Part shown: positions 1 through 64,000 of the stretch, piece after piece
Layout of the letters: the number at the start of each line of letters is the position of its first letter
Position numbering within the stretch: position 1 is the first letter of the stretch
Source of the DNA: Candidatus Latescibacterota bacterium
GTDB lineage: Bacteria; Latescibacterota; UBA2968; UBA8231
Assembly: GCA_965248265.1 (NCBI GenBank)
Contig: CBDFJF010000001.1
Coordinates: 1,440,001 to 1,504,000 of the forward strand
DNA: 64,000 nt
Direction of reading: 5' to 3'
Translations under genes and position numbers: made by a program
The notes under the pieces: generated by a model
The model's database searches: none
Told to the model about the DNA's origin: nothing
The model's input: the letters and a program-made list of their open reading frames with translations, nothing else

Positions 1-2013
1 ACGTAGGCTGGGCGAGGTTACGTGATCGCCCTGCTGGTATGTGCGACTCCACGCGCTCCAGCCACTGCCCACGGCAAAGGATGTATCGATGGGGCCTTTG
101 AACTTGTCGCGCAGATTATCCCAGTCTTCAAAGGTCTCCTTCTCGTTGCCCGAAGAGTCTAGGTAGCGGATGTTTTCCACCCGCAGATCGCCGGTGCGGG
201 TACGGATTTCTATTTCGGTGCCGGGCGGTTGCTCGTCGGGACCGGGACTCCAGCGGATGGCGCCCAGGTTGCGCGGTTCGGGCATGAGGATGATGTCCGA
301 GGTCATGCTTGCCTCGGCCACGTAGCCGGCCGAATACAACAAGATCTCACCAAGTTCGAAACCGTAGCCGCCGCTCCGGAGGTTGGTAGTTAGATTTCTC
401 ATCTCCAGGTAGCGCACCTTGAGCGGCGGCTCGTAGATGTCGGAGATGAAGGCGAACTGGTTGATCAAGTTGTCCTCCCGTTCCGAGGGACTGACATTGC
501 GCCACTTGAATGCTCCCGTTGCATCCCGTGTCCCGTCCGAGCCGCGCAGGATATACCCTTCTATATACGTACCGTCTTTTTTACTGACGCCACTGGCCGA
601 TGCAACGCGCATGTTGTCCAGCCACATCAGCGCCCCCAGATCTACCGTCATTACCCCCCGCGTATTGAAGGGAGACCAAACCAGGAACCTGAAGCTGGTG
701 CCAAAGTCGGCGTCGAAACCGGCTCCGCCCTTGTAGGGGCCGGTCACGTCCACGCTACCCCCTCTACCCAACACACCCGGTGAGAAGTTGTCGCCCCAGC
801 CCCATACCTCCACCTCGCTCAGCCGGGGCCGCTCGCGCACATAATGCTCCCGCTTGCCCTGACGCTCCGGACCCAGACTCTCGTAAATCTCCCGTGGCAC
901 CGGTTCCTCGAATCCGGCCTCGTCCCGGATGTAGTAGACGATTTCGCCTCGTTCCCCCACTGGCAGCTCCTCCCATACCTCCGGCGTCACCTGACGCCCC
1001 CGAAATCGCTTGCTGTCCGTCACCAACACCCGAATCGTCTGCACCATCCGCCCCGTCCATGACGGGTCCGTCCCTGGCTGGACAAACCGGGGCTCGCTTT
1101 GTGTAGTCAGTTCAAAAACCCGCTGCTCCGTGTTAGGCACAACCGTCCCGCCCACCACACTGAAGCTGCCCCACTGGTACTCGTTGGACGAGCCAAATTC
1201 GCTGTCCTTCGCCTCCAGCACCTGCTGCTCCGGCGAAGCCAGCACCCGAAACTGGCGAAAGGGATCCCCCAGGGCCTCATCGACGAAGTGCAGGACGACC
1301 TTCTCGACCACCACGACCCGGCCCAGGTCGATCTCCACCCACCAGTTGGCTGAAGTGTCCGCCAGATCCGGCTCCCAGTACGTCGACGGATCTCCATCGA
1401 AAATGTCGGCCGCGGAATCGATATTCGAACCGGCACGGCTGATGCCCGGACGTACGAAATAATCGTACTCGGGAAACATCTCTTTGGACTTGATCCCGAA
1501 GTTCTGCCGCGAGGTGCGCCCGGTGCGCTCGTTGCGCAGTGACAGTCTCACCTCATCGTCGCCCGTCATCGTCGTGTCCGTGATCGTGAACATCTCCCCG
1601 TCCAGGACGATCCGGGTGGCATTGCCTGGATAGCGGCCTAAGTCCGCATCCAGGTACTTGCCGATTCTCTCCTCCACCAGCTTGAGCTCCTCTGCCCTGG
1701 TACGAGCCAGCGTCCGTTCCACCGTGAGGATGGACCGGTCTGCCTTGCGGATCCTGGGCTTCTCGATGGGACGTACGAAGCTGTCCAGGTCCTCGGCCAG
1801 GATACTGTAGACGTGTCGGAAGAAGTGGGGTCGGATCTGCCCATCGACTAAATCAAGGATGTGTTCGGGCCGGCTCCATTGGGCCCAGTGCTCCGGGGTC
1901 TCGACAATGATCCGGGTGTCGGTGACGTCCGCCGACTGGGCCTGCGCCGGGGAAGCGCACAAACCCGCGATTGCCGCCCACACCAGTCCGATCCAAAGCC
2001 CTGCCCGCTGCAT
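1..2013 (-). CDS. Large secreted protein with discoidin/F5-8-like domain(s); runs off the left edge (at least 671 aa)
   Basis: Not in the ORF track. Manual translation is open from ATG 2013 to position 1. SD AAGGAGG at 2019-2025; signal peptide MQRAGLWIGLVWAAIAGLCASPAQA; discoidin-like motifs IFDGDPSTYWEP and WWVEIDLGR; EIRTRTGD and WSAWS near the edge. Confidence 0.85.
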   Translation of the reverse strand, partial: MQRAGLWIGLVWAAIAGLCASPAQAQSADVTDTRIIVETPEHWAQWSRPEHILDLVDGQIRPHFFRHVYSILAEDLDSFVRPIEKPRIRKADRSILTVERTLARTRAEELKLVEERIGKYLDADLGRYPGNATRIVLDGEMFTITDTTMTGDDEVRLSLRNERTGRTSRQNFGIKSKEMFPEYDYFVRPGISRAGSNIDSAADIFDGDPSTYWEPDLADTSANWWVEIDLGRVVVVEKVVLHFVDEALGDPFRQFRVLASPEQQVLEAKDSEFGSSNEYQWGSFSVVGGTVVPNTEQRVFELTTQSEPRFVQPGTDPSWTGRMVQTIRVLVTDSKRFRGRQVTPEVWEELPVGERGEIVYYIRDEAGFEEPVPREIYESLGPERQGKREHYVRERPRLSEVEVWGWGDNFSPGVLGRGGSVDVTGPYKGGAGFDADFGTSFRFLVWSPFNTRGVMTVDLGALMWLDNMRVASASGVSKKDGTYIEGYILRGSDGTRDATGAFKWRNVSPSEREDNLINQFAFISDIYEPPLKVRYLEMRNLTTNLRSGGYGFELGEILLYSAGYVAEASMTSDIILMPEPRNLGAIRWSPGPDEQPPGTEIEIRTRTGDLRVENIRYLDSSGNEKETFEDWDNLRDKFKGPIDTSFAVGSGWSAWSRTYQQGDHVTSPSLR

Positions 2014-2189
2014 GTGGTCCTCCTTGGACATCATGTTGCACCTCTCCATCTCTTCAGAGGGCAGGCTGCTCCTTCCCGTTGCCGAGCGCGGCGAACGACC
2101 GACCATCTGGCCCTTCTCTGCCGACAAAACGGCGGACACCAGTTGCGTTACCCGTATTTTGTCAGTGGAGTACATACAAGGACTACAAT

Positions 2190-2219
2190 ACAATAGGAAA
2201 AGACAGAATAGCGTGTCAA
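2190..2219 (-). promoter_or_regulatory. Putative sigma70 promoter for the leftward gene
   Basis: TTGACA-N18-TATTGT on the minus strand in an AT-rich divergent intergenic region. Confidence 0.45.
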
Positions 2220-2310
2220 CGATAGTTTCCGGCTCGAGAAGATATCATAACATTCTTATTTTTACGTAGTTATGCGCTGCAATTTGGACGATACGCCATC
2301 GCGGATTGCA

Positions 2311-2339
2311 TTGACGGTTTCCATCCATCTGACTACGCT
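2311..2339 (+). promoter_or_regulatory. Putative sigma70 promoter for the 2390 gene
   Basis: TTGACG-N17-TACGCT, about 50 nt before the start codon. Confidence 0.5.
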
Positions 2340-2389
2340 TCGCGCCCGTTCCCAGGGCCCCCGACCCGGAGACCCCGGTCTGAACGCGA

Positions 2390-4345
2390 ATGAGTGAGTC
2401 TTCCCCCCTCCAACCTACCCTTCGCGCACTGCTGATCGGCGCTGTGGGAGCGGCCGCCATCGGCGGTGGGGTGCCTTACTGTCATATGGTGCTCCACGGC
2501 TCCGTCCTCGCCTCCTATTTCAACACCCCCGCCGCCATCATCCTGTTCTTCTTCCTGGCGCTGTTTTTCAACACCTTCCTGGGGTTGCTGAGACGTTCGT
2601 GGATGCTGAACCGGGCCGAACTGGCTCTCGTCTACATCATGTGGATCGTCGCCACTGCCATTCCCGCAAAGGGCTTCACGGCCTTCCTGCTCCCCGACAT
2701 CACCAGCGTCGTCTACTACGCCACGCCCGAAAACGGTTGGCGCGAGCAGTTGCTGCCGCACATTCCGCAGTGGATCATGCCGTTCCGGCAGTTTGCCGAT
2801 GTCCAGGATTTCTACGAGGGCGCGCCTCTGGGGCAGGCCATACCGTGGGGCCGATGGATTCCATCGTTGATCTACTGGCTGTCCTTCATCACCGCCGTGT
2901 ACCTGGCCATGATTTCCATCACCGTCATCCTGCGCCGGCAGTGGGTCGAGCGCGAGCGGCTGGTTTATCCCCTGGTACAATTGCCCATCTCGATGATCCA
3001 CAACGAAGATGGTCGTCCATCGATCATCAGCCCCCTGTTCAAGAGCCCGGTGATGTGGATCGGCTTCGCCGTTCCCGCAATCCTTCAGACCCTCACAGGT
3101 CTCCACCACTACTACCCGAGTATCCCGGCATTTTCTTTTTACGGCCTCTCGGTTCCGCTCTTCCGCGACTCCGTGCACGTGCCCCTGAACCTGAGCTTCC
3201 AGATGCTCGGGTTCTCCTATTTCATCAGCCGTGAGATCGCCTTCGGCCTCTGTTTCTTCTACCTGCTCAACACCATCGAGCAGGGTGTCCTCAATGTGCT
3301 CGGCGTGCAGGAATTCGACTCGCTCCTGGCTGGCTACAGCGCCTACACCGGCCCCATTGTCGTGCACCAGGGATTCGGTGCCATCATCATGCTGGTCCTG
3401 TTCGGTCTGTGGATGGCCCGCAGCCATCTGCGCCAAGTTTTCACTAAAGCTTTCGGTCGGGGGCCGGAAGTAAATCAAATAGACGATAGTGACGAGATCC
3501 TCTCCTACCGGGCGGCAGTCTTGCTGCTTCTGGGCAGCCTCCTCTTCGTCGGCGTCTGGTTGTGGCAGTCGGGCCTGCCGGGTTGGATCACGCCGATTTA
3601 CCTGTTTTTCGCTTTCGTCCTCTTCATCGGCATCACCCGAGTCGTCGCCGAAGGTGGGCTGGCCTTCATCTTCCCCCCCATGATCGCCTCCGATTTCGTC
3701 ACGGCGGGATTCGGCACGAGGGCTCTTGGGGAGTCCGGTATCATGGCCCTGGCTTTCACCTACATCTGGGCCAGCGATATACTGACCTTCGTCATGGCAT
3801 CCTCGGCCAATGCCCTGAAGCTGGCCGCAGAGACTATAAAAAAGGGCGTGCGGTTGGTTTTCTGGGCCATGCTTGTGTCGATTATCGTCACCCTGTGCAG
3901 TTCGGTGTGGGCGATCATCGAGGTGAGTTACCACTACGGCGGCATCAACGCGGACGTCTTTTTCCTGGGGTCAGCCCAGATGCCGTTCAATGTTGCCGCG
4001 GCCCGCCTGGGGTCGATCGAAGGCCCACACTGGCAGAACTGGGTCTATACCGGCATCGGCGCCACCGTCATGGGCTTACTGATGCTGGCCCGGCAACGCT
4101 TCTCGTGGTGGCCCATTCACCCGCTGGGTTTTCCAACATCCGCCGTTTTCGGCACCATGTTCTTCAGCGTCTTCCTGGCCTGGCTCCTCAAGAGTATCGT
4201 GATCAGGTACGGTGGACCCCAACTCTACCTGCGCAGCCGCCCCTTCTTCCTGGGGCTGATCCTGGGCCAGTTCGTCACCGCCGGCATCTGGTACGGGATT
4301 GACTACATAGTGGGCGGGAGTCACAACCAGGTGATGACGTTCTGA
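2390..4345 (+). CDS. Polytopic membrane protein, DUF6785/DUF6784-like (putative peptide/solute transporter)
   Basis: 651 aa with many TM segments; motifs LRRQWVERERLVYPLVQLP, WWPIHPLG and PFFLGLILG. Confidence 0.75.
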   Translation: MSESSPLQPTLRALLIGAVGAAAIGGGVPYCHMVLHGSVLASYFNTPAAIILFFFLALFFNTFLGLLRRSWMLNRAELALVYIMWIVATAIPAKGFTAFLLPDITSVVYYATPENGWREQLLPHIPQWIMPFRQFADVQDFYEGAPLGQAIPWGRWIPSLIYWLSFITAVYLAMISITVILRRQWVERERLVYPLVQLPISMIHNEDGRPSIISPLFKSPVMWIGFAVPAILQTLTGLHHYYPSIPAFSFYGLSVPLFRDSVHVPLNLSFQMLGFSYFISREIAFGLCFFYLLNTIEQGVLNVLGVQEFDSLLAGYSAYTGPIVVHQGFGAIIMLVLFGLWMARSHLRQVFTKAFGRGPEVNQIDDSDEILSYRAAVLLLLGSLLFVGVWLWQSGLPGWITPIYLFFAFVLFIGITRVVAEGGLAFIFPPMIASDFVTAGFGTRALGESGIMALAFTYIWASDILTFVMASSANALKLAAETIKKGVRLVFWAMLVSIIVTLCSSVWAIIEVSYHYGGINADVFFLGSAQMPFNVAAARLGSIEGPHWQNWVYTGIGATVMGLLMLARQRFSWWPIHPLGFPTSAVFGTMFFSVFLAWLLKSIVIRYGGPQLYLRSRPFFLGLILGQFVTAGIWYGIDYIVGGSHNQVMTF

Positions 4346-4379
4346 TGCCGCCGCAACCTCAACCGATCAGGTGATGCTC

Positions 4380-4745
4380 ATGGACAAGATCGATTTCCGC
4401 GAAAAGCTCGAGTTGTTCGACCAGTACTGGGTTCCCAAGATTGTCGGCGAAGTGAACGATCAGTACGTCAAGGTGGCCAAAGCGAAAGGATCCATGGATT
4501 GGCACAGCCATCAGCAAGAGGATGAACTGTTTCTGGTTTTACACGGCGTACTGCGACTCGAACTCAGGGACCAAACCATTGAACTGTCTCCTGGAGAGTG
4601 TTTCATCGTGCCACGGGGTGTCGAGCACAAGCCGATCGCCACGGAAGAGACCCATTTCGTTCTCGTGGAACCCAAGGCGACGGTAAACACCGGAAATCTG
4701 CAATCCGAGCAGACCATCGACGTCGAGGACCTGGAGTGGATCTGA
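4380..4745 (+). CDS. Cupin domain protein
   Basis: WHSHQQEDELFLV...PGECFIVPRGVEHKP cupin motifs; AGGTG SD before ATG 4380. Confidence 0.85.
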   Translation: MDKIDFREKLELFDQYWVPKIVGEVNDQYVKVAKAKGSMDWHSHQQEDELFLVLHGVLRLELRDQTIELSPGECFIVPRGVEHKPIATEETHFVLVEPKATVNTGNLQSEQTIDVEDLEWI

Positions 4746-4752
4746 GCGACCT

Positions 4753-6615
4753 TCAGTCCCTCTTCTCTCCTACCAACTTTACCGACTTCCAGATGCCGCC
4801 ATACCACGCGCGGTCGCGGACGCGAACAGCCAGGGTGTTCTTCTCACCGATGCGCACTGCATCACCGAGGGCGATCTCGAAACGCTTGTCCCATCCCCAA
4901 TCATTGAGATCATGCTCGCCGATCAGCACGCCGTTGAGGTAGACCCAGGCCGATTCATCAACCGCGCCGAATGAGAGCGCCAGTTTGTAGCCCTGCGCTG
5001 CTGCCGGTACGTCGAAATCGACGCGATACCAGGCGACGCCGTCGTACTGATGGCCCTGCGGTTCCCACCATTCGCCGATCTTGATCGGTTGGTATTGCGT
5101 CTTGTCAACGACAACGCCGCCCCAGTCCTGCTGCTGCCCTTCATCTTTGAAGTCAAGCCTGAACCGCCAGACTTTCGGCAAATCGACGATGAAGTCATGC
5201 GTCTGCCACAGCTCGCCGAAGGTAGCCTCGTCGTCGTAGCCTGGTTGATCGACCGCACGCCGGTCGAGGGCCGGCATGGTCCGTCCCGCCACTTCTGCCG
5301 GCCCCGACATGCCGACTGCCTCTGCACTCCTGCTGTCGACGACAGAAAGGTTAACATTGACGCCACGCGGCTCCGAAGCGATGCGAGCGCCGTGTCTGTT
5401 GTGCACCGTGATCGCGCCAACGACATCGTCACCGTAATCGTTGCCCCGCAGTGTCATGACCTGAACGGTCGGACCCGTTTTCTCCTCGTACACCGAGCAG
5501 TTCACGAACTCGATGCTGCCCGTACCCGTCGCCGACGGCTCTTGCATATTGAGCACCACCGCCGTGCCCTGCGAGTCGATCCAGTTGCAGCCGACGAAGC
5601 GGATGTTCAAGTGGCCGACCGAATGACCATAGACGTTGGCCCCTGCCTGCCCGCTGTTCTCCGACAGGCAGTTGATGAACTCGATCGTACCTGGTGGGCC
5701 TTCATCACCCGGCACCCGCACGCACATCCCGGAATCGCCGCCCGTACCCGGTTTGGTCATCCGGCTGATACAGTTCTCGAAGCGAATCGAAATCGGGGGA
5801 CTGTCGGCGGTGATGCGATCGTGAGCACGAACAAACATCCCGTGTCCGGCGTTATCCTCGAAAAGACAGTTGCGGAAGACACAGTTGACCAGCAACTGTG
5901 TCGGGTTGTCCGGCTCGTAGTCGATACCGGCTGATGGCCCGGTGCCCTCCGTTCCCGAGAAGACACAATTCTCCACCAGCAGGTTCTTGGCGTCGGTCAC
6001 GCTGATCCCCTGCCGGTGGTTGTCGTGCGAAACGCAGTCGCGGATCACGATGTCTTCGCTGCTTCGGCCCGCGCCGGATCCGATGTAGATCCCGTCGCCG
6101 CCGCTGCTTTCAATTCGAAGACCTTCGACGTGTATCCTCCTGCTGCCCTCAATTTTCAGTCCGTGCTTCCACTCCTCCTTCGGTGGATAGGGCGGGTTGC
6201 GATAATCCCTCTTCCGCATCCGTAGAGTTGCGCCGTAGCCGCGAATGGTGATATCCGACAAACCGATTGCGGTCAGGAGACAATCCCATCGCTCCTTGAA
6301 TTCCCCCTTCTTGGCCAGCACCAGGACGCCGGGCTCGAAAACCAGTTCCAGATTGCTGCGCAGGAAAATCGGCCGCACAACCCACGGCTTGCCCATGAAG
6401 GGAACGATGACCGTCTTCGCCTTCGAGTTGATCGCCGCCTGCAGCGCCTCGGTGGCATCCTCGCTGTCGAACCCCCACCAGGAAGCGTTGGCTACCGCCA
6501 GTTCGCCAGCGGCCACCTCCGCAACGGCTTCAGGATTCTCCCCTTTACCGGGAACGACGCCAGCCCAGCAAGTACCCGCGACCATGAACCCGATAAGCAC
6601 CGGCACGATCTTCAT
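4753..6615 (-). CDS. Secreted right-handed beta-helix protein with a C-terminal GH2-type sugar-binding jelly-roll
   Basis: Signal peptide MKIVPVLIGFMVAGTCWA (AGGAG SD); GGDGIYIG, NHRQGISV, AGIDYEP; C-terminal YDGVAWYR, FGAVDESAWVYLNG and GGIWKSV. Confidence 0.8.
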   Translation of the reverse strand: MKIVPVLIGFMVAGTCWAGVVPGKGENPEAVAEVAAGELAVANASWWGFDSEDATEALQAAINSKAKTVIVPFMGKPWVVRPIFLRSNLELVFEPGVLVLAKKGEFKERWDCLLTAIGLSDITIRGYGATLRMRKRDYRNPPYPPKEEWKHGLKIEGSRRIHVEGLRIESSGGDGIYIGSGAGRSSEDIVIRDCVSHDNHRQGISVTDAKNLLVENCVFSGTEGTGPSAGIDYEPDNPTQLLVNCVFRNCLFEDNAGHGMFVRAHDRITADSPPISIRFENCISRMTKPGTGGDSGMCVRVPGDEGPPGTIEFINCLSENSGQAGANVYGHSVGHLNIRFVGCNWIDSQGTAVVLNMQEPSATGTGSIEFVNCSVYEEKTGPTVQVMTLRGNDYGDDVVGAITVHNRHGARIASEPRGVNVNLSVVDSRSAEAVGMSGPAEVAGRTMPALDRRAVDQPGYDDEATFGELWQTHDFIVDLPKVWRFRLDFKDEGQQQDWGGVVVDKTQYQPIKIGEWWEPQGHQYDGVAWYRVDFDVPAAAQGYKLALSFGAVDESAWVYLNGVLIGEHDLNDWGWDKRFEIALGDAVRIGEKNTLAVRVRDRAWYGGIWKSVKLVGEKRD

Positions 6616-6708
6616 ATCGTCCATCTCCTGATTGGTGGTGAAACCGCAATAAAGGTCACCATCTAGGCCTCCATGGAGGGGGCCCATGCTCTCGTATAGG
6701 ACAACTCG

Positions 6709-8814
6709 TTACCGTTCGCCGCTGTGCACGACAGCGACGCCCCAGGGCTCGATTTCTAACTCGAAGCCGCCGTCCTGCAGCGCCAGCTCAGATTCATTGA
6801 TGAGATCCTGGACGCTGCCGCTCTGCCAGCGGGGCTGCAGCCGTACGCGAACGGGAACGCGTTCCAAATTAAAGGCAAATACCAGCCAGCCCCCGGCAGC
6901 CGATCGCCGTGATACCACGGAGACTTCTCCCTGCCCCAGCACGGCCACCTGCGGCTTGATGCCGGCCTCCTCAGTCAGTCCTGAAACGATTGTTCGCTCG
7001 GCCACATCACCGAAACCGGTAGACAAGGTCAAGCCCAACCAGATGAAACGTCCGTCGGCACTGCGTACCCCAACCGTTTCATCGCCCAGCCAGGCAATCG
7101 CCACAGTGTCCTGCTGCGGTTCCAGGACGGCATAGCCACACGGGGAAACTATGGGCACCTGGCCGTATGGAGTCTGCAGCACATTTCTGCCGGCGCCGAT
7201 ATCGACCTCCGTTACCGCTGAGAAATCGGCCACCCGGACCCCCAGGCGATCACTCAGACCCTCGGGTGGCCCATAGCTCGACTGGCCATCCGACCCATAG
7301 AGACCAAAATTTCCCTCTGCGACCAACCTTGTCTGTGGGCTGTCATCCAGTGTCCGCTCGATCCGCGAGAGCAGCGAATCGCTCATCAGCGCCGCATTGG
7401 GAAGGAACAACAACCGGTAGCCCGACCAATCCATCGCCGGCGTAAGGATGTCGGCATTGATACCGGCGCGCCATAGAGTCCGGTAGACCCCGAGCAGATC
7501 CGTGTTGAAGCGCTGGGCTTGGTCGTTGAAGCCGAATAGCTCCTGGGATTGGGCATCATAGACGATGCCGACCTCGGCGCGCGGACACTCCAACGGCAGA
7601 TGATCGCTCATGCCTTCGATCCGCGCTACCGCTTCCTTTACCGCCTCGAAGCGCGGTGTCGAAGCACCGTCCAGCGCCGCCAGGTTGTACCCCGGCGACT
7701 CAAAGCTCAGGTACTCGGGCCGGTACTGCCAGAACATGGCTCCGGCAGCACCGCCGGCCAGCGACATCCACAGTAGCGCCGTCAGCTCGCACGGGTCCGA
7801 TTGCTTGTTCCAGGTGACCCCGCCCCGTGCCATGCCGGCGTAGATTTCCTCATTCCACCAGCGCCCGTTGACCCCCATGGCTCGGGCGATGTCGAAGCTA
7901 AAAGCCCGGTCCGCGATAACACTGGGATCTTTTGAGGTTAATAGATTGTTCGACGACATCGACATGCCCCAGCTGTCTACTTCCCTCGCGCACATCTCGT
8001 CCCAGGGTCTGGGCATGTTGCCGGAATGGGCTCTGACCTCGGTTGTGGGGTCGATCGCACGGGTCTCTTCCACCATCCACTTCAGCTTCTCGATCAGATT
8101 CTCATAGTGGAAACGGCGGTAGACGAGCATCTCGAGAACGGTGTTGTTGTTGCGCGGTGGCTCCACATCCTCCCAGTTGCAGTAACGTCGCTGGAAACGC
8201 TGGTTGAGGTCCTCGATTGAGAATCGTTCCTGCAACCACGCCTTGTACTGCGCCTGGGTGTAATCGCAAAAACACAGCGTGTTGGGGACGGCCTTCGTAC
8301 CTGTATCGATCGGACTGACGCCATCCCACAGGCCCCAGATCAGCAGATTGTCGCGGTCCTTGTAACGCGACACCACATGGCGCAGTAGCTCACCGCCGTG
8401 TTCAAGCCAGGCCGGATGGTCGTAGCAGTGCATGATGCCGCCCTGCGGGTACGCCGGATGCGCGCGCGCCACCGTCGGCTGGCCCTGCGGGTTGACGGAG
8501 CGGATATCGGGATGCTTCCGCATCAGCCACTCGGGGCAAGACCCGTGCGTGGCCAGCGTGATGTCCAGCCACACGTAGAGGTCGTGCTTCGCCGCCAGAT
8601 CGAACAGCCGGTCAAAGTCATCCAACCGGTACACGCCCTTCTGTGGCTCCATCCAGTTCCAGTAGGAGAAGCTGCGCACGACGCGCAGGCCGGCGTCGCG
8701 AATTCGGGCGAAATCCTCGTCCCACACTTCCTGTTTCGGCGTGGGGGCCCGGTAGTACTCGACGCCGATCGGAAACGGCGTATCGGGGTGGAGCTTGAAA
8801 CGGGTCTCTGACAA
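6709..8814 (-). CDS. Beta-galactosidase-like glycoside hydrolase (GH42-like) with trimerisation domain
   Basis: GVEYYRAP, WEEDF-like WDEDF, WNWMEPQKG, AMFWQYRPE; 701 aa. Confidence 0.8.
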   Translation of the reverse strand: MSETRFKLHPDTPFPIGVEYYRAPTPKQEVWDEDFARIRDAGLRVVRSFSYWNWMEPQKGVYRLDDFDRLFDLAAKHDLYVWLDITLATHGSCPEWLMRKHPDIRSVNPQGQPTVARAHPAYPQGGIMHCYDHPAWLEHGGELLRHVVSRYKDRDNLLIWGLWDGVSPIDTGTKAVPNTLCFCDYTQAQYKAWLQERFSIEDLNQRFQRRYCNWEDVEPPRNNNTVLEMLVYRRFHYENLIEKLKWMVEETRAIDPTTEVRAHSGNMPRPWDEMCAREVDSWGMSMSSNNLLTSKDPSVIADRAFSFDIARAMGVNGRWWNEEIYAGMARGGVTWNKQSDPCELTALLWMSLAGGAAGAMFWQYRPEYLSFESPGYNLAALDGASTPRFEAVKEAVARIEGMSDHLPLECPRAEVGIVYDAQSQELFGFNDQAQRFNTDLLGVYRTLWRAGINADILTPAMDWSGYRLLFLPNAALMSDSLLSRIERTLDDSPQTRLVAEGNFGLYGSDGQSSYGPPEGLSDRLGVRVADFSAVTEVDIGAGRNVLQTPYGQVPIVSPCGYAVLEPQQDTVAIAWLGDETVGVRSADGRFIWLGLTLSTGFGDVAERTIVSGLTEEAGIKPQVAVLGQGEVSVVSRRSAAGGWLVFAFNLERVPVRVRLQPRWQSGSVQDLINESELALQDGGFELEIEPWGVAVVHSGER

Positions 8815-8843
8815 TTCCTATTCTCCAGTTCGCTTTTCGGCTG

Positions 8844-10268
8844 CTACGCTTCCCAGGTCCGTTCCCACCGAGCATAAATGCCACGCGCTTCGCCTCCCTT
8901 GGTATCGAGGCACACCGCCAACCGGTTCGTGCCGTGTCTGGATTCGAGACGCAACGACGTCGTGTCCTGTACCGCCGGAGAGCTGCCGGGACCATCGAAG
9001 ACCTCTCTCCCATTCCACCACACCTTCACCGGACCGTCGTAGCCGAGATGTACGTCGACGAGGTCCCACGGTCCCACCTCGATGTCCTTGACGAAGTAGA
9101 TCAACCCGCCGCGGTCGCCGATGACCTTGCTGGCATCGATGAAGTTGTGGCCCAGTGTATGAGGGGTACCGTCGTCCGGGATGCGCACGGGGCGAAACTT
9201 CAGAGCTCCCGAATCAGGATCCTGTTCAACGGCCTCTTCCAGACCGCGAGGGGCCTCTACCAGATCGCTGACCAGCATCTCATCGATGAAATCGGCCCCG
9301 AACAGGACATCAGCCACATAGATGTCGGGTTTGATCCACTGATCCAGCTCCGGGTCTTCGTTGGCGATGGCATTGCCGTAGAAACTGAGGGCGAAGCGAT
9401 GGCTGTTGTCCGGCCACCGGGCCACACCCATGTAGGAGTTGTCCGGGTGTGGACCCGAGGGCAGCACGCAGATCAAGAAACACTCACCGTCGATGACCCT
9501 GAAGACACCCGTGTGCGCCGCATGGTCTTCTTCTTCATGTATGCGGATATCGATCGGATCCCAGCGGCCGGAGATATAGACCTGGCCATCGACCGTCCAC
9601 ACAGCGGGCCCGGTCAGGCGCACATCCAGCTGTTGAATCTCCCACTCATCGAACGGGTAGCTGCTGAAACACAGTTTGGGTTTCTTCAACCCGCATTCCA
9701 GGCGCATCAGCATCGTCGCCGTGCCGTCTGGCAGGATCTCGAGGTAGCACTCGTCTGGATGCTCCTCTTCTGAATCATTGATCGCTCGCACGTTGACCCA
9801 GTTGCGGCCATCTTCGCTCTCGAACCAGTACACGCCGTACGGCGAAGTGTGATGGTATCCGGCGCAGTAGTGCTTGCCTCTGTGCCATACGGGACGCCAC
9901 ATCACGATGTTGTCAGTCCCTTCGTACGGCTGCCAGGGCGTCCAGTGATCTCCGTCCTCGGTGACGGCACACCCCGACAGCACGGGGTGCCTGTCATTGG
10001 GCACGACCTGGCAGGTGCAGTACAACCTGCTGCCGTCCGTATAGAGATGCGCGTCGCGCGTGTCGTCGTCACCGCGCAGCACAGCCAGGGTGTCCCAGGT
10101 GACGCCCGCGTCCCGGCTGCGCTGGACGATCACGCGACCTGAGTCGTCCTGCCAATGGACATCGCCTTGTCGATAGCCGACGTAGAGATCCCCCTTGAAC
10201 CAGCATGCTCCCGTGAACGCATTGTGCCGGCGGTCATTCGTGATGCGCCGGGTGCTCAAAACCTTCAT
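8844..10268 (-). CDS. Asp-box (BNR) beta-propeller, sialidase-like, with C-terminal beta-sandwich; copy A
   Basis: Start MKVLSTRR with GGAGGAG SD; HNAFTG; Asp boxes SRDAGVTWD, TEDGDHWT and SEDGRNW. Confidence 0.8.
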   Translation of the reverse strand: MKVLSTRRITNDRRHNAFTGACWFKGDLYVGYRQGDVHWQDDSGRVIVQRSRDAGVTWDTLAVLRGDDDTRDAHLYTDGSRLYCTCQVVPNDRHPVLSGCAVTEDGDHWTPWQPYEGTDNIVMWRPVWHRGKHYCAGYHHTSPYGVYWFESEDGRNWVNVRAINDSEEEHPDECYLEILPDGTATMLMRLECGLKKPKLCFSSYPFDEWEIQQLDVRLTGPAVWTVDGQVYISGRWDPIDIRIHEEEDHAAHTGVFRVIDGECFLICVLPSGPHPDNSYMGVARWPDNSHRFALSFYGNAIANEDPELDQWIKPDIYVADVLFGADFIDEMLVSDLVEAPRGLEEAVEQDPDSGALKFRPVRIPDDGTPHTLGHNFIDASKVIGDRGGLIYFVKDIEVGPWDLVDVHLGYDGPVKVWWNGREVFDGPGSSPAVQDTTSLRLESRHGTNRLAVCLDTKGGEARGIYARWERTWEA

Positions 10269-10293
10269 GACAATGGACTCCTCCGTGTGGCCT

Positions 10294-11724
10294 TTACGAT
10301 TCCCATGTCCGCTCCCACCGAGCGTAAATGCCACGCGCCTCTCCTCCCCTTGTATCAAGGCACAGCGCCAACCGATTGGTGCCGTGTCGGGATTCCAGGC
10401 GCAGCGACGTCGTGTCCTGCACCGCCGGAGAGCTGCCGGGGCCCTCAAAAACCTCGCTCCCATTCCACCACACCTTCACCGGACCGTCGTAGCCGAGGTG
10501 GACATCCACCAGGTCCCACGGCCCTACCTCGACATCCTTGACGAAGTAGATGAGCCCGTCACGGCCGCCAATGACGTTGCCGGCATCCAGAAAATTGTGA
10601 CCCGGCTTGTGTGGAGTACCGTCATCCGGGATGCGCACGGGGCGAAACTTCAGTGCCCCCGATCCGGGATCGGGCTGCGTTGCCTCCTCCAGGCCACGAG
10701 GGGCCTCTACCAGATCGCTGACCAGCATATCATCGATGAAATCGGCCCCGAAAAGGACATCGGCCACGTAGATGTCGGGTTTGATCCACTGATCCAGCTT
10801 CGGGTCTTCGTTGGCGATGGCGTTACTGTAGAAGCTGAGAGCGAAGCGATGATTGTTGTCCGGCCACCGGGCTACGCCCATGTAGGAGTTGTCGGGGTGG
10901 GGGCCTGAAGGCAGAACGCATATCAGGAAACACTCACCATCGATGACCCTGAAGACCCCCGTGTGTGCGGCATGGTCTTCTTCTTCGTGTATGCGGGGGT
11001 CGATCGGGTCCCAGCGGCCGGTGATGTAGACCTGGCCATCGACGGTCCAGCAGGCGGGGCCTGTCAGGCGCACATCCAACTGCTGCATGTCCCACGTCTC
11101 GAACGGGTACTGGCTGCGACACAGTTTGGGTTTCTTCAACCCGCTCTCGCACCGCATCAGCATGGTCGCCGTGCCGTCTGGCAGGATCTCGAGGTAGCAC
11201 TCGTTCGCCATGTCGTCTGGTGAATCGTTGAGAGGTCTGACATCGACCCAGTTGTGGCCGTCATCACTCTCGAACCAGTGCACGCCAAACTGCTCGTGGT
11301 CGTAGAAATATCCCGCACAATAGTGCTTACCCCGATGCCATTCAGGTCGCCACAACACATAGTTGTCGTAGGCCCCCTCATAAGGTTCAAAGGCCGTCCA
11401 GTGATCGCCGTCTTCCGTGACCGCGCAGCCCGACAGCCCTACGGCGTTGGCCTTGACCTCAACGTAGACGACGCCGTACAACCTGCTTCCATCCGTGTAG
11501 AGATGCGCGTCGCGCGTGTCGCCGTGACCGCGCAGCACCGCCACGGTATCCCAAGTGACGCCGGCATCGCGGCTGCGCTGGATGATGACGCGACTGGTGT
11601 TTTCGTGATGGTGGATATCGGCCTGACGATAGCCCACGTAAAGATCCCCCTTGAACCAGCACGCACCCGTGAATGCGTTGTGCTTGCGGTCGTTCGTTAT
11701 ACGACGGGTACTGAGGACTTTCAT
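10294..11724 (-). CDS. Asp-box beta-propeller, sialidase-like; copy B (tandem paralog)
   Basis: Same architecture as 8844..10268, colinear along its whole length; AAGGAG SD. Confidence 0.8.
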   Translation of the reverse strand: MKVLSTRRITNDRKHNAFTGACWFKGDLYVGYRQADIHHHENTSRVIIQRSRDAGVTWDTVAVLRGHGDTRDAHLYTDGSRLYGVVYVEVKANAVGLSGCAVTEDGDHWTAFEPYEGAYDNYVLWRPEWHRGKHYCAGYFYDHEQFGVHWFESDDGHNWVDVRPLNDSPDDMANECYLEILPDGTATMLMRCESGLKKPKLCRSQYPFETWDMQQLDVRLTGPACWTVDGQVYITGRWDPIDPRIHEEEDHAAHTGVFRVIDGECFLICVLPSGPHPDNSYMGVARWPDNNHRFALSFYSNAIANEDPKLDQWIKPDIYVADVLFGADFIDDMLVSDLVEAPRGLEEATQPDPGSGALKFRPVRIPDDGTPHKPGHNFLDAGNVIGGRDGLIYFVKDVEVGPWDLVDVHLGYDGPVKVWWNGSEVFEGPGSSPAVQDTTSLRLESRHGTNRLALCLDTRGGEARGIYARWERTWES

Positions 11725-11743
11725 CGCTCGCTCCTTGGATACC

Positions 11744-12460
11744 TCAATCGACTGGTCTGCGAAAGTAGCGCTCGACCTGCTCTCCCACCTCGTAGCCGAG
11801 AATCCGCCGCGCCTTATCCATCGGGTATTTCCCGTGTTCGAGATAGCTGTTGAGATTGAACCATTGGAAGTGATCCGGCAGATCTTCGACCTCCAACGCC
11901 AGGCGGCAGGCCGTGACGAGATCCTCCCACACCAGCGTGAACGGTGGGTGGGAACCTTCCTCCTGATGCTTCTGCGGCTTGGGGCCGAGCTCGTTGAACA
12001 GAAACCACACCGTGTCGATGCCGTACTCGCGCGCGTAGGCTCGTGAGATCTCCATCCCCAGAAATTTCGTCAGATTGTAATGTGCCGTCCCCGGCATCAG
12101 CGGCACGTCGTCCACCCGGAACTGGTGGTCGAACCAGAGACGCACCATTTGAGGACCGGTGTGCAGAACTCGCTTGATGCCGTGCTCCATCACGGAGCGA
12201 CTGATATTCTCGACGCCCCGGGTATTGACTTCCCAGCTGAGCACGGGATCGTTGCGAACCACACACAGATTGAGAACCGCATCCTGCCCCTGGCAAGCCC
12301 GGTGCACAGCATCGTAGTCGCAAATGTCGACGATGTCCGATTCGTGTCCATCAGGATGAGGGATGACGTCCGTCAACGTCAGCTCGTACTGCTGCGCCAA
12401 CCCGGGCGTGACGGAGGGCCCGATGTGACCGAGGGCTCCGAAGACGACGACGCGCTTCAC
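11744..12460 (-). CDS. NAD-dependent epimerase/dehydratase family (uronate dehydrogenase-like)
   Basis: GTG start overlaps the upstream stop (GTGA); GALGHIG Rossmann motif; YNLTK catalytic motif. Confidence 0.8.
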   Translation of the reverse strand: MKRVVVFGALGHIGPSVTPGLAQQYELTLTDVIPHPDGHESDIVDICDYDAVHRACQGQDAVLNLCVVRNDPVLSWEVNTRGVENISRSVMEHGIKRVLHTGPQMVRLWFDHQFRVDDVPLMPGTAHYNLTKFLGMEISRAYAREYGIDTVWFLFNELGPKPQKHQEEGSHPPFTLVWEDLVTACRLALEVEDLPDHFQWFNLNSYLEHGKYPMDKARRILGYEVGEQVERYFRRPVD

Positions 12461-13197
12461 TTCCCGCCCCCGCTTCCTGCCCACAATTTGGCGAACATGT
12501 GCTTGAACCCCTGCTGTATCTCAGGTTGGACAAGGAAGCGCGGGTTCGGCGGTTTGGCGCACACGTGATGAATCTGCCAGCGCCGGACCCAGTTGTGCAT
12601 ATCGGAGGAATCGCGCGCCAACGCCGTGCGTACCGCCCGCGCGGCGTCGCGAGGGTCGAGCCAGCTGTGGTCGAGAGCGTCTGAGCTGGCCTCGTCTTCG
12701 GCGACCAGGGTCCCCAGCCGCAGTGACGTGCCCGTGATCGCGTGGTCGCGCACGAACTCGCGGACCGTGAACTCGCCAAGGTAGCGCCACATCCTCTCGC
12801 CGGAGGGCGGCGGAAATGGCTCGTGATATTCCGTTATGTAGGTGTCCTCGGGGTAGACGTCGAACAGGTGGAGGGTACCACAGTAGATGAAGCGTTTGAC
12901 TCCGGCTTCGATGGCGGCCGCCATGAGGTCGTAGGTGCCGCGCGTGTACCAGTCGAGCTGGGCGGCATCGTCTGCCGGCGGGGTCAGCGGTAGCTCTCCG
13001 GTGTGTATGACAGCTTCGACGCCAGCCACCGCTGCTGGCAGGGTCTCGGACCGCAAGAGGTCGCCGATGATGGCACCAGTGCCGGGTGGCCCCTCGATCG
13101 GCTCTGTTTCCAGCAGATGCAGCTGGTGATCGGTCACCAGTTCGCGAGTGACGGCCCGGCCCAACACACTCTGCGCCGACACGATGAGAATCTTCAT
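12457..13197 (-). CDS. NAD-dependent epimerase family protein with degenerate motifs
   Basis: Extended-SDR fold (GDL, GVEAVIH, GTYDLMAAA...GVKRFIY), but VSAQSVLG replaces GxxGxxG and no YxxxK is present. Confidence 0.7.
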   Translation of the reverse strand: MKILIVSAQSVLGRAVTRELVTDHQLHLLETEPIEGPPGTGAIIGDLLRSETLPAAVAGVEAVIHTGELPLTPPADDAAQLDWYTRGTYDLMAAAIEAGVKRFIYCGTLHLFDVYPEDTYITEYHEPFPPPSGERMWRYLGEFTVREFVRDHAITGTSLRLGTLVAEDEASSDALDHSWLDPRDAARAVRTALARDSSDMHNWVRRWQIHHVCAKPPNPRFLVQPEIQQGFKHMFAKLWAGSGGGK

Positions 13198-13240
13198 GCT
13201 GCTGTGCCCTCTATGGAGTGTCCGCCCACGACTGCTTCGC

Positions 13241-14059
13241 TTACTGCACGTCCAGCAGGACGCGCATCTCCTCTGTCAGGCGCGCCGCAGTCTCAGCTCG
13301 CAGATAGGTCCTTTGATCTGTCTGTTGCGATAGTTCGCGGCGCACAAACGCCATGTGCATGACCCGTCTGGGTTTATCGCTGCGATTCAACGTGCCGCCG
13401 TGCCAGGTGTGCGCATTGAATACCACCACAGTACCTGCCCGGGCGGTCACCACCATCTCATCGGGATGCGGCTTCTCGGGATCCTGCTTCATCTCGGCCG
13501 GTGTTTTCTTGAACCGGTGTGATCCTGGAACCAGGCGCGTCGCACCGTTTTCCTCGGAAAGATCATCGAGCAACCACAGGGAGTTGGCGACGAAATACTC
13601 TCCGGTCTGAAACCGTTGTTGTTCTTGCCGGTTTGACGGTGCCCAATCCATGTGCAACGCCTGGAATCCCTGCCCGGGAAGGGGAAAACGACAGTTTAGC
13701 GAATGCACTTTGAAATCGGACGTCAGTACGTGCCGGATGGCTGCCAGAAGCCGGGGGTGGGTGTAGCAAAGATCGAACATGGGATCCTTGTTGATCAGAT
13801 CACTCAACCGTATTGAACCCGCCTCCTGACCCACTTCTTCGCCAGCATCCTCCCCTTCTGCCCTGATGATTTCCTCCACGCGATCTCTGAATGACGTCAC
13901 TTGAGCAGGTGTTATCATATCCGGTAAAGGGAGGTAGCCCTCTTCATCCAGAAACTGTTTCTCGTCGTCGGATAGTGTTTCGCCCCGTACACCCAGATCG
14001 TACAGGACGGGATCCATGTTCATCGCGATCGCCTTGTGGGACGGTGTCATCAACTGCAT
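13241..14059 (-). CDS. Phytanoyl-CoA dioxygenase (PhyH) family Fe(II)/2OG oxygenase
   Basis: FLDEEGYL, LHMD, NGATRLVPGSH, WHGG...N.S..PRR. Confidence 0.9.
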   Translation of the reverse strand: MQLMTPSHKAIAMNMDPVLYDLGVRGETLSDDEKQFLDEEGYLPLPDMITPAQVTSFRDRVEEIIRAEGEDAGEEVGQEAGSIRLSDLINKDPMFDLCYTHPRLLAAIRHVLTSDFKVHSLNCRFPLPGQGFQALHMDWAPSNRQEQQRFQTGEYFVANSLWLLDDLSEENGATRLVPGSHRFKKTPAEMKQDPEKPHPDEMVVTARAGTVVVFNAHTWHGGTLNRSDKPRRVMHMAFVRRELSQQTDQRTYLRAETAARLTEEMRVLLDVQ

Positions 14060-14098
14060 GAATGTTCGCCTTGCCGTAGGTGAAACGCAAGGTTATTG

Positions 14099-16675
14099 CT
14101 ATGACGCAGCCGTTTTCCGGAGGTACGCCGCGACGGTGCGGCCGGCCCGATGTCCATCCTGGTAGCACCAATGCGCGCCATGGAATCCGCCAATCTGCGC
14201 GCCTGCGACAAACCAACCTGGTTCGGACAGCTCGTTGCCACCCAGCCTCGTAGGAATCCGGCCCGATTGTGACACGGCCAGGCCAGCGGCCGTGATCAGT
14301 TCGATGTTGGGCACGAGTTCGCCGCTGATCACTACGCCGTCACAGTCGACGTGTTCCTGGCCGACCTGGAGCTCCGTGACGCGCAATTCATCCCGGATCG
14401 TGATGGCGTCGACCGCTGTACGCAAAACGGGCCGACCCCACCTGCCGAAATAAAACCGCACCAACAGTCCAGTTGCGGGACCAGACCTTTGATCGAACAT
14501 GAGCGCTTGGTGCGATCCCGCCGACCTCAACTTGGCCGCCGCCGAGAAAGCGATCAGATCCGAACCGATAATTGCGGGACGTTCCATCGGCATTGCCTGA
14601 CAACCGTCGAGCAGCTGCAGCAGCTGCATCGTGGAAAATTCGCGTGCTGGCCGATGACCAGCAATCCAACCCGCTTCGCTACGTGTTTTTTCGCGGGCAC
14701 CACACGCAAACACCACGGCGTCCGCCGCGACCTTTATCTTGCCGGTGTTCGGACCAACCAGTGTCAATGAATTCGTTATCTTGTCGACGTCGATGACCTG
14801 ACATTCGAGCCCGATGTCGGTGCTGGTACCATCGAGCTTGGCTCGCAGGATATCGACGAATTGGCTCCCGAATAAGATCCGCCCGCGAGACCACACGGCG
14901 AAGGTGGGAACACCGCCGCGTTTGACCTCGTATTTCGCCGGTACACCGCCAACCTCGGCTGCTCGGTCGATCAACAGCACTGGCGAGATGCCCGCCTTGG
15001 CCAGACCCACAGCCGCTCCGATGCCGGCCGGCCCCGCGCCCACGATCACGACACGGTAACGAGTTTTTATCGCAGCTTTTTGGGACCGTGCTGCTGGAGG
15101 AGGTCTTTCCTGTACGCCCTCACCCGCAACAATGAATTCCGAACCTGGTCCCCGCTTGGTGACATTTGCCAGCGGTATTCGAAAATGATGGCTGATCATC
15201 TCCGCGACCGGGATGCAACAATTGAATCCCTGGCAACGTCCCGTCAGCACGCGCGTTCGACGTTTGATTCCGTCGAGAGTCGCGGCTCCGCGGCACGAAT
15301 CGATGGCATCCTGAATTTCGCCACGCGAAATGTTTTCGCACGAGCAGACGATGCGTCCGTAGTCGGGGCGTTCGACGATTCGTTGCGGATCGTCGAACGG
15401 GCGACTCCACCAGCCGGGCCACTTGGTTTCGGGGCGACTGTCTGAAGCGGTTTCCTTCTTCCGTAACTCCAGGCCGCACTGTTCCTTCATCTGACGAACG
15501 ACGTACTGGGCGGTTGAAATCGAGGCGGTTAATCCGGTCGAGCGAATCCCCGCAAGCGTTACGATGCCACGATAGCCGTCGTTGAAACGAATCCAGTAGC
15601 TTCCTTGCGCGCAGTTGCAACGCAAACCCGCATACGTGGTGATCACTGGCTGGTCGGACAAGGCCGGGCACATCTGGACGCTACTTTCACGCACAGCGGA
15701 GAGCCCCTCGATCGTCGTGTTGGTGGCATGGACGTCTTCGGGTGGCAGGTCTTCAGCAGTTGGGCCAGCGAGCAAATTGCCAAAGATAGTCGGACTGACA
15801 AGCATTCCTTTTGTCGTTGCGGTCGGGATCGGCAGCAAGATTCGGTCCACGAGATGTGAGCTGTCGCGGTCGTAGATGACGAACTGACCGCGTCTCGGAT
15901 TCAGGTCCATCTGCTCGCCATCATAAACATCCACGAGCTTGCGGCTGCCAAGTCCGGAGGCATTGATCACGAATCGAGCTGGGATACGAATCCCCCCGTG
16001 TGTTCCTATGACAGACTTGATTCCCGCAGCCGGGCCATCGATCGTTGACACGTCCAGGCCAAAAACGATATCAACTCCGTTGCGCACCGCGACTTCGGCA
16101 TACGCAATGCTTGTCGTGAACGGATCCACGATGCTCTCACGCGGTACCACGAGACCACCGAGTACACAGGACGAAATATTCGGTTCCATCCGTTTCGCGA
16201 CTTGCGCGGAAACCAGCTCCACATCGTCGACTCCGTTGGCCAATGCTTTGTCTCGCAGCCCGGGCAGTTGCGCGAGCTGTTCTTCGTTGAGCGCAAGCAT
16301 CAGCGCCGAAACCTGTTTGAACGGTATCTTCAGTTTTTCTGCCAGCGTCGGCCATTGGCGAGATGCAGTGGTGACAAGCTGCGACTCGAGCGTTTCCGGT
16401 ATAGCGTCAAACCCGGTGTGAATGATGGCGCTGTTTCCCTTGCTGGTGCCTTCGCCCACATCGAAGGCCCTATCAATCATTACGATTCGCAGCCGGTACT
16501 GCGACAACTCATAGGCGAGTGCACAGCCGATTACACCGGCGCCGATAATCGCAACGTCGTATGGAGAATCGCTGGTGAACAAACTGGGGGACAATCGGTG
16601 CGTTGAATGACAACCAGGACCGGGCCAGTTGTACCAGATACTTCCAGGGGCGGACTCTGTTTCAGCGTGATTCAT
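14099..16675 (-). CDS. FAD-dependent glycerol-3-phosphate dehydrogenase-like protein with BFD-like [2Fe-2S] domain, fused to a pyridine-nucleotide oxidoreductase domain
   Basis: IIGAGVIG, TSKGNSAIIHTGFD, GIRSTGLTAS; CSCE...KRRTR...GRCQGFNC; second FAD motif IVGAGPAG and ACGARE; follows glpK. Start placed at ATG 16675, overlapping the glpK end. Confidence 0.8.
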   Translation of the reverse strand: MNHAETESAPGSIWYNWPGPGCHSTHRLSPSLFTSDSPYDVAIIGAGVIGCALAYELSQYRLRIVMIDRAFDVGEGTSKGNSAIIHTGFDAIPETLESQLVTTASRQWPTLAEKLKIPFKQVSALMLALNEEQLAQLPGLRDKALANGVDDVELVSAQVAKRMEPNISSCVLGGLVVPRESIVDPFTTSIAYAEVAVRNGVDIVFGLDVSTIDGPAAGIKSVIGTHGGIRIPARFVINASGLGSRKLVDVYDGEQMDLNPRRGQFVIYDRDSSHLVDRILLPIPTATTKGMLVSPTIFGNLLAGPTAEDLPPEDVHATNTTIEGLSAVRESSVQMCPALSDQPVITTYAGLRCNCAQGSYWIRFNDGYRGIVTLAGIRSTGLTASISTAQYVVRQMKEQCGLELRKKETASDSRPETKWPGWWSRPFDDPQRIVERPDYGRIVCSCENISRGEIQDAIDSCRGAATLDGIKRRTRVLTGRCQGFNCCIPVAEMISHHFRIPLANVTKRGPGSEFIVAGEGVQERPPPAARSQKAAIKTRYRVVIVGAGPAGIGAAVGLAKAGISPVLLIDRAAEVGGVPAKYEVKRGGVPTFAVWSRGRILFGSQFVDILRAKLDGTSTDIGLECQVIDVDKITNSLTLVGPNTGKIKVAADAVVFACGAREKTRSEAGWIAGHRPAREFSTMQLLQLLDGCQAMPMERPAIIGSDLIAFSAAAKLRSAGSHQALMFDQRSGPATGLLVRFYFGRWGRPVLRTAVDAITIRDELRVTELQVGQEHVDCDGVVISGELVPNIELITAAGLAVSQSGRIPTRLGGNELSEPGWFVAGAQIGGFHGAHWCYQDGHRAGRTVAAYLRKTAAS

Positions 16676-18197
16676 GATCGAAAAACAGACCTTCGTCCCC
16701 CATCTGGACAACCGCCGAGCAGAATCGTTTCCATCTTTCGAATGCGGCCGCGTAGGCGTTGGCGACGGTTGCATCAGGTTCGAATGAAACCCGCTCGCCC
16801 ATAGACTGCGGAAGCTGCTGGGGAGATTCCCAGAGTCCACAGCCTAAACCGGCCAGATATCCTGCACCTAAAGCCGTGCACTCCGACAAGCTGTTGCGCC
16901 TCAAGGATACATTTAGCAGAGCGGCTTGAATCTGCATGAGAAGATCGGATTGGGCCAATCCGCCATCCACATCGACGCACTCAGGACGTATGCCGGATTC
17001 CTCCATGGCATCGAATACCTCCCTGACGCGAAAGGCGATGGCCTCAAGTGCCGACCGAATCAAGTGGCGGCGATCCGTACCCTGGTCCATGCCCAACCAA
17101 CAGGCGCGGGCCCGGCTGGACCATCGTGGTGCGGCCAGGCCGCTGAGGGCTGGGATGAGCATGACCTGTGATGGCGGATCGATTTCCTGTGCCAACCTTG
17201 CTACCTCATCGACATCCGTTGCCAATCCAAGATCACACAACCAGTCCACGAGTGATCCTGCACTGTAGACGCCGCCATCGAACACGTAGGTTGTCTCACC
17301 GCCAATACTCCAACCAACACTGGTGAGCAGGCCAGACGCGCGAAGGGTGGAATCGGTACCGATGTTGGCCAGCAGAAAGCATCCTGTGCCGTAAGTGATT
17401 TTGGCTTGCCCGGTGTCCAGGGCTCGCTGCCCGAATAAGGCTGCCTGCTGGTCCACACAGATTCCAGTTATGGGAATCTCGGACCCGAACATCGCTTGTG
17501 TGGTGACCCCTATCCGTTCCGCATTCGGAACGACCCTGGGGAGGCAATCGATCGGTATGCCAAATGATTCGGCCAGGTGTGGGCTCCACTGCAGCGTCGC
17601 CAGCTCCAACAACATGGTGCGTGACGCCGTGGAAACATCAGTGATGAAATGCTCTCCGCCGGTCAGTTGCCAGAGTAGCCAGGCATCGCTGGTTCCGAGG
17701 CGCAATCGCCCGGCTTCCTGAAGTCTGTGTGCTTCGCCGACATTTTCCAGTATCCAGGCCAGTTTGGCCGCGGAAAAATACGGGTCCAAACGGAGGCCGG
17801 TGGTCGCGGATATGGTTTCTTCCATGCCGCTGGAGCGCCAGCGTTCCGTGAGATGCTCGGTACGCCGATCTTGCCAGGAAATAGCGGGGCAAATCGTACG
17901 CCCACTGGCGCCGTCGAAAGCGATGACGGTTTCCCCCTGATTGGCCAGGCCGATTCCCGCAATTTCGGTAAAGCCTATCCCGGCATTACGGACCGCTGCC
18001 GTTGCGCTTTGGCGAACCGTATCCAACATCCGATCCGGATCAAACTCCACCCAACCTGGCTGCGGGTAAGTTGCCTCGATGCCAAACAGCTCTGGCCAGG
18101 ACGTTCCTATGATGGCTCCATCCTGGTCGATCACGAGCGCTTTCGTGGACGTCGTGCCCTGATCAATAGCCAGAATGTATTTCGCGGTGGTGGCCAC
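16662..18197 (-). CDS. glpK: Glycerol kinase (FGGY family)
   Basis: AIDQGTTSTKA, PQPGWVE, SWQDRR, DPYFSAAK, TDVSTASRTML, DQQAALFGQ, KITYGTGCF. Confidence 0.85.
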   Translation of the reverse strand: MATTAKYILAIDQGTTSTKALVIDQDGAIIGTSWPELFGIEATYPQPGWVEFDPDRMLDTVRQSATAAVRNAGIGFTEIAGIGLANQGETVIAFDGASGRTICPAISWQDRRTEHLTERWRSSGMEETISATTGLRLDPYFSAAKLAWILENVGEAHRLQEAGRLRLGTSDAWLLWQLTGGEHFITDVSTASRTMLLELATLQWSPHLAESFGIPIDCLPRVVPNAERIGVTTQAMFGSEIPITGICVDQQAALFGQRALDTGQAKITYGTGCFLLANIGTDSTLRASGLLTSVGWSIGGETTYVFDGGVYSAGSLVDWLCDLGLATDVDEVARLAQEIDPPSQVMLIPALSGLAAPRWSSRARACWLGMDQGTDRRHLIRSALEAIAFRVREVFDAMEESGIRPECVDVDGGLAQSDLLMQIQAALLNVSLRRNSLSECTALGAGYLAGLGCGLWESPQQLPQSMGERVSFEPDATVANAYAAAFERWKRFCSAVVQMGDEGLFFDHESR

Positions 18198-18206
18198 CGT
18201 TACGCC

Positions 18207-18665
18207 CTACTGCCCCGTCGGTCCACCCATCCCGAACTTTTCCTGTAGCAGAGCGAGATCGCGTGCCAGAACCGCTCGCTCCAACGATGTGCGAATACGC
18301 GCGAGCAACTCTTCCTTGCTGAAGGGTTTCGTCACGTAGTCATCTCCACCCGCCTCGAACGCCTGTGTGATCGCCTGCAGATCGTGTCGCGCGGTCACGA
18401 AGATAACGGGCACGTCCTCCATCTCTTCTAGCGTTTTAAGCCGGCGGCAAGTCTCGTAACCATCGATGCCCGGCATCATCACGTCCAACAGAATGAGGTC
18501 GGGCTTTGCCGCCGAAACCACTTGCAACGCCTGCTCGCCTGTGGTGGCCACCGATATCCGGAATCCGGCGGTTTCCAACATCTCTACCAGCACGTCGAGA
18601 TTGGCCGGCGTATCGTCGACGACCAGAATCGTGCATCCTGTCAGATCGGGACTGGTTCTCGCCAT
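18207..18665 (-). CDS. Response regulator: receiver domain plus short helical tail
   Basis: VVDDTPAN, LLDVMMPGIDG, FVTA, DYVTKPF; AAAGGTG SD before ATG 18665. Confidence 0.9.
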   Translation of the reverse strand: MARTSPDLTGCTILVVDDTPANLDVLVEMLETAGFRISVATTGEQALQVVSAAKPDLILLDVMMPGIDGYETCRRLKTLEEMEDVPVIFVTARHDLQAITQAFEAGGDDYVTKPFSKEELLARIRTSLERAVLARDLALLQEKFGMGGPTGQ

Positions 18666-18693
18666 GGTTTCACCTTTCTCCGCAGACGGTTCA

Positions 18694-21600
18694 CTACAGC
18701 TGTTCAAGTGTCTCTCTGATCGCATCCATATCGTAACGCTGTGCCAGCTCGCGCAGGTGAGAGGCCAGGCTCTGCCCTTCCTCCCCGAGATCCTCGACGC
18801 GCGTCAAATGCCTGCGCAGATCGGTAACACTTTGACCTTGGACCGCTGCGAGCAGGTCGTCGCGCAACGCCCCCGGCAGCTCAACTTCGTGCCAGTCAAC
18901 AACCACTGACTCCACGACCTCGGGCTCCGTTGTGTATTCGTACTCCACGCCTATCTCTTCGGCCAGGCATTGGTAGACGGCTTCCGCGCGTATCGGTTTT
19001 TCGATCAATCGGGCGAAACCCAGTTCCAGGAACCGCTTCCGCTGATGGTCGAACACCGATGCGGTCACCGCCACGACCTTCGCGGTACTCGCTCCGTATT
19101 CGGCGATCAAGCGCTCGAGCGTAGCCGGACCGTCCAGCACCGGCATGCGAATGTCGAGAAGAATGATATCCGGCATACCCTCCCGTACCCTCTCCAAAGC
19201 CTCTTGCCCATCCTCGGCCTCCACGACGTCTACTCCGATTTTGCGCAGAAAAAGAGCGAGGACGTCACGATTCGTCGCCACGTCGTCGACGACGAGAGCT
19301 CGCACGGAAGTGCCCGCGGCGAGATGTCGCACCTTCGACCAGTCCATCCTTGTTTCCCGTGCTCCTGCGACATGCCCTGCTGCAGCGGGTAGTGGCAGGG
19401 TGAAGGAAAACCCTGCACCTTCGCCCGGCCTGGACTCCAGCTCGATGTTCCCCCCCATCATCTCGACGAAGCGGCGCGAGATGGTAAGGCCCAACCCTGT
19501 GCCACCCTGGCGTAATCCTTCCCCTTCTTGCCGGAACGCATCAAAAATGGTCGCCTGCTGCTCCGTGGCAATGCCCGCACCGGTGTCGACGACCTCAAAC
19601 GTGTGCGAATCGTCATCCGGCCGCACCTTCACCCGCAATAGTACCTCGCCTTCACGCGTGAACTTGACGGCATTGCTCAGCAGATTGATCAGCACCTGGC
19701 GCAGCTTGCCCCCGTCGCCGTGCACGGGGAGGTCGGGTAAGCTTTCCTCGAAGCGCCAATCCACATTCTTCCGGTGGCACTGCATGGCGAACATTAACTC
19801 CAGTTCGTGCAGCATGCCCTTCAGGTCAAAATCGGCTTCATGCAGCTCCTCGCGCCCCGCTTCAATCTTAGAGATGTCGAGCACGTCGTTGATCAACCTC
19901 AGCAGTTGCTGTCCGCTGCTTTCGATGGTGCTGATCGCTTTCCGCTGGCTGTCGTTTAGACGGCTGTCGTCACCGAGAATCTGGGTGTAGCCGAGAATGG
20001 CGTTCATCGGGGTCCGCATCTCGTGGCTCATGTTCGCGAGAAACTGACTCTTGGCTTGACTGGCAGCCTGGGCGTGCTGCTTAGCGCGTTGCAACTCATC
20101 ATCGGCCCGCTTGCGCTCCGTGATATCCCGGAACGTACCGACGTAGAATCCCAGATCCTGCCCCGTCTTTGCCTCCGTCACCATCGCTTCCATCGGAAAT
20201 ATCGATCCGTCGGCGCGCCGACCTGTCATCTCGCGATACGTCTGGAGGGCTGCTAGCTGCTTTGGGTCGGGTTCGTCCGCCTTCCCCCCCTCTGCACCGA
20301 ACAGACGCGTCAAGGGCCGGCGAGCCATTTCCTCCTCGCTGTATCCGAAAATCGCTTCGGCGGCCGGATTCCATGTAAGGATGGCGAACGACTCCTTGGC
20401 ACAGGTGACGATGCCGTCCATGGCCGTCTTCACTGTAGCCTCGGTCCGGGCCGTTGCTCTCTCCAGCGCTTCCATCACGAGATTGTATCGCTGGGCGATC
20501 TGCCCGATCTCCGTGAACGGTTCCACCGGTACCCGTAGGTCCAGCGCGCCCGACTTGGACTGGCGATCCATCACCTCGAACAGCTCCAGGAGATCTGTAG
20601 TGGCGCCGTGTTCCGATACGTTTAAACCGACCTCTTCCTGTTCGGGCGTGACTCTGAGTTGAGTGAAGTAGTTGATCGCGGAAAATAGAATGAAGGTTAC
20701 CCCGAAAGCCCAGACGAAGCAGGCTGCGATGCCTGTCGTTTGCGCATTTATCTGATCCCAGAAGCCGAGTCCCGTACCCAGCAAGTCTGGCTCACCGAAG
20801 AGGGCTACAGCCAGTGTTCCCCATATACCTGCGCCCAGGTGAACGGGGACGGCGCCCACGGCATCGTCGATTCGTAGGCGCAGCAGCAGATGGTCCACCC
20901 CCACCATCACTACTCCACCTGCGGCCCCGATGGCAACGGCCGACACCGTCGTCACGGCGAAGGCACTGGCCGTGATGGCCACAAGACCCGCCAGCGAGCC
21001 ATTGAGCATCAGGTCCACGTCTGCACGGTCTCGCGTCAGCCAGCCCAGGGCCACCGCCGCCACCATGCCCGCCGCACCTGCAAACACCGTGTTGGCGATG
21101 ATCCCCGGTACCTGGCCGTTCATGGCGAGCGTACTGCCGCCGTTGAAACCGAACCAGCCCATCCACAGCAGGATGACGCCCAGTGTCGCAACGGGCACGT
21201 TGGCTCCGGGGATCTTGCGTGGCGGTCCATCCTCAGGAAAACGACCGCTGCGCGGACCGATGATCAACAGAAGAGCGAGGGCGCACCACCCGCCAACGCT
21301 GTGAACGACGGTGGAACCGGCGAAATCGACAAATCCCCTCATACCCAACCAACCATTCGGCGCCTCCACATCCACACCACTCCAGGCCCAGTGACCGAAA
21401 ACGGGATACACCAGAACCGCCACTGCCGCAGCCACTAAGAGATAGCTCGAAAACCGAAGCCGCTCCGCGATGGCGCCGGAGATGATCGTCACCGTAGTTC
21501 CACAGAACATGGCTCCAAACAGGAGGAAGACGGCGAACCAGGCTCCAGCTCGACCGAAATCGGGAACGAAATCACTCGTTCCTATCCACCCACCATTCGA

Positions 21601-21801
21601 CGCCCCCCACATGAGCCCGTATCCGACTGCCCAGTACAGGACGATGGACAACCCCAGGTCAGCCAGGTTTTTGACGGCGACATTGATGTTGTTCTTGCTG
21701 CGCGTCAGCCCCGTTTCCAGACACAGAAAACCGCCCTGCATCAGGAAGACCAGGCCGGCGCTGACTGTCACCCAGAGGATGTCTATCAGTGGTTTGTCCA
21801 T
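18694..21801 (-). CDS. amt: Ammonium transporter (Amt) fused to PAS, histidine kinase and receiver domains (hybrid sensor)
   Basis: Amt motifs MQGGFLCLETG, ISGAIAER, DFAGSTVVH, GWFGFNGGS, DDAVGAVPVH, EEVGL; PAS WNPAAEAIFGY; H-box ANMSHEMRTPMNAI; NLLSNAVKFT, DTGAGI, GTGLGL; receiver LLDIRMP. Confidence 0.92.
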   Translation of the reverse strand: MDKPLIDILWVTVSAGLVFLMQGGFLCLETGLTRSKNNINVAVKNLADLGLSIVLYWAVGYGLMWGASNGGWIGTSDFVPDFGRAGAWFAVFLLFGAMFCGTTVTIISGAIAERLRFSSYLLVAAAVAVLVYPVFGHWAWSGVDVEAPNGWLGMRGFVDFAGSTVVHSVGGWCALALLLIIGPRSGRFPEDGPPRKIPGANVPVATLGVILLWMGWFGFNGGSTLAMNGQVPGIIANTVFAGAAGMVAAVALGWLTRDRADVDLMLNGSLAGLVAITASAFAVTTVSAVAIGAAGGVVMVGVDHLLLRLRIDDAVGAVPVHLGAGIWGTLAVALFGEPDLLGTGLGFWDQINAQTTGIAACFVWAFGVTFILFSAINYFTQLRVTPEQEEVGLNVSEHGATTDLLELFEVMDRQSKSGALDLRVPVEPFTEIGQIAQRYNLVMEALERATARTEATVKTAMDGIVTCAKESFAILTWNPAAEAIFGYSEEEMARRPLTRLFGAEGGKADEPDPKQLAALQTYREMTGRRADGSIFPMEAMVTEAKTGQDLGFYVGTFRDITERKRADDELQRAKQHAQAASQAKSQFLANMSHEMRTPMNAILGYTQILGDDSRLNDSQRKAISTIESSGQQLLRLINDVLDISKIEAGREELHEADFDLKGMLHELELMFAMQCHRKNVDWRFEESLPDLPVHGDGGKLRQVLINLLSNAVKFTREGEVLLRVKVRPDDDSHTFEVVDTGAGIATEQQATIFDAFRQEGEGLRQGGTGLGLTISRRFVEMMGGNIELESRPGEGAGFSFTLPLPAAAGHVAGARETRMDWSKVRHLAAGTSVRALVVDDVATNRDVLALFLRKIGVDVVEAEDGQEALERVREGMPDIILLDIRMPVLDGPATLERLIAEYGASTAKVVAVTASVFDHQRKRFLELGFARLIEKPIRAEAVYQCLAEEIGVEYEYTTEPEVVESVVVDWHEVELPGALRDDLLAAVQGQSVTDLRRHLTRVEDLGEEGQSLASHLRELAQRYDMDAIRETLEQL

Positions 21802-21918
21802 AGATGTCCGGAGTATAGGTAGGACACAGCTGTATTGATAGCAGCTTGCTTGGCTGCGGTCCCTGCATGATACTTCGAGAGCTACCGAAAGACAACCTGT
21901 TACCCTGGACAAGATGTC

Positions 21919-22869
21919 ATGAGAAAATTGTTCGTGACCGTCCTTCTCGTGAGCGTTACGTGGAGCAGTAAAGCGATGACTCAGTCGGCATCAACGGTTT
22001 CCTTTCACGGCTACGACGACTGTATTCGGCTCGAGAATGAAAGCAGCCGGGTTACGCTCTCTCCCGCCAGCGGCGGCCGGGTATTGGAGTACACCCTGAA
22101 TGGAAAAAATGCGATGTTCCTGCCTCCTGGCCAGGAAGGCGGGCTCTACGCAGGGCGGTTTGATATCGGTCCCGAACAGACTATACCTGCGCATCCGGAC
22201 CTGTGGGGCGGGCAGTGGACAGGCGAGATTACCGGGCGCGGGTCGGCTCGCCTGACCAGTGTCCAAGATCCTGCGACCGGCGTGCAGCTGATTCGCGATT
22301 TTGAACTCGACGCGAAGTCTTCGCGTCTGACGTGTACGCAGATCATGACGAATGTGTCGGATCGACCCAACGCGTACTGCTATTGGAGTCGAACGCTGGC
22401 ACTCGGTGGCGGCATTTGCGTAATCCCGGTGACAGAACCCAGCCGTTTTCCAAACTCCTACGTCATGTATGAGCCCGATAACGCGATCAATTTCCTTCCC
22501 GTAGATCCGAACATTCGAATGCGCGATGGATTTATCGAGATCGTGGGGGCTCCCAAGTATCCCAAGGTGGGTATGGATACCTTTGACGGCTGGATGGCCT
22601 ATGTGATGAAGAACGATGTCATGTTCGTGAAGGGGTTTCCCGTCTATCCCGACCGCGCTTACAACGAGATCGCGGGCTTTACCCTGGCCATCTACTACCC
22701 GGAACACATGTGCGAGCTCGAACCGATTGGCCCCCGTGAGAGCTTGCAGCCCGGTGAGAGCGCGTCCTTCACGGAGACATGGGTCTTGCTGCCCCATGAG
22801 TATCCTGCACCTGGGAAACAGCTGGACCTGCAGAACGTGGCTGCCAAGGCCATCGCTGCCATTGAGTAA
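21919..22869 (+). CDS. Galactose-mutarotase-like / DUF4380-like protein with possible signal peptide
   Basis: GGRVLEY, GRFDIGPE, ELEPIGP, LQPGESASFTETW; TTGCTT-N17-GATACT upstream. Confidence 0.6.
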   Translation: MRKLFVTVLLVSVTWSSKAMTQSASTVSFHGYDDCIRLENESSRVTLSPASGGRVLEYTLNGKNAMFLPPGQEGGLYAGRFDIGPEQTIPAHPDLWGGQWTGEITGRGSARLTSVQDPATGVQLIRDFELDAKSSRLTCTQIMTNVSDRPNAYCYWSRTLALGGGICVIPVTEPSRFPNSYVMYEPDNAINFLPVDPNIRMRDGFIEIVGAPKYPKVGMDTFDGWMAYVMKNDVMFVKGFPVYPDRAYNEIAGFTLAIYYPEHMCELEPIGPRESLQPGESASFTETWVLLPHEYPAPGKQLDLQNVAAKAIAAIE

Positions 22870-22968
22870 TCCCTCGCCTACGTGGCCTGTTGAACCGACT
22901 GACGAGGCGCAGCATTGGCTCGAGTTGGCCGAGGCCTCAACCGACCACTTCGTCAAAGGAGTTGATAA

Positions 22969-24138
22969 GTGAAGATGTATCGTGTGGCTATTCTGGGTTG
23001 TCGAGGACGGGGGACAGCTGCCGCCAGAGGATACGATCAGCACCCCCGCACCGAGCTAGTCGGCCTTTGTGATCTGGTCCCGGAACGACTCGATGCGATG
23101 GGGGAAGAATTCGGTGTACCTGCGCGGTTTAACGACTACCACGAGATGATCGAGCAGACAAAGCCGGACATCGTCGCCATCCCGACAGGGACCGAGTTTC
23201 ACTACGAGTTGGCCATGGGCGTACTCGAACACGGAGTGCACATCGACGTCGAAAAGCCGATGTGCGTCGATCTGGAGCAATCTGACAAGCTACTGGCACG
23301 GGCGCAATCGCAAGGGGTGCGAATCGCCGTCCATCACCAGGGCAGGACAGGCGGGCATTTCAGAGCCGTGCAGCGAGCGCTACATGAAGGGCGCATCGGC
23401 GAGCTCAGGTATCTCCTCGGTAGCGGTAAGGGGTACTACGCCGGTTACGGACTGATGAACATCGGAACCCACATGCTCAACAACATTATCGGAGTCGCCG
23501 GCCACTGTCGCAGCGTCTCGTCGACGGTGCTCACAGACGGACGCCGTATCACTCCGAACGACGTGGTTCCAGCCGCCAGCGGCATGGGGTACGTGGCGGG
23601 AGAGCGTGCGACTGCGTCACTGGAGTTCGAGGGGAACGTCACCGGAACGCTGCTACAGCACCGTTTCCCCAAAGTGGATTCCACAGGTTACTGTCTGGAG
23701 ATCTACGGCACGGAAGGCAGGTTGTTCTGGAAGAGCGGAGCCGCGTATTACCTTCCGGTCCCGCACGACGTACCAACAGGCGACGGTCAATGGCAGGCGC
23801 TCGAACCGATCTCAGCGCAAACATACGACCCTGACGGCGCAGCCGATGAAGCCGACTACTGTTTTGCCGACGAATACGTACAGGCCCTGGACCAGAATCG
23901 CGAGCACGAGTGCAGCGGCAAAGAGGCCCGGCACGTGATCGAGATCCTGATGGCCATTTTCGAATCGGGAGCGTACGGCTGCCGCGTGGATCTGCCACAG
24001 GAGGATCGCCGCAACCCATTGCTGCGGTGGCGGGAAGAAGCCGGTCTGGGCTTGCCTGAGCCTCTGCCGCGGCCCTACTACGAATGGCTGGCCGCCGAAG
24101 ACGCCAGACTGGGCCGCCTGGCAACGACCCCATCGTAA
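22969..24138 (+). CDS. Gfo/Idh/MocA family oxidoreductase
   Basis: ILGCRGRG, PDIVAIPT, VEKPM, NIGTH; AAGGAG SD. Confidence 0.9.
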   Translation: MKMYRVAILGCRGRGTAAARGYDQHPRTELVGLCDLVPERLDAMGEEFGVPARFNDYHEMIEQTKPDIVAIPTGTEFHYELAMGVLEHGVHIDVEKPMCVDLEQSDKLLARAQSQGVRIAVHHQGRTGGHFRAVQRALHEGRIGELRYLLGSGKGYYAGYGLMNIGTHMLNNIIGVAGHCRSVSSTVLTDGRRITPNDVVPAASGMGYVAGERATASLEFEGNVTGTLLQHRFPKVDSTGYCLEIYGTEGRLFWKSGAAYYLPVPHDVPTGDGQWQALEPISAQTYDPDGAADEADYCFADEYVQALDQNREHECSGKEARHVIEILMAIFESGAYGCRVDLPQEDRRNPLLRWREEAGLGLPEPLPRPYYEWLAAEDARLGRLATTPS

Positions 24139-24232
24139 CCCCGCACAGCCTACCCCCAATCCGCGGGGGCCAGCGACGAGCACTGCTGACGGCTGCTCGC
24201 AGCCAATCTGCCGTGGCGAGCTGCTCTGACCG

Positions 24233-24388
24233 CTAGATGTCGCCGTCGTGGAGCACGGTCACGTAGGCACAGAAGGCACCCTCCCAGGGCCGATCGAATC
24301 TCAGGGCCACTTCTGCCGGTCGAGGGTGGTGGAGGACGAGTCGAGTCCCAAGCAGCTCGTCATCCGCTGCCACAGTAAGGGCCATCAT
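24233..24388 (-). pseudogene. 5' stub of a five-bladed beta-propeller (GH32/43-like) gene
   Basis: Reads RLVLHHPRPAEVALRFDRPWEGAFCAYVTVLHDGDI then TAG, where homologs as I recall them continue YRMYY. Confidence 0.55.
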
Positions 24389-24430
24389 GGGGTTCTGGCG
24401 CACGTCAGCATTCCACAGGAATAGGACTGA

Positions 24431-24553
24431 TTACATCCTTGAGCAAGATCCCCCGCCCGTCCCGCCAGACGTAATACTTGTCAGTCTCCTCGACGATTTC
24501 CTCACCGCACGCGAATGGGCATCAAACCCGAAGTAGGTGTGAACATCATTTTC
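24431..24553 (-). pseudogene. Possible fragments of a uroporphyrinogen decarboxylase/MtaA-family gene
   Basis: ENDVHTYFGFD and, in another frame, EEIVEETDKYYVWRDGRGILLK. Confidence 0.35.
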
Positions 24554-24991
24554 CACGACACGAGGCTTTGCCGACGAGGGTTTCCTCTCTTCAATCCGTT
24601 TCCCATGTTTCTCTCTTTCCTGTTGTGGCCGGTCCGGGCCCAAGCCGAAGGGTGCTGGGAACGGGCTGACAAGCGTCCATTCGACCGACTCGCCGGCCCT
24701 GATCCACCCCCGATCCACTACCTCATCTCACGCTGCATCCATCCCGCCGCTCACAACCCATCTCGACACCATCCCGCCGCCGACCTAGACTAATCATAAT
24801 TGTGCCCGTTTTATAATCACTACCATTGGCCAGGTGGCACGTTTCACCGCGCCACCACACCAGCTATCAGGACAAGAGCACATTCGATCGCGAGTTCTAC
24901 CTCGTCCGCGGCGAGGACCCGCACAATCGCGGACTGAAAAGAAACCCGGATGAATGAGCGCATGGCCGCAGTCGCCACGGAGGAGTAACGG

Positions 24992-27043
24992 ATGAGCATG
25001 CGTCTTCAGGGCAGGGTGACCTGCACGGAAACGGGCCGCGATCTCGCGGATGTACTGGTGTCCAATGGCGAGCAGGTGGTGAAAACGGGCGCGGATGGTT
25101 CCTACCATATCGCGGTCGAGGTGGGCGTGCATCGGTTCATTTGGGTCTGCTCCCCGGCCGGCTACCGCGCCGCTGACTTCTACAGTCGGATACCTGCCCA
25201 CGGCAGCGACGTCGATTTTGGTCTGACGCCGGCGCCAGAGCGCGTGGCTGGCTCGTTCCGGTTCGTCCAGATCACCGATTCCCACGTGGGCAAGGACTCG
25301 TCTCCCCACGGAGTCTACCGGGATGCCATCCACGATGTGGTCGCGCAAGTCGACCCCGCCTTCATCATCCACAGTGGTGACCTTACCAACCGCGGCACGA
25401 TCGCCGAGTTCGAGAGCTACCAGCTCGCCATTCGCGGCATCCAGACACCGATATTCTCCCTCTTCGGCAACCATGACGGCGTCACTAACCGCGCCGACGC
25501 CGATGGGGCCGACGTCACCCACACCACGAATTTCAACGAGGTGCTTGGTCCGGCCTACTTCAGTTTCGACTGGGGACCACTCCATTTCTGTCTCTACGCC
25601 GACTTCGACCTGTTCTTCTCCACGGCGGACCAGCAGAGACGCCGCGACTGGCTGCGCGCCGATCTTGAGGCGCAACCAGCCGGCCGCGCTACCGTCCTCG
25701 CGATTCACAAACCGGCGCCGGATGAGTTCATCGCCGACATGAACCGGCTCGGCGTGGCCGCCGTTCTCTGCGGGCACCTGCACGCGAACAAGGCCTACGA
25801 CCATGAAGGCACGACCGTGCTGACGACCTCGACCTTCTGTTTTGGCGGCATCGACTCGTCGCCACGCAGCTACCGCGTCCTCCATGTTGACGGCCAGACC
25901 ATCGTCAGCGACCTGCGGGCCCTCCAGGCACCGCGACTGAAACCGTGTACCCCCGAGGGTGTGCGCGTTGGTGAGTACCGACTCGAACGCGTGTGGAGCA
26001 CGACGTTGGCCGGAAATCTTCATCGGGCATCCCCCGTCGCCCACGACAACCGGCTCTTCGTCAGCCAGCGCGACGAGGATCTGACAGGGGGTCCGGGCGT
26101 AACTTGCCTCGACGCTGTCACCGGCGCACGCCAGTGGGAGACCGTCACGGAAAGCGCCGTCAAGAACCGGGTCGCCGTGGGGGGGGACGGCCATTGTGCC
26201 GCGCTGGGCGTCTCGGGATGTCTGTTCCTGCTCGACACCGACAGCGGCCAGGTTCGTTGGAGGCGCGATCTTCCACGGTTTCCGCAGCGCTGGCTCTTCG
26301 GCTCTCCAGTCGTCGATCAGGGACACGTATACTGCGGTGGCCGAGGAGGCTACGGGGCATGGCGCATCGACACCGGCGATGTCGCCTGGTACACGGAGCT
26401 GGATACGACCGACATCTACGCGTGCTATGCGATCCCCGTACTCACCGAGCACCTGCTCATCAACGTCGTGCAGGGCAATGGCGGTGCGGTGGCGCTCAGG
26501 CGGGGCACGGGGGAAATCGCCTGGCGCCGCGAGGAACAGGGTGGAGTCCACTACATGGCCGCCGGCCCCGTGCTGATGAACGGAAACCGCGTGATTCTGC
26601 CAGGCGCACAGAACATGCTTTTGTGTCTGCGGGCGGATACCGGCGAGGAGATCTGGCGGTCAGCGTTCGACAATGGTGTAGCAACCGGTCTGACTGGCGC
26701 TGGCGATCGTATCCTGGTAAGCACCGAAGCGGACGGAGCCCAGTGCATCGATGCGGACAGCGGCGAACCCATGTGGCGTTTCGATCCTGGACCTGATCTG
26801 ATGGATGCGACGCCCATGCACAGAGGCGATGCGACGTTGCTGGCGGCCCCGGTTTGCTGGGAAAGCTACGCGCTGATCGGCGGCAACGACGGCGTGCTGT
26901 ATTTCCTGGACGCCTCCTCCGGTGAGTGCGCGGCGCAGCTGTTTGTCGGCGCGCCAATCACGGCCGCCCCCTGCGTGCTGGCCGACGGCCTGTGCGTGGC
27001 CACCTGGGATGGCCGACTGATACGCTACGGCGTTGTGGACTGA
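24992..27043 (+). CDS. Calcineurin-like metallophosphoesterase fused to a PQQ-type beta-propeller
   Basis: QITDSH, SGDLT, GNHD, CGHLH; repeated D..tGe..W propeller motifs; GGAGGAG SD. Confidence 0.85.
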   Translation: MSMRLQGRVTCTETGRDLADVLVSNGEQVVKTGADGSYHIAVEVGVHRFIWVCSPAGYRAADFYSRIPAHGSDVDFGLTPAPERVAGSFRFVQITDSHVGKDSSPHGVYRDAIHDVVAQVDPAFIIHSGDLTNRGTIAEFESYQLAIRGIQTPIFSLFGNHDGVTNRADADGADVTHTTNFNEVLGPAYFSFDWGPLHFCLYADFDLFFSTADQQRRRDWLRADLEAQPAGRATVLAIHKPAPDEFIADMNRLGVAAVLCGHLHANKAYDHEGTTVLTTSTFCFGGIDSSPRSYRVLHVDGQTIVSDLRALQAPRLKPCTPEGVRVGEYRLERVWSTTLAGNLHRASPVAHDNRLFVSQRDEDLTGGPGVTCLDAVTGARQWETVTESAVKNRVAVGGDGHCAALGVSGCLFLLDTDSGQVRWRRDLPRFPQRWLFGSPVVDQGHVYCGGRGGYGAWRIDTGDVAWYTELDTTDIYACYAIPVLTEHLLINVVQGNGGAVALRRGTGEIAWRREEQGGVHYMAAGPVLMNGNRVILPGAQNMLLCLRADTGEEIWRSAFDNGVATGLTGAGDRILVSTEADGAQCIDADSGEPMWRFDPGPDLMDATPMHRGDATLLAAPVCWESYALIGGNDGVLYFLDASSGECAAQLFVGAPITAAPCVLADGLCVATWDGRLIRYGVVD

Positions 27044-27049
27044 TGGCTC

Positions 27050-27199
27050 TCACGGCTGGTTCGCCACCATCATCTCACTGATGCGCGTCACCAATGTGTA
27101 CCCCAGCGTCGTTACCGCAGCAATGGCAATGGCCAGCAACACCAGAATGAGCTGCTCACGCCTGGGTCGTTTCGGGGGTGGCGTTGGTTCTCCAAACAT
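27050..27199 (-). CDS. Small single-pass membrane protein (49 aa)
   Basis: MFGEPTPPPKRPRREQ followed by one hydrophobic helix; GGAG upstream; fills the gap between genes. Confidence 0.4.
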   Translation of the reverse strand: MFGEPTPPPKRPRREQLILVLLAIAIAAVTTLGYTLVTRISEMMVANQP

Positions 27200-27380
27200 G
27201 ACCTTCAGCTCCGGGTTGACTCCGCGGTAGCGGCTCGACACGACTATCGCGTTGTGTGCCCTTGTCGGCAATAGCGCGGACCTTTCGCTTGACTATCCCA
27301 CCGATAACGTCGTTCATGTCTCGTGGCTGATGCAACAGGTTCCCCAACTGAATTGTCGTCCTCACTGAATCGGAGTCTCG

Positions 27381-28208
27381 ATGCCCAAGTCAGGAGAAAA
27401 ACCCAGCGCCCATCTCTACCCGGAAGGGGGACCGGGGCGGCAGTTGAAGGGGCGGTTGAAAGCGGGCGAGGTGTTGGTGGGGGGGATCATCTTCGAATAC
27501 ACGCGCCCGCCGCTCGTCAGATTTTACCAGCAGGCCGGTTTCGATTTCATCTACATCGAGTATGAGCACATGTTCATGGACCCGTCATCGCTCGTGGATA
27601 CGGTTCAGTGCGCTCGCGACAATGGGCTGCCCGTCATCGCCAAGCCACCGACGTTGGACCAGGCCGAGGTGGCCAAACTCATGGAATGTGGCGTCGTCGG
27701 CCTGCAGTTGCCGCGCACCGGGTCGAGGGAGGAGATAGCCACGCTTATCGATTGGGCGCGGTACACCCCGCTCGGCCACCGCTCCATGGCTTCCGGGTAC
27801 GGTAACAGCGACTACGTGCGGCCCGATGACAAACGCGCCTGGATGGATGAGCAGAATCAAGAGATAACGGTCGTGGCCATGATCGAGACACGGCTGGGAT
27901 ACCAGAACGCGGAGGAGATCATCAGCACACCCGGCGTCGACATGCTCTACGTCGGACCTGGCGATTTCTCGGTGGAGATGGGCCAACCCGGCAATGCCGA
28001 GCACCCCGACGTCAGGGGGCCTGCAGAGGAAATCCTGCAGATCTGCAAGAAGTACGGCGTCCCCTTCGGGACCACGGCAGCCACTCTGGAGGCAGCCAAA
28101 CGCTACGTCGACATGGGCGCCCAGTTTTTCCTGACGGAGGATGAACGCACATTCATCACCACGGGCGCAGCTAGATTGGTCGAAGATTATCGCGGGATAC
28201 TGGCCTGA
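27381..28208 (+). CDS. HpcH/HpaI class II aldolase
   Basis: AGFDFIYIEYEH, YTPLGHRS, AMIET, VGPGDFS. Confidence 0.88.
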   Translation: MPKSGEKPSAHLYPEGGPGRQLKGRLKAGEVLVGGIIFEYTRPPLVRFYQQAGFDFIYIEYEHMFMDPSSLVDTVQCARDNGLPVIAKPPTLDQAEVAKLMECGVVGLQLPRTGSREEIATLIDWARYTPLGHRSMASGYGNSDYVRPDDKRAWMDEQNQEITVVAMIETRLGYQNAEEIISTPGVDMLYVGPGDFSVEMGQPGNAEHPDVRGPAEEILQICKKYGVPFGTTAATLEAAKRYVDMGAQFFLTEDERTFITTGAARLVEDYRGILA

Positions 28209-28237
28209 AGACCAGGACTCCGGCGAGCTTGATTAGC

Positions 28238-29575
28238 TCAATCTATTCTGAAGAACGTTCCCGCGATGTGGCGGACGATCTGGACTTCCTCTATCGGTTC
28301 GTCCTGCTCCTTGGCGCAGAACCAATAGGCCACGAAGATTCGACCGTCCGGTAGCTCCGTCGGCATCTGGTAGCCCAGGTCGTAGCTGTAGCCATCGCCA
28401 CGCACGACGAACTCCTCGCTCCACGTCTCGCCCAGATCCTCGCTGATGACGCCGAGGATCCCGCGGCTGCCCAGGTTGGCGGTACGCCGGGCAAAGAGCA
28501 CGAGAATGCGACCGTCCCGCAGCACCAGGGCCGAGGGACACCGCCATCGATTGGCGAGCGCCACATCGTTCAACGGGCGCTCCGGCTCTGGATCGGCCAT
28601 GTTCCCGAATTGATTCCCCGGGCTGGTGAAGAAGCGGGGTGGTGACCAGGTCATGCCGTCGTCGTCGGAAAAGGCGACGCAGGGCATTTCCGGAGGGATC
28701 TGGTACATACAGCACATCAGGCGTCCGTCGGGCAGCCGATGCACGCCGCCGTAGGTGTAGCCGTATTTGTCGACACCCGGTGCGTTACGGATGAGGTGGG
28801 GGCTGACGCGGACCACTTCGCTGCAGTACTCCCACGAGATGCCGTTGTCGTAGCTGACATAGTAGCACAGGGCGTGGCGCCAGTAGATGGCACCGACGAT
28901 ACCCAGGACACCGTTGTCGAAGCGGACATGACCCAGATTGACTCCCAACCACCCACCGTCAGGGGCCCAGACCGGGTGGTCGATCGCGGTGGCGTGTTGT
29001 TCCCAGGTGCGCCCCCGGTCCCTGCTGCGCAGACTGAATGACGGCGGGTGTTTCCGGTGACCCAGGTCAAAACCGCCGTCCGAGCCGATCGTACCGATAG
29101 GCGGTTTCAGATAGACCCCGTGGCAGAAGTGGATGATCGAGTCCGTCTCGCCCAGATCGATCTCTTCGCGCTCGGCACGGGGTCTGGGCCGCAACCAGTC
29201 GAGAATCTCGTCGGTCGTGCGATCGTTGTTCCAGATCCACTGACGCTCCTCGTCCGGCCAGGTCTCGCCGTTGTCGAAGGAACGGCTGATGATGCAGCCC
29301 GATTCACTTCCCCAACGCTCGTGCCGACTCCACATGCTGCGGGGGCCGCCGCAGTGCCGGCTCCAGCGCTGGTTGGGACCGTCCTTCATAACGCTGTAGT
29401 CCATGGGCACGGCCAAGTAGGCCACGGCGATCTCGCCATCGCCGAAATTCCAAATGCCGCCTCGGTTGGTGGCATACAGGTACATGTTTTCATCGCGATG
29501 GACGATCATGTGGCGCACATCCTCGAGCGCCACTCTGCGCACGCCCACGGTTCGCTTCGGCGAATCTCCTCTCAT
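28238..29575 (-). CDS. Asp-box (BNR) sialidase-like protein
   Basis: SFDNGETW, SRDRGRTW, SYDNGISW, SDDDGMTW, SEDLGETW; DLGY...LPDGRI. Confidence 0.8.
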   Translation of the reverse strand: MRGDSPKRTVGVRRVALEDVRHMIVHRDENMYLYATNRGGIWNFGDGEIAVAYLAVPMDYSVMKDGPNQRWSRHCGGPRSMWSRHERWGSESGCIISRSFDNGETWPDEERQWIWNNDRTTDEILDWLRPRPRAEREEIDLGETDSIIHFCHGVYLKPPIGTIGSDGGFDLGHRKHPPSFSLRSRDRGRTWEQHATAIDHPVWAPDGGWLGVNLGHVRFDNGVLGIVGAIYWRHALCYYVSYDNGISWEYCSEVVRVSPHLIRNAPGVDKYGYTYGGVHRLPDGRLMCCMYQIPPEMPCVAFSDDDGMTWSPPRFFTSPGNQFGNMADPEPERPLNDVALANRWRCPSALVLRDGRILVLFARRTANLGSRGILGVISEDLGETWSEEFVVRGDGYSYDLGYQMPTELPDGRIFVAYWFCAKEQDEPIEEVQIVRHIAGTFFRID

Positions 29576-29597
29576 GACTCGTTCTCCCACGGATCAG

Positions 29598-30623
29598 TCA
29601 GTCCTGCCACAACACGACTCCCATGTGATAGCGCTGGTGCGTGGCTATGCGCTGGCAGTAGTACGCGGTGATGATGGTGCCGTCCGCCAACTGTACGCTG
29701 GAGGGGTACCCACCGTCCACTCCGCCCGGACTGGCGTTGGCGCGGTTGACGGTCGTGTTGAAGAGAACCCGCGGGGCATCCCAACTCAAACCCTCGTCCC
29801 TACTCACGCGAGCGCACACGCCGAGCATGCCCCTGTTGCGCACACCGTAGGTCAGCAGGATCGCCCCGTCCTGCAACGCACACAGGTGCGCCGGCATCTG
29901 CAGCGCCAGCGTGACCGGCCCACGATTTGTCCAGGTCTGCCCGCAGTCGTCGGAGGCGAACATGAAGGTCTCTCCACCCCCGGTTGATCTGGCGGCAGCC
30001 AGAATCTTGTCATCTCCCAGGTAGAGTAGATCGGTCTCGTTGTACCTGTCCGCCCCGATCAACCGCGCATCCCCCCAACTGCGACCATCGTCCTCGCTGA
30101 AATAGATCCAGGCGCTGTCCCTGCCGCCTTCCTCCATGGAGTAGCAGGACACACCCAGGCGCCCTTGTGGGAGCTTGACCACATCGCCAAAGGGAATGGC
30201 ACCGGAGATGTTCGCGGGCACGGTCACACTCGGCGTGCAGGACCAGGTCCTGCAACCATCCTCCGAGAGACAGACCATCGACTCCTGGTCCCCCTGCTCT
30301 TCGGGCGTCAGCGGTCGATTCAGGCGTTCGCCTCTGGGCGCGGCGAATTTGCGGCCAGCACAAAGAACCACGAACGCATTCGCGTGGGTCAGGCCGGCGG
30401 CCAGATCTCCCCGGCACGTTCCGGGCTCGTGGTGGACAGGAACGGACAGAAAGGACCAGAGCCTGCCCCCATCGTGGCTGATCCAACATTCGGAGGACCC
30501 TTCCCACAGCTGGTGGCACGGTTCGCCGAAAATGGTCGCCACGATGCTGCCGTCGGACAGCAAGGTGAGATTGGGCCAGGCGCACTTGTTGTCGATGGCG
30601 ATGTAGCGTTCGAGATTTTCCAT
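29598..30623 (-). CDS. Asp-box (BNR) sialidase-like protein
   Basis: AWPNL, SHDGGRLW, SEDDGRSW, SDDCGQTW, SRDEGLSW, DGGYPSSVQL. Confidence 0.85.
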   Translation of the reverse strand: MENLERYIAIDNKCAWPNLTLLSDGSIVATIFGEPCHQLWEGSSECWISHDGGRLWSFLSVPVHHEPGTCRGDLAAGLTHANAFVVLCAGRKFAAPRGERLNRPLTPEEQGDQESMVCLSEDGCRTWSCTPSVTVPANISGAIPFGDVVKLPQGRLGVSCYSMEEGGRDSAWIYFSEDDGRSWGDARLIGADRYNETDLLYLGDDKILAAARSTGGGETFMFASDDCGQTWTNRGPVTLALQMPAHLCALQDGAILLTYGVRNRGMLGVCARVSRDEGLSWDAPRVLFNTTVNRANASPGGVDGGYPSSVQLADGTIITAYYCQRIATHQRYHMGVVLWQD

Positions 30624-30647
30624 CCGATGTCTCGATTTAGTTGCAAG

Positions 30648-32012
30648 TCAATATTGGCTGTCCTTGTTGGTAAGCGGACACCACCTCGCCGTATTGAGAT
30701 GCCTGATCAACGTATCGGTAGCGTCCTCCGTGCCGATGCGCTGCAACGCCAGCGCCGCCTTCGCCCGCACGTAGCGACTCTCGTGGCGCAGGTACCGGGC
30801 AAGTCTCGGCGCGGCCTCGGCCGCCTGAGCCCCCAGCTTCGCCAGTGCCAGTAGAGAGTCGCGGACCACCCAGTCCTCAGAATCGTCGAGCGCGTCGATG
30901 AGTGACGGGACCGCGGTCGCCGCCGCGTCACCGACGTTGCCGAGTGCGCGGGCGGCGTACATGCGTACATCGCCGTTCTCGTCCTTGAGTGCGGTCTGCA
31001 GGGTTCCGGTCGCCGGTGCCGCAGGGCGGCCCATGTCGCCCAGGGCATCTACGGCGACAGCTCTGGTCTCGACGCGCGCAGCGCCGGCCGCTTCCTCGAG
31101 CGCCGGCACTGCGGCCCGGCCGATTGCCGCGAGACTGTAACCGGAGTTGCGCCGCAAATCCTCGTCGTCGGACGACAACCGCGTGATCAGCTCAGGTACC
31201 GCTCGTGCGCCCATGCCAGCCAGCGAATAAGCGGCCTGAAAGGAGGTGGTCTCATTGGCATCTTCGAGTCGTCCCATCAGTTCCGCGACGTCGCCGTCAC
31301 CCTCCCCATCAGAGCCGTTGCCAGTGCCGCCGGCACTCCACTCCCACATGGTTTTCCACATGCCATTGCGGCGGTCGTCTGCATCCTGCCAGTTGAGGTC
31401 GTCACAATCCCAGGCCGGTGCGACAGGTTCCTCCAAGCGCGTAAAGAGGAACTTGTACATGAAGCGCTGCCCGTTGCCGATTTTCTCGGATCGGCGATGC
31501 CACAGATCGTAGTGAACGACAGTGACGGAGCCGGCAGCTCCGCAAAAAGGCGTCTCTTCCCCCACCTCGGCGTCCGGCTCGTGGTTGTAGTACTGGGACC
31601 CCGGGAACACGTTGGTGGGGCCGAGCTCGACGTTCGTTTTCTGCGGATAGTAGAAAATCTGGCAGCGGCGGGTACGGTGACCCTCGTTGCGACCGTCTTT
31701 GTGCAGGGGCGATTGCGCTTCGGCGCCAACCGGGCGGCGGTGACAATAACGGTTCGCGTTCAGCACGTACCCGGGCCCCAGAACGCTGCTGAGCGTGCCC
31801 GCGACCTTGGGATGGTCCAAGACCTCCTGCAGCTCCGGAATAACCGCCATGATGTTGTTTCCCGGATTGCCCGCCGTTTCCATCACATGCTCCGTCCGCT
31901 CAAAGACGGTCTCGTGAAAACCGGCGGGCATGTCGGCATCGAGCGTGATGAAACCCCTGCGGATAAACTCCCGCATGCTCTCGTCGCTCAACAGTTCCTG
32001 ATCGTTTACCAT
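30648..32012 (-). CDS. PhyH-family dioxygenase domain fused to HEAT/PBS-lyase repeats
   Basis: LHKD...GPTNVFPGS...LWHR facial triad; C-terminal repeats such as ALKDENGDVRMYAARALG and ALDDSEDWVVRDSLLAL. Confidence 0.85.
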   Translation of the reverse strand: MVNDQELLSDESMREFIRRGFITLDADMPAGFHETVFERTEHVMETAGNPGNNIMAVIPELQEVLDHPKVAGTLSSVLGPGYVLNANRYCHRRPVGAEAQSPLHKDGRNEGHRTRRCQIFYYPQKTNVELGPTNVFPGSQYYNHEPDAEVGEETPFCGAAGSVTVVHYDLWHRRSEKIGNGQRFMYKFLFTRLEEPVAPAWDCDDLNWQDADDRRNGMWKTMWEWSAGGTGNGSDGEGDGDVAELMGRLEDANETTSFQAAYSLAGMGARAVPELITRLSSDDEDLRRNSGYSLAAIGRAAVPALEEAAGAARVETRAVAVDALGDMGRPAAPATGTLQTALKDENGDVRMYAARALGNVGDAAATAVPSLIDALDDSEDWVVRDSLLALAKLGAQAAEAAPRLARYLRHESRYVRAKAALALQRIGTEDATDTLIRHLNTARWCPLTNKDSQY

Positions 32013-32263
32013 CTCAGCCTCATTACCTCCGAAGCAAGCGATGAACTGTTGCCGAAACGGCGATTACCAGGAGAAGTGCGCCCAGGGAAGAGAGGAAGAT
32101 TCCGAAGCCCGGGTCTCCGCCGTATATCACAACGCCGCCGAGAAAGAATCCGGCCGGCAAGGCAATTGTTGCTCGTGACAACCAACGAATCCGATGATCA
32201 GTGCGAGTGTGTAGGCACTCCCTTTCATAAGGGGTGTTGTCGGTAGTCTAGTTTCAGAGCGAG

Positions 32264-33064
32264 CTATATTCCTTCGTCGGCCTCCGCCCACGCACCCTTG
32301 CACATGAGTCCGCCGTCACAGTTTACATTGTCGCCGGTCATGAACGAAGCCTTGTCGCTGGCCAGAAAGAGCACAAGGTTGGCGATCTCGGAGGGTTGCC
32401 CGATGCGGCCCAACGGATGTCCGGCAGCGATACTCTTTCTCGCCTGCTCTTCCTCCTGCGGGCTCAACCCCTTGAGCGATTCCTGTACCATCGGAGTCTC
32501 GATCGTGCCCGGGTTGACCGCCAGAACGCGAATGTTGTCCGCCGCGTATTCAAGCGCCAGCTGCTTGGTCAACGTCAGAATGCCGCCCTTGCTCGCGGCG
32601 TAGGCCGCCACGCCCTTCATCGACTGCAGTCCCTGAACGCTGGCCGTGTTGATGATGGCGCCGCCGCCGCGCTTCACGAGTTCGGGTACGCAGTGCTTCG
32701 TCATCAGGAAGTAACTCTTCAAGTTGACGGCGATAATCTGGTCCCAGCTCTCTTCAGGCAGTTCGTGGGCAGGCAGATAACTGTCCATCGGTTGAATGCC
32801 CACGTTGTTGCACAGCACATCGACGCCACCGAACTCGGATGCAGCCATCTGCACGGCTGATTCGCATTCCGCGTTGACGGTGACATCCGTCTTGCGGAAC
32901 AGAAGCTGGTCATGACGGCCGGCGAGCTCTTCTCCTGCACTCTCATCGACATCGAGGCACAGTACCTTGGCCCCGTCTCCGGCGAAAGCATCGCAGATTC
33001 CCCTGCCGATGCCCTTGGCACCGCCGGTAACGATAACGGATTTCCCGTGATGCTCTCCTGGCAT
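32264..33064 (-). CDS. Short-chain dehydrogenase/reductase
   Basis: TGGAKGIG, NNVG, YAASK, PGTIETP. Confidence 0.92.
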   Translation of the reverse strand: MPGEHHGKSVIVTGGAKGIGRGICDAFAGDGAKVLCLDVDESAGEELAGRHDQLLFRKTDVTVNAECESAVQMAASEFGGVDVLCNNVGIQPMDSYLPAHELPEESWDQIIAVNLKSYFLMTKHCVPELVKRGGGAIINTASVQGLQSMKGVAAYAASKGGILTLTKQLALEYAADNIRVLAVNPGTIETPMVQESLKGLSPQEEEQARKSIAAGHPLGRIGQPSEIANLVLFLASDKASFMTGDNVNCDGGLMCKGAWAEADEGI

Positions 33065-33133
33065 GATTCTACCCTATTCCTTTCGCGGAGCTCGCACCCG
33101 AACTCGTACCATCGTAGGCGAGGATGCTGTACT

Positions 33134-33532
33134 CTACTTTGCGTAATCGGACCGCAAACTCAATACGTGGATCTGAGCATTGACTCCGTAATTCGACCAG
33201 TCGTTCATTACGGCGCGCACGCCGTCGCTGTCGAAATAGGCGGTGGCGTCCGCGATGCTGGCGAACTCCGCTTCGATGAAACGATTCGGAGAGGCTCCGT
33301 GGTAGTTGTCGTAGGAGGCCATGCTCATCAATTCGGGGGGAGCTTTCAAAGCTGGCGCCGCCGACTTCACCCACTCGATGTAGTCTGCTTTCCCACCGAT
33401 GGGATAGTCTACGGTCAGCAGATACTTGATTGCCGCCCGTTGTGATCCGGATTCCGCGTGGGCGTCTTTGACGCCATCGAGGATGACAACCTGGATGGCA
33501 AGAGCAAGCACTGCCCCCGCAGCCATGTACAT
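33134..33532 (-). CDS. Hypothetical exported protein, possible dimeric alpha+beta barrel (EthD-like)
   Basis: GGGAGG SD; hydrophobic N-terminus ending AHA; EAEFASIADATAYF pattern. Confidence 0.55.
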   Translation of the reverse strand: MYMAAGAVLALAIQVVILDGVKDAHAESGSQRAAIKYLLTVDYPIGGKADYIEWVKSAAPALKAPPELMSMASYDNYHGASPNRFIEAEFASIADATAYFDSDGVRAVMNDWSNYGVNAQIHVLSLRSDYAK

Positions 33533-33633
33533 CAGTTTCGCCCTCCCATAGCGTGTGAATCCGGCACTCGTACTCGGCGGATATTGTCGGTAGTGTAGGG
33601 AGTTTCGCAGGGGTCTCCAAGGCAGATCTCTCG

Positions 33634-34120
33634 TCAACTGGCCCCGATCGCTTCGATCACCTCATCCGTCGACATGACATCGCCGCAGTCGATATCGATA
33701 TCCAGCAGATTGACTTCGTGCATGAGCTCACAACGCTCGCCAACCGCTTCCCTGGGCACGACAACGCGAAAGGCGCTGCAGCCGTCGCGACAAGTGGCGT
33801 ACACGCAGTGACTGGTGCTGACCCCGGTGACGATGAGCGTATCCACGCCGAGCACGGTCAGCATATTCTGGAAATTGGTGCTGTTGAAGACCGAGGCGTA
33901 GGGTTTGTAGATGATTTTCTCGGTCCGGCGCCTGCCCAATCTCGGATCGAGTCCCAAGGTTCGGTCCTTGTCAGGATCGTATTCGGACCACCCCGGTGCC
34001 TTGCGATGCCGAGGTGGGTCCGCGGGATCGTTCGGGGACGTCGTACGGAGCACGGAGTTCCTCTGGCACACGCAGTTCCGGTGTGCCGCTGTTGTAGTCG
34101 GGTGAAAACAGTTCAGACAT
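33634..34120 (-). pseudogene. Isochorismatase/cysteine hydrolase with internal deletion and frameshift
   Basis: Strong SD GAGGAGGGAG plus ATG 34120 (MSELFSPDY...) is out of frame with the C-terminal half (KPYASVF, GVSTSHCVYAT). The catalytic-Asp strand is absent; total length 487 nt. Confidence 0.7.
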
Positions 34121-34242
34121 GGGGGTCTCCCTCCTCGTTGTTCGCGAGCCAGTTCGGCGATCGCCGTCTTCGCGTGCCTTATCTAACTTACTCTCTGTCC
34201 AGCTGCAAGAGTCAGGCAACGATCACTCGGAAAGGACACGAT

Positions 34243-36279
34243 TTGACCTCATCCACGCCTCCAACCAGGGGCACGGAGATTCTCTGGGACACCTACGGTG
34301 TTCCCCACATCTTCGCACCCGACCACGCAAGTCTCTTCTACGCATATGGCTACGCTCAGATGCAGGCACATGCTGAACTCCTCATACGGCTCTACGCACA
34401 GGCCCGTGGTCGCGCCGCTGAATTCTATGGCGAGGAGTACCTGGATGAGGATCGCTGGGTGCGCACGAATGGCATCCCGGAACGCGCCAGGGAATGGGCT
34501 GCTCAACAGAGCCTCGAGTTTGCCCCACTGCTACAGGCATTCGCCGCCGGATTGAATGCCAGGGCAGCCGAGCAGATCGAACTACTCACGGCGGATGCCA
34601 GAGCGGTCCTGCCTCTCACTGTGGATGACATCCTCGCCCACGGCATGCGCGTCATTAACTTCGGCTGGCTCGTCAACGCGGACAGCGTCCAGACCCGGGC
34701 AAACGGCCTGATCAAACCACCTTCGGGGTCCAACGGATGGGCCATCTCCCCGGACAACACCGCTTCCGGCAATGCCATGCTGCTGAGTAATTCCCATCTG
34801 GGATGGGGCGATAAGCACACCTACTTCGAAGTACAGCTGACCGCTCCGGGCGTCACCTCCTACGGCGCCGTCTGGGTCGGCTTCCCCACACTGCGACTGT
34901 GCTTCACCGACCACATCGGCTGGACCCAGACGACGAACAGCCCGAACCTGGCCGATCTCTATCAGCTGACGCTCCATGATGACGGTTATGTGCTGGATGG
35001 AGAAACACGGTCCTTCGAGGTGGAGCATCAGGTCATCAAAGTACAACAGGAGGATGGCAGACTCCGCGAGGAACCGCTGACGATCCGCCACTCGCTACAC
35101 GGTCCCGTGGTTGTCGATCGCGATGATGTGACCGTGGCGGTGCGAGTCACGGGGATGAAGCGACCGCGCATGTTCGAGCAGTTCTGGCGCATGGGACTGG
35201 CGCAAGATCTCGAGCAATTTCAGGACGCCATGCGCCTGCAGCAGCTGCCCCTGTTCAACACCATGTACGCGGATCGCGACGGCCACATCATGTACCTGTA
35301 CAATGCCGCATCGCCGGTTCGTCCCCGGGGGGATCACAGCTTCTGGGCCGGAGTCGTTCCCGGCGACGCTTCCGACCTCATCTGGTCAGAGGCGATCGTG
35401 CCGTACGATGAATTGCCTAAGATCATCGACCCCCCCAGCGGCTGGGTGCAAAACTGCAACGATTCACCCTGGACCTGCACCTACCCGATGGTACTTGAGC
35501 CGGAGATGTCTCCTGCCTATGTCGCGCCGCCACCCAGTCTGGGCCCGCGAGCGCAGCGCAGCATCCGGCTGCTGTCACAGACGGACGAAATCAGTCTCGC
35601 CGATTTGAAGCAGATGAAACTCTCAACGCATGTAGAACTCGCCGATCACTTTGTCGATGACCTGGTGACGGCCGCCAGGCAGCTGGGTGGCGAGAGAGCT
35701 CAGAGAGCCGCCGATATTCTGGCTAAGTGGGACCGCGAGACTGAGAGCCGGAGCGACGGTGCCTTCCTGTTCTACCGTTTCGCGGAAGCAGCTGGCGAAA
35801 ACTTCGATGCCATTGGCGGCTATGAAACCCTCCCCGATCCCCGACAACCATTGACGACACCCCGTGGCTTCGCTGATCCGGTGCGGGCCGTCACCCTCCT
35901 CGATGCAAAGGCGGAGCAGCTGGAGAGTGACTACGGAACCCTCCACGTGCTCTGGGGCGACGTCATCCGTTTGCGCCGCGTCGACCTGGACCTGCCGGGC
36001 AACGGCGCCCCCAGCACGATGGGGGCCATCAGAACAGCTGCCCCGGGGCCCTTCGAGGACGGAACAGCGCAGGTCGAAAGTGGCGACACCTTCTACTTTG
36101 TCATGGAGTTTGCAAACCCACTCAGGGGTGAAGCACTGCTCGGCTACGGCAACTGGTCACTCGAGGGATCGAAGCACGTCACCGACCAGCTGGAGATGGC
36201 ATCGAACAAGCAGATGCGGCCGATCCTACGACAACGTCAGGAAATCGAAGCCGCTTTGAAAAATCACAAGGTGTTTTAG
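34243..36279 (+). CDS. Penicillin acylase family Ntn-hydrolase
   Basis: WDTYGVPHIFA, catalytic SNGWAI, NSHL, HGPVV, YADRDG, QNCND; TTG start after AAAGGA. Confidence 0.9.
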   Translation: MTSSTPPTRGTEILWDTYGVPHIFAPDHASLFYAYGYAQMQAHAELLIRLYAQARGRAAEFYGEEYLDEDRWVRTNGIPERAREWAAQQSLEFAPLLQAFAAGLNARAAEQIELLTADARAVLPLTVDDILAHGMRVINFGWLVNADSVQTRANGLIKPPSGSNGWAISPDNTASGNAMLLSNSHLGWGDKHTYFEVQLTAPGVTSYGAVWVGFPTLRLCFTDHIGWTQTTNSPNLADLYQLTLHDDGYVLDGETRSFEVEHQVIKVQQEDGRLREEPLTIRHSLHGPVVVDRDDVTVAVRVTGMKRPRMFEQFWRMGLAQDLEQFQDAMRLQQLPLFNTMYADRDGHIMYLYNAASPVRPRGDHSFWAGVVPGDASDLIWSEAIVPYDELPKIIDPPSGWVQNCNDSPWTCTYPMVLEPEMSPAYVAPPPSLGPRAQRSIRLLSQTDEISLADLKQMKLSTHVELADHFVDDLVTAARQLGGERAQRAADILAKWDRETESRSDGAFLFYRFAEAAGENFDAIGGYETLPDPRQPLTTPRGFADPVRAVTLLDAKAEQLESDYGTLHVLWGDVIRLRRVDLDLPGNGAPSTMGAIRTAAPGPFEDGTAQVESGDTFYFVMEFANPLRGEALLGYGNWSLEGSKHVTDQLEMASNKQMRPILRQRQEIEAALKNHKVF

Positions 36280-36686
36280 TGTCGCTGACGTCTCCTCAGG
36301 AGATCAGCGTTGCTGAAGAACGGCTCGTAGTTCTCGACAAACTCCGCCATTGTTTCCGTCACCGTAGAGGATGATGTGTCGAGGACGATCCGCTTCTGGA
36401 TCAGCGACGCCTCGACTTCCTCCTCGAAACGCTCGAGCACATTGGCGATATCCTTCTCCTGCACGACCTGATGAGTGTGCGGCACCTCTCGCATGCGCCG
36501 GGCGATCACTTCAGCGTTGGCCTTGAACAGCACCAGCACCGTATTCGGCGACAGCTCGCTCGACGGCACGCTGAAGTGATCGTGGAAGTGACTCGTCTTT
36601 TCCAGCAATCGCTCCGCCCACTCCATCACTTCGGCCGCGATGGTCGATTTACCCGCGTACTCACAACCCACGAATACGAGATTCAT
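36276..36686 (-). CDS. P-loop (nucleotide kinase-like) protein, probably internally deleted
   Basis: GCEYAGKST Walker A, FHDHF, VLVLFKA...IARRM, VLDTS; only 136 aa; GAGGAG SD. Confidence 0.6.
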   Translation of the reverse strand: MNLVFVGCEYAGKSTIAAEVMEWAERLLEKTSHFHDHFSVPSSELSPNTVLVLFKANAEVIARRMREVPHTHQVVQEKDIANVLERFEEEVEASLIQKRIVLDTSSSTVTETMAEFVENYEPFFSNADLLRRRQRH

Positions 36687-36854
36687 GCGTCTCCTCTCAC
36701 GTGCCCTCTCGGTCAAATGTCTGTGTGACAGTCTGATGCTGAGTTGAGCTGTCCGCAAGGCAACCCTTTCTTGCCTTTCCCAAGCAGTTGGATTTGCTTT
36801 GCAGGTCATACGCGTCGCTGAGCAGGTCCGCTGCTGAACCGCTATCCCACCTCT

Positions 36855-38060
36855 ATGACGACACCCGACTCCTTGAGAGGCACTCCGAAGCGTCGCTCTC
36901 CAGTGCGCAAGGCGCTTTACGTTCTCTGGTTGGCCGCCCTCGTGTATAACGGGCTGGTCGGCAGTGTAGCTCTGTACAGCAGCATCTTTTCTCCACTTCT
37001 GATTGAAGATTCGGGCCGCATCACGGTCCAGAATGCCTACTTCGTCAAGGATCGATTGCTCGGCTGGAGAATGATGCCCAACCTCAGCGTTTCCTTGCAG
37101 GATTCCGAGAGCCAGCCGTCCACACCATACTGCACAACAGACGACCAGGGACTCAGAATCACGCCCGCTCGAAACGGCCGCGATACGGTCGTCTTGCTGG
37201 GCGATTCATTCGTGCAGGGCTACTATCTCTTCGATCGCGAGATTATCGGGACGCGTTTGAGCCAGAGAGCCGAGGTCAATGTGGTCAACGCTGGTGTCGG
37301 GGGCTATTCAACCGATCAGGAATACGTCTTGCTTACCCAGGTCCTGGAAGAGGAGCGTCCTTCCTGGGTAGTGCTTCTTTTCTCTGTCAACGATTTGCTC
37401 TATCTGGGCGAGAGCAAGGCGTGGGGCATGACTAAGCCGTATTTCGATGAAGTGGACGGCAAGGTCGACTTCAAGGCCATCCAGTACAACCTCACCAGAG
37501 AAGAAATGGAAGAACTGACGGCTGAAAAGCAGAAAATGGGTTTGGAGGTGGAGGGCTGCTGCATCCCCGATTTTTTCGATCGGGTGGTCGGCCGGGCGCG
37601 GAAAACCTACGGTTTCTTCCCCCGAATTGGTGCCAGCGCGTCCGAACTGCAAAGGCAAATTGCCTCCACACGCCCCGCAACAAGCTACCACTACCAGATC
37701 GCCGACGTCGACTTCTACTACTCCTCACCCGAAGCATACGTCAAGAAATGGGATCTCCTGTTCCAGTTTCTGACCCGTATCAGAGATATCGGTTTCGAAA
37801 AAGACTACCGTTTACTGGTTTTTTTCGTACCTGAGTTGGCTCAGATCGCACGGCCTGAACGGGATCATTTCCGGCCCCAGGATTATTTTAATGACAAGTG
37901 CATAAAAAATGGGATCGACTGCATTGATCCACATCTTCAATTCGTTGAAAAGCAGAGCCAGACCGATCTCTACTTCATGGACGAAGGGCATCTTTCACCG
38001 GCGGGTGCCGACCTGACAGCGCAGATCATCAGTCGCTACCTGCAATCGGTTTCCAACTAG
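36855..38060 (+). CDS. Membrane-anchored SGNH/GDSL hydrolase family protein
   Basis: N-terminal TM; LGDSF, NAGVGGY, NDL and DEGH blocks. Confidence 0.8.
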   Translation: MTTPDSLRGTPKRRSPVRKALYVLWLAALVYNGLVGSVALYSSIFSPLLIEDSGRITVQNAYFVKDRLLGWRMMPNLSVSLQDSESQPSTPYCTTDDQGLRITPARNGRDTVVLLGDSFVQGYYLFDREIIGTRLSQRAEVNVVNAGVGGYSTDQEYVLLTQVLEEERPSWVVLLFSVNDLLYLGESKAWGMTKPYFDEVDGKVDFKAIQYNLTREEMEELTAEKQKMGLEVEGCCIPDFFDRVVGRARKTYGFFPRIGASASELQRQIASTRPATSYHYQIADVDFYYSSPEAYVKKWDLLFQFLTRIRDIGFEKDYRLLVFFVPELAQIARPERDHFRPQDYFNDKCIKNGIDCIDPHLQFVEKQSQTDLYFMDEGHLSPAGADLTAQIISRYLQSVSN

Positions 38061-38073
38061 TAGTACCTCGCGC

Positions 38074-38937
38074 TTAGCCCTGGCCCTGTTCGACCCGATC
38101 GCGTCGCGTGGTCCTCTCCCCATTCGTGGGTTGTCCCCCCTGGGGAGGTTGGTCAGGTCGGACACCCTCCGGTGGCTCAAACCCGGATCGTTGGCCCGGG
38201 GGGACGTCACCCTGGGTGTCGCCACCCCTTCTCCCTCTGCCACCCCCTGAGCGCTCGGGAAGACTGGCGGGATCGAGAAAACCGGTGCCGGGGTGCAGCT
38301 CACGCCACACGTTCCAGGTCGTGTACACAGAGGGCATTTCGCCTGTCCTCGAACCGGCGTAGTCGCCGGAAATGCTGGTCATGGCGATGTCGCCCTCAAG
38401 ATGATACCAGAGACTCTCCGTCTCCTCGTCGAAGAGCACGAAAGTGTCCTCGTAGAGAATTCCGACAGATGCAAAGGTCAGGATCTGTCCCTCTACCTCG
38501 CGGCTGTACACGGCAGCCAGATTGGCGCGGGGTCAGTAGGCAACAGCGATGTAGTCGTCACCAAAGTGGCCATTGGTTACCTCGATGCCGGTAAGTGCGT
38601 CGAGCGAATAGGCTCGGGCTGAGCCGTTCATGTTCACACCGATAACGACGGAATCGTCGTCGTCCGTCGGGTACCCGGCATCTCCCGGGTACAGCATCCC
38701 TGGATCCGAAACAATGGGAAACGAGCCGATCCCACCGCCTCCAGTAAAGTCGGAAGAGTGCATACCCACCTCATCCCGAGCAAAGGTGAGATCCCACGCC
38801 CTTCCGGTGCGGTCTTCGAAGGTGTCAGGTCCATCTCCGGATGCAAGGACGATCAATTCCTCGGAATGTTGACTGCAACCGATGACCAGTGCGCCAAGAA
38901 CCGCACCGAGGGGAGAGAGCAGGTGACATGACCTCAT
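38074..38937 (-). CDS. DUF3179-family lipoprotein, probable selenoprotein (TGA 38533-38535 read as Sec)
   Basis: ORFs 38533..38937 and 38074..38511 share a frame: VIGV...ARAY...IAVAY-[TGA]-PRANLAAVYSREVEGQILTF...LFDEETESLW. The TGA sits at the Cys of the family YCP motif; lipobox LVIGC. Confidence 0.8.
38495..38532 (-). promoter_or_regulatory. SECIS-like hairpin directly 3' of the in-frame UGA
   Basis: GGCUG/CAGCC stem (38502-38518) with loop CCGUGUA starting 19 nt after UGA; possible lower stem CCCCGCG/CGCGAGG. Confidence 0.6.
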
Positions 38938-38952
38938 CGCTAATTCTCCTTG

Positions 38953-39792
38953 TCAATACGAATACGATATACCCAGTCCCCACGCATGACCGGCGCTCAC
39001 ATTCTCTCCGGCCAACACCGATTCCAGGGAGACCTCCATCCAAAGAGGGCCACGGGCGCGGAATCCCGTGATGAGACCCAGCTTGGTGAAATTCCCTTCG
39101 GAGACCTGCACAAGACCCGGCTCTGCCAATCGGGCATTTCCACTGAGCGTTTTACTGTTCTCCAGGTAGGCCTTGAACGAGAGCCGATTTGAGGGTGTGG
39201 CACCTACCTCTCCGCTGTAGCTGATCTGATTCGAAAAGGGCCCACCGCGAACGCGGTATCCGGCCTCTGTCCCTAGGTAGAGCGGCAAAGGGTAGAATGA
39301 CCGGGCCGCCAGAACTCTTAGCTCAACATCCGCTTCTCCCGTACCCAGCGCCGGGGTGATATCATCGTCGTAGGAGGTGGGGATCTTCACGCTCATATAA
39401 GGGGACAACACGAACGGTTCCCCTACAAGTTCGTACTTGGCGCCGAGCACGACATCACCCAGACCACTCGTGTTTAAACGCAGGACGTTATGGCGAACGT
39501 TGCTGTCCGACCGCAGTGATGACCCACTGAGTTGGGTGATCAAGGTGAGATATTGGGTGAGGCCATATTCGATGTAGAGGAAGCCCTGACTCGCCTGAAA
39601 CTCGGAGCCATAGATCGTGACAGGCTGACGATCGCCGACGTCATCAAACACTTCATCCGAGCGGTAGAAGATGCTGGAGAGTTTGGTGTAGGCGTGACCC
39701 TGCGGTTGCGCCCAGGCGCCAGCCGAGACCAGTCGAGGAATCGCTAATACGACGAGGACTGCTATGAGCTGAAAGAACCTGCGCAGCGTCAT
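38953..39792 (-). CDS. Putative outer-membrane beta-barrel protein
   Basis: GGAGG SD; signal peptide ending AGAWA; YIEYGLT and GLGDVVLGAKY; C-terminal alternating GLGISYSY. Confidence 0.7.
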   Translation of the reverse strand: MTLRRFFQLIAVLVVLAIPRLVSAGAWAQPQGHAYTKLSSIFYRSDEVFDDVGDRQPVTIYGSEFQASQGFLYIEYGLTQYLTLITQLSGSSLRSDSNVRHNVLRLNTSGLGDVVLGAKYELVGEPFVLSPYMSVKIPTSYDDDITPALGTGEADVELRVLAARSFYPLPLYLGTEAGYRVRGGPFSNQISYSGEVGATPSNRLSFKAYLENSKTLSGNARLAEPGLVQVSEGNFTKLGLITGFRARGPLWMEVSLESVLAGENVSAGHAWGLGISYSY

Positions 39793-39885
39793 GGAAAGCC
39801 TCCACCGTGTCGACGTTTGTGCGCATCTCACCAACAAGTGTTAGACCCATGAGGGGGGCGAGACGTTTAATCCTGCCCGAGCAAA

Positions 39886-41199
39886 TCAGGTGCGCCGGCC
39901 AGTGTCAAGGTGGGAGACTTGGGGCAGGCCATCGCAGGCGGATCCACTGAGCAGGGAGCCGCGCCCACGGATGACATCCGCTTCGTCGTTGCTGCGGCGA
40001 AGTAGCAGCAGGACCGGCAGGGCCATCATCGTCACCGCGCCCCCGACGATGTAACCGTCTGCCAAACCACGCATCCGTGACAGGTAACCGAGACCGGCTT
40101 GTCCTGACATGCTGGTGGAACTGCCCAGCATGCTGTCGAAAGAAATGACCGTCGCCCGCTGCTCAGCGGGGATGAGCTGATGGAGGTAAGCCTGTCGAAC
40201 GGGAGCCATGACTCCCATCGCGGCCATGACCACGAGGTACAGGCCGACGGCGAGTTCGAACGAGTCGGCGAGGCCGACCCCGACAGCGGCCAGGGATTGC
40301 GCGATCAGTGCCCACATCATCAGCGTCGTTCGCTTGCCGCAGTACCGCGTGAAAAACTCGACCACTGTGTTGCCAGCGATTCCCGCCAGGGCGATAGCGG
40401 CCGCGATAAAACCAGCTACAGCTACCGCCTTCGGGTTGCCGTAGAGCTCAAGGAAGTAGGGTTGCCAGGCGTGGAATCCCCAGGCGATGAAGGTGTAGGG
40501 GATTGCCGACACCAGCATCAGACGCCGGACGCTGGGCTCTGACCAGCCATAGGAGATGCTGGAGGCTGCGATCCGCTTCATATGACCGCCAAGGGCTGAC
40601 AGGGCTACCCGTTGCGGAGTGAAACCGACATCGCGCATGGCTACTAGGGCGATGGCGAAGACGAGGACGAGCAGGGCGGAACGTACGATGAAGGGCAGAG
40701 ACAGATGCACCGATCCCAGCAGCCCGCCGGCGATCGTGCCGGCCAGCATGGCCACACCGGTAACCATCGAACTGCGGGCGAAGACGCGGTCGAGGTCAGC
40801 GTCGAAGTTCGTCGCTTTCAGGGCGTCGACCAGCCAGGCCTCAACGGCGCCGGAGTAGAACGTGAAGCCCAGGCCGAGGACGACGGACATCACAAGGAAG
40901 AGGACGAGGCTTCCTCCAGTGGCTGCTACACCAACGTACCCCAGAGTCCCCAGGAACATGACGACCAGACTCAGCAAGAAGGAAAGTCGGCGTCCACGCG
41001 TGTCGGCGACCACGCCAGTGGGCACCTCGAACAGCGCCATGCTGCCTGTGAAAACGGCATTGGCGAGAAAGACCTCGAGGATGTCGAGTCCGGCGTCGAG
41101 CAGAAAGAGGGTGTTGACACCCCAGATCAGCGATGCCGAAAGCGTGTAGAGGGCGGCGATAAGCAGGTAGATGCGTATGACAGTTCGATGCGATTTCAT
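39886..41199 (-). CDS. MFS transporter
   Basis: FEVPTGVVADTRGRR motif A; SGAVEAW; about 12 TM. Confidence 0.9.
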   Translation of the reverse strand: MKSHRTVIRIYLLIAALYTLSASLIWGVNTLFLLDAGLDILEVFLANAVFTGSMALFEVPTGVVADTRGRRLSFLLSLVVMFLGTLGYVGVAATGGSLVLFLVMSVVLGLGFTFYSGAVEAWLVDALKATNFDADLDRVFARSSMVTGVAMLAGTIAGGLLGSVHLSLPFIVRSALLVLVFAIALVAMRDVGFTPQRVALSALGGHMKRIAASSISYGWSEPSVRRLMLVSAIPYTFIAWGFHAWQPYFLELYGNPKAVAVAGFIAAAIALAGIAGNTVVEFFTRYCGKRTTLMMWALIAQSLAAVGVGLADSFELAVGLYLVVMAAMGVMAPVRQAYLHQLIPAEQRATVISFDSMLGSSTSMSGQAGLGYLSRMRGLADGYIVGGAVTMMALPVLLLLRRSNDEADVIRGRGSLLSGSACDGLPQVSHLDTGRRT

Positions 41200-41229
41200 A
41201 ATTGACCAGAAGCCTCACCCCCGACGGGC

Positions 41230-41673
41230 TCAGATAAGCAGAGAGCCGGCATTCACGTGCAGTGTGGCGCCATTGATGTAAGTGGAGCGCTCGGACACCA
41301 GGAATAACACCGCGTCCGCTAACTCTCTCGGGGTGCCTTGACGTTTCAGCGTCGACGCTTCGGCGAACTTCCTTTTCTCGTGGTCGCCGAAGCTGTCAGT
41401 GATCGGTGTGTCGATGGTTCCTGGTGCAATAGCGTTGGCCAGAATTCCCTCGAGGGCAAATTCCTGAAGTTCGTCAGCCACATCCGTCTCAACCACCGAA
41501 CACTTGGTCTGAGAATTGTCCTCGACGAGTCTTCGCGTCTTCTCAGCGCCTGCAGCGTCCACATCCGCGATGACGATCCCATTGGCGCCGGCTTCTGCCA
41601 GGACTTCGGCCACGGCGCGGCCGATACCGGACCCTGCTCCCGTGACGATGGCCGTTTTTCCGGAGATATCCAT
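41230..41673 (-). pseudogene. SDR oxidoreductase with in-frame internal deletion
   Basis: TGAGSGIG...TDVADE is joined directly to LQEFALEGILANAIAPG; NNAG, catalytic Ser and YxxxK are absent; 147 aa. Confidence 0.8.
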
Positions 41674-41890
41674 GGAGACGATAAACGGGGTTCTCGAAAG
41701 CACTGACAAGGGGATAGGTGTACGGCGCTTCACACGACACACCCCACCGTCTTGACCAGATCCATTCTCGAAAGCTAGATTGGCAAACTCGCCTGCAGAA
41801 CCTGACAACCAAGCTCCGGGCAATGCAATCACACCCAGCTGCGCCTGCTGCGTAAGATGGAAACCCGCGAGTACTACTTAGTGAGTACCC

Positions 41891-43420
41891 ATGGAATTTG
41901 ATGGATGGTGCAGCCTGTGGCGGCGCCTGCGCGTGGGTCTGAGTCTGCTCTTCGGGCTGCGAGGACACGATTTTCGCGCCGGCCGCAGTTACATGAACCT
42001 GGCCTATGGCCAGCACCCGTGGCCGGTCAGGATACTGCGCATGTGCGGTTGGACACTGGATCAAGTGTTCGGCACCATCCCCGAGGCCCTCACTTCAGTG
42101 ACCTTCGCGGACCGGGTGTCGAAGACGCCGATCTGGCTGGCAAACGGGAATCCGCTGGCCAATCATCCCTGGGAGACTGATGCGCAGGCGCGCTTGCCCG
42201 AGGAGGTACACACAGTCATCATCGGCGCCGGGATGACGGGTGCCAGTTGCGCCTATCACTGGTCCAAACTGGCGGGTGATGAGACCTCCGTAGTGCTTGA
42301 GATGGAGGATCCGGCCTGGGGCGCCAGCGGCCGCAACGAGGGACTGGTGGTGATGGGGCGCTACTTCGCCATGGTACACAATTCGGTGCGGCGTCATCTA
42401 GAGAGAGCGCGACCGCAGCTGAAAGCCGATGAGCGAGGGCAACTCTCATCTCAGTTCGCTGCCGCGTACTGCCGCAGCGCCTACAAAAACGCCGACTTGA
42501 TCGAACAGACGATCCGCGATGAGGGGTTCGAGTGCGAGTACGAGCGCAATGGCTGGATTCAGGCCAATAACCAGGCGGGCCAGCCGGCGTTGCGCGGCTC
42601 GATCGAGGCCGGGACTGAACACGGCTTCGACGACTGGACTTCGCTTACACCGCAGGAGGTGTGGGAGAAGGGGGGAATGAAGGTCGAGGCCCCGGCCGGC
42701 TTTTCTCGGCGGGCAGCGTCTTTCCACCCGGCCAAGTGGGTCTGGTGTCTGTTGCGCAAGGCGATGGAGAAACCGAACCTGCAGCTCTTTTCGCGCACCA
42801 AGGTGACCGGGGTCGAGGAGGATGGTGAGGCCTACTACCTCGTGCACACTGAACGCGGCACCATAAGGACGCAAGCGATCATCAACGCAGTCGAGTCCCA
42901 TACGGCGCTGCTGCACAAGCGCTACGGAGAGTTCATCCACCCTGTGCAGACGCAGGCAGCGTCCGGCGCCGGCGGGCCCGAGAGCATGAAACCGCATGTC
43001 GGGTTGAGCGGAAGACGTGGGTTCTTCGGGCGTCATGGCGACGACGAGGTTTTGGTCGGTTCGGACTCCTCACGCATACCAGCGCACAGGGCCAACTGCA
43101 ACAATCCCTCGCGCTTCCTCACCAAGTTCCTGATGGGAGAGCTACACAAATACTTCGGCCGCAGCCGCGTGCACGTGACCCACGAGTGGAGCGGCACGCC
43201 CGGTTTTACCGATGACGAGTTTCCGGTGGTCGGGCTGTTGGATGGCAAGAGCCAGTACATCATCGGAGGCATGTGCGGGTCGGGAACGGGGGTGTCGTTC
43301 AACGCGGCGCGGCACATCGTCCAGCAGATCCTCGAACTGGACGGGCCCGACGATTATCCGGCAGCATACTTCGCACCCAGCCGTTTGCTGGACCCGGGGA
43401 ACCATCCCTGGCCGGCTTGA
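41891..43420 (+). CDS. FAD-dependent oxidoreductase (DAO / glycine oxidase-like)
   Basis: IIGAGMTG, GASGRNEG, FHPAK, WSGTPGFT.D.FPVVG, GSG. Confidence 0.85.
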   Translation: MEFDGWCSLWRRLRVGLSLLFGLRGHDFRAGRSYMNLAYGQHPWPVRILRMCGWTLDQVFGTIPEALTSVTFADRVSKTPIWLANGNPLANHPWETDAQARLPEEVHTVIIGAGMTGASCAYHWSKLAGDETSVVLEMEDPAWGASGRNEGLVVMGRYFAMVHNSVRRHLERARPQLKADERGQLSSQFAAAYCRSAYKNADLIEQTIRDEGFECEYERNGWIQANNQAGQPALRGSIEAGTEHGFDDWTSLTPQEVWEKGGMKVEAPAGFSRRAASFHPAKWVWCLLRKAMEKPNLQLFSRTKVTGVEEDGEAYYLVHTERGTIRTQAIINAVESHTALLHKRYGEFIHPVQTQAASGAGGPESMKPHVGLSGRRGFFGRHGDDEVLVGSDSSRIPAHRANCNNPSRFLTKFLMGELHKYFGRSRVHVTHEWSGTPGFTDDEFPVVGLLDGKSQYIIGGMCGSGTGVSFNAARHIVQQILELDGPDDYPAAYFAPSRLLDPGNHPWPA

Positions 43421-43551
43421 GGCCATTTAGAGACTGGAGGTCGGACTGGACGGCACTTCCGGACTACGCAGGATCGGACACAATCCCATTGACCTTCTTC
43501 TGGCGATCGATCCACGTCAGGCTTGCTGATTGACAGTCATATGCCTGCTTG

Positions 43552-45033
43552 TTAGGAGCAACAACTGGCGTCCCGTGGCAATCCAATCCTCAAGTGCTGC
43601 GGTCCGGAGGCGTCGGCAGGAATGATAGCTTCCTCTTGTTCTACATCGTTTAAGAGGGCAAAGGAATCGTCGTCAGTGGTCTCGACGGCGACCGAGATCG
43701 TCGCGTCGCGATACTGCAATCCCGAGATCGACATATGTGTGATTGCTGCTGGCGCATAGGGGGAGAAAGCGACGCCCGGTTTGCCGACGCGCAGTCCAAA
43801 CAGGGTAGACAAGACCATCTGAATGTACCCGGTAGCACACCATGTCTGGCGAATGCACGAATTGAATTCTACGGGGTCGTCCGATATGGGCAGAAGCGGG
43901 TGGACATCCGGATAAACGCCGGGATTCTCTTGCAGTCCGCCGTATCGCTCACCCGTGAGCGGATGGTACAACTCGGAAAATTGCACATCTCTACAGGCTT
44001 TCTGAGCCAGTGATTCGAGCTCAAACCACCCCAGGTCTCGCCGTCCGTTGCGAGATGCAGCAAGAACCCACATCGCATTGACTTGTGGCCAGATGGTCCC
44101 GGAATGGCGTCCGAACGAAGTGCCTTCCACGTTGGTGTACCTGTCGTACGTCGGCCACACACAGGGTATGCCGTGTTCCGTTATGTGCGTGTTTTCGAAA
44201 ATTGATTTCGCACGCGTTTCATCGGCAATACCAAAAAGAAGGGTAAAGGCGTGTCCCATGCCTTCCTGCCTGTCGGGATCATCCTTGGCATCGACGAGAT
44301 AGCTGTACGTGCCGCGCTCCGCATTCCAGAAAATCTGGTTGATCGCTTCTTTGAGGCGTTCGGCTTTGACCGACCATTCGGGCTCGACTGGAGACTGGAG
44401 TTCCCCAGCCATCTCGGGCAGCAGGCGATACGCGTTGTAATACAGACAGTTGGTGGACAGTGCCTTCATGGGAAGGCCGTATCCAGTCGGTACTCTGAGT
44501 TCGGGATGATTCACGACCCAATCCAGAATCCCGGGGGAGGGGCTATCGGCAAAGTAGTCCGAAAAAGCTGCCACGCCATCTTGAAAACTGGCCGGGCCGC
44601 GAAACAGACCATCGTCCGAGTCGAACTCCGTCTCTTCGAAGAATCGTATCGAGTTCACGGCAACTTCGAATGCTGTCGACAGGAAGTTGCTGTCATTCGT
44701 GCACAGGTAATGATTCCACGCCGACGTCACCCAGAGGATGGCGTCCCAGTACTGTCCGCCGATGCGCATGCCCCACTTGTCCCGGGTGAGGGCAGACAGC
44801 AGCGTATTCCTGGCCACTTGTGGTGTGAACAAACTTCCGGCGAACCATGAGTTGAAGGCCCCGTCCCGCGTCCAGGGTTTGTTGTATTCGAGTCCCGCAA
44901 GTATGCAGGGTGTCGGGTGCTCATCGAGCTCTCCCTGCCAGGGTTGTATGTTGCCGCGAAAGTCGCCGATGGCGATGCGAAATGCCCTGTCAACGACGGG
45001 ATTGTCTGTTCTCAGCGCGATCGCGTCATTCAT
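43552..45033 (-). CDS. (alpha/alpha)6 glycoside hydrolase (amylo-alpha-1,6-glucosidase-like)
   Basis: WTRDGAFN, ALSTNCLYY, AINQIFW, GTIWP, ELYHP, QTW. Confidence 0.75.
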   Translation of the reverse strand: MNDAIALRTDNPVVDRAFRIAIGDFRGNIQPWQGELDEHPTPCILAGLEYNKPWTRDGAFNSWFAGSLFTPQVARNTLLSALTRDKWGMRIGGQYWDAILWVTSAWNHYLCTNDSNFLSTAFEVAVNSIRFFEETEFDSDDGLFRGPASFQDGVAAFSDYFADSPSPGILDWVVNHPELRVPTGYGLPMKALSTNCLYYNAYRLLPEMAGELQSPVEPEWSVKAERLKEAINQIFWNAERGTYSYLVDAKDDPDRQEGMGHAFTLLFGIADETRAKSIFENTHITEHGIPCVWPTYDRYTNVEGTSFGRHSGTIWPQVNAMWVLAASRNGRRDLGWFELESLAQKACRDVQFSELYHPLTGERYGGLQENPGVYPDVHPLLPISDDPVEFNSCIRQTWCATGYIQMVLSTLFGLRVGKPGVAFSPYAPAAITHMSISGLQYRDATISVAVETTDDDSFALLNDVEQEEAIIPADASGPQHLRIGLPRDASCCS

Positions 45034-45098
45034 AGTATGCTCCAGAAGGGACTCTCAGGTGCCGGAGACCGAGCAAGAACGGACGGGGGTCGGAGACG

Positions 45099-46160
45099 CT
45101 AGCTCTCACGGATGTAGATCGGGTTCGCGAAGGCCTTTCGGTTGTCCCTGGCAAAGCACTCGACGCGAATGTAGGACCTTCCGCCCCTGAATTTCATCTT
45201 GTAGGACCCCTTCACGACCTGCTCGTGTTTGGGCCACAGGTCTTTGACGACCTTGCCGTCCGCAACAATGCGCACGCGTTGCAGCCCCAGACTGTCAACG
45301 CATTCGTAGCGCACCTCGACACTACTGCCCTTCTTGCGCTTGAGGAGGTCGCCCATCTGCGAGCGACCGCATCTCAATTTGATGAAAGGCGCATCCGAAG
45401 CGAAGAAATGGCCAGCCCAAAAGGCCGCCAGCACATTCTTTTTGGTCAACCGGTCCACGAAGACGCCGTTCCATACATCCCCGATAGCCTGGGGCAGGTG
45501 GGCATCAGTGTTGCCCATGCCGCGAACGACCTTCCCCTGGCACAGGTGCTTGTCCCAGAGCCCAACGGCCCACTCATCCGTGATGTCGAAGCAGTCGAAG
45601 ATGTTGTTGGCTCCGTTGATCAGTTCCATGGTGAAGTCGTCGCCCAGCAGATTGAGGGCATCGATCTGCTTTTTGGTGTACCGCCGGTTGGGGAACCAGC
45701 CATTGGGGTGAGGGATAAACGGAAAACCTCCGAGGGCGATGGTCGCGTTGTAGTCTTTGACGAGATCGTGCTTGACGGTGTATTTCCTGTCCAGTCCCAA
45801 AATGCCAAGGTGGTGATGCTGGGTGCCCGGCTCCTGTCCCCACCACATGTTCTTGTAGTTGACGCACTCGACCTTCTGCCTCACTGTCTGGTGGTCGGTC
45901 AGAAAGAAGAAGTCCAACCCGGCTTTCTCCACCCACCCGGCAATCTCGGGAACTGTGCCGATGCCATCGCTGTAGGTCGAGTGGCTGTGACAATCCCCGC
46001 GCCGGACCACGAATCCGGCCAATTTTCGGGTCTGCTCGATGCGCTCCCGCATGGCATCCTTCCAGTAGCCGATGACGGTGTCGGGATAGTTGAGGCGTTT
46101 TTCGACAAGCCTTTTCAACTTGTACTGACGCGCGCGATCCCGGGCAGTTCGACTGGCCAT
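45099..46160 (-). CDS. PHP-domain (CehA/McbA-like) metallohydrolase
   Basis: GDCHSHSTYSDG, LTDH, HP, GNTDAH, YIRVE...ANPIY. Confidence 0.85.
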   Translation of the reverse strand: MASRTARDRARQYKLKRLVEKRLNYPDTVIGYWKDAMRERIEQTRKLAGFVVRRGDCHSHSTYSDGIGTVPEIAGWVEKAGLDFFFLTDHQTVRQKVECVNYKNMWWGQEPGTQHHHLGILGLDRKYTVKHDLVKDYNATIALGGFPFIPHPNGWFPNRRYTKKQIDALNLLGDDFTMELINGANNIFDCFDITDEWAVGLWDKHLCQGKVVRGMGNTDAHLPQAIGDVWNGVFVDRLTKKNVLAAFWAGHFFASDAPFIKLRCGRSQMGDLLKRKKGSSVEVRYECVDSLGLQRVRIVADGKVVKDLWPKHEQVVKGSYKMKFRGGRSYIRVECFARDNRKAFANPIYIRES

Positions 46161-46370
46161 GGTTCGTCCTTTCTTCAGAATTCGGATTTACAATTCACAA
46201 CAGGGGCAAATCCTCCAAAAACAAAACCCGGTCCTGAATCCACGTCAATAGGCACCTGCACGACGAAGTTTCGCGACCCGTCTCGAAGTGGCGGTTGTTG
46301 ATCCTGGACACCAGTCGCGGTTGGCAGTGCGATAGAATACCGGCTGTACGTACCAATTGGAGACCACAAT

Positions 46371-47282
46371 ATGACCACCTCGATGCCGCAGGGCGATACC
46401 CTCGTGCTCACCCCCGAACAACAACGGCAATTCGACGAGGACGGCTTCTTCCTGGTCGAGGACGCGCTCTCACCGAACGAAATCGAGACCCTACTGGGCG
46501 TCACGGACGAGCTCTACGAGCGCTACCGACGCGAGCGCGATCTCGGGCCTTACGAGGCCTTTCAAATGCGCAACATCGTCGCCCAACACCCCTGTTTTCT
46601 CGACCTGATGGAGCATCAAACCATGCTGCCCCTGGTCGTGGATGTGATGGGGTTCAACATCCAACTGCGAACTTCGCACCTGGATGTTCGTCCGCCTCAG
46701 GAGCCTGAGGTCGTTGCCCAAGAACTCGGAGCCAAAGACGGTTTCTTCCCCTGGCACTCCGACCAGCCCGACTACGGATGGCCGAGCGTCGATGGCGTCG
46801 TCCCATATATGGAGATGAAGATCGGCTATTACCTGACCGACCTCACTGAGCACAACAGCGGCGCCATCTGTTTCGTACGGGGAAGCCATCGCGTCTCACC
46901 ATGGATCACCAGCAATGGCGAACAGATCGCCGATCCCGACCGCGTGTTCGAGGCCAACGTGCGTCCGGGAACCGCCTTGGTCTGGCGCACTGCCCTCTAC
47001 CACTGCCTTACTCCGAATTGTTCCGCAAACGCCCGCAGGTGCCTCTACTACGGCTACCACCACCGCTGGATCCGCCCCTCTGATTTTCATCACCAATCGC
47101 CGAAATTGCTGGCCAAACGTACTCCGATTCAACTGCAATTATTGGGAGAACTCGGTACTGGCAAGAAGAACTACGCCGGGGATGATGCCGAGGTCGCGCC
47201 CGTCTCCCGCTACTGGCGTCCGCGGGACGAAGACATCCCGCTCAAGGCCTGGACACAGGAGCAGCTCGCACGGAAAGGCTGA
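46371..47282 (+). CDS. PhyH family Fe(II)/2OG dioxygenase
   Basis: FDEDGFFLV, WHSD, GAICFVRGSH, LYH...N.S..ARR. Confidence 0.9.
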   Translation: MTTSMPQGDTLVLTPEQQRQFDEDGFFLVEDALSPNEIETLLGVTDELYERYRRERDLGPYEAFQMRNIVAQHPCFLDLMEHQTMLPLVVDVMGFNIQLRTSHLDVRPPQEPEVVAQELGAKDGFFPWHSDQPDYGWPSVDGVVPYMEMKIGYYLTDLTEHNSGAICFVRGSHRVSPWITSNGEQIADPDRVFEANVRPGTALVWRTALYHCLTPNCSANARRCLYYGYHHRWIRPSDFHHQSPKLLAKRTPIQLQLLGELGTGKKNYAGDDAEVAPVSRYWRPRDEDIPLKAWTQEQLARKG

Positions 47283-47350
47283 GTTTCCTTAGGCCTCTCC
47301 GTCCAGCAGTCGCTGCACCATCTTCTTGCGGTGCTGTTCCGTGGCCATGG

Positions 47351-47380
47351 TTGACACCTCAACCGCTGGCGCTTTAGACT
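47351..47380 (+). promoter_or_regulatory. Putative sigma70 promoter
   Basis: TTGACA-N18-TAGACT, 55 nt upstream of ATG 47436. Confidence 0.5.
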
Positions 47381-47435
47381 TTTGCCTTCCCGTCAAACCA
47401 CACCGAACCAAGAAAAGCTGCAGCAGGAGGAGAAC

Positions 47436-48179
47436 ATGGCACCCAAAGAAAACATTGGCCAGGTCACACAAGCCCGTCGAAACGGCAGAGGCCCGGCCAT
47501 CTGGCTGGCCGGTGACCCGGATGACCTGAAAGAGTGGATGCCGCTGGGGATCGCCGGCATCGTTACGAATACGGTGGTACTGAACCAGCTCATGCCGAAA
47601 TACAAGACGGTAATCGGCCTCATCGACAAGTACCTCGGAATGACCGATAAGCCCGTCGTCGTCGAGATCGATGGTCACTCGATAGAAGAGCTGTTGGAAG
47701 TCGGCAGGGTCTTCACCAAGATGTCCGATAACGTCATCCTCAAGATTCCCTGCGGCGTCCTTGGCCTCAAGGCATTCGCCGCCTTCAAGGAAGAGGGAGT
47801 CGAGACCTATTGCACCACCGTGTTTTCGCTGACCCAGGCTGCCGCGGTTGCCCAGGCCGGCGTCGACCATATCCTTCCGTTCTGCGAACCCGTCAAGGAA
47901 GCCGGTGGGGACCCGACGCTACTCGTTCGAGAGTGTGCCAAGATGTTCAGCGGCTGGGAGCATCGACCGTTCATCCAGGCCGCCCTGGTGCGCTCAGTGG
48001 AGACGGCCCACGCCGCCTTCCGCGACGGCGCCGATGAGCTCGTAACGTTCTGGGGCGTCTACAAGGACATGATGGAGCACCCGTTCACGACCCAGTGGAA
48101 CAAGACCTTCCTGGATGAGTGGGTGACCATGCATGAGAACGGCAACCTCGAAGGAGTACCGGTCACGCTCAAGCACTAA
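47436..48179 (+). CDS. Transaldolase / fructose-6-phosphate aldolase family, divergent
   Basis: AGGAGGAG SD; GIVTN, NVILKIP (Schiff-base Lys), TTVFSLTQA, HPFT...FLDEW. Confidence 0.8.
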   Translation: MAPKENIGQVTQARRNGRGPAIWLAGDPDDLKEWMPLGIAGIVTNTVVLNQLMPKYKTVIGLIDKYLGMTDKPVVVEIDGHSIEELLEVGRVFTKMSDNVILKIPCGVLGLKAFAAFKEEGVETYCTTVFSLTQAAAVAQAGVDHILPFCEPVKEAGGDPTLLVRECAKMFSGWEHRPFIQAALVRSVETAHAAFRDGADELVTFWGVYKDMMEHPFTTQWNKTFLDEWVTMHENGNLEGVPVTLKH

Positions 48180-48187
48180 CTGGTTTG

Positions 48188-48213
48188 GCGGGCACCCCAC
48201 GGCGGGTGCTCGC
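48188..48213. terminator. GC-rich hairpin between convergent genes
   Basis: GCGGGCACCC-CACGGC-GGGTGCTCGC (10 bp, one G-U); no U-tract. Confidence 0.4.
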
Positions 48214-48415
48214 TCGGTCGAACGTCAGGACGCTGCGCGCCACCTCACCCCTGGCCAACACCTCGATCTCCTCGCGAGGGGGACCGGCGCGAAATCAACT
48301 CGTCCAGTTCCAACCTGCCAGTACGGTACCAGCACCTCATCCTGTCCCGGGTCGTCAAGATCCAGCTATTCGATCACCATCGGGTGTTCGGCTCTTACAG
48401 GACAGCGGCTTTCAT
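48214..48415 (-). pseudogene. Decayed Zn-dependent alcohol dehydrogenase: N- and C-termini only
   Basis: GGAGG SD, then MKAAVL*EPNT/PMVIE*LDLDDPGQDEVLV joined to YRTGRLELDELISRR/EEIEVLARGEVARSVLTFD; two nonsense codons and frameshifts. Confidence 0.75.
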
Positions 48416-48541
48416 GGATCCTCCATTCAACAGTGGGCGCCGGCTCTACTTGACGATTGCTTCTACTGGCGCCAAACTCGAGGCTTCGGCCATTTCCGGT
48501 CACCCACCTAATCACCTACAAAACGTCAGACCTCAAAACTG

Positions 48542-49459
48542 GTGAATAAGCGCTTCCCCTCAACCATCCTGGCCACCGCAGTCATACCCTGGGATGAAGA
48601 GTACCGTTTTCAGGAAGACCTCTTTCGCCGGCAGGTGCGACTGCTGCGCGACGGACTGACTCCGTACATCTACTTGTTCGGCACGGCTGGCGAAGGCTAC
48701 GCGGTATCTGACAGCCAGTTTGATGCCATTGTCAATGCCTTTCGTGATGAGATGCTGCCTGGAACTCATCCCATGGTCGGCGTCGTCAACCTTTCATTGC
48801 AGACCATCATCGAGCGCATCGAGCGCTGTCGCGCCCGTGACATCCGCACCTTCCAGCTCTCATTGCCCGGTTGGGGTACCCTCACCGACCGCGAAGTTGA
48901 CATCTTCTTCGAGCAGACGTGCGGACGCTTTCCAGATTGTCAGTTCCTGCACTATAACTTGCCCCGTGCCGGGCGTGTCCTTGGCGGAGACGATTACGCG
49001 CGGCTCGCGCCCGCGCATTCCAACCTGGTGGCGGTAAAATTCGGCGGCTCGGGCGACGCTGCCTTCTATTCAGACCTGTTGGGGAAGGCACCGCAGATCC
49101 AGTTTTTCCTCACCGAATTCGGGTATGCCACGGTGCGCGGGCTCGGGCAGGAGTGTGGCTTTCTGATTTCGCTGGCCTCCTGCCACTTCGCACGAGCCCG
49201 AAAGTACTTCGATGCTCGTGGCTCCGAGCTGGAGATGATGGCGCAAGAGCTCCAGCAAGTCGTGAGCGCCATCAGGGACGCGGTCGCAGACCACGGACAC
49301 ATGGACGGCGTCTACGACAAGATGTTCACGAAGATCCACATGCCGGAATTCCCACTCCGGCTATTGCCGCCCTACACGGCAGCCGGCGATCAACAGTTCG
49401 AAGCCTTTCTGGCCGCACTGCCCGAAACCTGGAGAGCCACCGATGGCCCCGAAACGTAA
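48542..49459 (+). CDS. DHDPS / N-acetylneuraminate lyase family aldolase
   Basis: FGTAGEG, YNLP, AVKF. Confidence 0.85.
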   Translation: MNKRFPSTILATAVIPWDEEYRFQEDLFRRQVRLLRDGLTPYIYLFGTAGEGYAVSDSQFDAIVNAFRDEMLPGTHPMVGVVNLSLQTIIERIERCRARDIRTFQLSLPGWGTLTDREVDIFFEQTCGRFPDCQFLHYNLPRAGRVLGGDDYARLAPAHSNLVAVKFGGSGDAAFYSDLLGKAPQIQFFLTEFGYATVRGLGQECGFLISLASCHFARARKYFDARGSELEMMAQELQQVVSAIRDAVADHGHMDGVYDKMFTKIHMPEFPLRLLPPYTAAGDQQFEAFLAALPETWRATDGPET

Positions 49460-50624
49460 GCCCGTCCTGCGCAAGATCTACAATCAACCATCCTACGTAA
49501 TCCGCACGAAACAGGTCGAAGTCGCCATCTCCCAGCTCGGTGGCTGCATGGCGCCGGTCACCTTCTACCGCGACAGCAGCAAGCCAATCATCCCGCTCGC
49601 CGTCGCGCCCTGGTGGAACGAACCGGTGTTGTCCGACCAGCCGCCCGTTATTCAAGTCCTGCGCGGTGACTTCTTCTGCATGCCCTTCGGCGGCTCGGCC
49701 AACGCCTACCGCGGCCGCAACTACCCTCCGCACGGAGAGACCGCCAATCGTCGCTGGAGTTTCGTCGATCGCCGTAGCTCGAAAAGCGGGGCGACCCTGG
49801 ATTTGAACATGAAGCTGAAATTGCAATCGGGGGAGGTGCACAAAACCTTGGCCCTCGAAGCGGGCAGTAACATCATCTACAGCAGGCACCGGCTATCCGG
49901 CATATCCGGGAACATGACCTACTCGCACCACGCAACCCTGCAGTTTCCCGATCGCCCCGGCAGCGCAAGATTGTCATTCAGCCCCTTCGCGCACGCGTCG
50001 ACCTATCCTCACACGCTCGAGACTCCAGCCGAGGGCTCCTACGCCATCCTCAAGAAGGACTCCGTCATCGAGGACCTGACCAAGGTTCCCCTCATCGACG
50101 GATCGACCACCGACATTACCTCCTACCCCAACCGCCGTGGCTACGAAGACGCCGCCATGGTGTGCGCGGACACGTCGCTCGATTTCAGCTGGTCAGCCGC
50201 CACCTTCGAGCGCGAGCGCTATGTGTGGTTCAACCTGAAGAATCCACGCATCCTGGCCAGCACCATGCTCTGGTTCTCCAACGGCGGCCGCCACTTCCCA
50301 CCTTGGAACGGACGCCACATCAACGTCATGGGCATGGAGGAGGGCACCACCTTCTGGGCCGACGGTATCGCCGCCTCGGAGAAACCGAACGAGTTCTCGA
50401 AACGCGGTATAAAGACGGTTCGGCCGATGCGCCGTGGCGAGCGCCTCGACGTGCCCTGTATCATGGGGGTCGCCAAACTACCTCGCGGTTTCCGGGTCGT
50501 CAGAACCATGCGCCGCGTCGATGATCAGACCATCCGCCTCACCGGAAACAACCGGCTCAAGGTGGACGTCAAGGCGCGGCTCAACTTTCTGGAGACCTCC
50601 ACGCTGGAAGGGCTGATCGAGTAA
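49443..50624 (+). CDS. Conserved hypothetical protein, galactose-mutarotase-like fold
   Basis: LRGDFFCMPFG, HGETAN, HATL, WFSNGGR...PWNGRH; overlaps the upstream gene. Confidence 0.6.
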   Translation: MAPKRKPVLRKIYNQPSYVIRTKQVEVAISQLGGCMAPVTFYRDSSKPIIPLAVAPWWNEPVLSDQPPVIQVLRGDFFCMPFGGSANAYRGRNYPPHGETANRRWSFVDRRSSKSGATLDLNMKLKLQSGEVHKTLALEAGSNIIYSRHRLSGISGNMTYSHHATLQFPDRPGSARLSFSPFAHASTYPHTLETPAEGSYAILKKDSVIEDLTKVPLIDGSTTDITSYPNRRGYEDAAMVCADTSLDFSWSAATFERERYVWFNLKNPRILASTMLWFSNGGRHFPPWNGRHINVMGMEEGTTFWADGIAASEKPNEFSKRGIKTVRPMRRGERLDVPCIMGVAKLPRGFRVVRTMRRVDDQTIRLTGNNRLKVDVKARLNFLETSTLEGLIE

Positions 50625-50635
50625 TTCACTCACTC

Positions 50636-51592
50636 ATGATCGTCCTGGCCAGCAAAAATGGTCGCATCGGACTACCCGCTGCTGTCGAAGTGATGTCGCA
50701 GGGCGGCAGCGCCGTCGATGCCGTCGAAGCCGGAACCCGGGTTGTCGAACGTAATCCCGAAGATCCCACCGTCGGGCTGGGAGGCTTGCCGAACGTCCTC
50801 GGAGAAGTACGCCTCGACGCCTCTATCATGGATGGCAGTAACCTGAAAGGCGGCGCCGTCGGCTCGGTACGGCGCCACGTGCACGCGATCACGCTCGCAC
50901 GCCGGCTCATGGAGCGCGGCCCCCATGTGTTTCTGGTAGCTGACGGCGCCGAACGCCTGGCCTCCGATCTTGGCCTCATCGAAGAGGAGCCCCTCACCCA
51001 GCGAGCCGACGCCACCTGGAGGAAGCATCTGCAGAAGCGCTTCCCCGGTCTCGATGTTGATCAGATTGCAGAGCGCAGGGATTTGCTCTCCATTGTCGAC
51101 GAGCTGCAGCTGTCCATGGCCGGCTGGGATGAGATGAAGCAGGTGGCGGGCCCCGGGTCGACGACTCACGGCACCGTCAACTTCCTGGCACAGGACCGCG
51201 ACGGCAACGTGGCCTCGGCCGTCAGCACCAACGGCTGGGCCTGGGGGTATCCCGGTCGCCTCGGTGATTCACCAGTACTCGGCGCCGGTTCCTACGCGGA
51301 CAGTCGCTGGGGCGCTGCTGCCTCGACCGGTACCGGCGAAGTCGTCCTGCGCATGTCGACGTCGCGCAGCATCATCCTCTACATGAAGATGGGGATGGAC
51401 CTGACCAGCGCCGTGCGCGAGGCCATGGTGGACCTGCGCGCCCTCAACGACCCACTCGTCGAACACATCGCCGTCATCGCCCTCAACCGCGATGGCGAGC
51501 ACGTCGGACTCGCCTACCGCAAAGACGAGCGCTACGTCTATCTTACGGACACCATGTCAGAGCCAGCAGAAGTCGACATGGTTTCGCCCTGA
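50636..51592 (+). CDS. Asparaginase-2 family (glycosylasparaginase / isoaspartyl peptidase)
   Basis: LDASIMDG, HGTV nucleophile, STNG, GRLGDSPVLGAG, STGTGE. Confidence 0.9.
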   Translation: MIVLASKNGRIGLPAAVEVMSQGGSAVDAVEAGTRVVERNPEDPTVGLGGLPNVLGEVRLDASIMDGSNLKGGAVGSVRRHVHAITLARRLMERGPHVFLVADGAERLASDLGLIEEEPLTQRADATWRKHLQKRFPGLDVDQIAERRDLLSIVDELQLSMAGWDEMKQVAGPGSTTHGTVNFLAQDRDGNVASAVSTNGWAWGYPGRLGDSPVLGAGSYADSRWGAAASTGTGEVVLRMSTSRSIILYMKMGMDLTSAVREAMVDLRALNDPLVEHIAVIALNRDGEHVGLAYRKDERYVYLTDTMSEPAEVDMVSP

Positions 51593-51623
51593 TGAATCAC
51601 CCTGTTGACGGACACTGGTACCG

Positions 51624-52617
51624 GTGACGGCACATCCTCCGATCGCTCGACCGCACGACATCGAGTTCTTTGATCGCGAGCTGGCCTCGTTCGTGCCCGA
51701 TCAGGTATTCGACGCCCATGCCCACCTGTGGGCAGATGACAGCCTGCCGGCTCACCGCAAGCATCCGGCGCTGCCGCCGACCGTCGGCCTGCCCGAGTTT
51801 TCACGCATGCAGCAGGAATTGCACCCGGGCAAACGCGTTGCAGCCAATGTGTTCCATCGCATCACCGAGCCTCAGCATCTCGCCGAAGCCAACGCCTGGA
51901 CCGGCGAGCAGGTCAAGAGTGACCCCGACTACCGCGGGCTGTTCATCTGCATTCCCAAGCAGGATCCCGAATGGGTGCGACAGGAAGTGCGCCGCCTGAA
52001 TCTGACTGGCCTCAAGGTCTACCACGTCTATTCCGGTATAACCCCGACGTGGGACGCACAGATACCGGATTACCTTCCCGAGTCGTACATCCAGATAGCT
52101 CACGATGAGGGGTGGGTGGTGATGCTGCACATGGTGCGCGCGCGCCGCGGCCGATCCGAGCAACATCAAGTGGATCCGCCACTACTGTGAAACCTACCCG
52201 AAGATGAAACTGATCCTGGCCCACTCGGCACGCGGCTTTCAACCCAATCACAACCTCGAGGGCCTGCCGCAACTCACAGGTCTCGACAACCTCTACTTCG
52301 ACACCAGCGGCAATTGCGACCAGATGGCGCACCAGGCCATCATCCGCATCATCGGCCACGACAAGCTCATGTACGGCACCGACCTGCCGGTCAGCCACTT
52401 CCGCGGCCGCTCGGTGCCCGTCGCCGATACCTTTCTCTGGCTCTACGAGGATTCCCCGGTCTGGGGCGAGAAACACATGAAGATCGATCCCGTGCTCATC
52501 GGCCTCGAACATCTGCGCACGGTGAAGTGGGCCTGCTGGTCGGAGCGCCTCAACGACCGCCAGGTCGAAGACATCTTCTGGAACAACGCCGCCCGTCTGT
52601 TCGGGATTGGCACCTGA
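51624..52617 (+). pseudogene. Amidohydrolase (Amidohydro_2) frameshifted at a (GC)5 tract
   Basis: FDAHAH...GLKVYH...MLHMV in one frame; ADPSNIKWIRHYCETYPKMKLILAH...FDTS...YGTDLP in another. One extra GC at 52136-52145 restores a single ORF. Confidence 0.8.
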
Positions 52618-52664
52618 ACGCTCGCAAGGGCTGCGCTCCGGCGCCCAAAACGGGCAACGCCCGC

Positions 52665-53444
52665 TTAGTCCCCGATGTACTCTTCCCCCTCAGGGTAGAG
52701 GTGCCGCATTCTGGGAATGTATTTCTTCAACCAGCGGTCGTTGGTATCATCACCACCGGGGTGATTCGCGCACATCCACACCGGTGCATCGATCCCGCTC
52801 TCGGCACACAGCTCCACTACCCGGATCACCAGCAGTTGCACGATGAGGACGGACGTCAAGGTCGATGCCACTCCCACAGCTTGTGAGGCCCCAGGCACGG
52901 TAACGACCTGCTCGTCGGCAGAGGTAAAGGTATCGATGGCGATGTCGACGACCTCGGCGAGGTTCTTGCGGCTCGGATGCCGTGCCGTGAAATCGTCAGG
53001 CGTACTATCGCCGAAGGCTGTGCTGGTGATGCCGATAACGGTGGCGGCGCGTTTCTTGGCTGCTAACGCCAGGTCGATCGTTGCCGCATTCATGCCATAG
53101 TAGTTGCATACGATAACGACATCGTTTGGCCTCACGTCATGGTAGGCCATGGTCGCCCCGCCCATGCCCGGAACCCTTTCCAGACACGGCTGGCCATCGA
53201 AAAGCCCCAGTCCGGGGCCGAATACAATGCTCACACCGGCCAGGCCGCCGGCGCGGTAGAACATTTCCATGGCCGGAATCTGCGAATGCCCTCCAGCGCC
53301 GGCCACGTGGATGATCGCATCCCCCTTGATGGCCTCGACGAGGGCGACGGCGGCTTCTTCAATCTGCCCGACACTCTCACGCGAAATGCGTCCAAACAGT
53401 CCGTCAACATGGTCGAGAAACTCGGTGCATCCTTTGCTGTTCAT
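52665..53444 (-). CDS. SIS-domain sugar isomerase / phosphosugar-binding protein
   Basis: GAGGHS, EMFYRAGGL, G.NAATID, IGITS, RHPS. Confidence 0.85.
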   Translation of the reverse strand: MNSKGCTEFLDHVDGLFGRISRESVGQIEEAAVALVEAIKGDAIIHVAGAGGHSQIPAMEMFYRAGGLAGVSIVFGPGLGLFDGQPCLERVPGMGGATMAYHDVRPNDVVIVCNYYGMNAATIDLALAAKKRAATVIGITSTAFGDSTPDDFTARHPSRKNLAEVVDIAIDTFTSADEQVVTVPGASQAVGVASTLTSVLIVQLLVIRVVELCAESGIDAPVWMCANHPGGDDTNDRWLKKYIPRMRHLYPEGEEYIGD

Positions 53445-53482
53445 CGGTGGCCTCCGCTGTTGTTTGCTCTGCAGACCTGCTC

Positions 53483-54742
53483 TCAGAGTGTTGCCGGCAT
53501 CCGACGCCCCGGTGGAGAAAAGAAGAACCCGAGAGCCACTGTCGCCCCCAGCACTCCCACCGGCCAGTAGGGTCCGCCAAGATTGTGCGCCGTCACTGTG
53601 TCCACTGCCAGCCCCAGCACGGGTGCGACGATGACCGCCGCAGCGCGTTTGGCCTGGCTTTCGATAGAAAGCAGTGTTGCCCCCTGCTCTTCCTTGCCGT
53701 GAGCGTCAATGCGGGAAAGCTGCACCGGACGCCACAGGTTCTGGAAGGTGTCCAGCAGCACGAAGGCGAAAATCATGGCGATGGCCAGTTGATGGTATGC
53801 GGCGACGCTCAGGACCACGAACAGGAGGGCATTGACTCCCCATAGCAATCGCGCCGCTCGATCTTCATCCCCTGCCTTGGAGGCGATCAGGTGCGACTTG
53901 CGGCTGGCGAGTCCGGCGATCAGGTAGAGGACGAGATATACCGGACCGACGACGAGCGCCGTTTGCTGAATCTCGCTCAAGCTCCCCGTCGCCACCCAGT
54001 AACCGCCGGCCGCAATCGCCGCCGCTCTCAGCACCGGCTGCAGGTAATCCTTGATGATCTCGTAAATGCCCTGAAAGCCGACGGACTCGGCAACCAGCCT
54101 GCGCAAAGCCCGGCTCGAGAACACCTCTCGGAAGCTGGCTCCCAGGTGGCGCCGCATCTCGCCCAGCGAAGTCTCTCCTGAAACGGTGCCGTCCAATTCC
54201 TCCGGATACCCGAGGAAGTTGATGACACCGATGAGGTAGGGGATGACACTCAGGTAGAAGACGTAGAGGTAGCTTTCGCTCGCGTACACGATTACGGCCG
54301 CCAGGATCACGGAGGCGGCCGAGCCGTACTTGCTCCAGGAGCGGGTATAGCCGTATACCCGCGTGCGCTCATCCGTCCGGCCTTGCCGTCGCAACCACGT
54401 AAAGATCATGGCCTTGTGCGTACCCGAGCGGAAGGCCTCTCCGATAGCGAACAGAAGCATGGCCGCGAACAGCAATGACAGGTTCCCGGCGAGAGCGAAA
54501 ACGACGAAGCTGCCGATGTAGGCGCAGAATGAAATGATCATGGCTCGTCGTCGCCCCCACAGATCAGCGACGGCACCCGAGGGGATTTCGAACAGGTTGA
54601 TCGCCACCTCTCGGAAAGCGACCAGCAGGCCGATCTGGAAGAAGGTCAGGCCTTTTTCGAGAAAAACCAGAATCAGGAACGGTTCGAAGTAGCGCTGGTT
54701 CTTGAGCAGTCCGTACAGACTGAAACGGAAGACCATCGACAT
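53483..54742 (-). CDS. MFS transporter
   Basis: FEIPSGAVADLWGRR; GEAFRSGTHKAMI. Confidence 0.9.
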   Translation of the reverse strand: MSMVFRFSLYGLLKNQRYFEPFLILVFLEKGLTFFQIGLLVAFREVAINLFEIPSGAVADLWGRRRAMIISFCAYIGSFVVFALAGNLSLLFAAMLLFAIGEAFRSGTHKAMIFTWLRRQGRTDERTRVYGYTRSWSKYGSAASVILAAVIVYASESYLYVFYLSVIPYLIGVINFLGYPEELDGTVSGETSLGEMRRHLGASFREVFSSRALRRLVAESVGFQGIYEIIKDYLQPVLRAAAIAAGGYWVATGSLSEIQQTALVVGPVYLVLYLIAGLASRKSHLIASKAGDEDRAARLLWGVNALLFVVLSVAAYHQLAIAMIFAFVLLDTFQNLWRPVQLSRIDAHGKEEQGATLLSIESQAKRAAAVIVAPVLGLAVDTVTAHNLGGPYWPVGVLGATVALGFFFSPPGRRMPATL

Positions 54743-54750
54743 TCCCACCG

Positions 54751-55902
54751 TCACACCTTCCAGCGTTTCCCGCCCACGCGCTCCAGCGTCTTCCAGTTGA
54801 GCGTCGCACCCATTCCCGCTCCCCCCGGAAACCACAGGTGGCCACCTTCAACACGCTCGGCCGGCTCAACCAGCTCGGCTCGCCAGTCGTTCTCCCAGAC
54901 AGCGTGTTCGAGAGCGTATGCGTTGGGCGATGCGGCCTGGACGTGGGCGCTGGTCAGATTCGACAACGGCCCGAACGGACTGTGGCACGAGGTCCTGACT
55001 CCGCGTCGCGCTGCCCATTGGCCGGCTCTGGCAGCCACCCCGGCGCCACCGCAACGCATCACATCCTGCATGATGATGTCGACGCCACCGACCTCGACCA
55101 GCTCCTCAAACACCGCTTCTCCGTACTCGTCGCCGCCGGCGACCAACGGCAGTTCGACTGATGGACCCAGCTTCTTCAACCCCTCAGCCTTGGGGCGATA
55201 GTGCAACGGGTCTTCCAACCAGGCCACACCCAGCTCCTGCATCTTGCCGGCGACAACCGGCATTGAATCCAGCGAAAACCCGCCATGACAGTCTACCAGA
55301 ATCGAGACCTCAGGCCCGGCTGCATCGCCCATGGCCTTGAGCCGGTCAAGACCAGTCTGCGCCAGCGAGACGGCCTCATCAACGGGCAGACCGCGCCTGA
55401 CCTCGTCGAAGGGATCGACCTTCACGATCGTGAAACCTTCGCTGGCCGCACGTTCGGCAGCGGCTGCGAAATCCCGCGGCGTGCGCGCCCGTGCTACGTG
55501 GTTGAGGAAGCGGTTGACGTTGGCGTACAGCTGCTGGCTCTGCTGCGTTGCGCCGCCCAGCGCCGCCGTCATACTGAGGTCCTGGTACTGACACTGAAAC
55601 TCGATAACGGCAGTGCTCAGTGCGCTCAGTGGCCGGCTGTAGTCGGCGTTGGCGGCGGCCTGCTCGGTGGTGATTCCCAGCAGTTCCGCTACCTGACTGT
55701 CGCGCTCAATCGCGACCCCCCGGAGCTTGCCGAGAAACTGGTCGAAGATGGCAACGCGAGGGTCGTCGGGATTGCTGTTCTGGAATTCTACCACGACGTC
55801 CATCCCGTCCGTGTCCCGGATCATCGCGAACGACCAGCTCTTGACGCTGCTGGCCGGGACCCAGCCGAATTCCACGCTATCAAACTTGACCGGCTTCGTC
55901 AT
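54751..55902 (-). CDS. Mandelate racemase / enolase superfamily enzyme (sugar-acid dehydratase-like)
   Basis: LYANVNR, GFTIVK, VDCHG, WLEDP, DVMRCGG, HSPFGP. Confidence 0.85.
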   Translation of the reverse strand: MTKPVKFDSVEFGWVPASSVKSWSFAMIRDTDGMDVVVEFQNSNPDDPRVAIFDQFLGKLRGVAIERDSQVAELLGITTEQAAANADYSRPLSALSTAVIEFQCQYQDLSMTAALGGATQQSQQLYANVNRFLNHVARARTPRDFAAAAERAASEGFTIVKVDPFDEVRRGLPVDEAVSLAQTGLDRLKAMGDAAGPEVSILVDCHGGFSLDSMPVVAGKMQELGVAWLEDPLHYRPKAEGLKKLGPSVELPLVAGGDEYGEAVFEELVEVGGVDIIMQDVMRCGGAGVAARAGQWAARRGVRTSCHSPFGPLSNLTSAHVQAASPNAYALEHAVWENDWRAELVEPAERVEGGHLWFPGGAGMGATLNWKTLERVGGKRWKV

Positions 55903-56672
55903 GGACAGCTGGTGACCGCGTCCTTGGCGCTCTGATTCTTCTGAGCAAGCGCCGCCTGCAGCACCCCCATCGGTTCGGCGATACAGAGGAAGTGGAAACC
56001 ATCAGCGACGAGTTTGGTTCCGTCCCCGATTCGCCACATGGTCTTGCCCGCTTTTTCACCTGCCTGGCGAATCCTCTCAACGGCTTCCTGCATGCGCCGA
56101 TGATCCATCTGGTTACCGACCCCCAGCTCCATCGACAGGTCATAGGGACCGATGGCGATGGCGGTCGTGATTTCATGAGCGGCGATAGCGTCAGCGCGGT
56201 CCAGCCCCTGTCGTGTTTCGATCTGCGGCAGCACGATGAAGTTATCTTCCACTTCCCGCTTGAAGCTGTCGTAGTCGAAATCCGGGACCCAGTAGTTGCC
56301 GGCTCCGCCTGGTCTTCGCCGGCCGCGTGGTGGCATGTAGATACTGTCGCGCACCTGGTCGAGTTCAGTCACCGACTCGACGGAGGGCAGTAAAAAACCG
56401 CAGGGGCCGCGGTCGATGCTCTGCCGGATCGTCGTATAGTCGCAGTCCGGCGGGCGCAGTAACACGGCGAAATCCGTCATGCGTCCGAGGGCACAGACAC
56501 TGGCCACCAGTTCGTCGCTGTGTGCCCCGTGTTCCCGATCGATGATCAGGTAGTCGAAGCCGGCGCGCTGGAGGTACTCGACCAGCGCGGGAAACAGATG
56601 GTCGGTCGCCAGTGCGCCTGTAGTGATCTCACCTCGTGCTACCTTGTCTTTGAGCTGTTTGGCCGCTTTCAT
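55899..56672 (-). CDS. HpcH/HpaI class II aldolase
   Basis: AGFDYLIIDREH, PPRGRR, PQIET, IGPYDLS; ATGA overlap with the next gene. Confidence 0.88.
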   Translation of the reverse strand: MKAAKQLKDKVARGEITTGALATDHLFPALVEYLQRAGFDYLIIDREHGAHSDELVASVCALGRMTDFAVLLRPPDCDYTTIRQSIDRGPCGFLLPSVESVTELDQVRDSIYMPPRGRRRPGGAGNYWVPDFDYDSFKREVEDNFIVLPQIETRQGLDRADAIAAHEITTAIAIGPYDLSMELGVGNQMDHRRMQEAVERIRQAGEKAGKTMWRIGDGTKLVADGFHFLCIAEPMGVLQAALAQKNQSAKDAVTSCP

Positions 56673-56703
56673 TGGCCTTTTTCCTCATCAGTTTTAAGCG
56701 AAT

Positions 56704-56719
56704 CGTGATCTAAATCACA
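56704..56719. promoter_or_regulatory. CRP/FNR-family-like operator
   Basis: CGTGA-TCTAAA-TCACA versus CRP consensus TGTGA-TCTAGA-TCACA (14/16), in a divergent intergenic region. Confidence 0.5.
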
Positions 56720-56857
56720 TCAAGTATGATATCAGCCTCTCGGGTTGTCGAGCAGTGTAAGAATCGCTAGGGATCTGGTCCCTCCGAGTCGATAAGTATC
56801 CTATACCCTTCCACCCAAGGGTGCAGGTCCGCACGAATACTACCCAACAGGAGACCC

Positions 56858-57295
56858 ATGATGAACTACCGCCTAAACTTCATAGCGTTAACGATGTGTG
56901 TAGGAATGCTGTCTCTTGGATGCAGCGACGACGACCCTGCTCCCACCGGACCGAGCGCCACGGCGCTGTCTGCCAGTGATCTGGGCTTCGACTGGACGGG
57001 CCGGGACGAAACGCTGAGCCTCGATTCCTCGACCGGACGCTTTCAGCATTCCAGCACCGCATTTGGTGTAATCGGCGGCGGCACCTGGACGATAGACGCT
57101 GACAGACTGACCCTGAATTATGAACAGGGTGACGACTTCCTGATAAGCGGCATGATAGTCCTCACCGCTTCTCTCAATGGCCAGGATCTCACGCTGATCC
57201 AGTTGTGCGATGAAATCAGTCTCGACGATGCGGACAGTCAACAAGCCAGTGTAGCCAACTGTGAGGCGAACCCGACGAATACCTGGACCAGGTAG
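56858..57295 (+). CDS. Hypothetical lipoprotein (beta-rich, lipocalin-like)
   Basis: AGGAG SD; lipobox SLGC then SDDDPAPTGPS linker; GTW motif; C-terminal Cys pair. Confidence 0.7.
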   Translation: MMNYRLNFIALTMCVGMLSLGCSDDDPAPTGPSATALSASDLGFDWTGRDETLSLDSSTGRFQHSSTAFGVIGGGTWTIDADRLTLNYEQGDDFLISGMIVLTASLNGQDLTLIQLCDEISLDDADSQQASVANCEANPTNTWTR

Positions 57296-57319
57296 CACAC
57301 GGCACGGGCAGGATCGCGC

Positions 57320-58489
57320 CTATCTGCCGCCGCGTACGTGCGCCAACGCCTCACCGATAAAGCCGAGTTCTTCTTCGCGAAGCAATCCGTAGTTGTAGAA
57401 GATTGCCCCCATGGCACCAGCCTTGGCGGCGGCGACAACACCTTCCGTCAACGGAGCGGCATCACTCTGGCCGCTCTTGTTGATGGAGGCCATGACACCG
57501 CCACCCGGAGCGATCTGCGCCTTCATGGCGTCTACCTCGTCGACGCTGGCCACGGCGCCGGCCAGAGCACGGTCGATGTGAACGTTGATGGCCGGGTCGA
57601 GATCGGCACGCAGCGCGCTGGATTCGGTGGCCAGCGGCGCGTGCAGCTTCGCTCCCGATTGATGTGTCATGTCAGCTACCTGGATCCATAAGTCCGTCGC
57701 GCTGCGGCGTTGGGCATCCAGGTATTGCTTCAGTCTTCCGTCAAATGCGCTCAACATCCAATCGTCATCAGCGGGCAACTCATCCTCAGCTGTGGCCCTG
57801 CGCGCCAGGCGCGGTCGCAACCAGTCGACGACCTCGTTGCGAAAAGCCTCGCCGTCCATGCCGGCATCATTGGCGATCTGAATCGATCCTGGATTGAAGC
57901 AGACCGCCAGCAGTGTCTGACACCGGGCGGTCATCTCGGCTCTGCGTTTGGGCGGCACCGCCATCCCCCGTCGCTCCAGTGACTCGATCAAGAGGATGCC
58001 GGGCTTGAAGCGGTCGAGGATCTCAGAAGTCAGCGCCAGCATGTATTCCTGCACATCCTTCGGACCCAGGCTCAGCCGCATCCGATGCGGCGTGCCAAAG
58101 GCGTCGTGGTTGGCGAACTCGGGATATTTCAGAGACAGATTGGCCTGGAAGGTGTAGACGACCCAGGTCCCCAGCTGCAGGCCATGCTTGCCGATGCCTT
58201 CAACGATGCGGTCGAACCATTCCGGATCAGTCACCTCCTTGCTCACATGTGGCTTCATCCGGGTGTTGTCGTAGCGCGAGAGGTCCGGAAAGAAATAGAT
58301 GGCGCCATCTTCGCCACAATAGACGGGACGCTTGGGATTGTGCGGCAGGAAGTAGGTTGACTGGTGATAGCATGGGGTCAGCATGACCTCCTCACATCCG
58401 GTCGTCGCGAAACGCTCCATGGCGACATCCATTCCCTCGTCGGCCAGATCCCACGGATAGGTGTACAACGAGCCGATGAACTCTGTCAT
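57320..58489 (-). CDS. Hypothetical TIM-barrel, glycoside-hydrolase-like protein
   Basis: YTYPWDL.DEG, YH...LPHNP, FYNYGL; GGAGGAG SD. Confidence 0.6.
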   Translation of the reverse strand: MTEFIGSLYTYPWDLADEGMDVAMERFATTGCEEVMLTPCYHQSTYFLPHNPKRPVYCGEDGAIYFFPDLSRYDNTRMKPHVSKEVTDPEWFDRIVEGIGKHGLQLGTWVVYTFQANLSLKYPEFANHDAFGTPHRMRLSLGPKDVQEYMLALTSEILDRFKPGILLIESLERRGMAVPPKRRAEMTARCQTLLAVCFNPGSIQIANDAGMDGEAFRNEVVDWLRPRLARRATAEDELPADDDWMLSAFDGRLKQYLDAQRRSATDLWIQVADMTHQSGAKLHAPLATESSALRADLDPAINVHIDRALAGAVASVDEVDAMKAQIAPGGGVMASINKSGQSDAAPLTEGVVAAAKAGAMGAIFYNYGLLREEELGFIGEALAHVRGGR

Positions 58490-58504
58490 GTCGTTCTCCT
58501 CCAG

Positions 58505-58963
58505 TTATTCCATCGCCCTGTCGCGTCGCGACAGCCAGCCATCGATCGAATACCGTCCCGCCCCGGTGAGCACGAGGGTCAGAAAAGGCACCAGAAACAG
58601 CAGCGCAAACTCCTTCTTGCCGAAGGGATCGTCCCAATGCACGATGCCAACCGCCACCGCCATCGTGATAACGACGGGAATGGCGGCCATCCGAGTTCCA
58701 AGCCCTACCACTACCAGCGCGGAGCAGATAACTTCGGCGAAGATGGCCAGAGCCAGGCTGAGCGGACCACCGAGACCGATCGGATCCGCCCAGGTCTCGG
58801 ACCGCTCGCCGTAACTGAGCAGTTTGCCCCAGCCGTGCTGCGTCAGCATCAGCAAACCGACGACGACACGCAGCAGCAGCAATCCGATATCGCGCGTGCA
58901 GGCCTGTGGAGCGGTTGCAGCTTGCCAGACCCTGCACGGAAAGCTGGTTGTCGTTTCTTCCAT
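58505..58963 (-). CDS. DoxX family membrane protein
   Basis: LLLRVVVG...HGWGKL, AE...GLGTR, H..DPF..KE, GAGRYSID. Confidence 0.9.
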   Translation of the reverse strand: MEETTTSFPCRVWQAATAPQACTRDIGLLLLRVVVGLLMLTQHGWGKLLSYGERSETWADPIGLGGPLSLALAIFAEVICSALVVVGLGTRMAAIPVVITMAVAVGIVHWDDPFGKKEFALLFLVPFLTLVLTGAGRYSIDGWLSRRDRAME

Positions 58964-59143
58964 TATGTCACCTTTGTTTGTTTGTCGTAGATCGGTGCTA
59001 TGTAATCGGGAAAGATACCCCACAACGGACTTCAGGCCAGATATGTGGTCGGGACTGACTTCCGTGGGGGTTGTGCGGGCGAATTGAGTCTGATAGACTG
59101 ACTGTGGATTTGACCATGCAACCGACCACGGACAGGGAGCAAG

Positions 59144-60211
59144 ATGGCGAAGACCAGGAAAACAAAGAAACTGCGCATCGCCATCATCGGGGCAGGTGGC
59201 ATCGGCGGCACCCACATGCGCTATCTGGCTGACATGGCCGACGTTGAGATGGTTGCCGTGGCCGACCTCATCGAGGAGAGTGCGCAGCAACGCTGTCAGG
59301 AATTCGATATTCCGAAGGCGTTCACGGACTACAGGAAAATGCTGCGCCAGGTGGAGGCCGACGCCGTCAGCGTCTGCACCCCCAACGGTCAGCACGCCCC
59401 GTGCACGATCGCGGCCCTCAATGCCGGCGCCCATGTGATCGTTGAAAAACCGCTCGCCATGAGCGCGCGTGAAGGCAAAAGGATGCTCGACGCGGCCACA
59501 CGCAACGGTCGCGCTCTGATCATCGGCTTCCAGAACCGGTACGATGCCAGAGTCCAATTCATCAAGCGAGCCGTCGATGAAGGTCAGATGGGCCGCGTCG
59601 TTTTTGCCCGGGTGCAGGCCCTGCGCAGACGAGGGATCCCAAGCTGGGGCGTGTTCGGACGCAAAGACCTGCAAGGCGGTGGTCCCCTCATCGACATCGG
59701 CGTGCACGCCCTCGAGGCCGCCCACTACGCCATGGGATCACCGCAACCCGTCGCCGCGACAGGCAGCACTTACACCTACCTGGGCGACAAGCCGTCTTCG
59801 GTAATCTCCCAATGGCCCAATTGGGATTACAAGAACTACACCGTTGAAGACCTCGCCGTGGGCCAGATCCGCTTCGCCAATGGCGCCACCCTGCACATCG
59901 AATCGAGTTTTGCCGCCCATATCGAGAAAGGCCAGATGGGCTTCACGCTCATGGGAGAGAAAGGTGGAGCCAGCCTGGAGCCACCCTGCCTCTATCGCGA
60001 TTTCAACGATCACATGGTCAGCATCCGCCCCGATTGGTTGCCCAGCGGAACCGCTGCCAACCCCTTTGCCCTCAAGTTGCGCAATTTCGTCGATCACCTG
60101 CTCTACGATAAGCCCACCATGGCCCCGGGTGAGGACGGACTGATGGTGCAGAAGATGCTGGACGGGATCTACGCCTCGGCGGAAAAGGGCCGCGAAGTTA
60201 AGATTTCCTGA
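59144..60211 (+). CDS. Gfo/Idh/MocA family oxidoreductase
   Basis: IGAGGIG, CTPNGQH, EKPLA, GGGPLIDIGVH. Confidence 0.92.
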   Translation: MAKTRKTKKLRIAIIGAGGIGGTHMRYLADMADVEMVAVADLIEESAQQRCQEFDIPKAFTDYRKMLRQVEADAVSVCTPNGQHAPCTIAALNAGAHVIVEKPLAMSAREGKRMLDAATRNGRALIIGFQNRYDARVQFIKRAVDEGQMGRVVFARVQALRRRGIPSWGVFGRKDLQGGGPLIDIGVHALEAAHYAMGSPQPVAATGSTYTYLGDKPSSVISQWPNWDYKNYTVEDLAVGQIRFANGATLHIESSFAAHIEKGQMGFTLMGEKGGASLEPPCLYRDFNDHMVSIRPDWLPSGTAANPFALKLRNFVDHLLYDKPTMAPGEDGLMVQKMLDGIYASAEKGREVKIS

Positions 60212-60215
60212 GCGG

Positions 60216-61292
60216 TTACCTCGCCTCGCCACCTGGCCGTCCGCGCATGGTGCATCGGATGTGTTTGGCAAATCGCTTCTTGTTGGCCTTTTCCATCCTG
60301 CGACTCTGTGAATTCCGGTTGGCTCTAGCGTACTCGCGCTCCAGCTTTCGGTAGTTGACCAGTCGGTTCTGCTCCAACTCCCCCCGTTTGATCGCCGCCT
60401 GCACCTCACAACCCGGCTCCTTTTCGTGCTTGCAGTCATTGAAGCGACACTGATTGGCAAGCTCTTCCACATCCTGAAAACTTTCGCTGAGACCTTCATC
60501 ATCTCCCCACATCTGCAGCTCCCGCAGGCCCGGCGTGTCGATGAGAAGCCCTCCGGACTGCATGAAGATGAGCTCCCGATGCGTGGTCGTGTGCCGGCCC
60601 CGTCCGTCGATACTTCGTATGGCGCCCGTCTCCATCGCTTCAGCGCCGACAAGGCAATTGACCAGCGTCGACTTGCCCACTCCGGACGAACCGACGAATG
60701 CCGTCGTGGTGCCGGGTTCGAGATAGGACGTCAGGCACTCCACATCGCCCAGCTGTGCGCTGACCGCGTGCACGGGAACTCCCATGGCGATGCCCTCCAC
60801 CTCGGAAACGCGTTCCACCACTGTCCCACACAGGTCTGCTTTGTTCAACACGATGACTGGGCGTGCGCCACTGTCCCACGCCAGTGTCACATAGCGCTCC
60901 AACCGCCGCAGGTTGTAGTTGTCGTCCAGGCCGGTCACCAGAAAGAGGGTATCGACGTTGACGGCGATCAGCCGCTCCTTTTCGGCGGGTGTCTTGCTGG
61001 CGAACCCTCGCGCGAATTTGCTCCGTCGCGGCAGAACCGCCCGGATGATTGCCCTGTCGCCAGCTGCAGGCTCCACGGCCACCCAGTCACCAACCGTGGG
61101 AAAATCGCTCTTGGATATAGCGTCGTGTCTGAAGCGACCGGAAACGACGGCTCGTTGCTCCCCCACCTCAGAAAGGATCACGTACACTTCCCGATGCTCG
61201 AGGGCAACTCGAGCTGGCAACAGGCCTGGTTGTGCAAGGGATTCGAAGTTTTCTTGAAAGAACTGTGTCCAGCCCAATGAATCCAGATTCAT
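60216..61292 (-). CDS. rsgA: Ribosome small subunit-dependent GTPase A (long-N-terminus type)
   Basis: PTVGDWV OB fold; circularly permuted NKAD / GSSGVGKS / GRHTT / DTPG; Zn finger CRFNDCKHEKEPGC; GGAG SD. Confidence 0.95.
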   Translation of the reverse strand: MNLDSLGWTQFFQENFESLAQPGLLPARVALEHREVYVILSEVGEQRAVVSGRFRHDAISKSDFPTVGDWVAVEPAAGDRAIIRAVLPRRSKFARGFASKTPAEKERLIAVNVDTLFLVTGLDDNYNLRRLERYVTLAWDSGARPVIVLNKADLCGTVVERVSEVEGIAMGVPVHAVSAQLGDVECLTSYLEPGTTTAFVGSSGVGKSTLVNCLVGAEAMETGAIRSIDGRGRHTTTHRELIFMQSGGLLIDTPGLRELQMWGDDEGLSESFQDVEELANQCRFNDCKHEKEPGCEVQAAIKRGELEQNRLVNYRKLEREYARANRNSQSRRMEKANKKRFAKHIRCTMRGRPGGEAR

Positions 61293-61318
61293 GGTTGCGA
61301 CTCCGTTAGAACAGAATG

Positions 61319-61347
61319 AGGCTGCGGACGAACCCGTACCGCAGCCT
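61319..61347 (-). promoter_or_regulatory. Hairpin in the rsgA 5' UTR
   Basis: AGGCTGCGG...CCGCAGCCT, perfect 9-bp stem. Confidence 0.6.
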
Positions 61348-61354
61348 AGTACAC

Positions 61355-61381
61355 AAAAAAGCCGTCCCACCGTGGACGGCT
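61355..61381 (-). terminator. Intrinsic (attenuator) terminator upstream of rsgA
   Basis: AGCCGTCC-ACGGTG-GGACGGC then TTTTTT on the minus strand, about 63 nt before the rsgA start. Confidence 0.8.
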
Positions 61382-61409
61382 GATATCTGAATGATCGATT
61401 AGATAGTCG

Positions 61410-61484
61410 TCAGCAGTCTCCAGGACCAGGTACGAGCACGCGAGTGTCGTCGAAGTGTGTGATTGTCATGTCCCTAACCAACAT
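61410..61484 (-). CDS. Leader peptide (uORF) MLVRDMTITHFDDTRVLVPGPGDC
   Basis: SD AAGGAGG (61490-61496), 5 nt before ATG; 24 codons; stop 28 nt before the terminator stem. Confidence 0.7.
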   Translation of the reverse strand: MLVRDMTITHFDDTRVLVPGPGDC

Positions 61485-61609
61485 GGCTGCCTCCTTTTTG
61501 GTCCTTTCTCTCTGAGTGTGCGCGGTTTAAATCCATCCTACGGTGGCAGGTGAACAGTAGCAAGTAAAAAATTGGCATGCTGGGCCCTGGAGTAATCAGC
61601 CTATTGGGA

Positions 61610-61638
61610 TTGACAAAGCCTGCCGTCAAAGTGATACT
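61610..61638 (+). promoter_or_regulatory. Putative sigma70 promoter
   Basis: TTGACA-N17-GATACT, 43 nt upstream of ATG 61682. Confidence 0.55.
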
Positions 61639-61681
61639 GGCAGGTAGAGATTCTGACCCTGTTACGTGGAGCTGAACCACA

Positions 61682-61933
61682 ATGAAGAAGAACACCTTTC
61701 GAACAGCTGCCTTCGGCACTTTCCTCGGTCTGACCTTGTCATTGGGCCTTGGTTTCGGCACGACAATGTTGAGTGCGGCGGTGATTTCTCCGACAGTTGA
61801 GCAGAGCAAGACCTGCGACAAGCCCGAAGTATGTCCCCTGGAAGACAAGGTGGACTGCCCGAAAACTGCCTCCCCCAAGACTACCCAGACTTCAGCGCCC
61901 ACTCAGTGCCCGTACAGTGGTGCCAAGATCTGA
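61682..61933 (+). CDS. Small secreted Cys-Pro-rich peptide (83 aa)
   Basis: Own promoter, GGAG SD, signal peptide, four Cys, own terminator. Confidence 0.65.
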   Translation: MKKNTFRTAAFGTFLGLTLSLGLGFGTTMLSAAVISPTVEQSKTCDKPEVCPLEDKVDCPKTASPKTTQTSAPTQCPYSGAKI

Positions 61934-61960
61934 CGCAACCAAACAGTCCGTCATCGAGAG

Positions 61961-61991
61961 GCCCCTGGACCGCTGAGTCCGGGGGCTTTTT
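61961..61991 (+). terminator. Intrinsic terminator
   Basis: GCCCCTGGAC-CGCTGA-GTCCGGGGGC-TTTTT. Confidence 0.85.
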
Positions 61992-62140
61992 CGTGATCAG
62001 ACGCAGAGACCATGAGGCCCATTGCACTACTTGAGCCAATGAATATTTTTGTAACAGATTCACGAATTTCGACCGATATTATATATACCCCCTGTGCGAC
62101 TGAACGCGGGTGGAGTGTCACTCGATCAGAGGAACGAACC

Positions 62141-63193
62141 ATGGCTCAATATGAAGATCGCGACGGCGGCGGTGACGGCGACGGCGAAGAGGAGGGCGAA
62201 TCTGAGATTCCGGCGATGCAGAAGATCGGTATCCTCTTCGTCGCCTTGGGTCAGGAGACAGCCGGAGAAGTCATGAAGTTCCTCACGGACTATGAGATCG
62301 AGGAGATCACACAGTCCGTCGCGAATCTTAAAAATGTCAGCGTAGAACAGCAGGACAAGGTGATGGAGGAGTTTGAGCAGCACCTCCTCGCCGGAGAATG
62401 GGTCAGCACAGGAGGCATGGACTTCGCTCGTGGCGCTCTGGAACGCGCCGTCGGGCCCCGAAAAGCCCAGGAAATTCTCGATCGCGTTGCCAGCACCGTT
62501 TCTTCCGGTTTCTATATGCTCAAGAACGTCGCCCCGGAGCAGGTCGCCCCGTTCATCTCGCATGAGCATCCCCAGACCATTGGACTGATCCTATCGCAGT
62601 TAGACCCGGCCCAGGGTGCCGGTATTCTGGCGCAGTTGCCCGAGCGCATGCAGTCCGATGTGGCCTACCGTATCGCGACCATGGAGAACATCACTCCAGC
62701 TATCCTCAAGGAAATTGAAGAGGCCCTCGAAGCCTCGCTGCGCGACATCCTCGGCGGTAATCAGGACGTGGGTGGACCGAAGGTGGTCGCGGATATTCTC
62801 AACCTGACCGGTTCGTCGGTGGAAAAGAACGTCCTGGACCAGATGGATGCGCAGGATCCGGAAGTTGCCGAGTCCGTGCGTAACCTCATGTTCACGTTCG
62901 CCGATATCTCCAAACTCACCGACCGCGAACTACAGGTACTATTGCGCGAGGTCGATCAGAAGGATCTCGTCGTCGCGCTCAAAGCAGCCGAGGAGGAGTT
63001 GAAGGACAAGATCCTCGGCAACATGTCCGAGCGCGTGCGCACCTTCATCACTGAGGAGATGGAGTTTCTCGGCCCGATGCGTCTCAGCGAAGTGGAAGAA
63101 GTGCAGCTGCGCATCGTGCAGCAGGTACGTCAGCTCGAAGAGCAGGGCCAGGTAACCATCGTCCGCGGCGACGCCGACGATTCGTTCGTATAA
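62141..63193 (+). CDS. fliG: Flagellar motor switch protein FliG
   Basis: GGMDFA, EHPQTI, GGPKVVADILN, MFTFADI, NMSER, GPMRLSEVE; AGAGGA SD before ATG 62141. Confidence 0.95.
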   Translation: MAQYEDRDGGGDGDGEEEGESEIPAMQKIGILFVALGQETAGEVMKFLTDYEIEEITQSVANLKNVSVEQQDKVMEEFEQHLLAGEWVSTGGMDFARGALERAVGPRKAQEILDRVASTVSSGFYMLKNVAPEQVAPFISHEHPQTIGLILSQLDPAQGAGILAQLPERMQSDVAYRIATMENITPAILKEIEEALEASLRDILGGNQDVGGPKVVADILNLTGSSVEKNVLDQMDAQDPEVAESVRNLMFTFADISKLTDRELQVLLREVDQKDLVVALKAAEEELKDKILGNMSERVRTFITEEMEFLGPMRLSEVEEVQLRIVQQVRQLEEQGQVTIVRGDADDSFV

Positions 63194-63213
63194 AACTCCC
63201 GATAGGGAGTTTT
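63192..63213 (+). terminator. Terminator-like hairpin after fliG
   Basis: AAAACTCCC-GATA-GGGAGTTTT. Confidence 0.65.
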
Positions 63214-63260
63214 CGAGTCCCCTAGCGACTTTCCCTCGCACACCGGAGGGTGTGTGTGAA

Positions 63261-63977
63261 ATGAGAATCCGCCGCTCGCCACTGCCCCTGGCTGCCGGAC
63301 TCATATTCCTGTCCATCCTGGCAGCCTGGCCCAAGGGCGTCGACGATACCTTCACCGACGCCCGCCTGACCATGGTCCGCACCGATCTGGCCGCCCGTGA
63401 CATCGCCGACACCCTGGTGCTGCAGGTGATGGCCGAAATCCCGCGACACGAATTCGTACCTCCGCCCCTCCGGAGCATGGCCTACCAGGATCGCCCCTTG
63501 CCGATCGGCAAGGACCAGACCATTTCGCAACCCTACATAGTCGCCTTCATGACCCAGGCACTCGAACTGGAAGCCGGGGATCGGGTGCTGGAAATCGGTA
63601 CCGGCTCGGGCTACCAGGCGGCCGTGTTGGCGCGACTGGTCGAGCACGTGTACACCATCGAGATAATCCCTTCACTTGGAGATAGCGCCCGCGAGGTACT
63701 ACGACGACGGGGCTACGACAACGTCACCGTTCGCATCGGTGACGGCTACGTCGGCTGGCCGACCGAGGCGCCCTTCGATGCCATAATGGTCACCGCCGCA
63801 CCCGACCACGTGCCGCCAGCCTTGGTGGAGCAATTGGCCGAGGGCGGACACCTGGTGTTACCGGTGGGGGACTATTATCAGGAGTTACTGCGATTGACGA
63901 AGCGCGATGGGAAGATACTTTCCGAATCCCTGTTGCCCGTGCGCTTCGTGCCCATGACGGGACAGGCGCAGGAATAG
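63261..63977 (+). CDS. pcm: Protein-L-isoaspartate O-methyltransferase
   Basis: PRHEFVP, QTISQPYIVA, VLEIGTGSGYQAA, APFDAI.VTAA, VRFVPM. Confidence 0.95.
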   Translation: MRIRRSPLPLAAGLIFLSILAAWPKGVDDTFTDARLTMVRTDLAARDIADTLVLQVMAEIPRHEFVPPPLRSMAYQDRPLPIGKDQTISQPYIVAFMTQALELEAGDRVLEIGTGSGYQAAVLARLVEHVYTIEIIPSLGDSAREVLRRRGYDNVTVRIGDGYVGWPTEAPFDAIMVTAAPDHVPPALVEQLAEGGHLVLPVGDYYQELLRLTKRDGKILSESLLPVRFVPMTGQAQE

Positions 63978-64000
63978 GCGGCCTGCGGCGGAGCTATTGG

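Follow-up and report, generated by a model that had tools for sequence, protein, structure and literature searches.

The minus strand of the window, i.e., of the whole stretch of 64,000 nucleotides analysed here, very probably encodes a true selenoprotein of one-module lipoprotein architecture at positions 38074..38937. Its product belongs to the DUF3179 family, and the UGA at codon 135 would be decoded as selenocysteine (Sec) within one intact gene. While the family and the decoding mechanism are already known, we add the one-module form, a likeness to Rieske domains, and links to an outer-membrane channel and to ArsS. The features of the locus are the following:

38074..38937, minus strand: whole gene, 287 codons followed by the TAA stop at 38076-38074; single-repeat DUF3179 selenoprotein of the short form, with lipoprotein signal
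38875..38937, minus strand: signal peptide and lipobox L-V-I-G-C, in which Cys21 is predicted to start the mature protein and to be lipidated (read from the translation)
38533..38535, minus strand: codon 135 of the frame, a UGA read as selenocysteine (the column is TGA in paralogues and relatives as well)
38501..38519, minus strand: SECIS-type hairpin UGGCUG / CCGUGUA / CAGCCG, encoding L-A-A-V-Y-S-R (from conservation)
38269..38721, minus strand: DUF3179 module, residues 73-223, first half of the Pfam profile (Pfam match)
38077..38256, minus strand: C-terminal low-complexity tail, residues 228-287, with PEGxxP-type repeats, ending in the conserved ERTTRRDRVEQGQG (from the translation)
38946..38951, minus strand: Shine-Dalgarno-like AAGGAG, immediately behind the stop codon of the preceding gene and 8 nt ahead of the ATG (sequence inspection)
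38953..39837, minus strand: upstream co-oriented gene of 294 aa, a predicted 12-stranded outer-membrane beta-barrel of COG4313/FapF type (model and Foldseek)

A single frame encoding one DUF3179 module

The open reading frames 38533..38937 and 38074..38511 (both minus strand) constitute a single frame whose sole interruption is the TGA at 38535-38533, as the preliminary description had claimed for these two entries of its open reading frame track. Translation with TGA as Sec yields a product of 287 aa, and the five short DUF3179 paralogues of the genome (including the window copy) can be aligned over their full length. The protein matches DUF3179 (PF11376) across the TGA with an E-value of 2.2e-31 and 109.8 bits (gathering cut-off 27), covering positions 4-149 of the 292 profile positions and falling short of a full-length domain. 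For the other four short paralogues, the match starts at profile position 6, 12, or 27 and ends at 149 or 151. PF11376 is matched by all 90 aligned short forms, and the long DUF3179 proteins match a profile of the short form in two stretches. Judged from these profile matches, the short form appears to be a single copy of a module that is present twice in the Pfam domain, and it carries an extra N-terminal strand-helix segment (DRTGxxWD..A) that is specific to it. No NCBIfam family was found for the protein. A two-copy complex prediction with the natural Cys homologue P0003, i.e., a self-pairing of one-module proteins that would mimic the two-module domain, reached a score of 0.01.

By inspection of the translation, the lipobox LVIGC (residues 17-21) follows a hydrophobic stretch and fits the bacterial consensus [LVI][ASTVI][GAS]C, and Cys21 at its G/S-C position is invariant in 5/5 paralogues. 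Besides Sec, the only cysteines are Cys4 and this lipobox Cys21, and the mature protein is otherwise free of Cys. The translation thus bears out the earlier reading of a U-P-R-A motif without a resolving Cys, in which Sec is the sole thiol-like residue apart from the cysteines of signal peptide and lipobox. Likewise, the proposed Gly/Pro/Arg-rich tail of about 60 aa is real: it is rich in Gly, Pro, Glu, and Arg and is retained in orthologue fragments with a variable number of repeats and a conserved end, while it is missing in the other four paralogues of the genome. That the product is an exported lipoprotein composed of one DUF3179 module and an unstructured repeat tail is strongly supported. 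The clade of the window copy is characterized by UPRA (with its Arg adjoining Sec), a remodelled second loop, and the conserved PEGxxP-repeat tail with its conserved charged end.

Decoding of the UGA codon

The column of the UGA codon is TGA in 5/5 short paralogues of the genome. It had been assigned to the position of the first Cys of DUF3179, and long DUF3179 forms indeed hold Cys (TGC or TGT) there. The motif YCPLC is just one form that the family motif takes, and long paralogues in the lineage read CPLT. In a profile search of 40 relatives, 27/27 strong short-form matches (at least 230 bits) carry one TGA at this column, and matches of this strength are spread over 14 of the 41 genomes searched. 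Among the collected loci with hits of at least 150 bits, the column is TGA in 117 and Ser in one, a count in which SECIS-bearing genes are favoured because the loci were partly gathered via the peptide AAVYSRE. The suggested alignment of homologues therefore reveals the Sec/Cys pair, with these 117 short forms set against Cys in the long forms and in a few short ones (P0003, P0069-72, P0076-78, P0081, and P0087). In some other short relatives, the column is occupied by Q, D, E, R, or S, so the Sec site is not universally needed.

Close relatives without a conserved TGA had been named beforehand as evidence that would speak against Sec. The orthologue L056 (68% identical) retains the TGA, database fragments that are 96% and 92% identical to the window copy break exactly at the UGA codon, and conservation of the protein runs on past this codon across phyla. 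Three codons after Sec, the 99 distinct short forms mostly encode Val (GTN in 78) but also Ala, as in the window copy, and neither Cys nor Thr is ever seen at this position among the short forms listed. The long Sec forms L040 and L041 read UPLC, e.g., WUPLC..AIVYSRELDG.

The genome also encodes the complete Sec machinery that had been proposed as a check. The genes selA (560.9 bits), selB (332.8 bits), and selD (352.2 bits) all score above curated cut-offs, selD itself carries one TGA, and ARAGORN detects a tRNA-SeC with anticodon tca.

A GGCUG/CAGCC hairpin after the UGA had been part of the preliminary description, and it is present with a spacing of 13 nt and conserved at the nucleotide level. 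Its 5' arm UGGCUG (38519-38514), loop CCGUGUA (38513-38507), and 3' arm CAGCCG (38506-38501) lie within the coding sequence, which freezes the encoded peptide L-A-A-V-Y-S-R. The genome of 7.3 Mb contains five copies of the 17-mer core of the hairpin, GGCTGCCGTGTACAGCC, and each copy is found at a distance of 14 nt downstream of the in-frame TGA in one of the short DUF3179 paralogues; all five short DUF3179 genes of the genome thus combine the TGA with the same hairpin core. In a set of 99 distinct sequences that come from many phyla, the hairpin invariably encodes Val as GTG (99/99) and Tyr as TAC (99/99), while all synonymous codons are used for the Pro, Val, Asp, and Gly residues next to it. 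The stem exists in two compensating registers, GCT GCC (67-68 sequences) and GCG GCT (28-29), with a 5' arm that differs between lineages, and an A at column 25 is accompanied by a U at column 39 in 3/3 sequences. Cys forms have a relaxed peptide at the hairpin site, e.g., LTALYQRE or LAGVYEST. The hairpin is significant because it is conserved and not because of its folding energy, which for a stretch of 71 nt has a z-score of -0.39 (65 of 200 shuffles fold as well). Formal covariation across the 99 sequences is weak because the hairpin barely varies: the observed score of the first register is reached by 38 of 500 shuffles with other measures not above shuffles, and pair counting for the second register is not above shuffles either. 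A search of Rfam matched no family at E<=10. The hairpin would recruit SelB with Sec-tRNA(Sec) 13 nt downstream of the UGA.

Public gene callers treat the TGA as a true stop, which would mean a pseudogene or two separate small genes of 134 aa and 145 aa. We consider this highly improbable. Database entries of close relatives are indeed split at the TGA (P0006 with 134 aa and P0034 with 145 aa), and TGA is the commonest stop of this genome. However, the supposed break recurs at the same column in five paralogues and 99 distinct sequences from many phyla, and the two halves show conservation as a single domain and are modelled as a unit at pLDDT 93. Furthermore, the "second gene" would start within the hairpin, at the GTG of Val143, and the invariance of this hairpin at the nucleotide level and the full Sec machinery speak against a true stop as well.

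It is just as improbable that a reassigned code or SECIS-independent read-through places Trp, Gly, or Cys at the UGA, even though three database homologues (P0002, P0004, and P0005) have W at this column. These entries retain the full hairpin peptide LAAVYSR(E/R) and are most simply taken as gene-caller translations under a table with TGA=W. In this genome, TGA ends 1487 of 2535 long open frames (TAG 631, TAA 417), including two of the five short paralogues themselves, and is thus its commonest ordinary stop; the dedicated hairpin and the presence of selA, selB, selC, and selD argue against reading of another residue as well. Because public gene calls divide this gene, like dozens of its relatives, into two or render the TGA as W, the selenoproteomes of Latescibacterota, Calditrichota, KSB1, and others are under-counted, as illustrated by the five short Sec-DUF3179 copies in a single genome.

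Predicted fold and outer-membrane channel partner

The predicted model of the protein (pLDDT 93) resembles a Rieske domain with moderate support; the module would have a Rieske-like beta fold, with Sec apparently at the tip, where Rieske proteins have their first cluster Cys. An hhalign comparison with a 20-sequence Rieske alignment from the lineage is weak (probability 0.3%, E 0.19) and is considered here just for its alignment, which is consistent with the fold search: Sec falls on the first Cys ligand of the Rieske cluster, and SGWTY falls on HGWxF. Of the CxH ... CxxH ligand set, this alignment keeps only the first Cys position, as Sec. As the remaining three ligands of the cluster are missing, an Fe-S cluster is not expected to be bound, and the lone selenol would be the only reactive group. 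Foldseek searches of the PDB with the protein model returned no match at E<=0.001, PDB sequences searched with a profile yielded no hits at E<=10, and the Rieske Pfam model PF00355 hit 0/90 members at E<=10.

The gene directly upstream encodes a predicted outer-membrane channel (model pLDDT 84.7), for which Foldseek returns 4rl8_A (E 1.4e-9, probability 1.00, TM 0.64/0.70) and FapF 5o67_B (E 1.5e-9). Its match to PF13557 remains below the cut-off (14.8 bits vs gathering 22, E 0.03), and this profile hits 3/22 channel homologues with a best E-value of 0.0053. In 21/83 loci, a channel homologue lies within 165 nt of a short DUF3179 gene, and the channel gene is the only context feature that the orthologue L056 has in common with the window. 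Co-transcription of the short DUF3179 gene with the channel gene is strongly supported.

A second recurring neighbour is the arsenosugar radical-SAM enzyme ArsS, whose gene is no more than 2.2 kb away from a short Sec gene in 7/11 ArsS-bearing genomes of the same family; sister paralogues adjoin ArsS, while the window copy does not. Apart from the channel, ArsS, and a DUF6785/DUF6784 membrane protein, no theme is common to the neighbourhoods of the other eight DUF3179 genes of the genome.

Possible functions and relation to known systems

Our leading reading of the function, which we put forward tentatively, is that the selenolate captures or passes on a soft electrophile entering via the partner channel; candidates are metal, metalloid, or organo-metalloid/chalcogen species. 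The absence of an ArsS neighbour at the window copy and the heterogeneous contexts of its paralogues count against a functional reading of this kind.

Nearly as likely, though doubtful in its own right, is that the selenol serves as catalytic nucleophile of an envelope redox enzyme (reductase or peroxidase). Since the mature protein has no resolving Cys, such an enzyme would depend on an external thiol or a partner protein for its recycling. The majority of the selenoproteins catalogued in prokaryotes are redox proteins according to the available text of PMC1976440, the UxxC/T motif given for catalogued DUF3179 members resembles a redox motif, and a Sec/Cys pair is a pattern typical of catalytic sites. 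Moreover, on contig 2 the ArsS/DUF3179 operon has a thioredoxin-like gene (DUF255+DsbD_N) as its neighbour on the opposite strand. On the other side, the +3 position provides no resolving Cys or Thr (Val in about 78/99, Ala in the window copy), no gene for a thiol-redox partner is conserved beside the short genes, and relatives with Q, D, E, or R at the Sec column would be incapable of selenol or thiol chemistry.

More broadly, the one-module selenoproteins might be Rieske-derived exported lipoproteins with a single selenol in which the Rieske tip has been repurposed for one selenolate. Together with their dedicated COG4313/FapF-like channel and, in sister operons, ArsS, they could form an unrecognised envelope pathway for the capture or traffic of metalloids or organo-metalloids (arsenic or selenium), with the clade of the window copy as a sub-type with its own substrate or partner. 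We regard this extended proposal as speculative and rather unlikely in its entirety. DUF3179 has been listed as a selenoprotein family since 2007, and its function now becomes testable through three leads: a one-module form with Sec as the sole reactive residue, a possible Rieske ancestry that would place Sec at a former metal-cluster site, and the channel and ArsS as recurring partners.

Among known systems, the partner resembles the COG4313 channel (PDB 4rl8) and the amyloid-secretion channel FapF (5o65, 5o67) in its predicted 12-stranded barrel (TM 0.61-0.70) but differs in a sequence likeness to PF13557 that does not reach the Pfam cut-off. Compared with the Rieske [2Fe-2S] domain (PF00355; ferredoxins, bc1/b6f subunits, and the cluster-less NirD type), the weak alignment puts Sec on ligand Cys-1 and a G-W on the G-W of box 2. 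Unlike in that domain, His-1, Cys-2, and His-2 are replaced by Arg/Leu, Phe/Leu, and Val/Ser, respectively, and the N-terminal DRTGxxWD..A segment of the short form is extra.

In the SECIS of E. coli fdhF, the hairpin forms within the coding region close behind the UGA (spacer of ca. 11 nt), and its apical loop carries G/U. The hairpin described here shares this location and the G/U of the loop and has a spacer of 13 nt, but its stem is short (5-7 pairs) and comes with two alternative registers of the 5' arm across lineages.

The closest comparison is with the Sec-DUF3179 proteins already catalogued. That Sec-containing members are known while their function is not had been stated beforehand and agrees with the tables of two reviews (PMC9312934 and PMC13188914), which list DUF3179 as a selenoprotein family with the motif UxxC/T; PMC9312934 credits Sec-DUF3179 to Zhang & Gladyshev 2007 (PMC1976440), in the available text of which the name DUF3179 does not appear. 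The short forms share the Pfam family with these proteins and have Sec at the column of the family's first Cys, and they have a SECIS inside the coding sequence and the hairpin peptide in common with the long Sec forms L040 and L041. By contrast, their +3 residue is Ala in the window copy and Val in most others where the motif in the review tables has C/T, and they comprise one module instead of the two of the full DUF3179 domain. They are further set apart from the catalogued proteins by their lipoprotein signal, their conserved outer-membrane channel partner, and, in the clade of the window copy, the repeat tail.

The in-frame UGA and its relatives

The open reading frames 38533..38937 and 38074..38511 on the minus strand share one frame, and translation of 38937..38074 with TGA read as U yields a product of 287 residues, terminated by TAA, in which residue 135 is the single U; this bears out the preliminary description of one gene split only by TGA. 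The Pfam DUF3179 match (PF11376) spans this codon (E 2.2e-31, 109.8 bits) and covers only profile positions 4-149 of 292; a search of NCBIfam returned no matching model. Of the two cysteines, Cys4 belongs to the signal peptide and Cys21 ends the lipobox LVIGC, so that the mature protein is free of cysteine and, with the motif U-P-R-A, selenocysteine (Sec) would indeed be its only thiol-like residue, as had been claimed. By inspection, the lipobox points to an exported, membrane-anchored protein. The features discussed here are the following:

38535-38533, minus strand: in-frame TGA, codon 135
38519-38501, minus strand: hairpin UGGCUG-CCGUGUA-CAGCCG, beginning 13 bases after the UGA
38077-38256, minus strand: C-terminal tail, residues 228-287, rich in Gly/Pro/Glu/Arg
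38953-39837, minus strand: upstream gene, ending 15 nt ahead of the ATG; AAGGAG lies in the gap
G000:C2:75518-78498, minus strand (second contig of the same genome; loci L022/L172): operon-like row of a long DUF3179 gene, a short Sec-DUF3179 gene and ArsS

The host genome (7.32 Mb, 2 contigs) encodes selA (560.9 bits, cut-off 267.9), selB (332.8 bits, cut-off 242.25), selD (352.2 bits, cut-off 125) and a tRNA-SeC with anticodon tca, i.e., all four components that the preliminary description had proposed to look for. The selD gene (C2:1010876-1011799, plus strand, locus L014) has one in-frame TGA itself and is for this reason a predicted Sec-containing selenophosphate synthetase. Among open frames of at least 400 codons, TGA is the commonest terminator (1487, with TAG 631 and TAA 417), and the genetic code is therefore not reassigned. 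Nine DUF3179 genes are present, four full-length without a stop and five short ones (about profile positions 4-150), each of the latter with one in-frame TGA at the same column in the context V-A-(V/Y)-A-Y-U-P.

We searched 40 related genomes and the window's own with a profile of these five paralogues, and all 27 matches of at least 230 bits, found in 14 genomes, have exactly one TGA; two of them also have TAG. With a pattern scan that covered a single genome for each species, we obtained 79 loci labeled Latescibacterota (the nearest), Krumholzibacteriia, Calditrichota, KSB1, Bacteroidota/Cytophagia, Gemmatimonadota, Handelsmanbacteria, Nitrospirota and Desulfobacterota (including the Olavius algarvensis Delta 4 symbiont), a set biased to hairpin-bearing genes because the peptide AAVYSRE was one of its two patterns. 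When locus hits of at least 150 bits were scored with the profile, 117 had TGA at the column and one had Ser. In long DUF3179 genes from these loci the codon is TGC or TGT, e.g., in YCPLTNS or FCPLTGTG.

In a word-indexed protein database, relatives are mostly stored as halves cut at the TGA: the N-terminal pieces are 133-134 aa long and reach 96% identity to the window protein, and the C-terminal pieces begin with a false start, "MYSRE". In three undivided entries the column reads W, which we attribute to gene-caller translation under TGA=W, and a further entry (P0003) is a true Cys short form. An exhaustive profile search gave 8404 relatives at E<=0.001; the best 150 include whole short forms with Cys (P0069-72, P0076-78, P0081, P0087) and others with Q/D/E/R/S (P0074, P0075, P0079, P0080, P0082-84, P0090, P0213). 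The proposed comparison of homologs thus yielded TGA in the 117 hits and Cys in long and some short forms, a classic Sec/Cys pair in which the residue has been lost altogether in some lineages. In the Ser/Gln/Asp/Glu/Arg relatives, including one at L067:5002-5562, the peptide is no longer hairpin-like.

Constraint on the downstream hairpin

The hairpin contains the GGCUG/CAGCC stem described from the sequence, and the 17-mer GGCTGCCGTGTACAGCC is present at precisely five places in the genome, always 14 nt past the TGA of a short paralogue. The folding energy of the window hairpin is not special (z -0.39; 65 of 200 shuffles equal it), and a search of Rfam returned no family matching it. Merging of locus DNA that had been fetched in duplicate left 99 distinct 60-nt downstream sequences, in all of which the Val codon is GTG and the Tyr codon TAC. 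Nearby codons for Pro (CCG 54, CCC 21, CCA 14, CCT 9), Gly (GGA 27, GGC 24, GGT 16, GGG 16) and Asp (GAC 48, GAT 46) are free.

The stem comes in two versions. In the first, which is that of the window gene (67-68 sequences), GCT GCC forms UGGCUG/CAGCCG around a 7-nt loop; in the second (28-29 sequences, mostly Desulfobacterota and Nitrospirota), both Ala codons change jointly to GCG GCT and the 5' arm is shifted by one codon, giving GCGGCUG/CAGCCGC with a UGUA loop. Pair 25-39 is G-C in 85 sequences, G-U in 11 and A-U in 3, the latter through a non-synonymous GCT-to-ACT change plus AGC-to-AGT. Formal covariation is weak, with a score reached by 38 of 500 shuffles, because the hairpin hardly varies. 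The peptide at this site is relaxed in Cys forms (e.g., LTALYQRE, LTAVYKRE, LAAIYERV, LAGVYEST); that L-A-A-V-Y-S-R-E is fixed in Sec forms therefore reflects a constraint on RNA and not on protein. Taken together, machinery, paralogues, relatives and hairpin leave us in very little doubt that the window UGA encodes Sec, and decoding through SelB and a SECIS element is well supported.

Module architecture, fold and clade-specific features

The short-form profile aligns to long DUF3179 proteins twice, at separate places (e.g., 387366-387818 and 387945-388310 on the second contig). The Pfam domain is thus internally duplicated, and the short form corresponds to a single module. Most of the best 150 of the 8404 library proteins have two stretches, some three or four and one (1587 aa) six. 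Chains such as P0068 (1587 aa), P0073 (1004 aa), P0109 and P0169 carry four to six modules, and the number per chain ranges from one to at least six. In the second stretch, Y, D, H, N, E or A stands at the Sec/Cys column, with Cys in a single case (L048). The short form has its own N-terminal segment, DRTGxxWD..A.

A model of the mature domain (residues 22-230, 90-sequence alignment) reached pLDDT 93.0 and pTM 0.87. Foldseek retrieved nothing from the PDB at E<=0.001. In a VIA-align search, which is independent of Foldseek, rows 1-44 were all Rieske-type entries (one with an uninformative title), comprising Rieske iron-sulfur proteins, Rieske-type ferredoxins, oxygenases, a NirD-type subunit and respiratory or photosynthetic complexes with a Rieske subunit. 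Profile-profile comparison with 20 Rieske domains of the lineage was not significant (probability 0.3%, E 0.19); this non-significant alignment pairs Sec with the first cluster Cys and G-W-T-Y with G-W-x-F, and places Leu/Arg at His-1, Leu/Phe at Cys-2 and Ser/Val at His-2. We lean slightly towards a Rieske-like fold that has kept the first ligand position only, and such a module has no means of binding a 2Fe-2S cluster.

Among the five paralogues the window gene has diverged furthest (40-45% identity); it has many close relatives in metagenomes as well as a 68% identical ortholog on a Latescibacterota chromosome (locus L056). Its clade has U-P-R-A where others have U-P-L-V, ASVG(I/M)LYED for ASGWTYxxT in the loop aligned with Rieske box 2, and TFA for THA. 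The surroundings of Sec are thus remodeled, which suggests a different substrate or partner. The disordered-type tail of about 60 residues that had been described is recovered as residues 228-287, and across the clade it varies in the number of PEGxxP-type repeats and ends in a conserved ERTTRRDRV(D/E)QGQ(D/G). Close relatives (fragments P0037-P0052) have between none and about five PEGF(E/Q)P-like units, and the last 13 residues are nearly constant among them and the window protein; judged from sequence, this end is a possible candidate for a short linear motif.

Neighboring genes, possible function and the known family

The product of the upstream gene stays below every Pfam cut-off, with PF13557 at 14.8 bits (cut-off 22). 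Its model is a 12-stranded barrel (pLDDT 84.7) whose best matches are the COG4313 channel 4rl8 (E 1.4e-9, TM 0.64/0.70) and FapF (E 1.5e-9). Of 83 loci, 62 of which have at least 1.2 kb on both flanks, 21 have a channel homolog no more than 165 nt from the short gene, on the same strand in 16 of these, and the channel gene is the only neighbor common to the window and the L056 ortholog.

ArsS (TIGR04167; 432.7 bits, cut-off 300) is near the short gene in 8 of the 83 loci and single-copy in genomes that have it. Among 11 such genomes of the window's own family, which are related and hence not independent, the distance to a short Sec gene is at most 2.2 kb in seven and 6.7 kb in one; ArsS is near a long form in one and on another contig in two. 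The link recurs in Desulfobacterota loci, and the neighborhood of the window copy has no ArsS. A gene for a DUF255-thioredoxin with DsbD_N converges on the contig-2 row. ECF sigma factors recur near short genes in 10 of the 83 loci, and a DUF6785/DUF6784 membrane protein in five as well as at the contig-2 paralogue locus L173; these proteins have 650-720 aa (L173:3162-5117, L056:10316-12301, and in L068, L077, L087 and L126), and in the host genome the gene lies directly upstream of one paralogue's channel gene. At 41230-41832 (minus strand), a 200-aa ORF matches short-chain dehydrogenase profiles in two separated pieces, positions 1-61 at the N-terminal and 160-234 at the C-terminal end, and looks like such an enzyme without its middle part or a mis-set ORF.

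As a tentative reading, a Rieske-like module anchored to the periplasmic surface of the membrane would carry at its tip a lone selenolate that binds or hands on a soft electrophile arriving through the partner channel. A redox enzyme drawing on an external reductant is nearly as likely, if itself doubtful, but relatives with a carboxylate or amide at the site are easier to reconcile with binding than with redox chemistry. We favor binding for this reason and because the short form has no resolving residue, Sec seems to occupy what was once a metal-cluster site, and sister paralogues are linked to ArsS.

That Sec-containing DUF3179 proteins are known and their function is not agrees with the literature found: the family is tabulated as a selenoprotein family with the motif UxxC/T (PMC9312934, PMC13188914), and a full-text search for "DUF3179" returned nothing on structure or function. 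PMC9312934 credits the listing to Zhang & Gladyshev 2007 (its reference 63), whose text sections (PMC1976440) describe six new families under other names and do not contain DUF3179. The window gene is a sound, mis-annotated member of this known family. Compared with the catalogued UxxC/T proteins, it represents a variant with one module, a non-C/T motif, a channel partner, possible Rieske ancestry and a clade-specific tail.

Follow-up and report, generated by a model that had tools for sequence, protein, structure and literature searches.

The rsgA locus and its leader

What controls the expression of an rsgA-like GTPase gene that is preceded, on its own strand, by a very short reading frame and an intrinsic terminator? 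The question is raised by the last few kilobases of a 64 000-nt stretch of DNA from a Candidatus Latescibacterota bacterium (the whole stretch is hereafter called the window). A first-pass annotation had proposed that a ribosome translating the upstream open reading frame (uORF) blocks an antiterminator and so ends transcription before rsgA. The Shine-Dalgarno box, 24-codon uORF, terminator (61355-61381) and second hairpin on which this proposal was built, and rsgA behind them, are all found on the minus strand where they had been placed. The features used below are as follows.

60216..61292, minus strand: rsgA-subfamily GTPase gene, 358 amino acids (Pfam, NCBIfam, homologue and structure matches)
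61319..61347, minus strand: hairpin 2, homologous to the second terminator of the leader family (folding and alignment to covariance model R2)
61355..61381, minus strand: terminator 1, a stem-loop (61381-61360) with a U run to 61355, terminator-like in the scan
61401..61424, minus strand: region C, running from the last uORF codons through the stop to 9 nt past it; 5' strand of the antiterminator (nascent folds)
61410..61484, minus strand: uORF, 24 codons plus TGA at 61412-61410 (sequence and ORF list)
61421..61438, minus strand: region B, third quarter of the uORF; its alternative partners are region A and the 5' arm plus loop of hairpin 2
61482..61506, minus strand: region A, ribosome-binding region of the uORF (sequence; in alignments its box coincides with the one that is invariant in the family)
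61563-61558 and 61540-61535, minus strand: hexamers of a weak candidate leader promoter, spaced by 17 nt (read by eye, inferred)

The leader occupies the minus strand from about 61506 to 61319 and belongs to a single-gene mRNA, with the rsgA ATG at 61292. Upstream of it lies a divergent ORF on the plus strand (61682-61933), and the rsgA stop is 5 nt from the end of a convergent oxidoreductase ORF, so that rsgA is monocistronic. Because the upstream neighbour is divergent, the terminator at 61381-61355 cannot serve any co-directional gene, which agrees with the earlier claim of a uORF and terminator dedicated to rsgA. A scan of the whole 64 kb returned 22 terminator-like sites with a dG of -10 or below, and just two of these (61381-61355 minus; 61960-61987 plus), both within one 700-nt region, are short clean stems in intergenic positions as judged by manual comparison with the ORF list. 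The candidate promoter (61535..61563) has 8/12 matches to the sigma-70 consensus and falls under the threshold of the promoter scan, which listed no minus-strand site between 60000 and 63000.

Region A comprises a 6-nt segment (61504-61499), the Shine-Dalgarno box (61496-61490), which ends 5 nt upstream of the ATG, and the start codon itself (61484-61482). Terminator 1 consists of eight perfect pairs closed by a 6-nt loop (dG -14.6), and begins 28 nt beyond the uORF stop. Hairpin 2, at 62 nt from the stop, has nine pairs plus three inner pairs (dG -20.7) and is followed by a poor U tract. Between the U run of terminator 1 and the rsgA start there are 62 nt, 29 of which are hairpin 2. The fold of the 211-nt leader as a whole is not unusual (z -1.24). 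The peptide encoded by the uORF holds no known arrest motif and no Arg/Lys-x-Arg/Lys triplet, and the frame has no regulatory codon run, merely two adjacent Asp codons that its relatives do not have in common.

The 83-residue ORF at 61682-61933 (+), situated between the rsgA leader and fliG, has a signal-peptide-like start and several cysteines and gave no Pfam match. A consensus-like promoter (61610-61638, +) precedes it and a clean terminator of its own (61960-61987, +) follows, with fliG beyond.

The gene behind the leader

The 358-aa protein matches Pfam RsgA_GTPase (PF03193) at E 1.7e-47 and scores 147.2 bits against NCBIfam TIGR00157 (cut-off 100); it stays below the cut-offs of two PRK equivalog models (174.6 vs 360 and 117 vs 483). 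Solved structures of canonical RsgA, that of Bacillus subtilis YloQ included, cover only residues 68-324 (E 1e-35 to 1e-20), whereas Bacillaceae proteins among its relatives match over the full length (E 1e-88 to 1e-108). From this difference we assign the gene, on alignment evidence, to an RsgA subfamily distinct from canonical RsgA. Scanning one genome per species recovered 203 relatives, of which 80 were kept, matching over their full length at 39-55% identity; they come from Zixibacteria, Ignavibacteria, cyanobacteria, Chloroflexota, Acidobacteriota, Lactobacillaceae, Bacillaceae and some archaea. The nearest proteins (73-92% identity) were found among metagenome proteins only.

Bacillota with the subfamily gene presumably also carry yloQ/cpgA. 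The subfamily is thus a second RsgA paralog, at least in Bacillota; in L. plantarum, lp_1687 bears the name rsgA2 in PMC7278804. The annotation as RsgA stands, while a role as the housekeeping 30S maturation factor is at most putative, given a separate subfamily that is a second paralog at least in Bacillota.

A family of leaders upstream of rsgA homologues

The leader in the window is, judged from structure-aware alignment, a diverged member of a conserved leader-RNA family that so far counts 13 members, the window included. The proposal of the first-pass annotation could have foundered on relatives without this arrangement; instead, 12 of them (L003-L007, L009, L011, L016, L018, L020, L022 and L026) carry a homologous leader. 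What they have in common is a strong, alignable Shine-Dalgarno box, a uORF and downstream hairpins. The box, a start codon 5-10 nt downstream of it, a frame of 18-24 codons and a stop are kept in 13/13 members, with uORFs of 18-21 codons everywhere except in the window (24). The stop varies among TAA, TAG and TGA, and in the nine-member alignment it falls at one aligned site. The two other frames are mostly closed across these spans, +1 being open in one of the 13 members and +2 in five. The peptides are not conserved and vary widely outside the paired parts; an Arg/Lys-x-Arg/Lys motif occurs in those of L003, L004, L006, L007, L009 and L016.

A terminator lies 20-30 nt past the stop in the seven members with compact leaders and is further off or degenerate in the others. 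The second hairpin is found about 60 nt past the stop in six members, and is followed by a U run in L003, L004, L007, L009 and L016. The spacing in the window (28 and 62 nt) is close to that in L003 (26 and 60 nt), and in L003, L009 and L016 hairpin 2 lies 57-61 nt from the stop.

Two covariance models were built from other loci, the window being excluded from both. Model R1 (six loci) has a single match in the 64 kb, at 61355-61504 on the minus strand (22.9 bits; E 8.6e-5, a rough value from a shortened calibration), where the window takes a 37-nt insertion and two non-standard pairs in the helix between regions A and B. Model R2 (five loci), which spans the end of the uORF through hairpin 2, matches the window at 61313-61385 (E 0.0028, likewise rough because of shortened calibration) with both hairpins in standard pairs only; terminator 1 thus aligns with the first terminator of the family, every pair being standard. 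These scores are modest. That models made without the window find exactly this place is the strongest evidence that the leader is real. Across 81 sources (505 kb), R1 gave 12 matches at E <= 1, of which six are its training sequences, and all 12 lie directly upstream of an rsgA homologue on the same strand; L022 fell under the R1 threshold.

It took structure-aware alignment to reveal the homology; searched with the leader in blastn and with the peptide in tblastn, the 80 loci gave chance-level matches alone. A Shine-Dalgarno-preceded uORF together with a terminator within 200 nt of the start was found for 10/78 homologues as against 3/188 other genes at the same loci (Fisher p 3.8e-4, the loci not being phylogenetically independent). 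This count has a matched control, unlike the tally of uORFs ahead of those homologues whose upstream regions are long. The homologue of highest identity (55%, L013) has no recognisable leader, and about 40 homologues, mostly from Chloroflexota, lie in operons with less than 30 nt upstream.

The uORF start in the window (61484-61469, minus) adds five codons to the family norm. Codon 6 is a second in-frame ATG, which would give the family-typical 19 codons and the common Met-Thr start, and has no Shine-Dalgarno box at a usable distance. Both ATGs sit within one small hairpin.

A third hairpin occurs 90-118 nt past the uORF stop in L003, L004, L007, L009 and L016, and in L004, L007 and L016 it has a U run. 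The sequence of its 5' arm is similar to the complement of the terminator 2 3' arm, so that the helices may go on alternating in a chain.

Pairing of the uORF end with terminator 1

The antiterminator described in the first-pass annotation was recovered in full. Positions 61418-61410 pair with 61383-61375 at eight of nine positions (one U.C mismatch), an inner helix joins 61405-61401 to 61388-61384, and the whole is the minimum-energy fold of the nascent RNA as long as the 3' arm of terminator 1 is missing. For masked folding, a ribosome footprint was blocked and the transcript folded at successive lengths. With the footprint at the uORF stop, the pairs between region C and the 5' arm of terminator 1 drop from nine to zero, which upholds, within the folding model, the claim that a ribosome at this stop would block the antiterminator.

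Taken in the window alone, the antiterminator is only moderately unusual against chance. Its stabilisation was equalled by 22, 39 and 84 of 1000 dinucleotide shuffles (with 40, 60 and 90 nt of upstream sequence), and a cruder duplex test of region C against the terminator 1 arm was not significant (379/500 shuffles as good). The same duplex is weak in several relatives (43 to 143/500), and in nascent folds the uORF end pairs with the 5' arm of the terminator in seven of the eight family members tested. Between the window and L003, one pair of terminator 1 is changed on both sides. Covariation in this stem was counted only on the model-fitted alignment, which leans towards structure; MAFFT misaligned the uORF of the window with the family and shifted terminator 1 in two relatives.

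Region B and its two partners

Three mutually exclusive pairings appear in the computed folds: B can pair either with A or with the hairpin 2 5' arm, and C can pair with that of terminator 1. The A-B duplex has a dG of -24.7 in the window, matched by 12/500 shuffles, and by 0 to 22/500 in seven relatives (8/8 testable members, the window included; L018 was untestable because the locus ends there). On the model-fitted alignment, 4/8 pairs of this helix show changes on both sides in 14 cells, a count reached by 0/500 shuffles, and 79% of its positions are paired as against 37-48% in slid registers. The second duplex, between B (61438-61421) and 61347-61331, has a dG of -18.7 in the window (19/500 shuffles as good) and is matched by 0 to 7/500 in the five relatives that have hairpin 2 (6/6 members, the window included). 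Here 4/12 pairs are changed on both sides in the MAFFT alignment, with 81% paired in the relatives vs 33-51% in slid registers. Hairpin 2 itself is 96% paired, and its single compensatory pair comes from the comparison of the window with the five relatives.

Masked folds of the window behave as a three-part switch would. Until hairpin 2 is complete, its 5' arm is held by B only under masking of the start region (-22 to +16) or of codons 8 to 10; without a ribosome, A-B persists and hairpin 2 forms. L007 shows the same pattern. In the four other relatives tested (L003, L004, L009 and L016), B pairs with hairpin 2 in the nascent RNA even without a ribosome, so in these the predicted A-B helix is not clearly an anti-antiterminator. 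At equilibrium, terminator 1 and hairpin 2 are both in the minimum-energy fold under any masking, and any switch must therefore be kinetic.

A model for attenuation and its alternatives

The leader is probably a uORF-dependent, that is ribosome-mediated, transcription attenuator, for which the main inducing signal would be a ribosome halted early in the uORF; we give this reading moderate confidence. A ribosome that translates the uORF to its end would cover B and C, allowing terminator 1 to form and transcription to stop. With no ribosome, A and B would pair, and hairpin 2 would form even where C holds off terminator 1; the stop would then be at hairpin 2, a full terminator in relatives that in the window has a weak U tract. 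With a ribosome held on the start codon or within the first ten codons or so, A would be occupied and B and C free, both hairpins would be pre-empted and rsgA would be transcribed. Read in this way, the leader would report arrested early translation, as caused by ribosome-directed drugs or defective subunits, and would switch on a ribosome-associated GTPase. The proposal that a ribosome held on the uORF induces the gene would accordingly hold for one stalled early. Induction by scarce ribosomes becomes doubtful, since the pairings of B predict that hairpin 2 forms in a leader without a ribosome. The two-state logic of the first-pass annotation was right in kind and incomplete, having missed both pairings of B and the homology of hairpin 2 to a second terminator. 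The off state without a ribosome may itself not exist in the window, where hairpin 2 lacks a proper U tract, and should hairpin 2 fail to terminate in this bacterium, the simpler scheme holds.

That simpler scheme, to which we give a minor share of the probability, needs terminator 1 and the antiterminator only. Absent, slow or stalled ribosomes would all lead to read-through, and the leader would gauge translation capacity in a feedback on a 30S assembly factor. It accords with an antiterminator that is the minimum-energy nascent fold and is lost only when the stop region is masked, and with the U tract in the window, so weak that hairpin 2 may not terminate; sequestration of A by B would on this account tie uORF translation to fast loading of the 30S subunit. 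It has more difficulty with the conservation of hairpin 2, which carries a U run in the five relatives named above, and with the covariation of B with both partners, which a single terminator leaves unexplained, and the excess of the antiterminator over chance is modest.

Covariation of the A-B and B-hairpin 2 helices would also be expected of an RNA switch that works independently of translation, in which the binding of a protein (e.g. RsgA or a ribosomal protein) or of a small ligand decides whether terminator or antiterminator forms and the Shine-Dalgarno-like and anti-Shine-Dalgarno-like helices are purely structural. Parts of the peptide do look shaped by RNA constraints, given how widely its sequence varies outside the paired parts. 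We nonetheless consider such a switch improbable in view of a box, start, frame length and (varying) stop maintained throughout the 13 members while other frames are mostly closed, of stops that coincide at one site of the nine-member alignment, of the lack of any matching Rfam family, and of different short uORFs before the same gene in other lineages. Very improbable, in our estimate, is an independent small gene for the peptide of 24 residues or for a small RNA, ending at a terminator of its own while rsgA is expressed from a separate promoter. A terminated short transcript would arise in any case, and Listeria rli80 was first listed as a small RNA (PMC6310831). Such a gene is at odds with the short distance from the U run to rsgA, nearly half of it hairpin 2, with the empty minus-strand promoter list, with the position of 12/12 R1 matches directly upstream of rsgA homologues on the same strand, and with a peptide that is not conserved.

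Within the preferred reading of a ribosome-mediated attenuator, a more specific role can be put forward tentatively, and we think it possible though not likely. The leader family would mark a widespread and so far unrecognised translation-stress module, in which the leader senses ribosomes that have stopped at initiation or shortly after it and switches on a dedicated RsgA paralog for damaged, immature or drug-bound 30S subunits. The sensor would combine the ribosome-binding site of the uORF with a pair of antiterminators within the reading frame and the tandem terminators. If true, the gene would be the small-subunit counterpart of HflXr and a candidate factor for intrinsic tolerance to ribosome-targeting antibiotics in several phyla.

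Relation to known systems

Rfam 15, applied to 60800-62200 at E up to 10, gave a best match of 18.7 bits vs a gathering score of 60, located elsewhere, and 20 related loci gave no match at gathering scores. Searches of the openly accessible literature for RsgA/YjeQ together with attenuation, leader peptide, uORF or Term-seq returned no description of such a leader, in line with the first-pass annotation, which knew of none for rsgA. The kind of mechanism, leader-peptide attenuation, is known; the leader family and its target gene appear to be new.

In the trp, his and pheA attenuators, a ribosome at the end of the leader peptide favours the terminator, and the alternative hairpins overlap the reading frame. 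Both traits recur in the window, the former as a proposal; in contrast to those systems, the uORF of the window has no regulatory codon run and the regulated gene is not biosynthetic. Among Bacillota, vmlR, yxjB and ABC-F resistance genes reportedly have leaders with a uORF and a terminator. These likewise precede genes that act on ribosomes, and differ from the present family in gene and sequence.

The closest likeness is to the rli80 leader of Listeria monocytogenes hflXr (lmo0762), a uORF attenuator of 14 codons according to PMC6310831. As described there, it also combines a short leader uORF, an intrinsic terminator, an antiterminator and an anti-antiterminator, and regulates an extra paralog of a ribosome-associated GTPase; a stalled ribosome induces it (PMC6310831), a logic that for the window is our proposal. 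The two leaders share no sequence or Rfam relation, and the target here is an RsgA rather than an HflX. The Arg-Leu-Arg arrest motif of rli80 is absent from the window peptide, while L003, L004, L006 and L007 have it. Unlike that of rli80, the anti-antiterminator here would include the site at which ribosomes bind the uORF itself, and the hairpins, two or three in number, stand in tandem.

In actinobacteria, uORF-coupled attenuation acts on whiB7/wblC and responds there to translation stress, and one of the two RsgA/EngC paralogs of Streptomyces coelicolor stands in a list of paralog pairs with a member activated by WblC and tetracycline (PMC7157823). That paper, which deals with RsgA and a uORF, describes no leader of the present kind. 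The attenuator there is on the gene of a transcription factor and controls the RsgA paralog indirectly, whereas in the window it would act directly on the gene.

The regulation of RsgA genes is largely uncharted and their second paralogs have no assigned role. A conserved leader resembling those of erm, ABC-F and hflXr genes would give such a paralog a testable function, the response to arrested ribosomes, and the 13 members and two models provide an RNA family for wider searches. The design is unusual in that the ribosome-binding site of the uORF is sequestered and that each of the tandem terminators has a partner inside the uORF. If the logic holds, the leader would be a compact three-state sensor that tells 'no' from 'passing' and 'stuck' ribosomes.

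Other leaders before the same gene

In Lactobacillaceae, other Bacillota and cyanobacteria, too, the gene is preceded by leaders with short uORFs, which look unrelated. At five loci from Lactobacillaceae (L034, L039, L052, L057 and L059), a uORF of five codons, conserved as Met-Ser-Val/Ala-x-x and equipped with a strong Shine-Dalgarno box, lies some 190-235 nt ahead of the rsgA homologue, with a terminator at 50-90 nt from the gene. A conserved segment found about 70 nt further downstream pairs with the box, and the consensus that RNAalifold gave for the five leaders, though weak (-1.32 kcal/mol), again pairs the ribosome-binding box with downstream sequence. This looks like a separate or very diverged leader.

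At six cyanobacterial loci (L008, L010, L025, L031, L061 and L065), a uORF with a Shine-Dalgarno box lies about 155-165 nt upstream of the gene; it has 18 codons, or 30-34 in two of the loci, and no canonical terminator follows. In the folds, the 5' end of these leaders pairs with the sequence immediately ahead of the rsgA start, a hint that control is translational and not transcriptional.

Other observations in the window

Three further sites away from the leader were noted. The minus-strand ORF at 41230-41832, a 200-residue short-chain dehydrogenase, matches only the ends of its profile (1-61 and 160-234), the middle seemingly being absent. Two adjacent minus-strand ORFs (38074-38511 and 38533-38937) match positions 4-64 and 74-149 of the DUF3179 profile in succession and may be one gene broken by a frameshift or a stop. 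At 18694-21912, also on the minus strand, a single ORF of 1072 residues combines an ammonium transporter domain with PAS, histidine kinase and receiver domains in one fusion.
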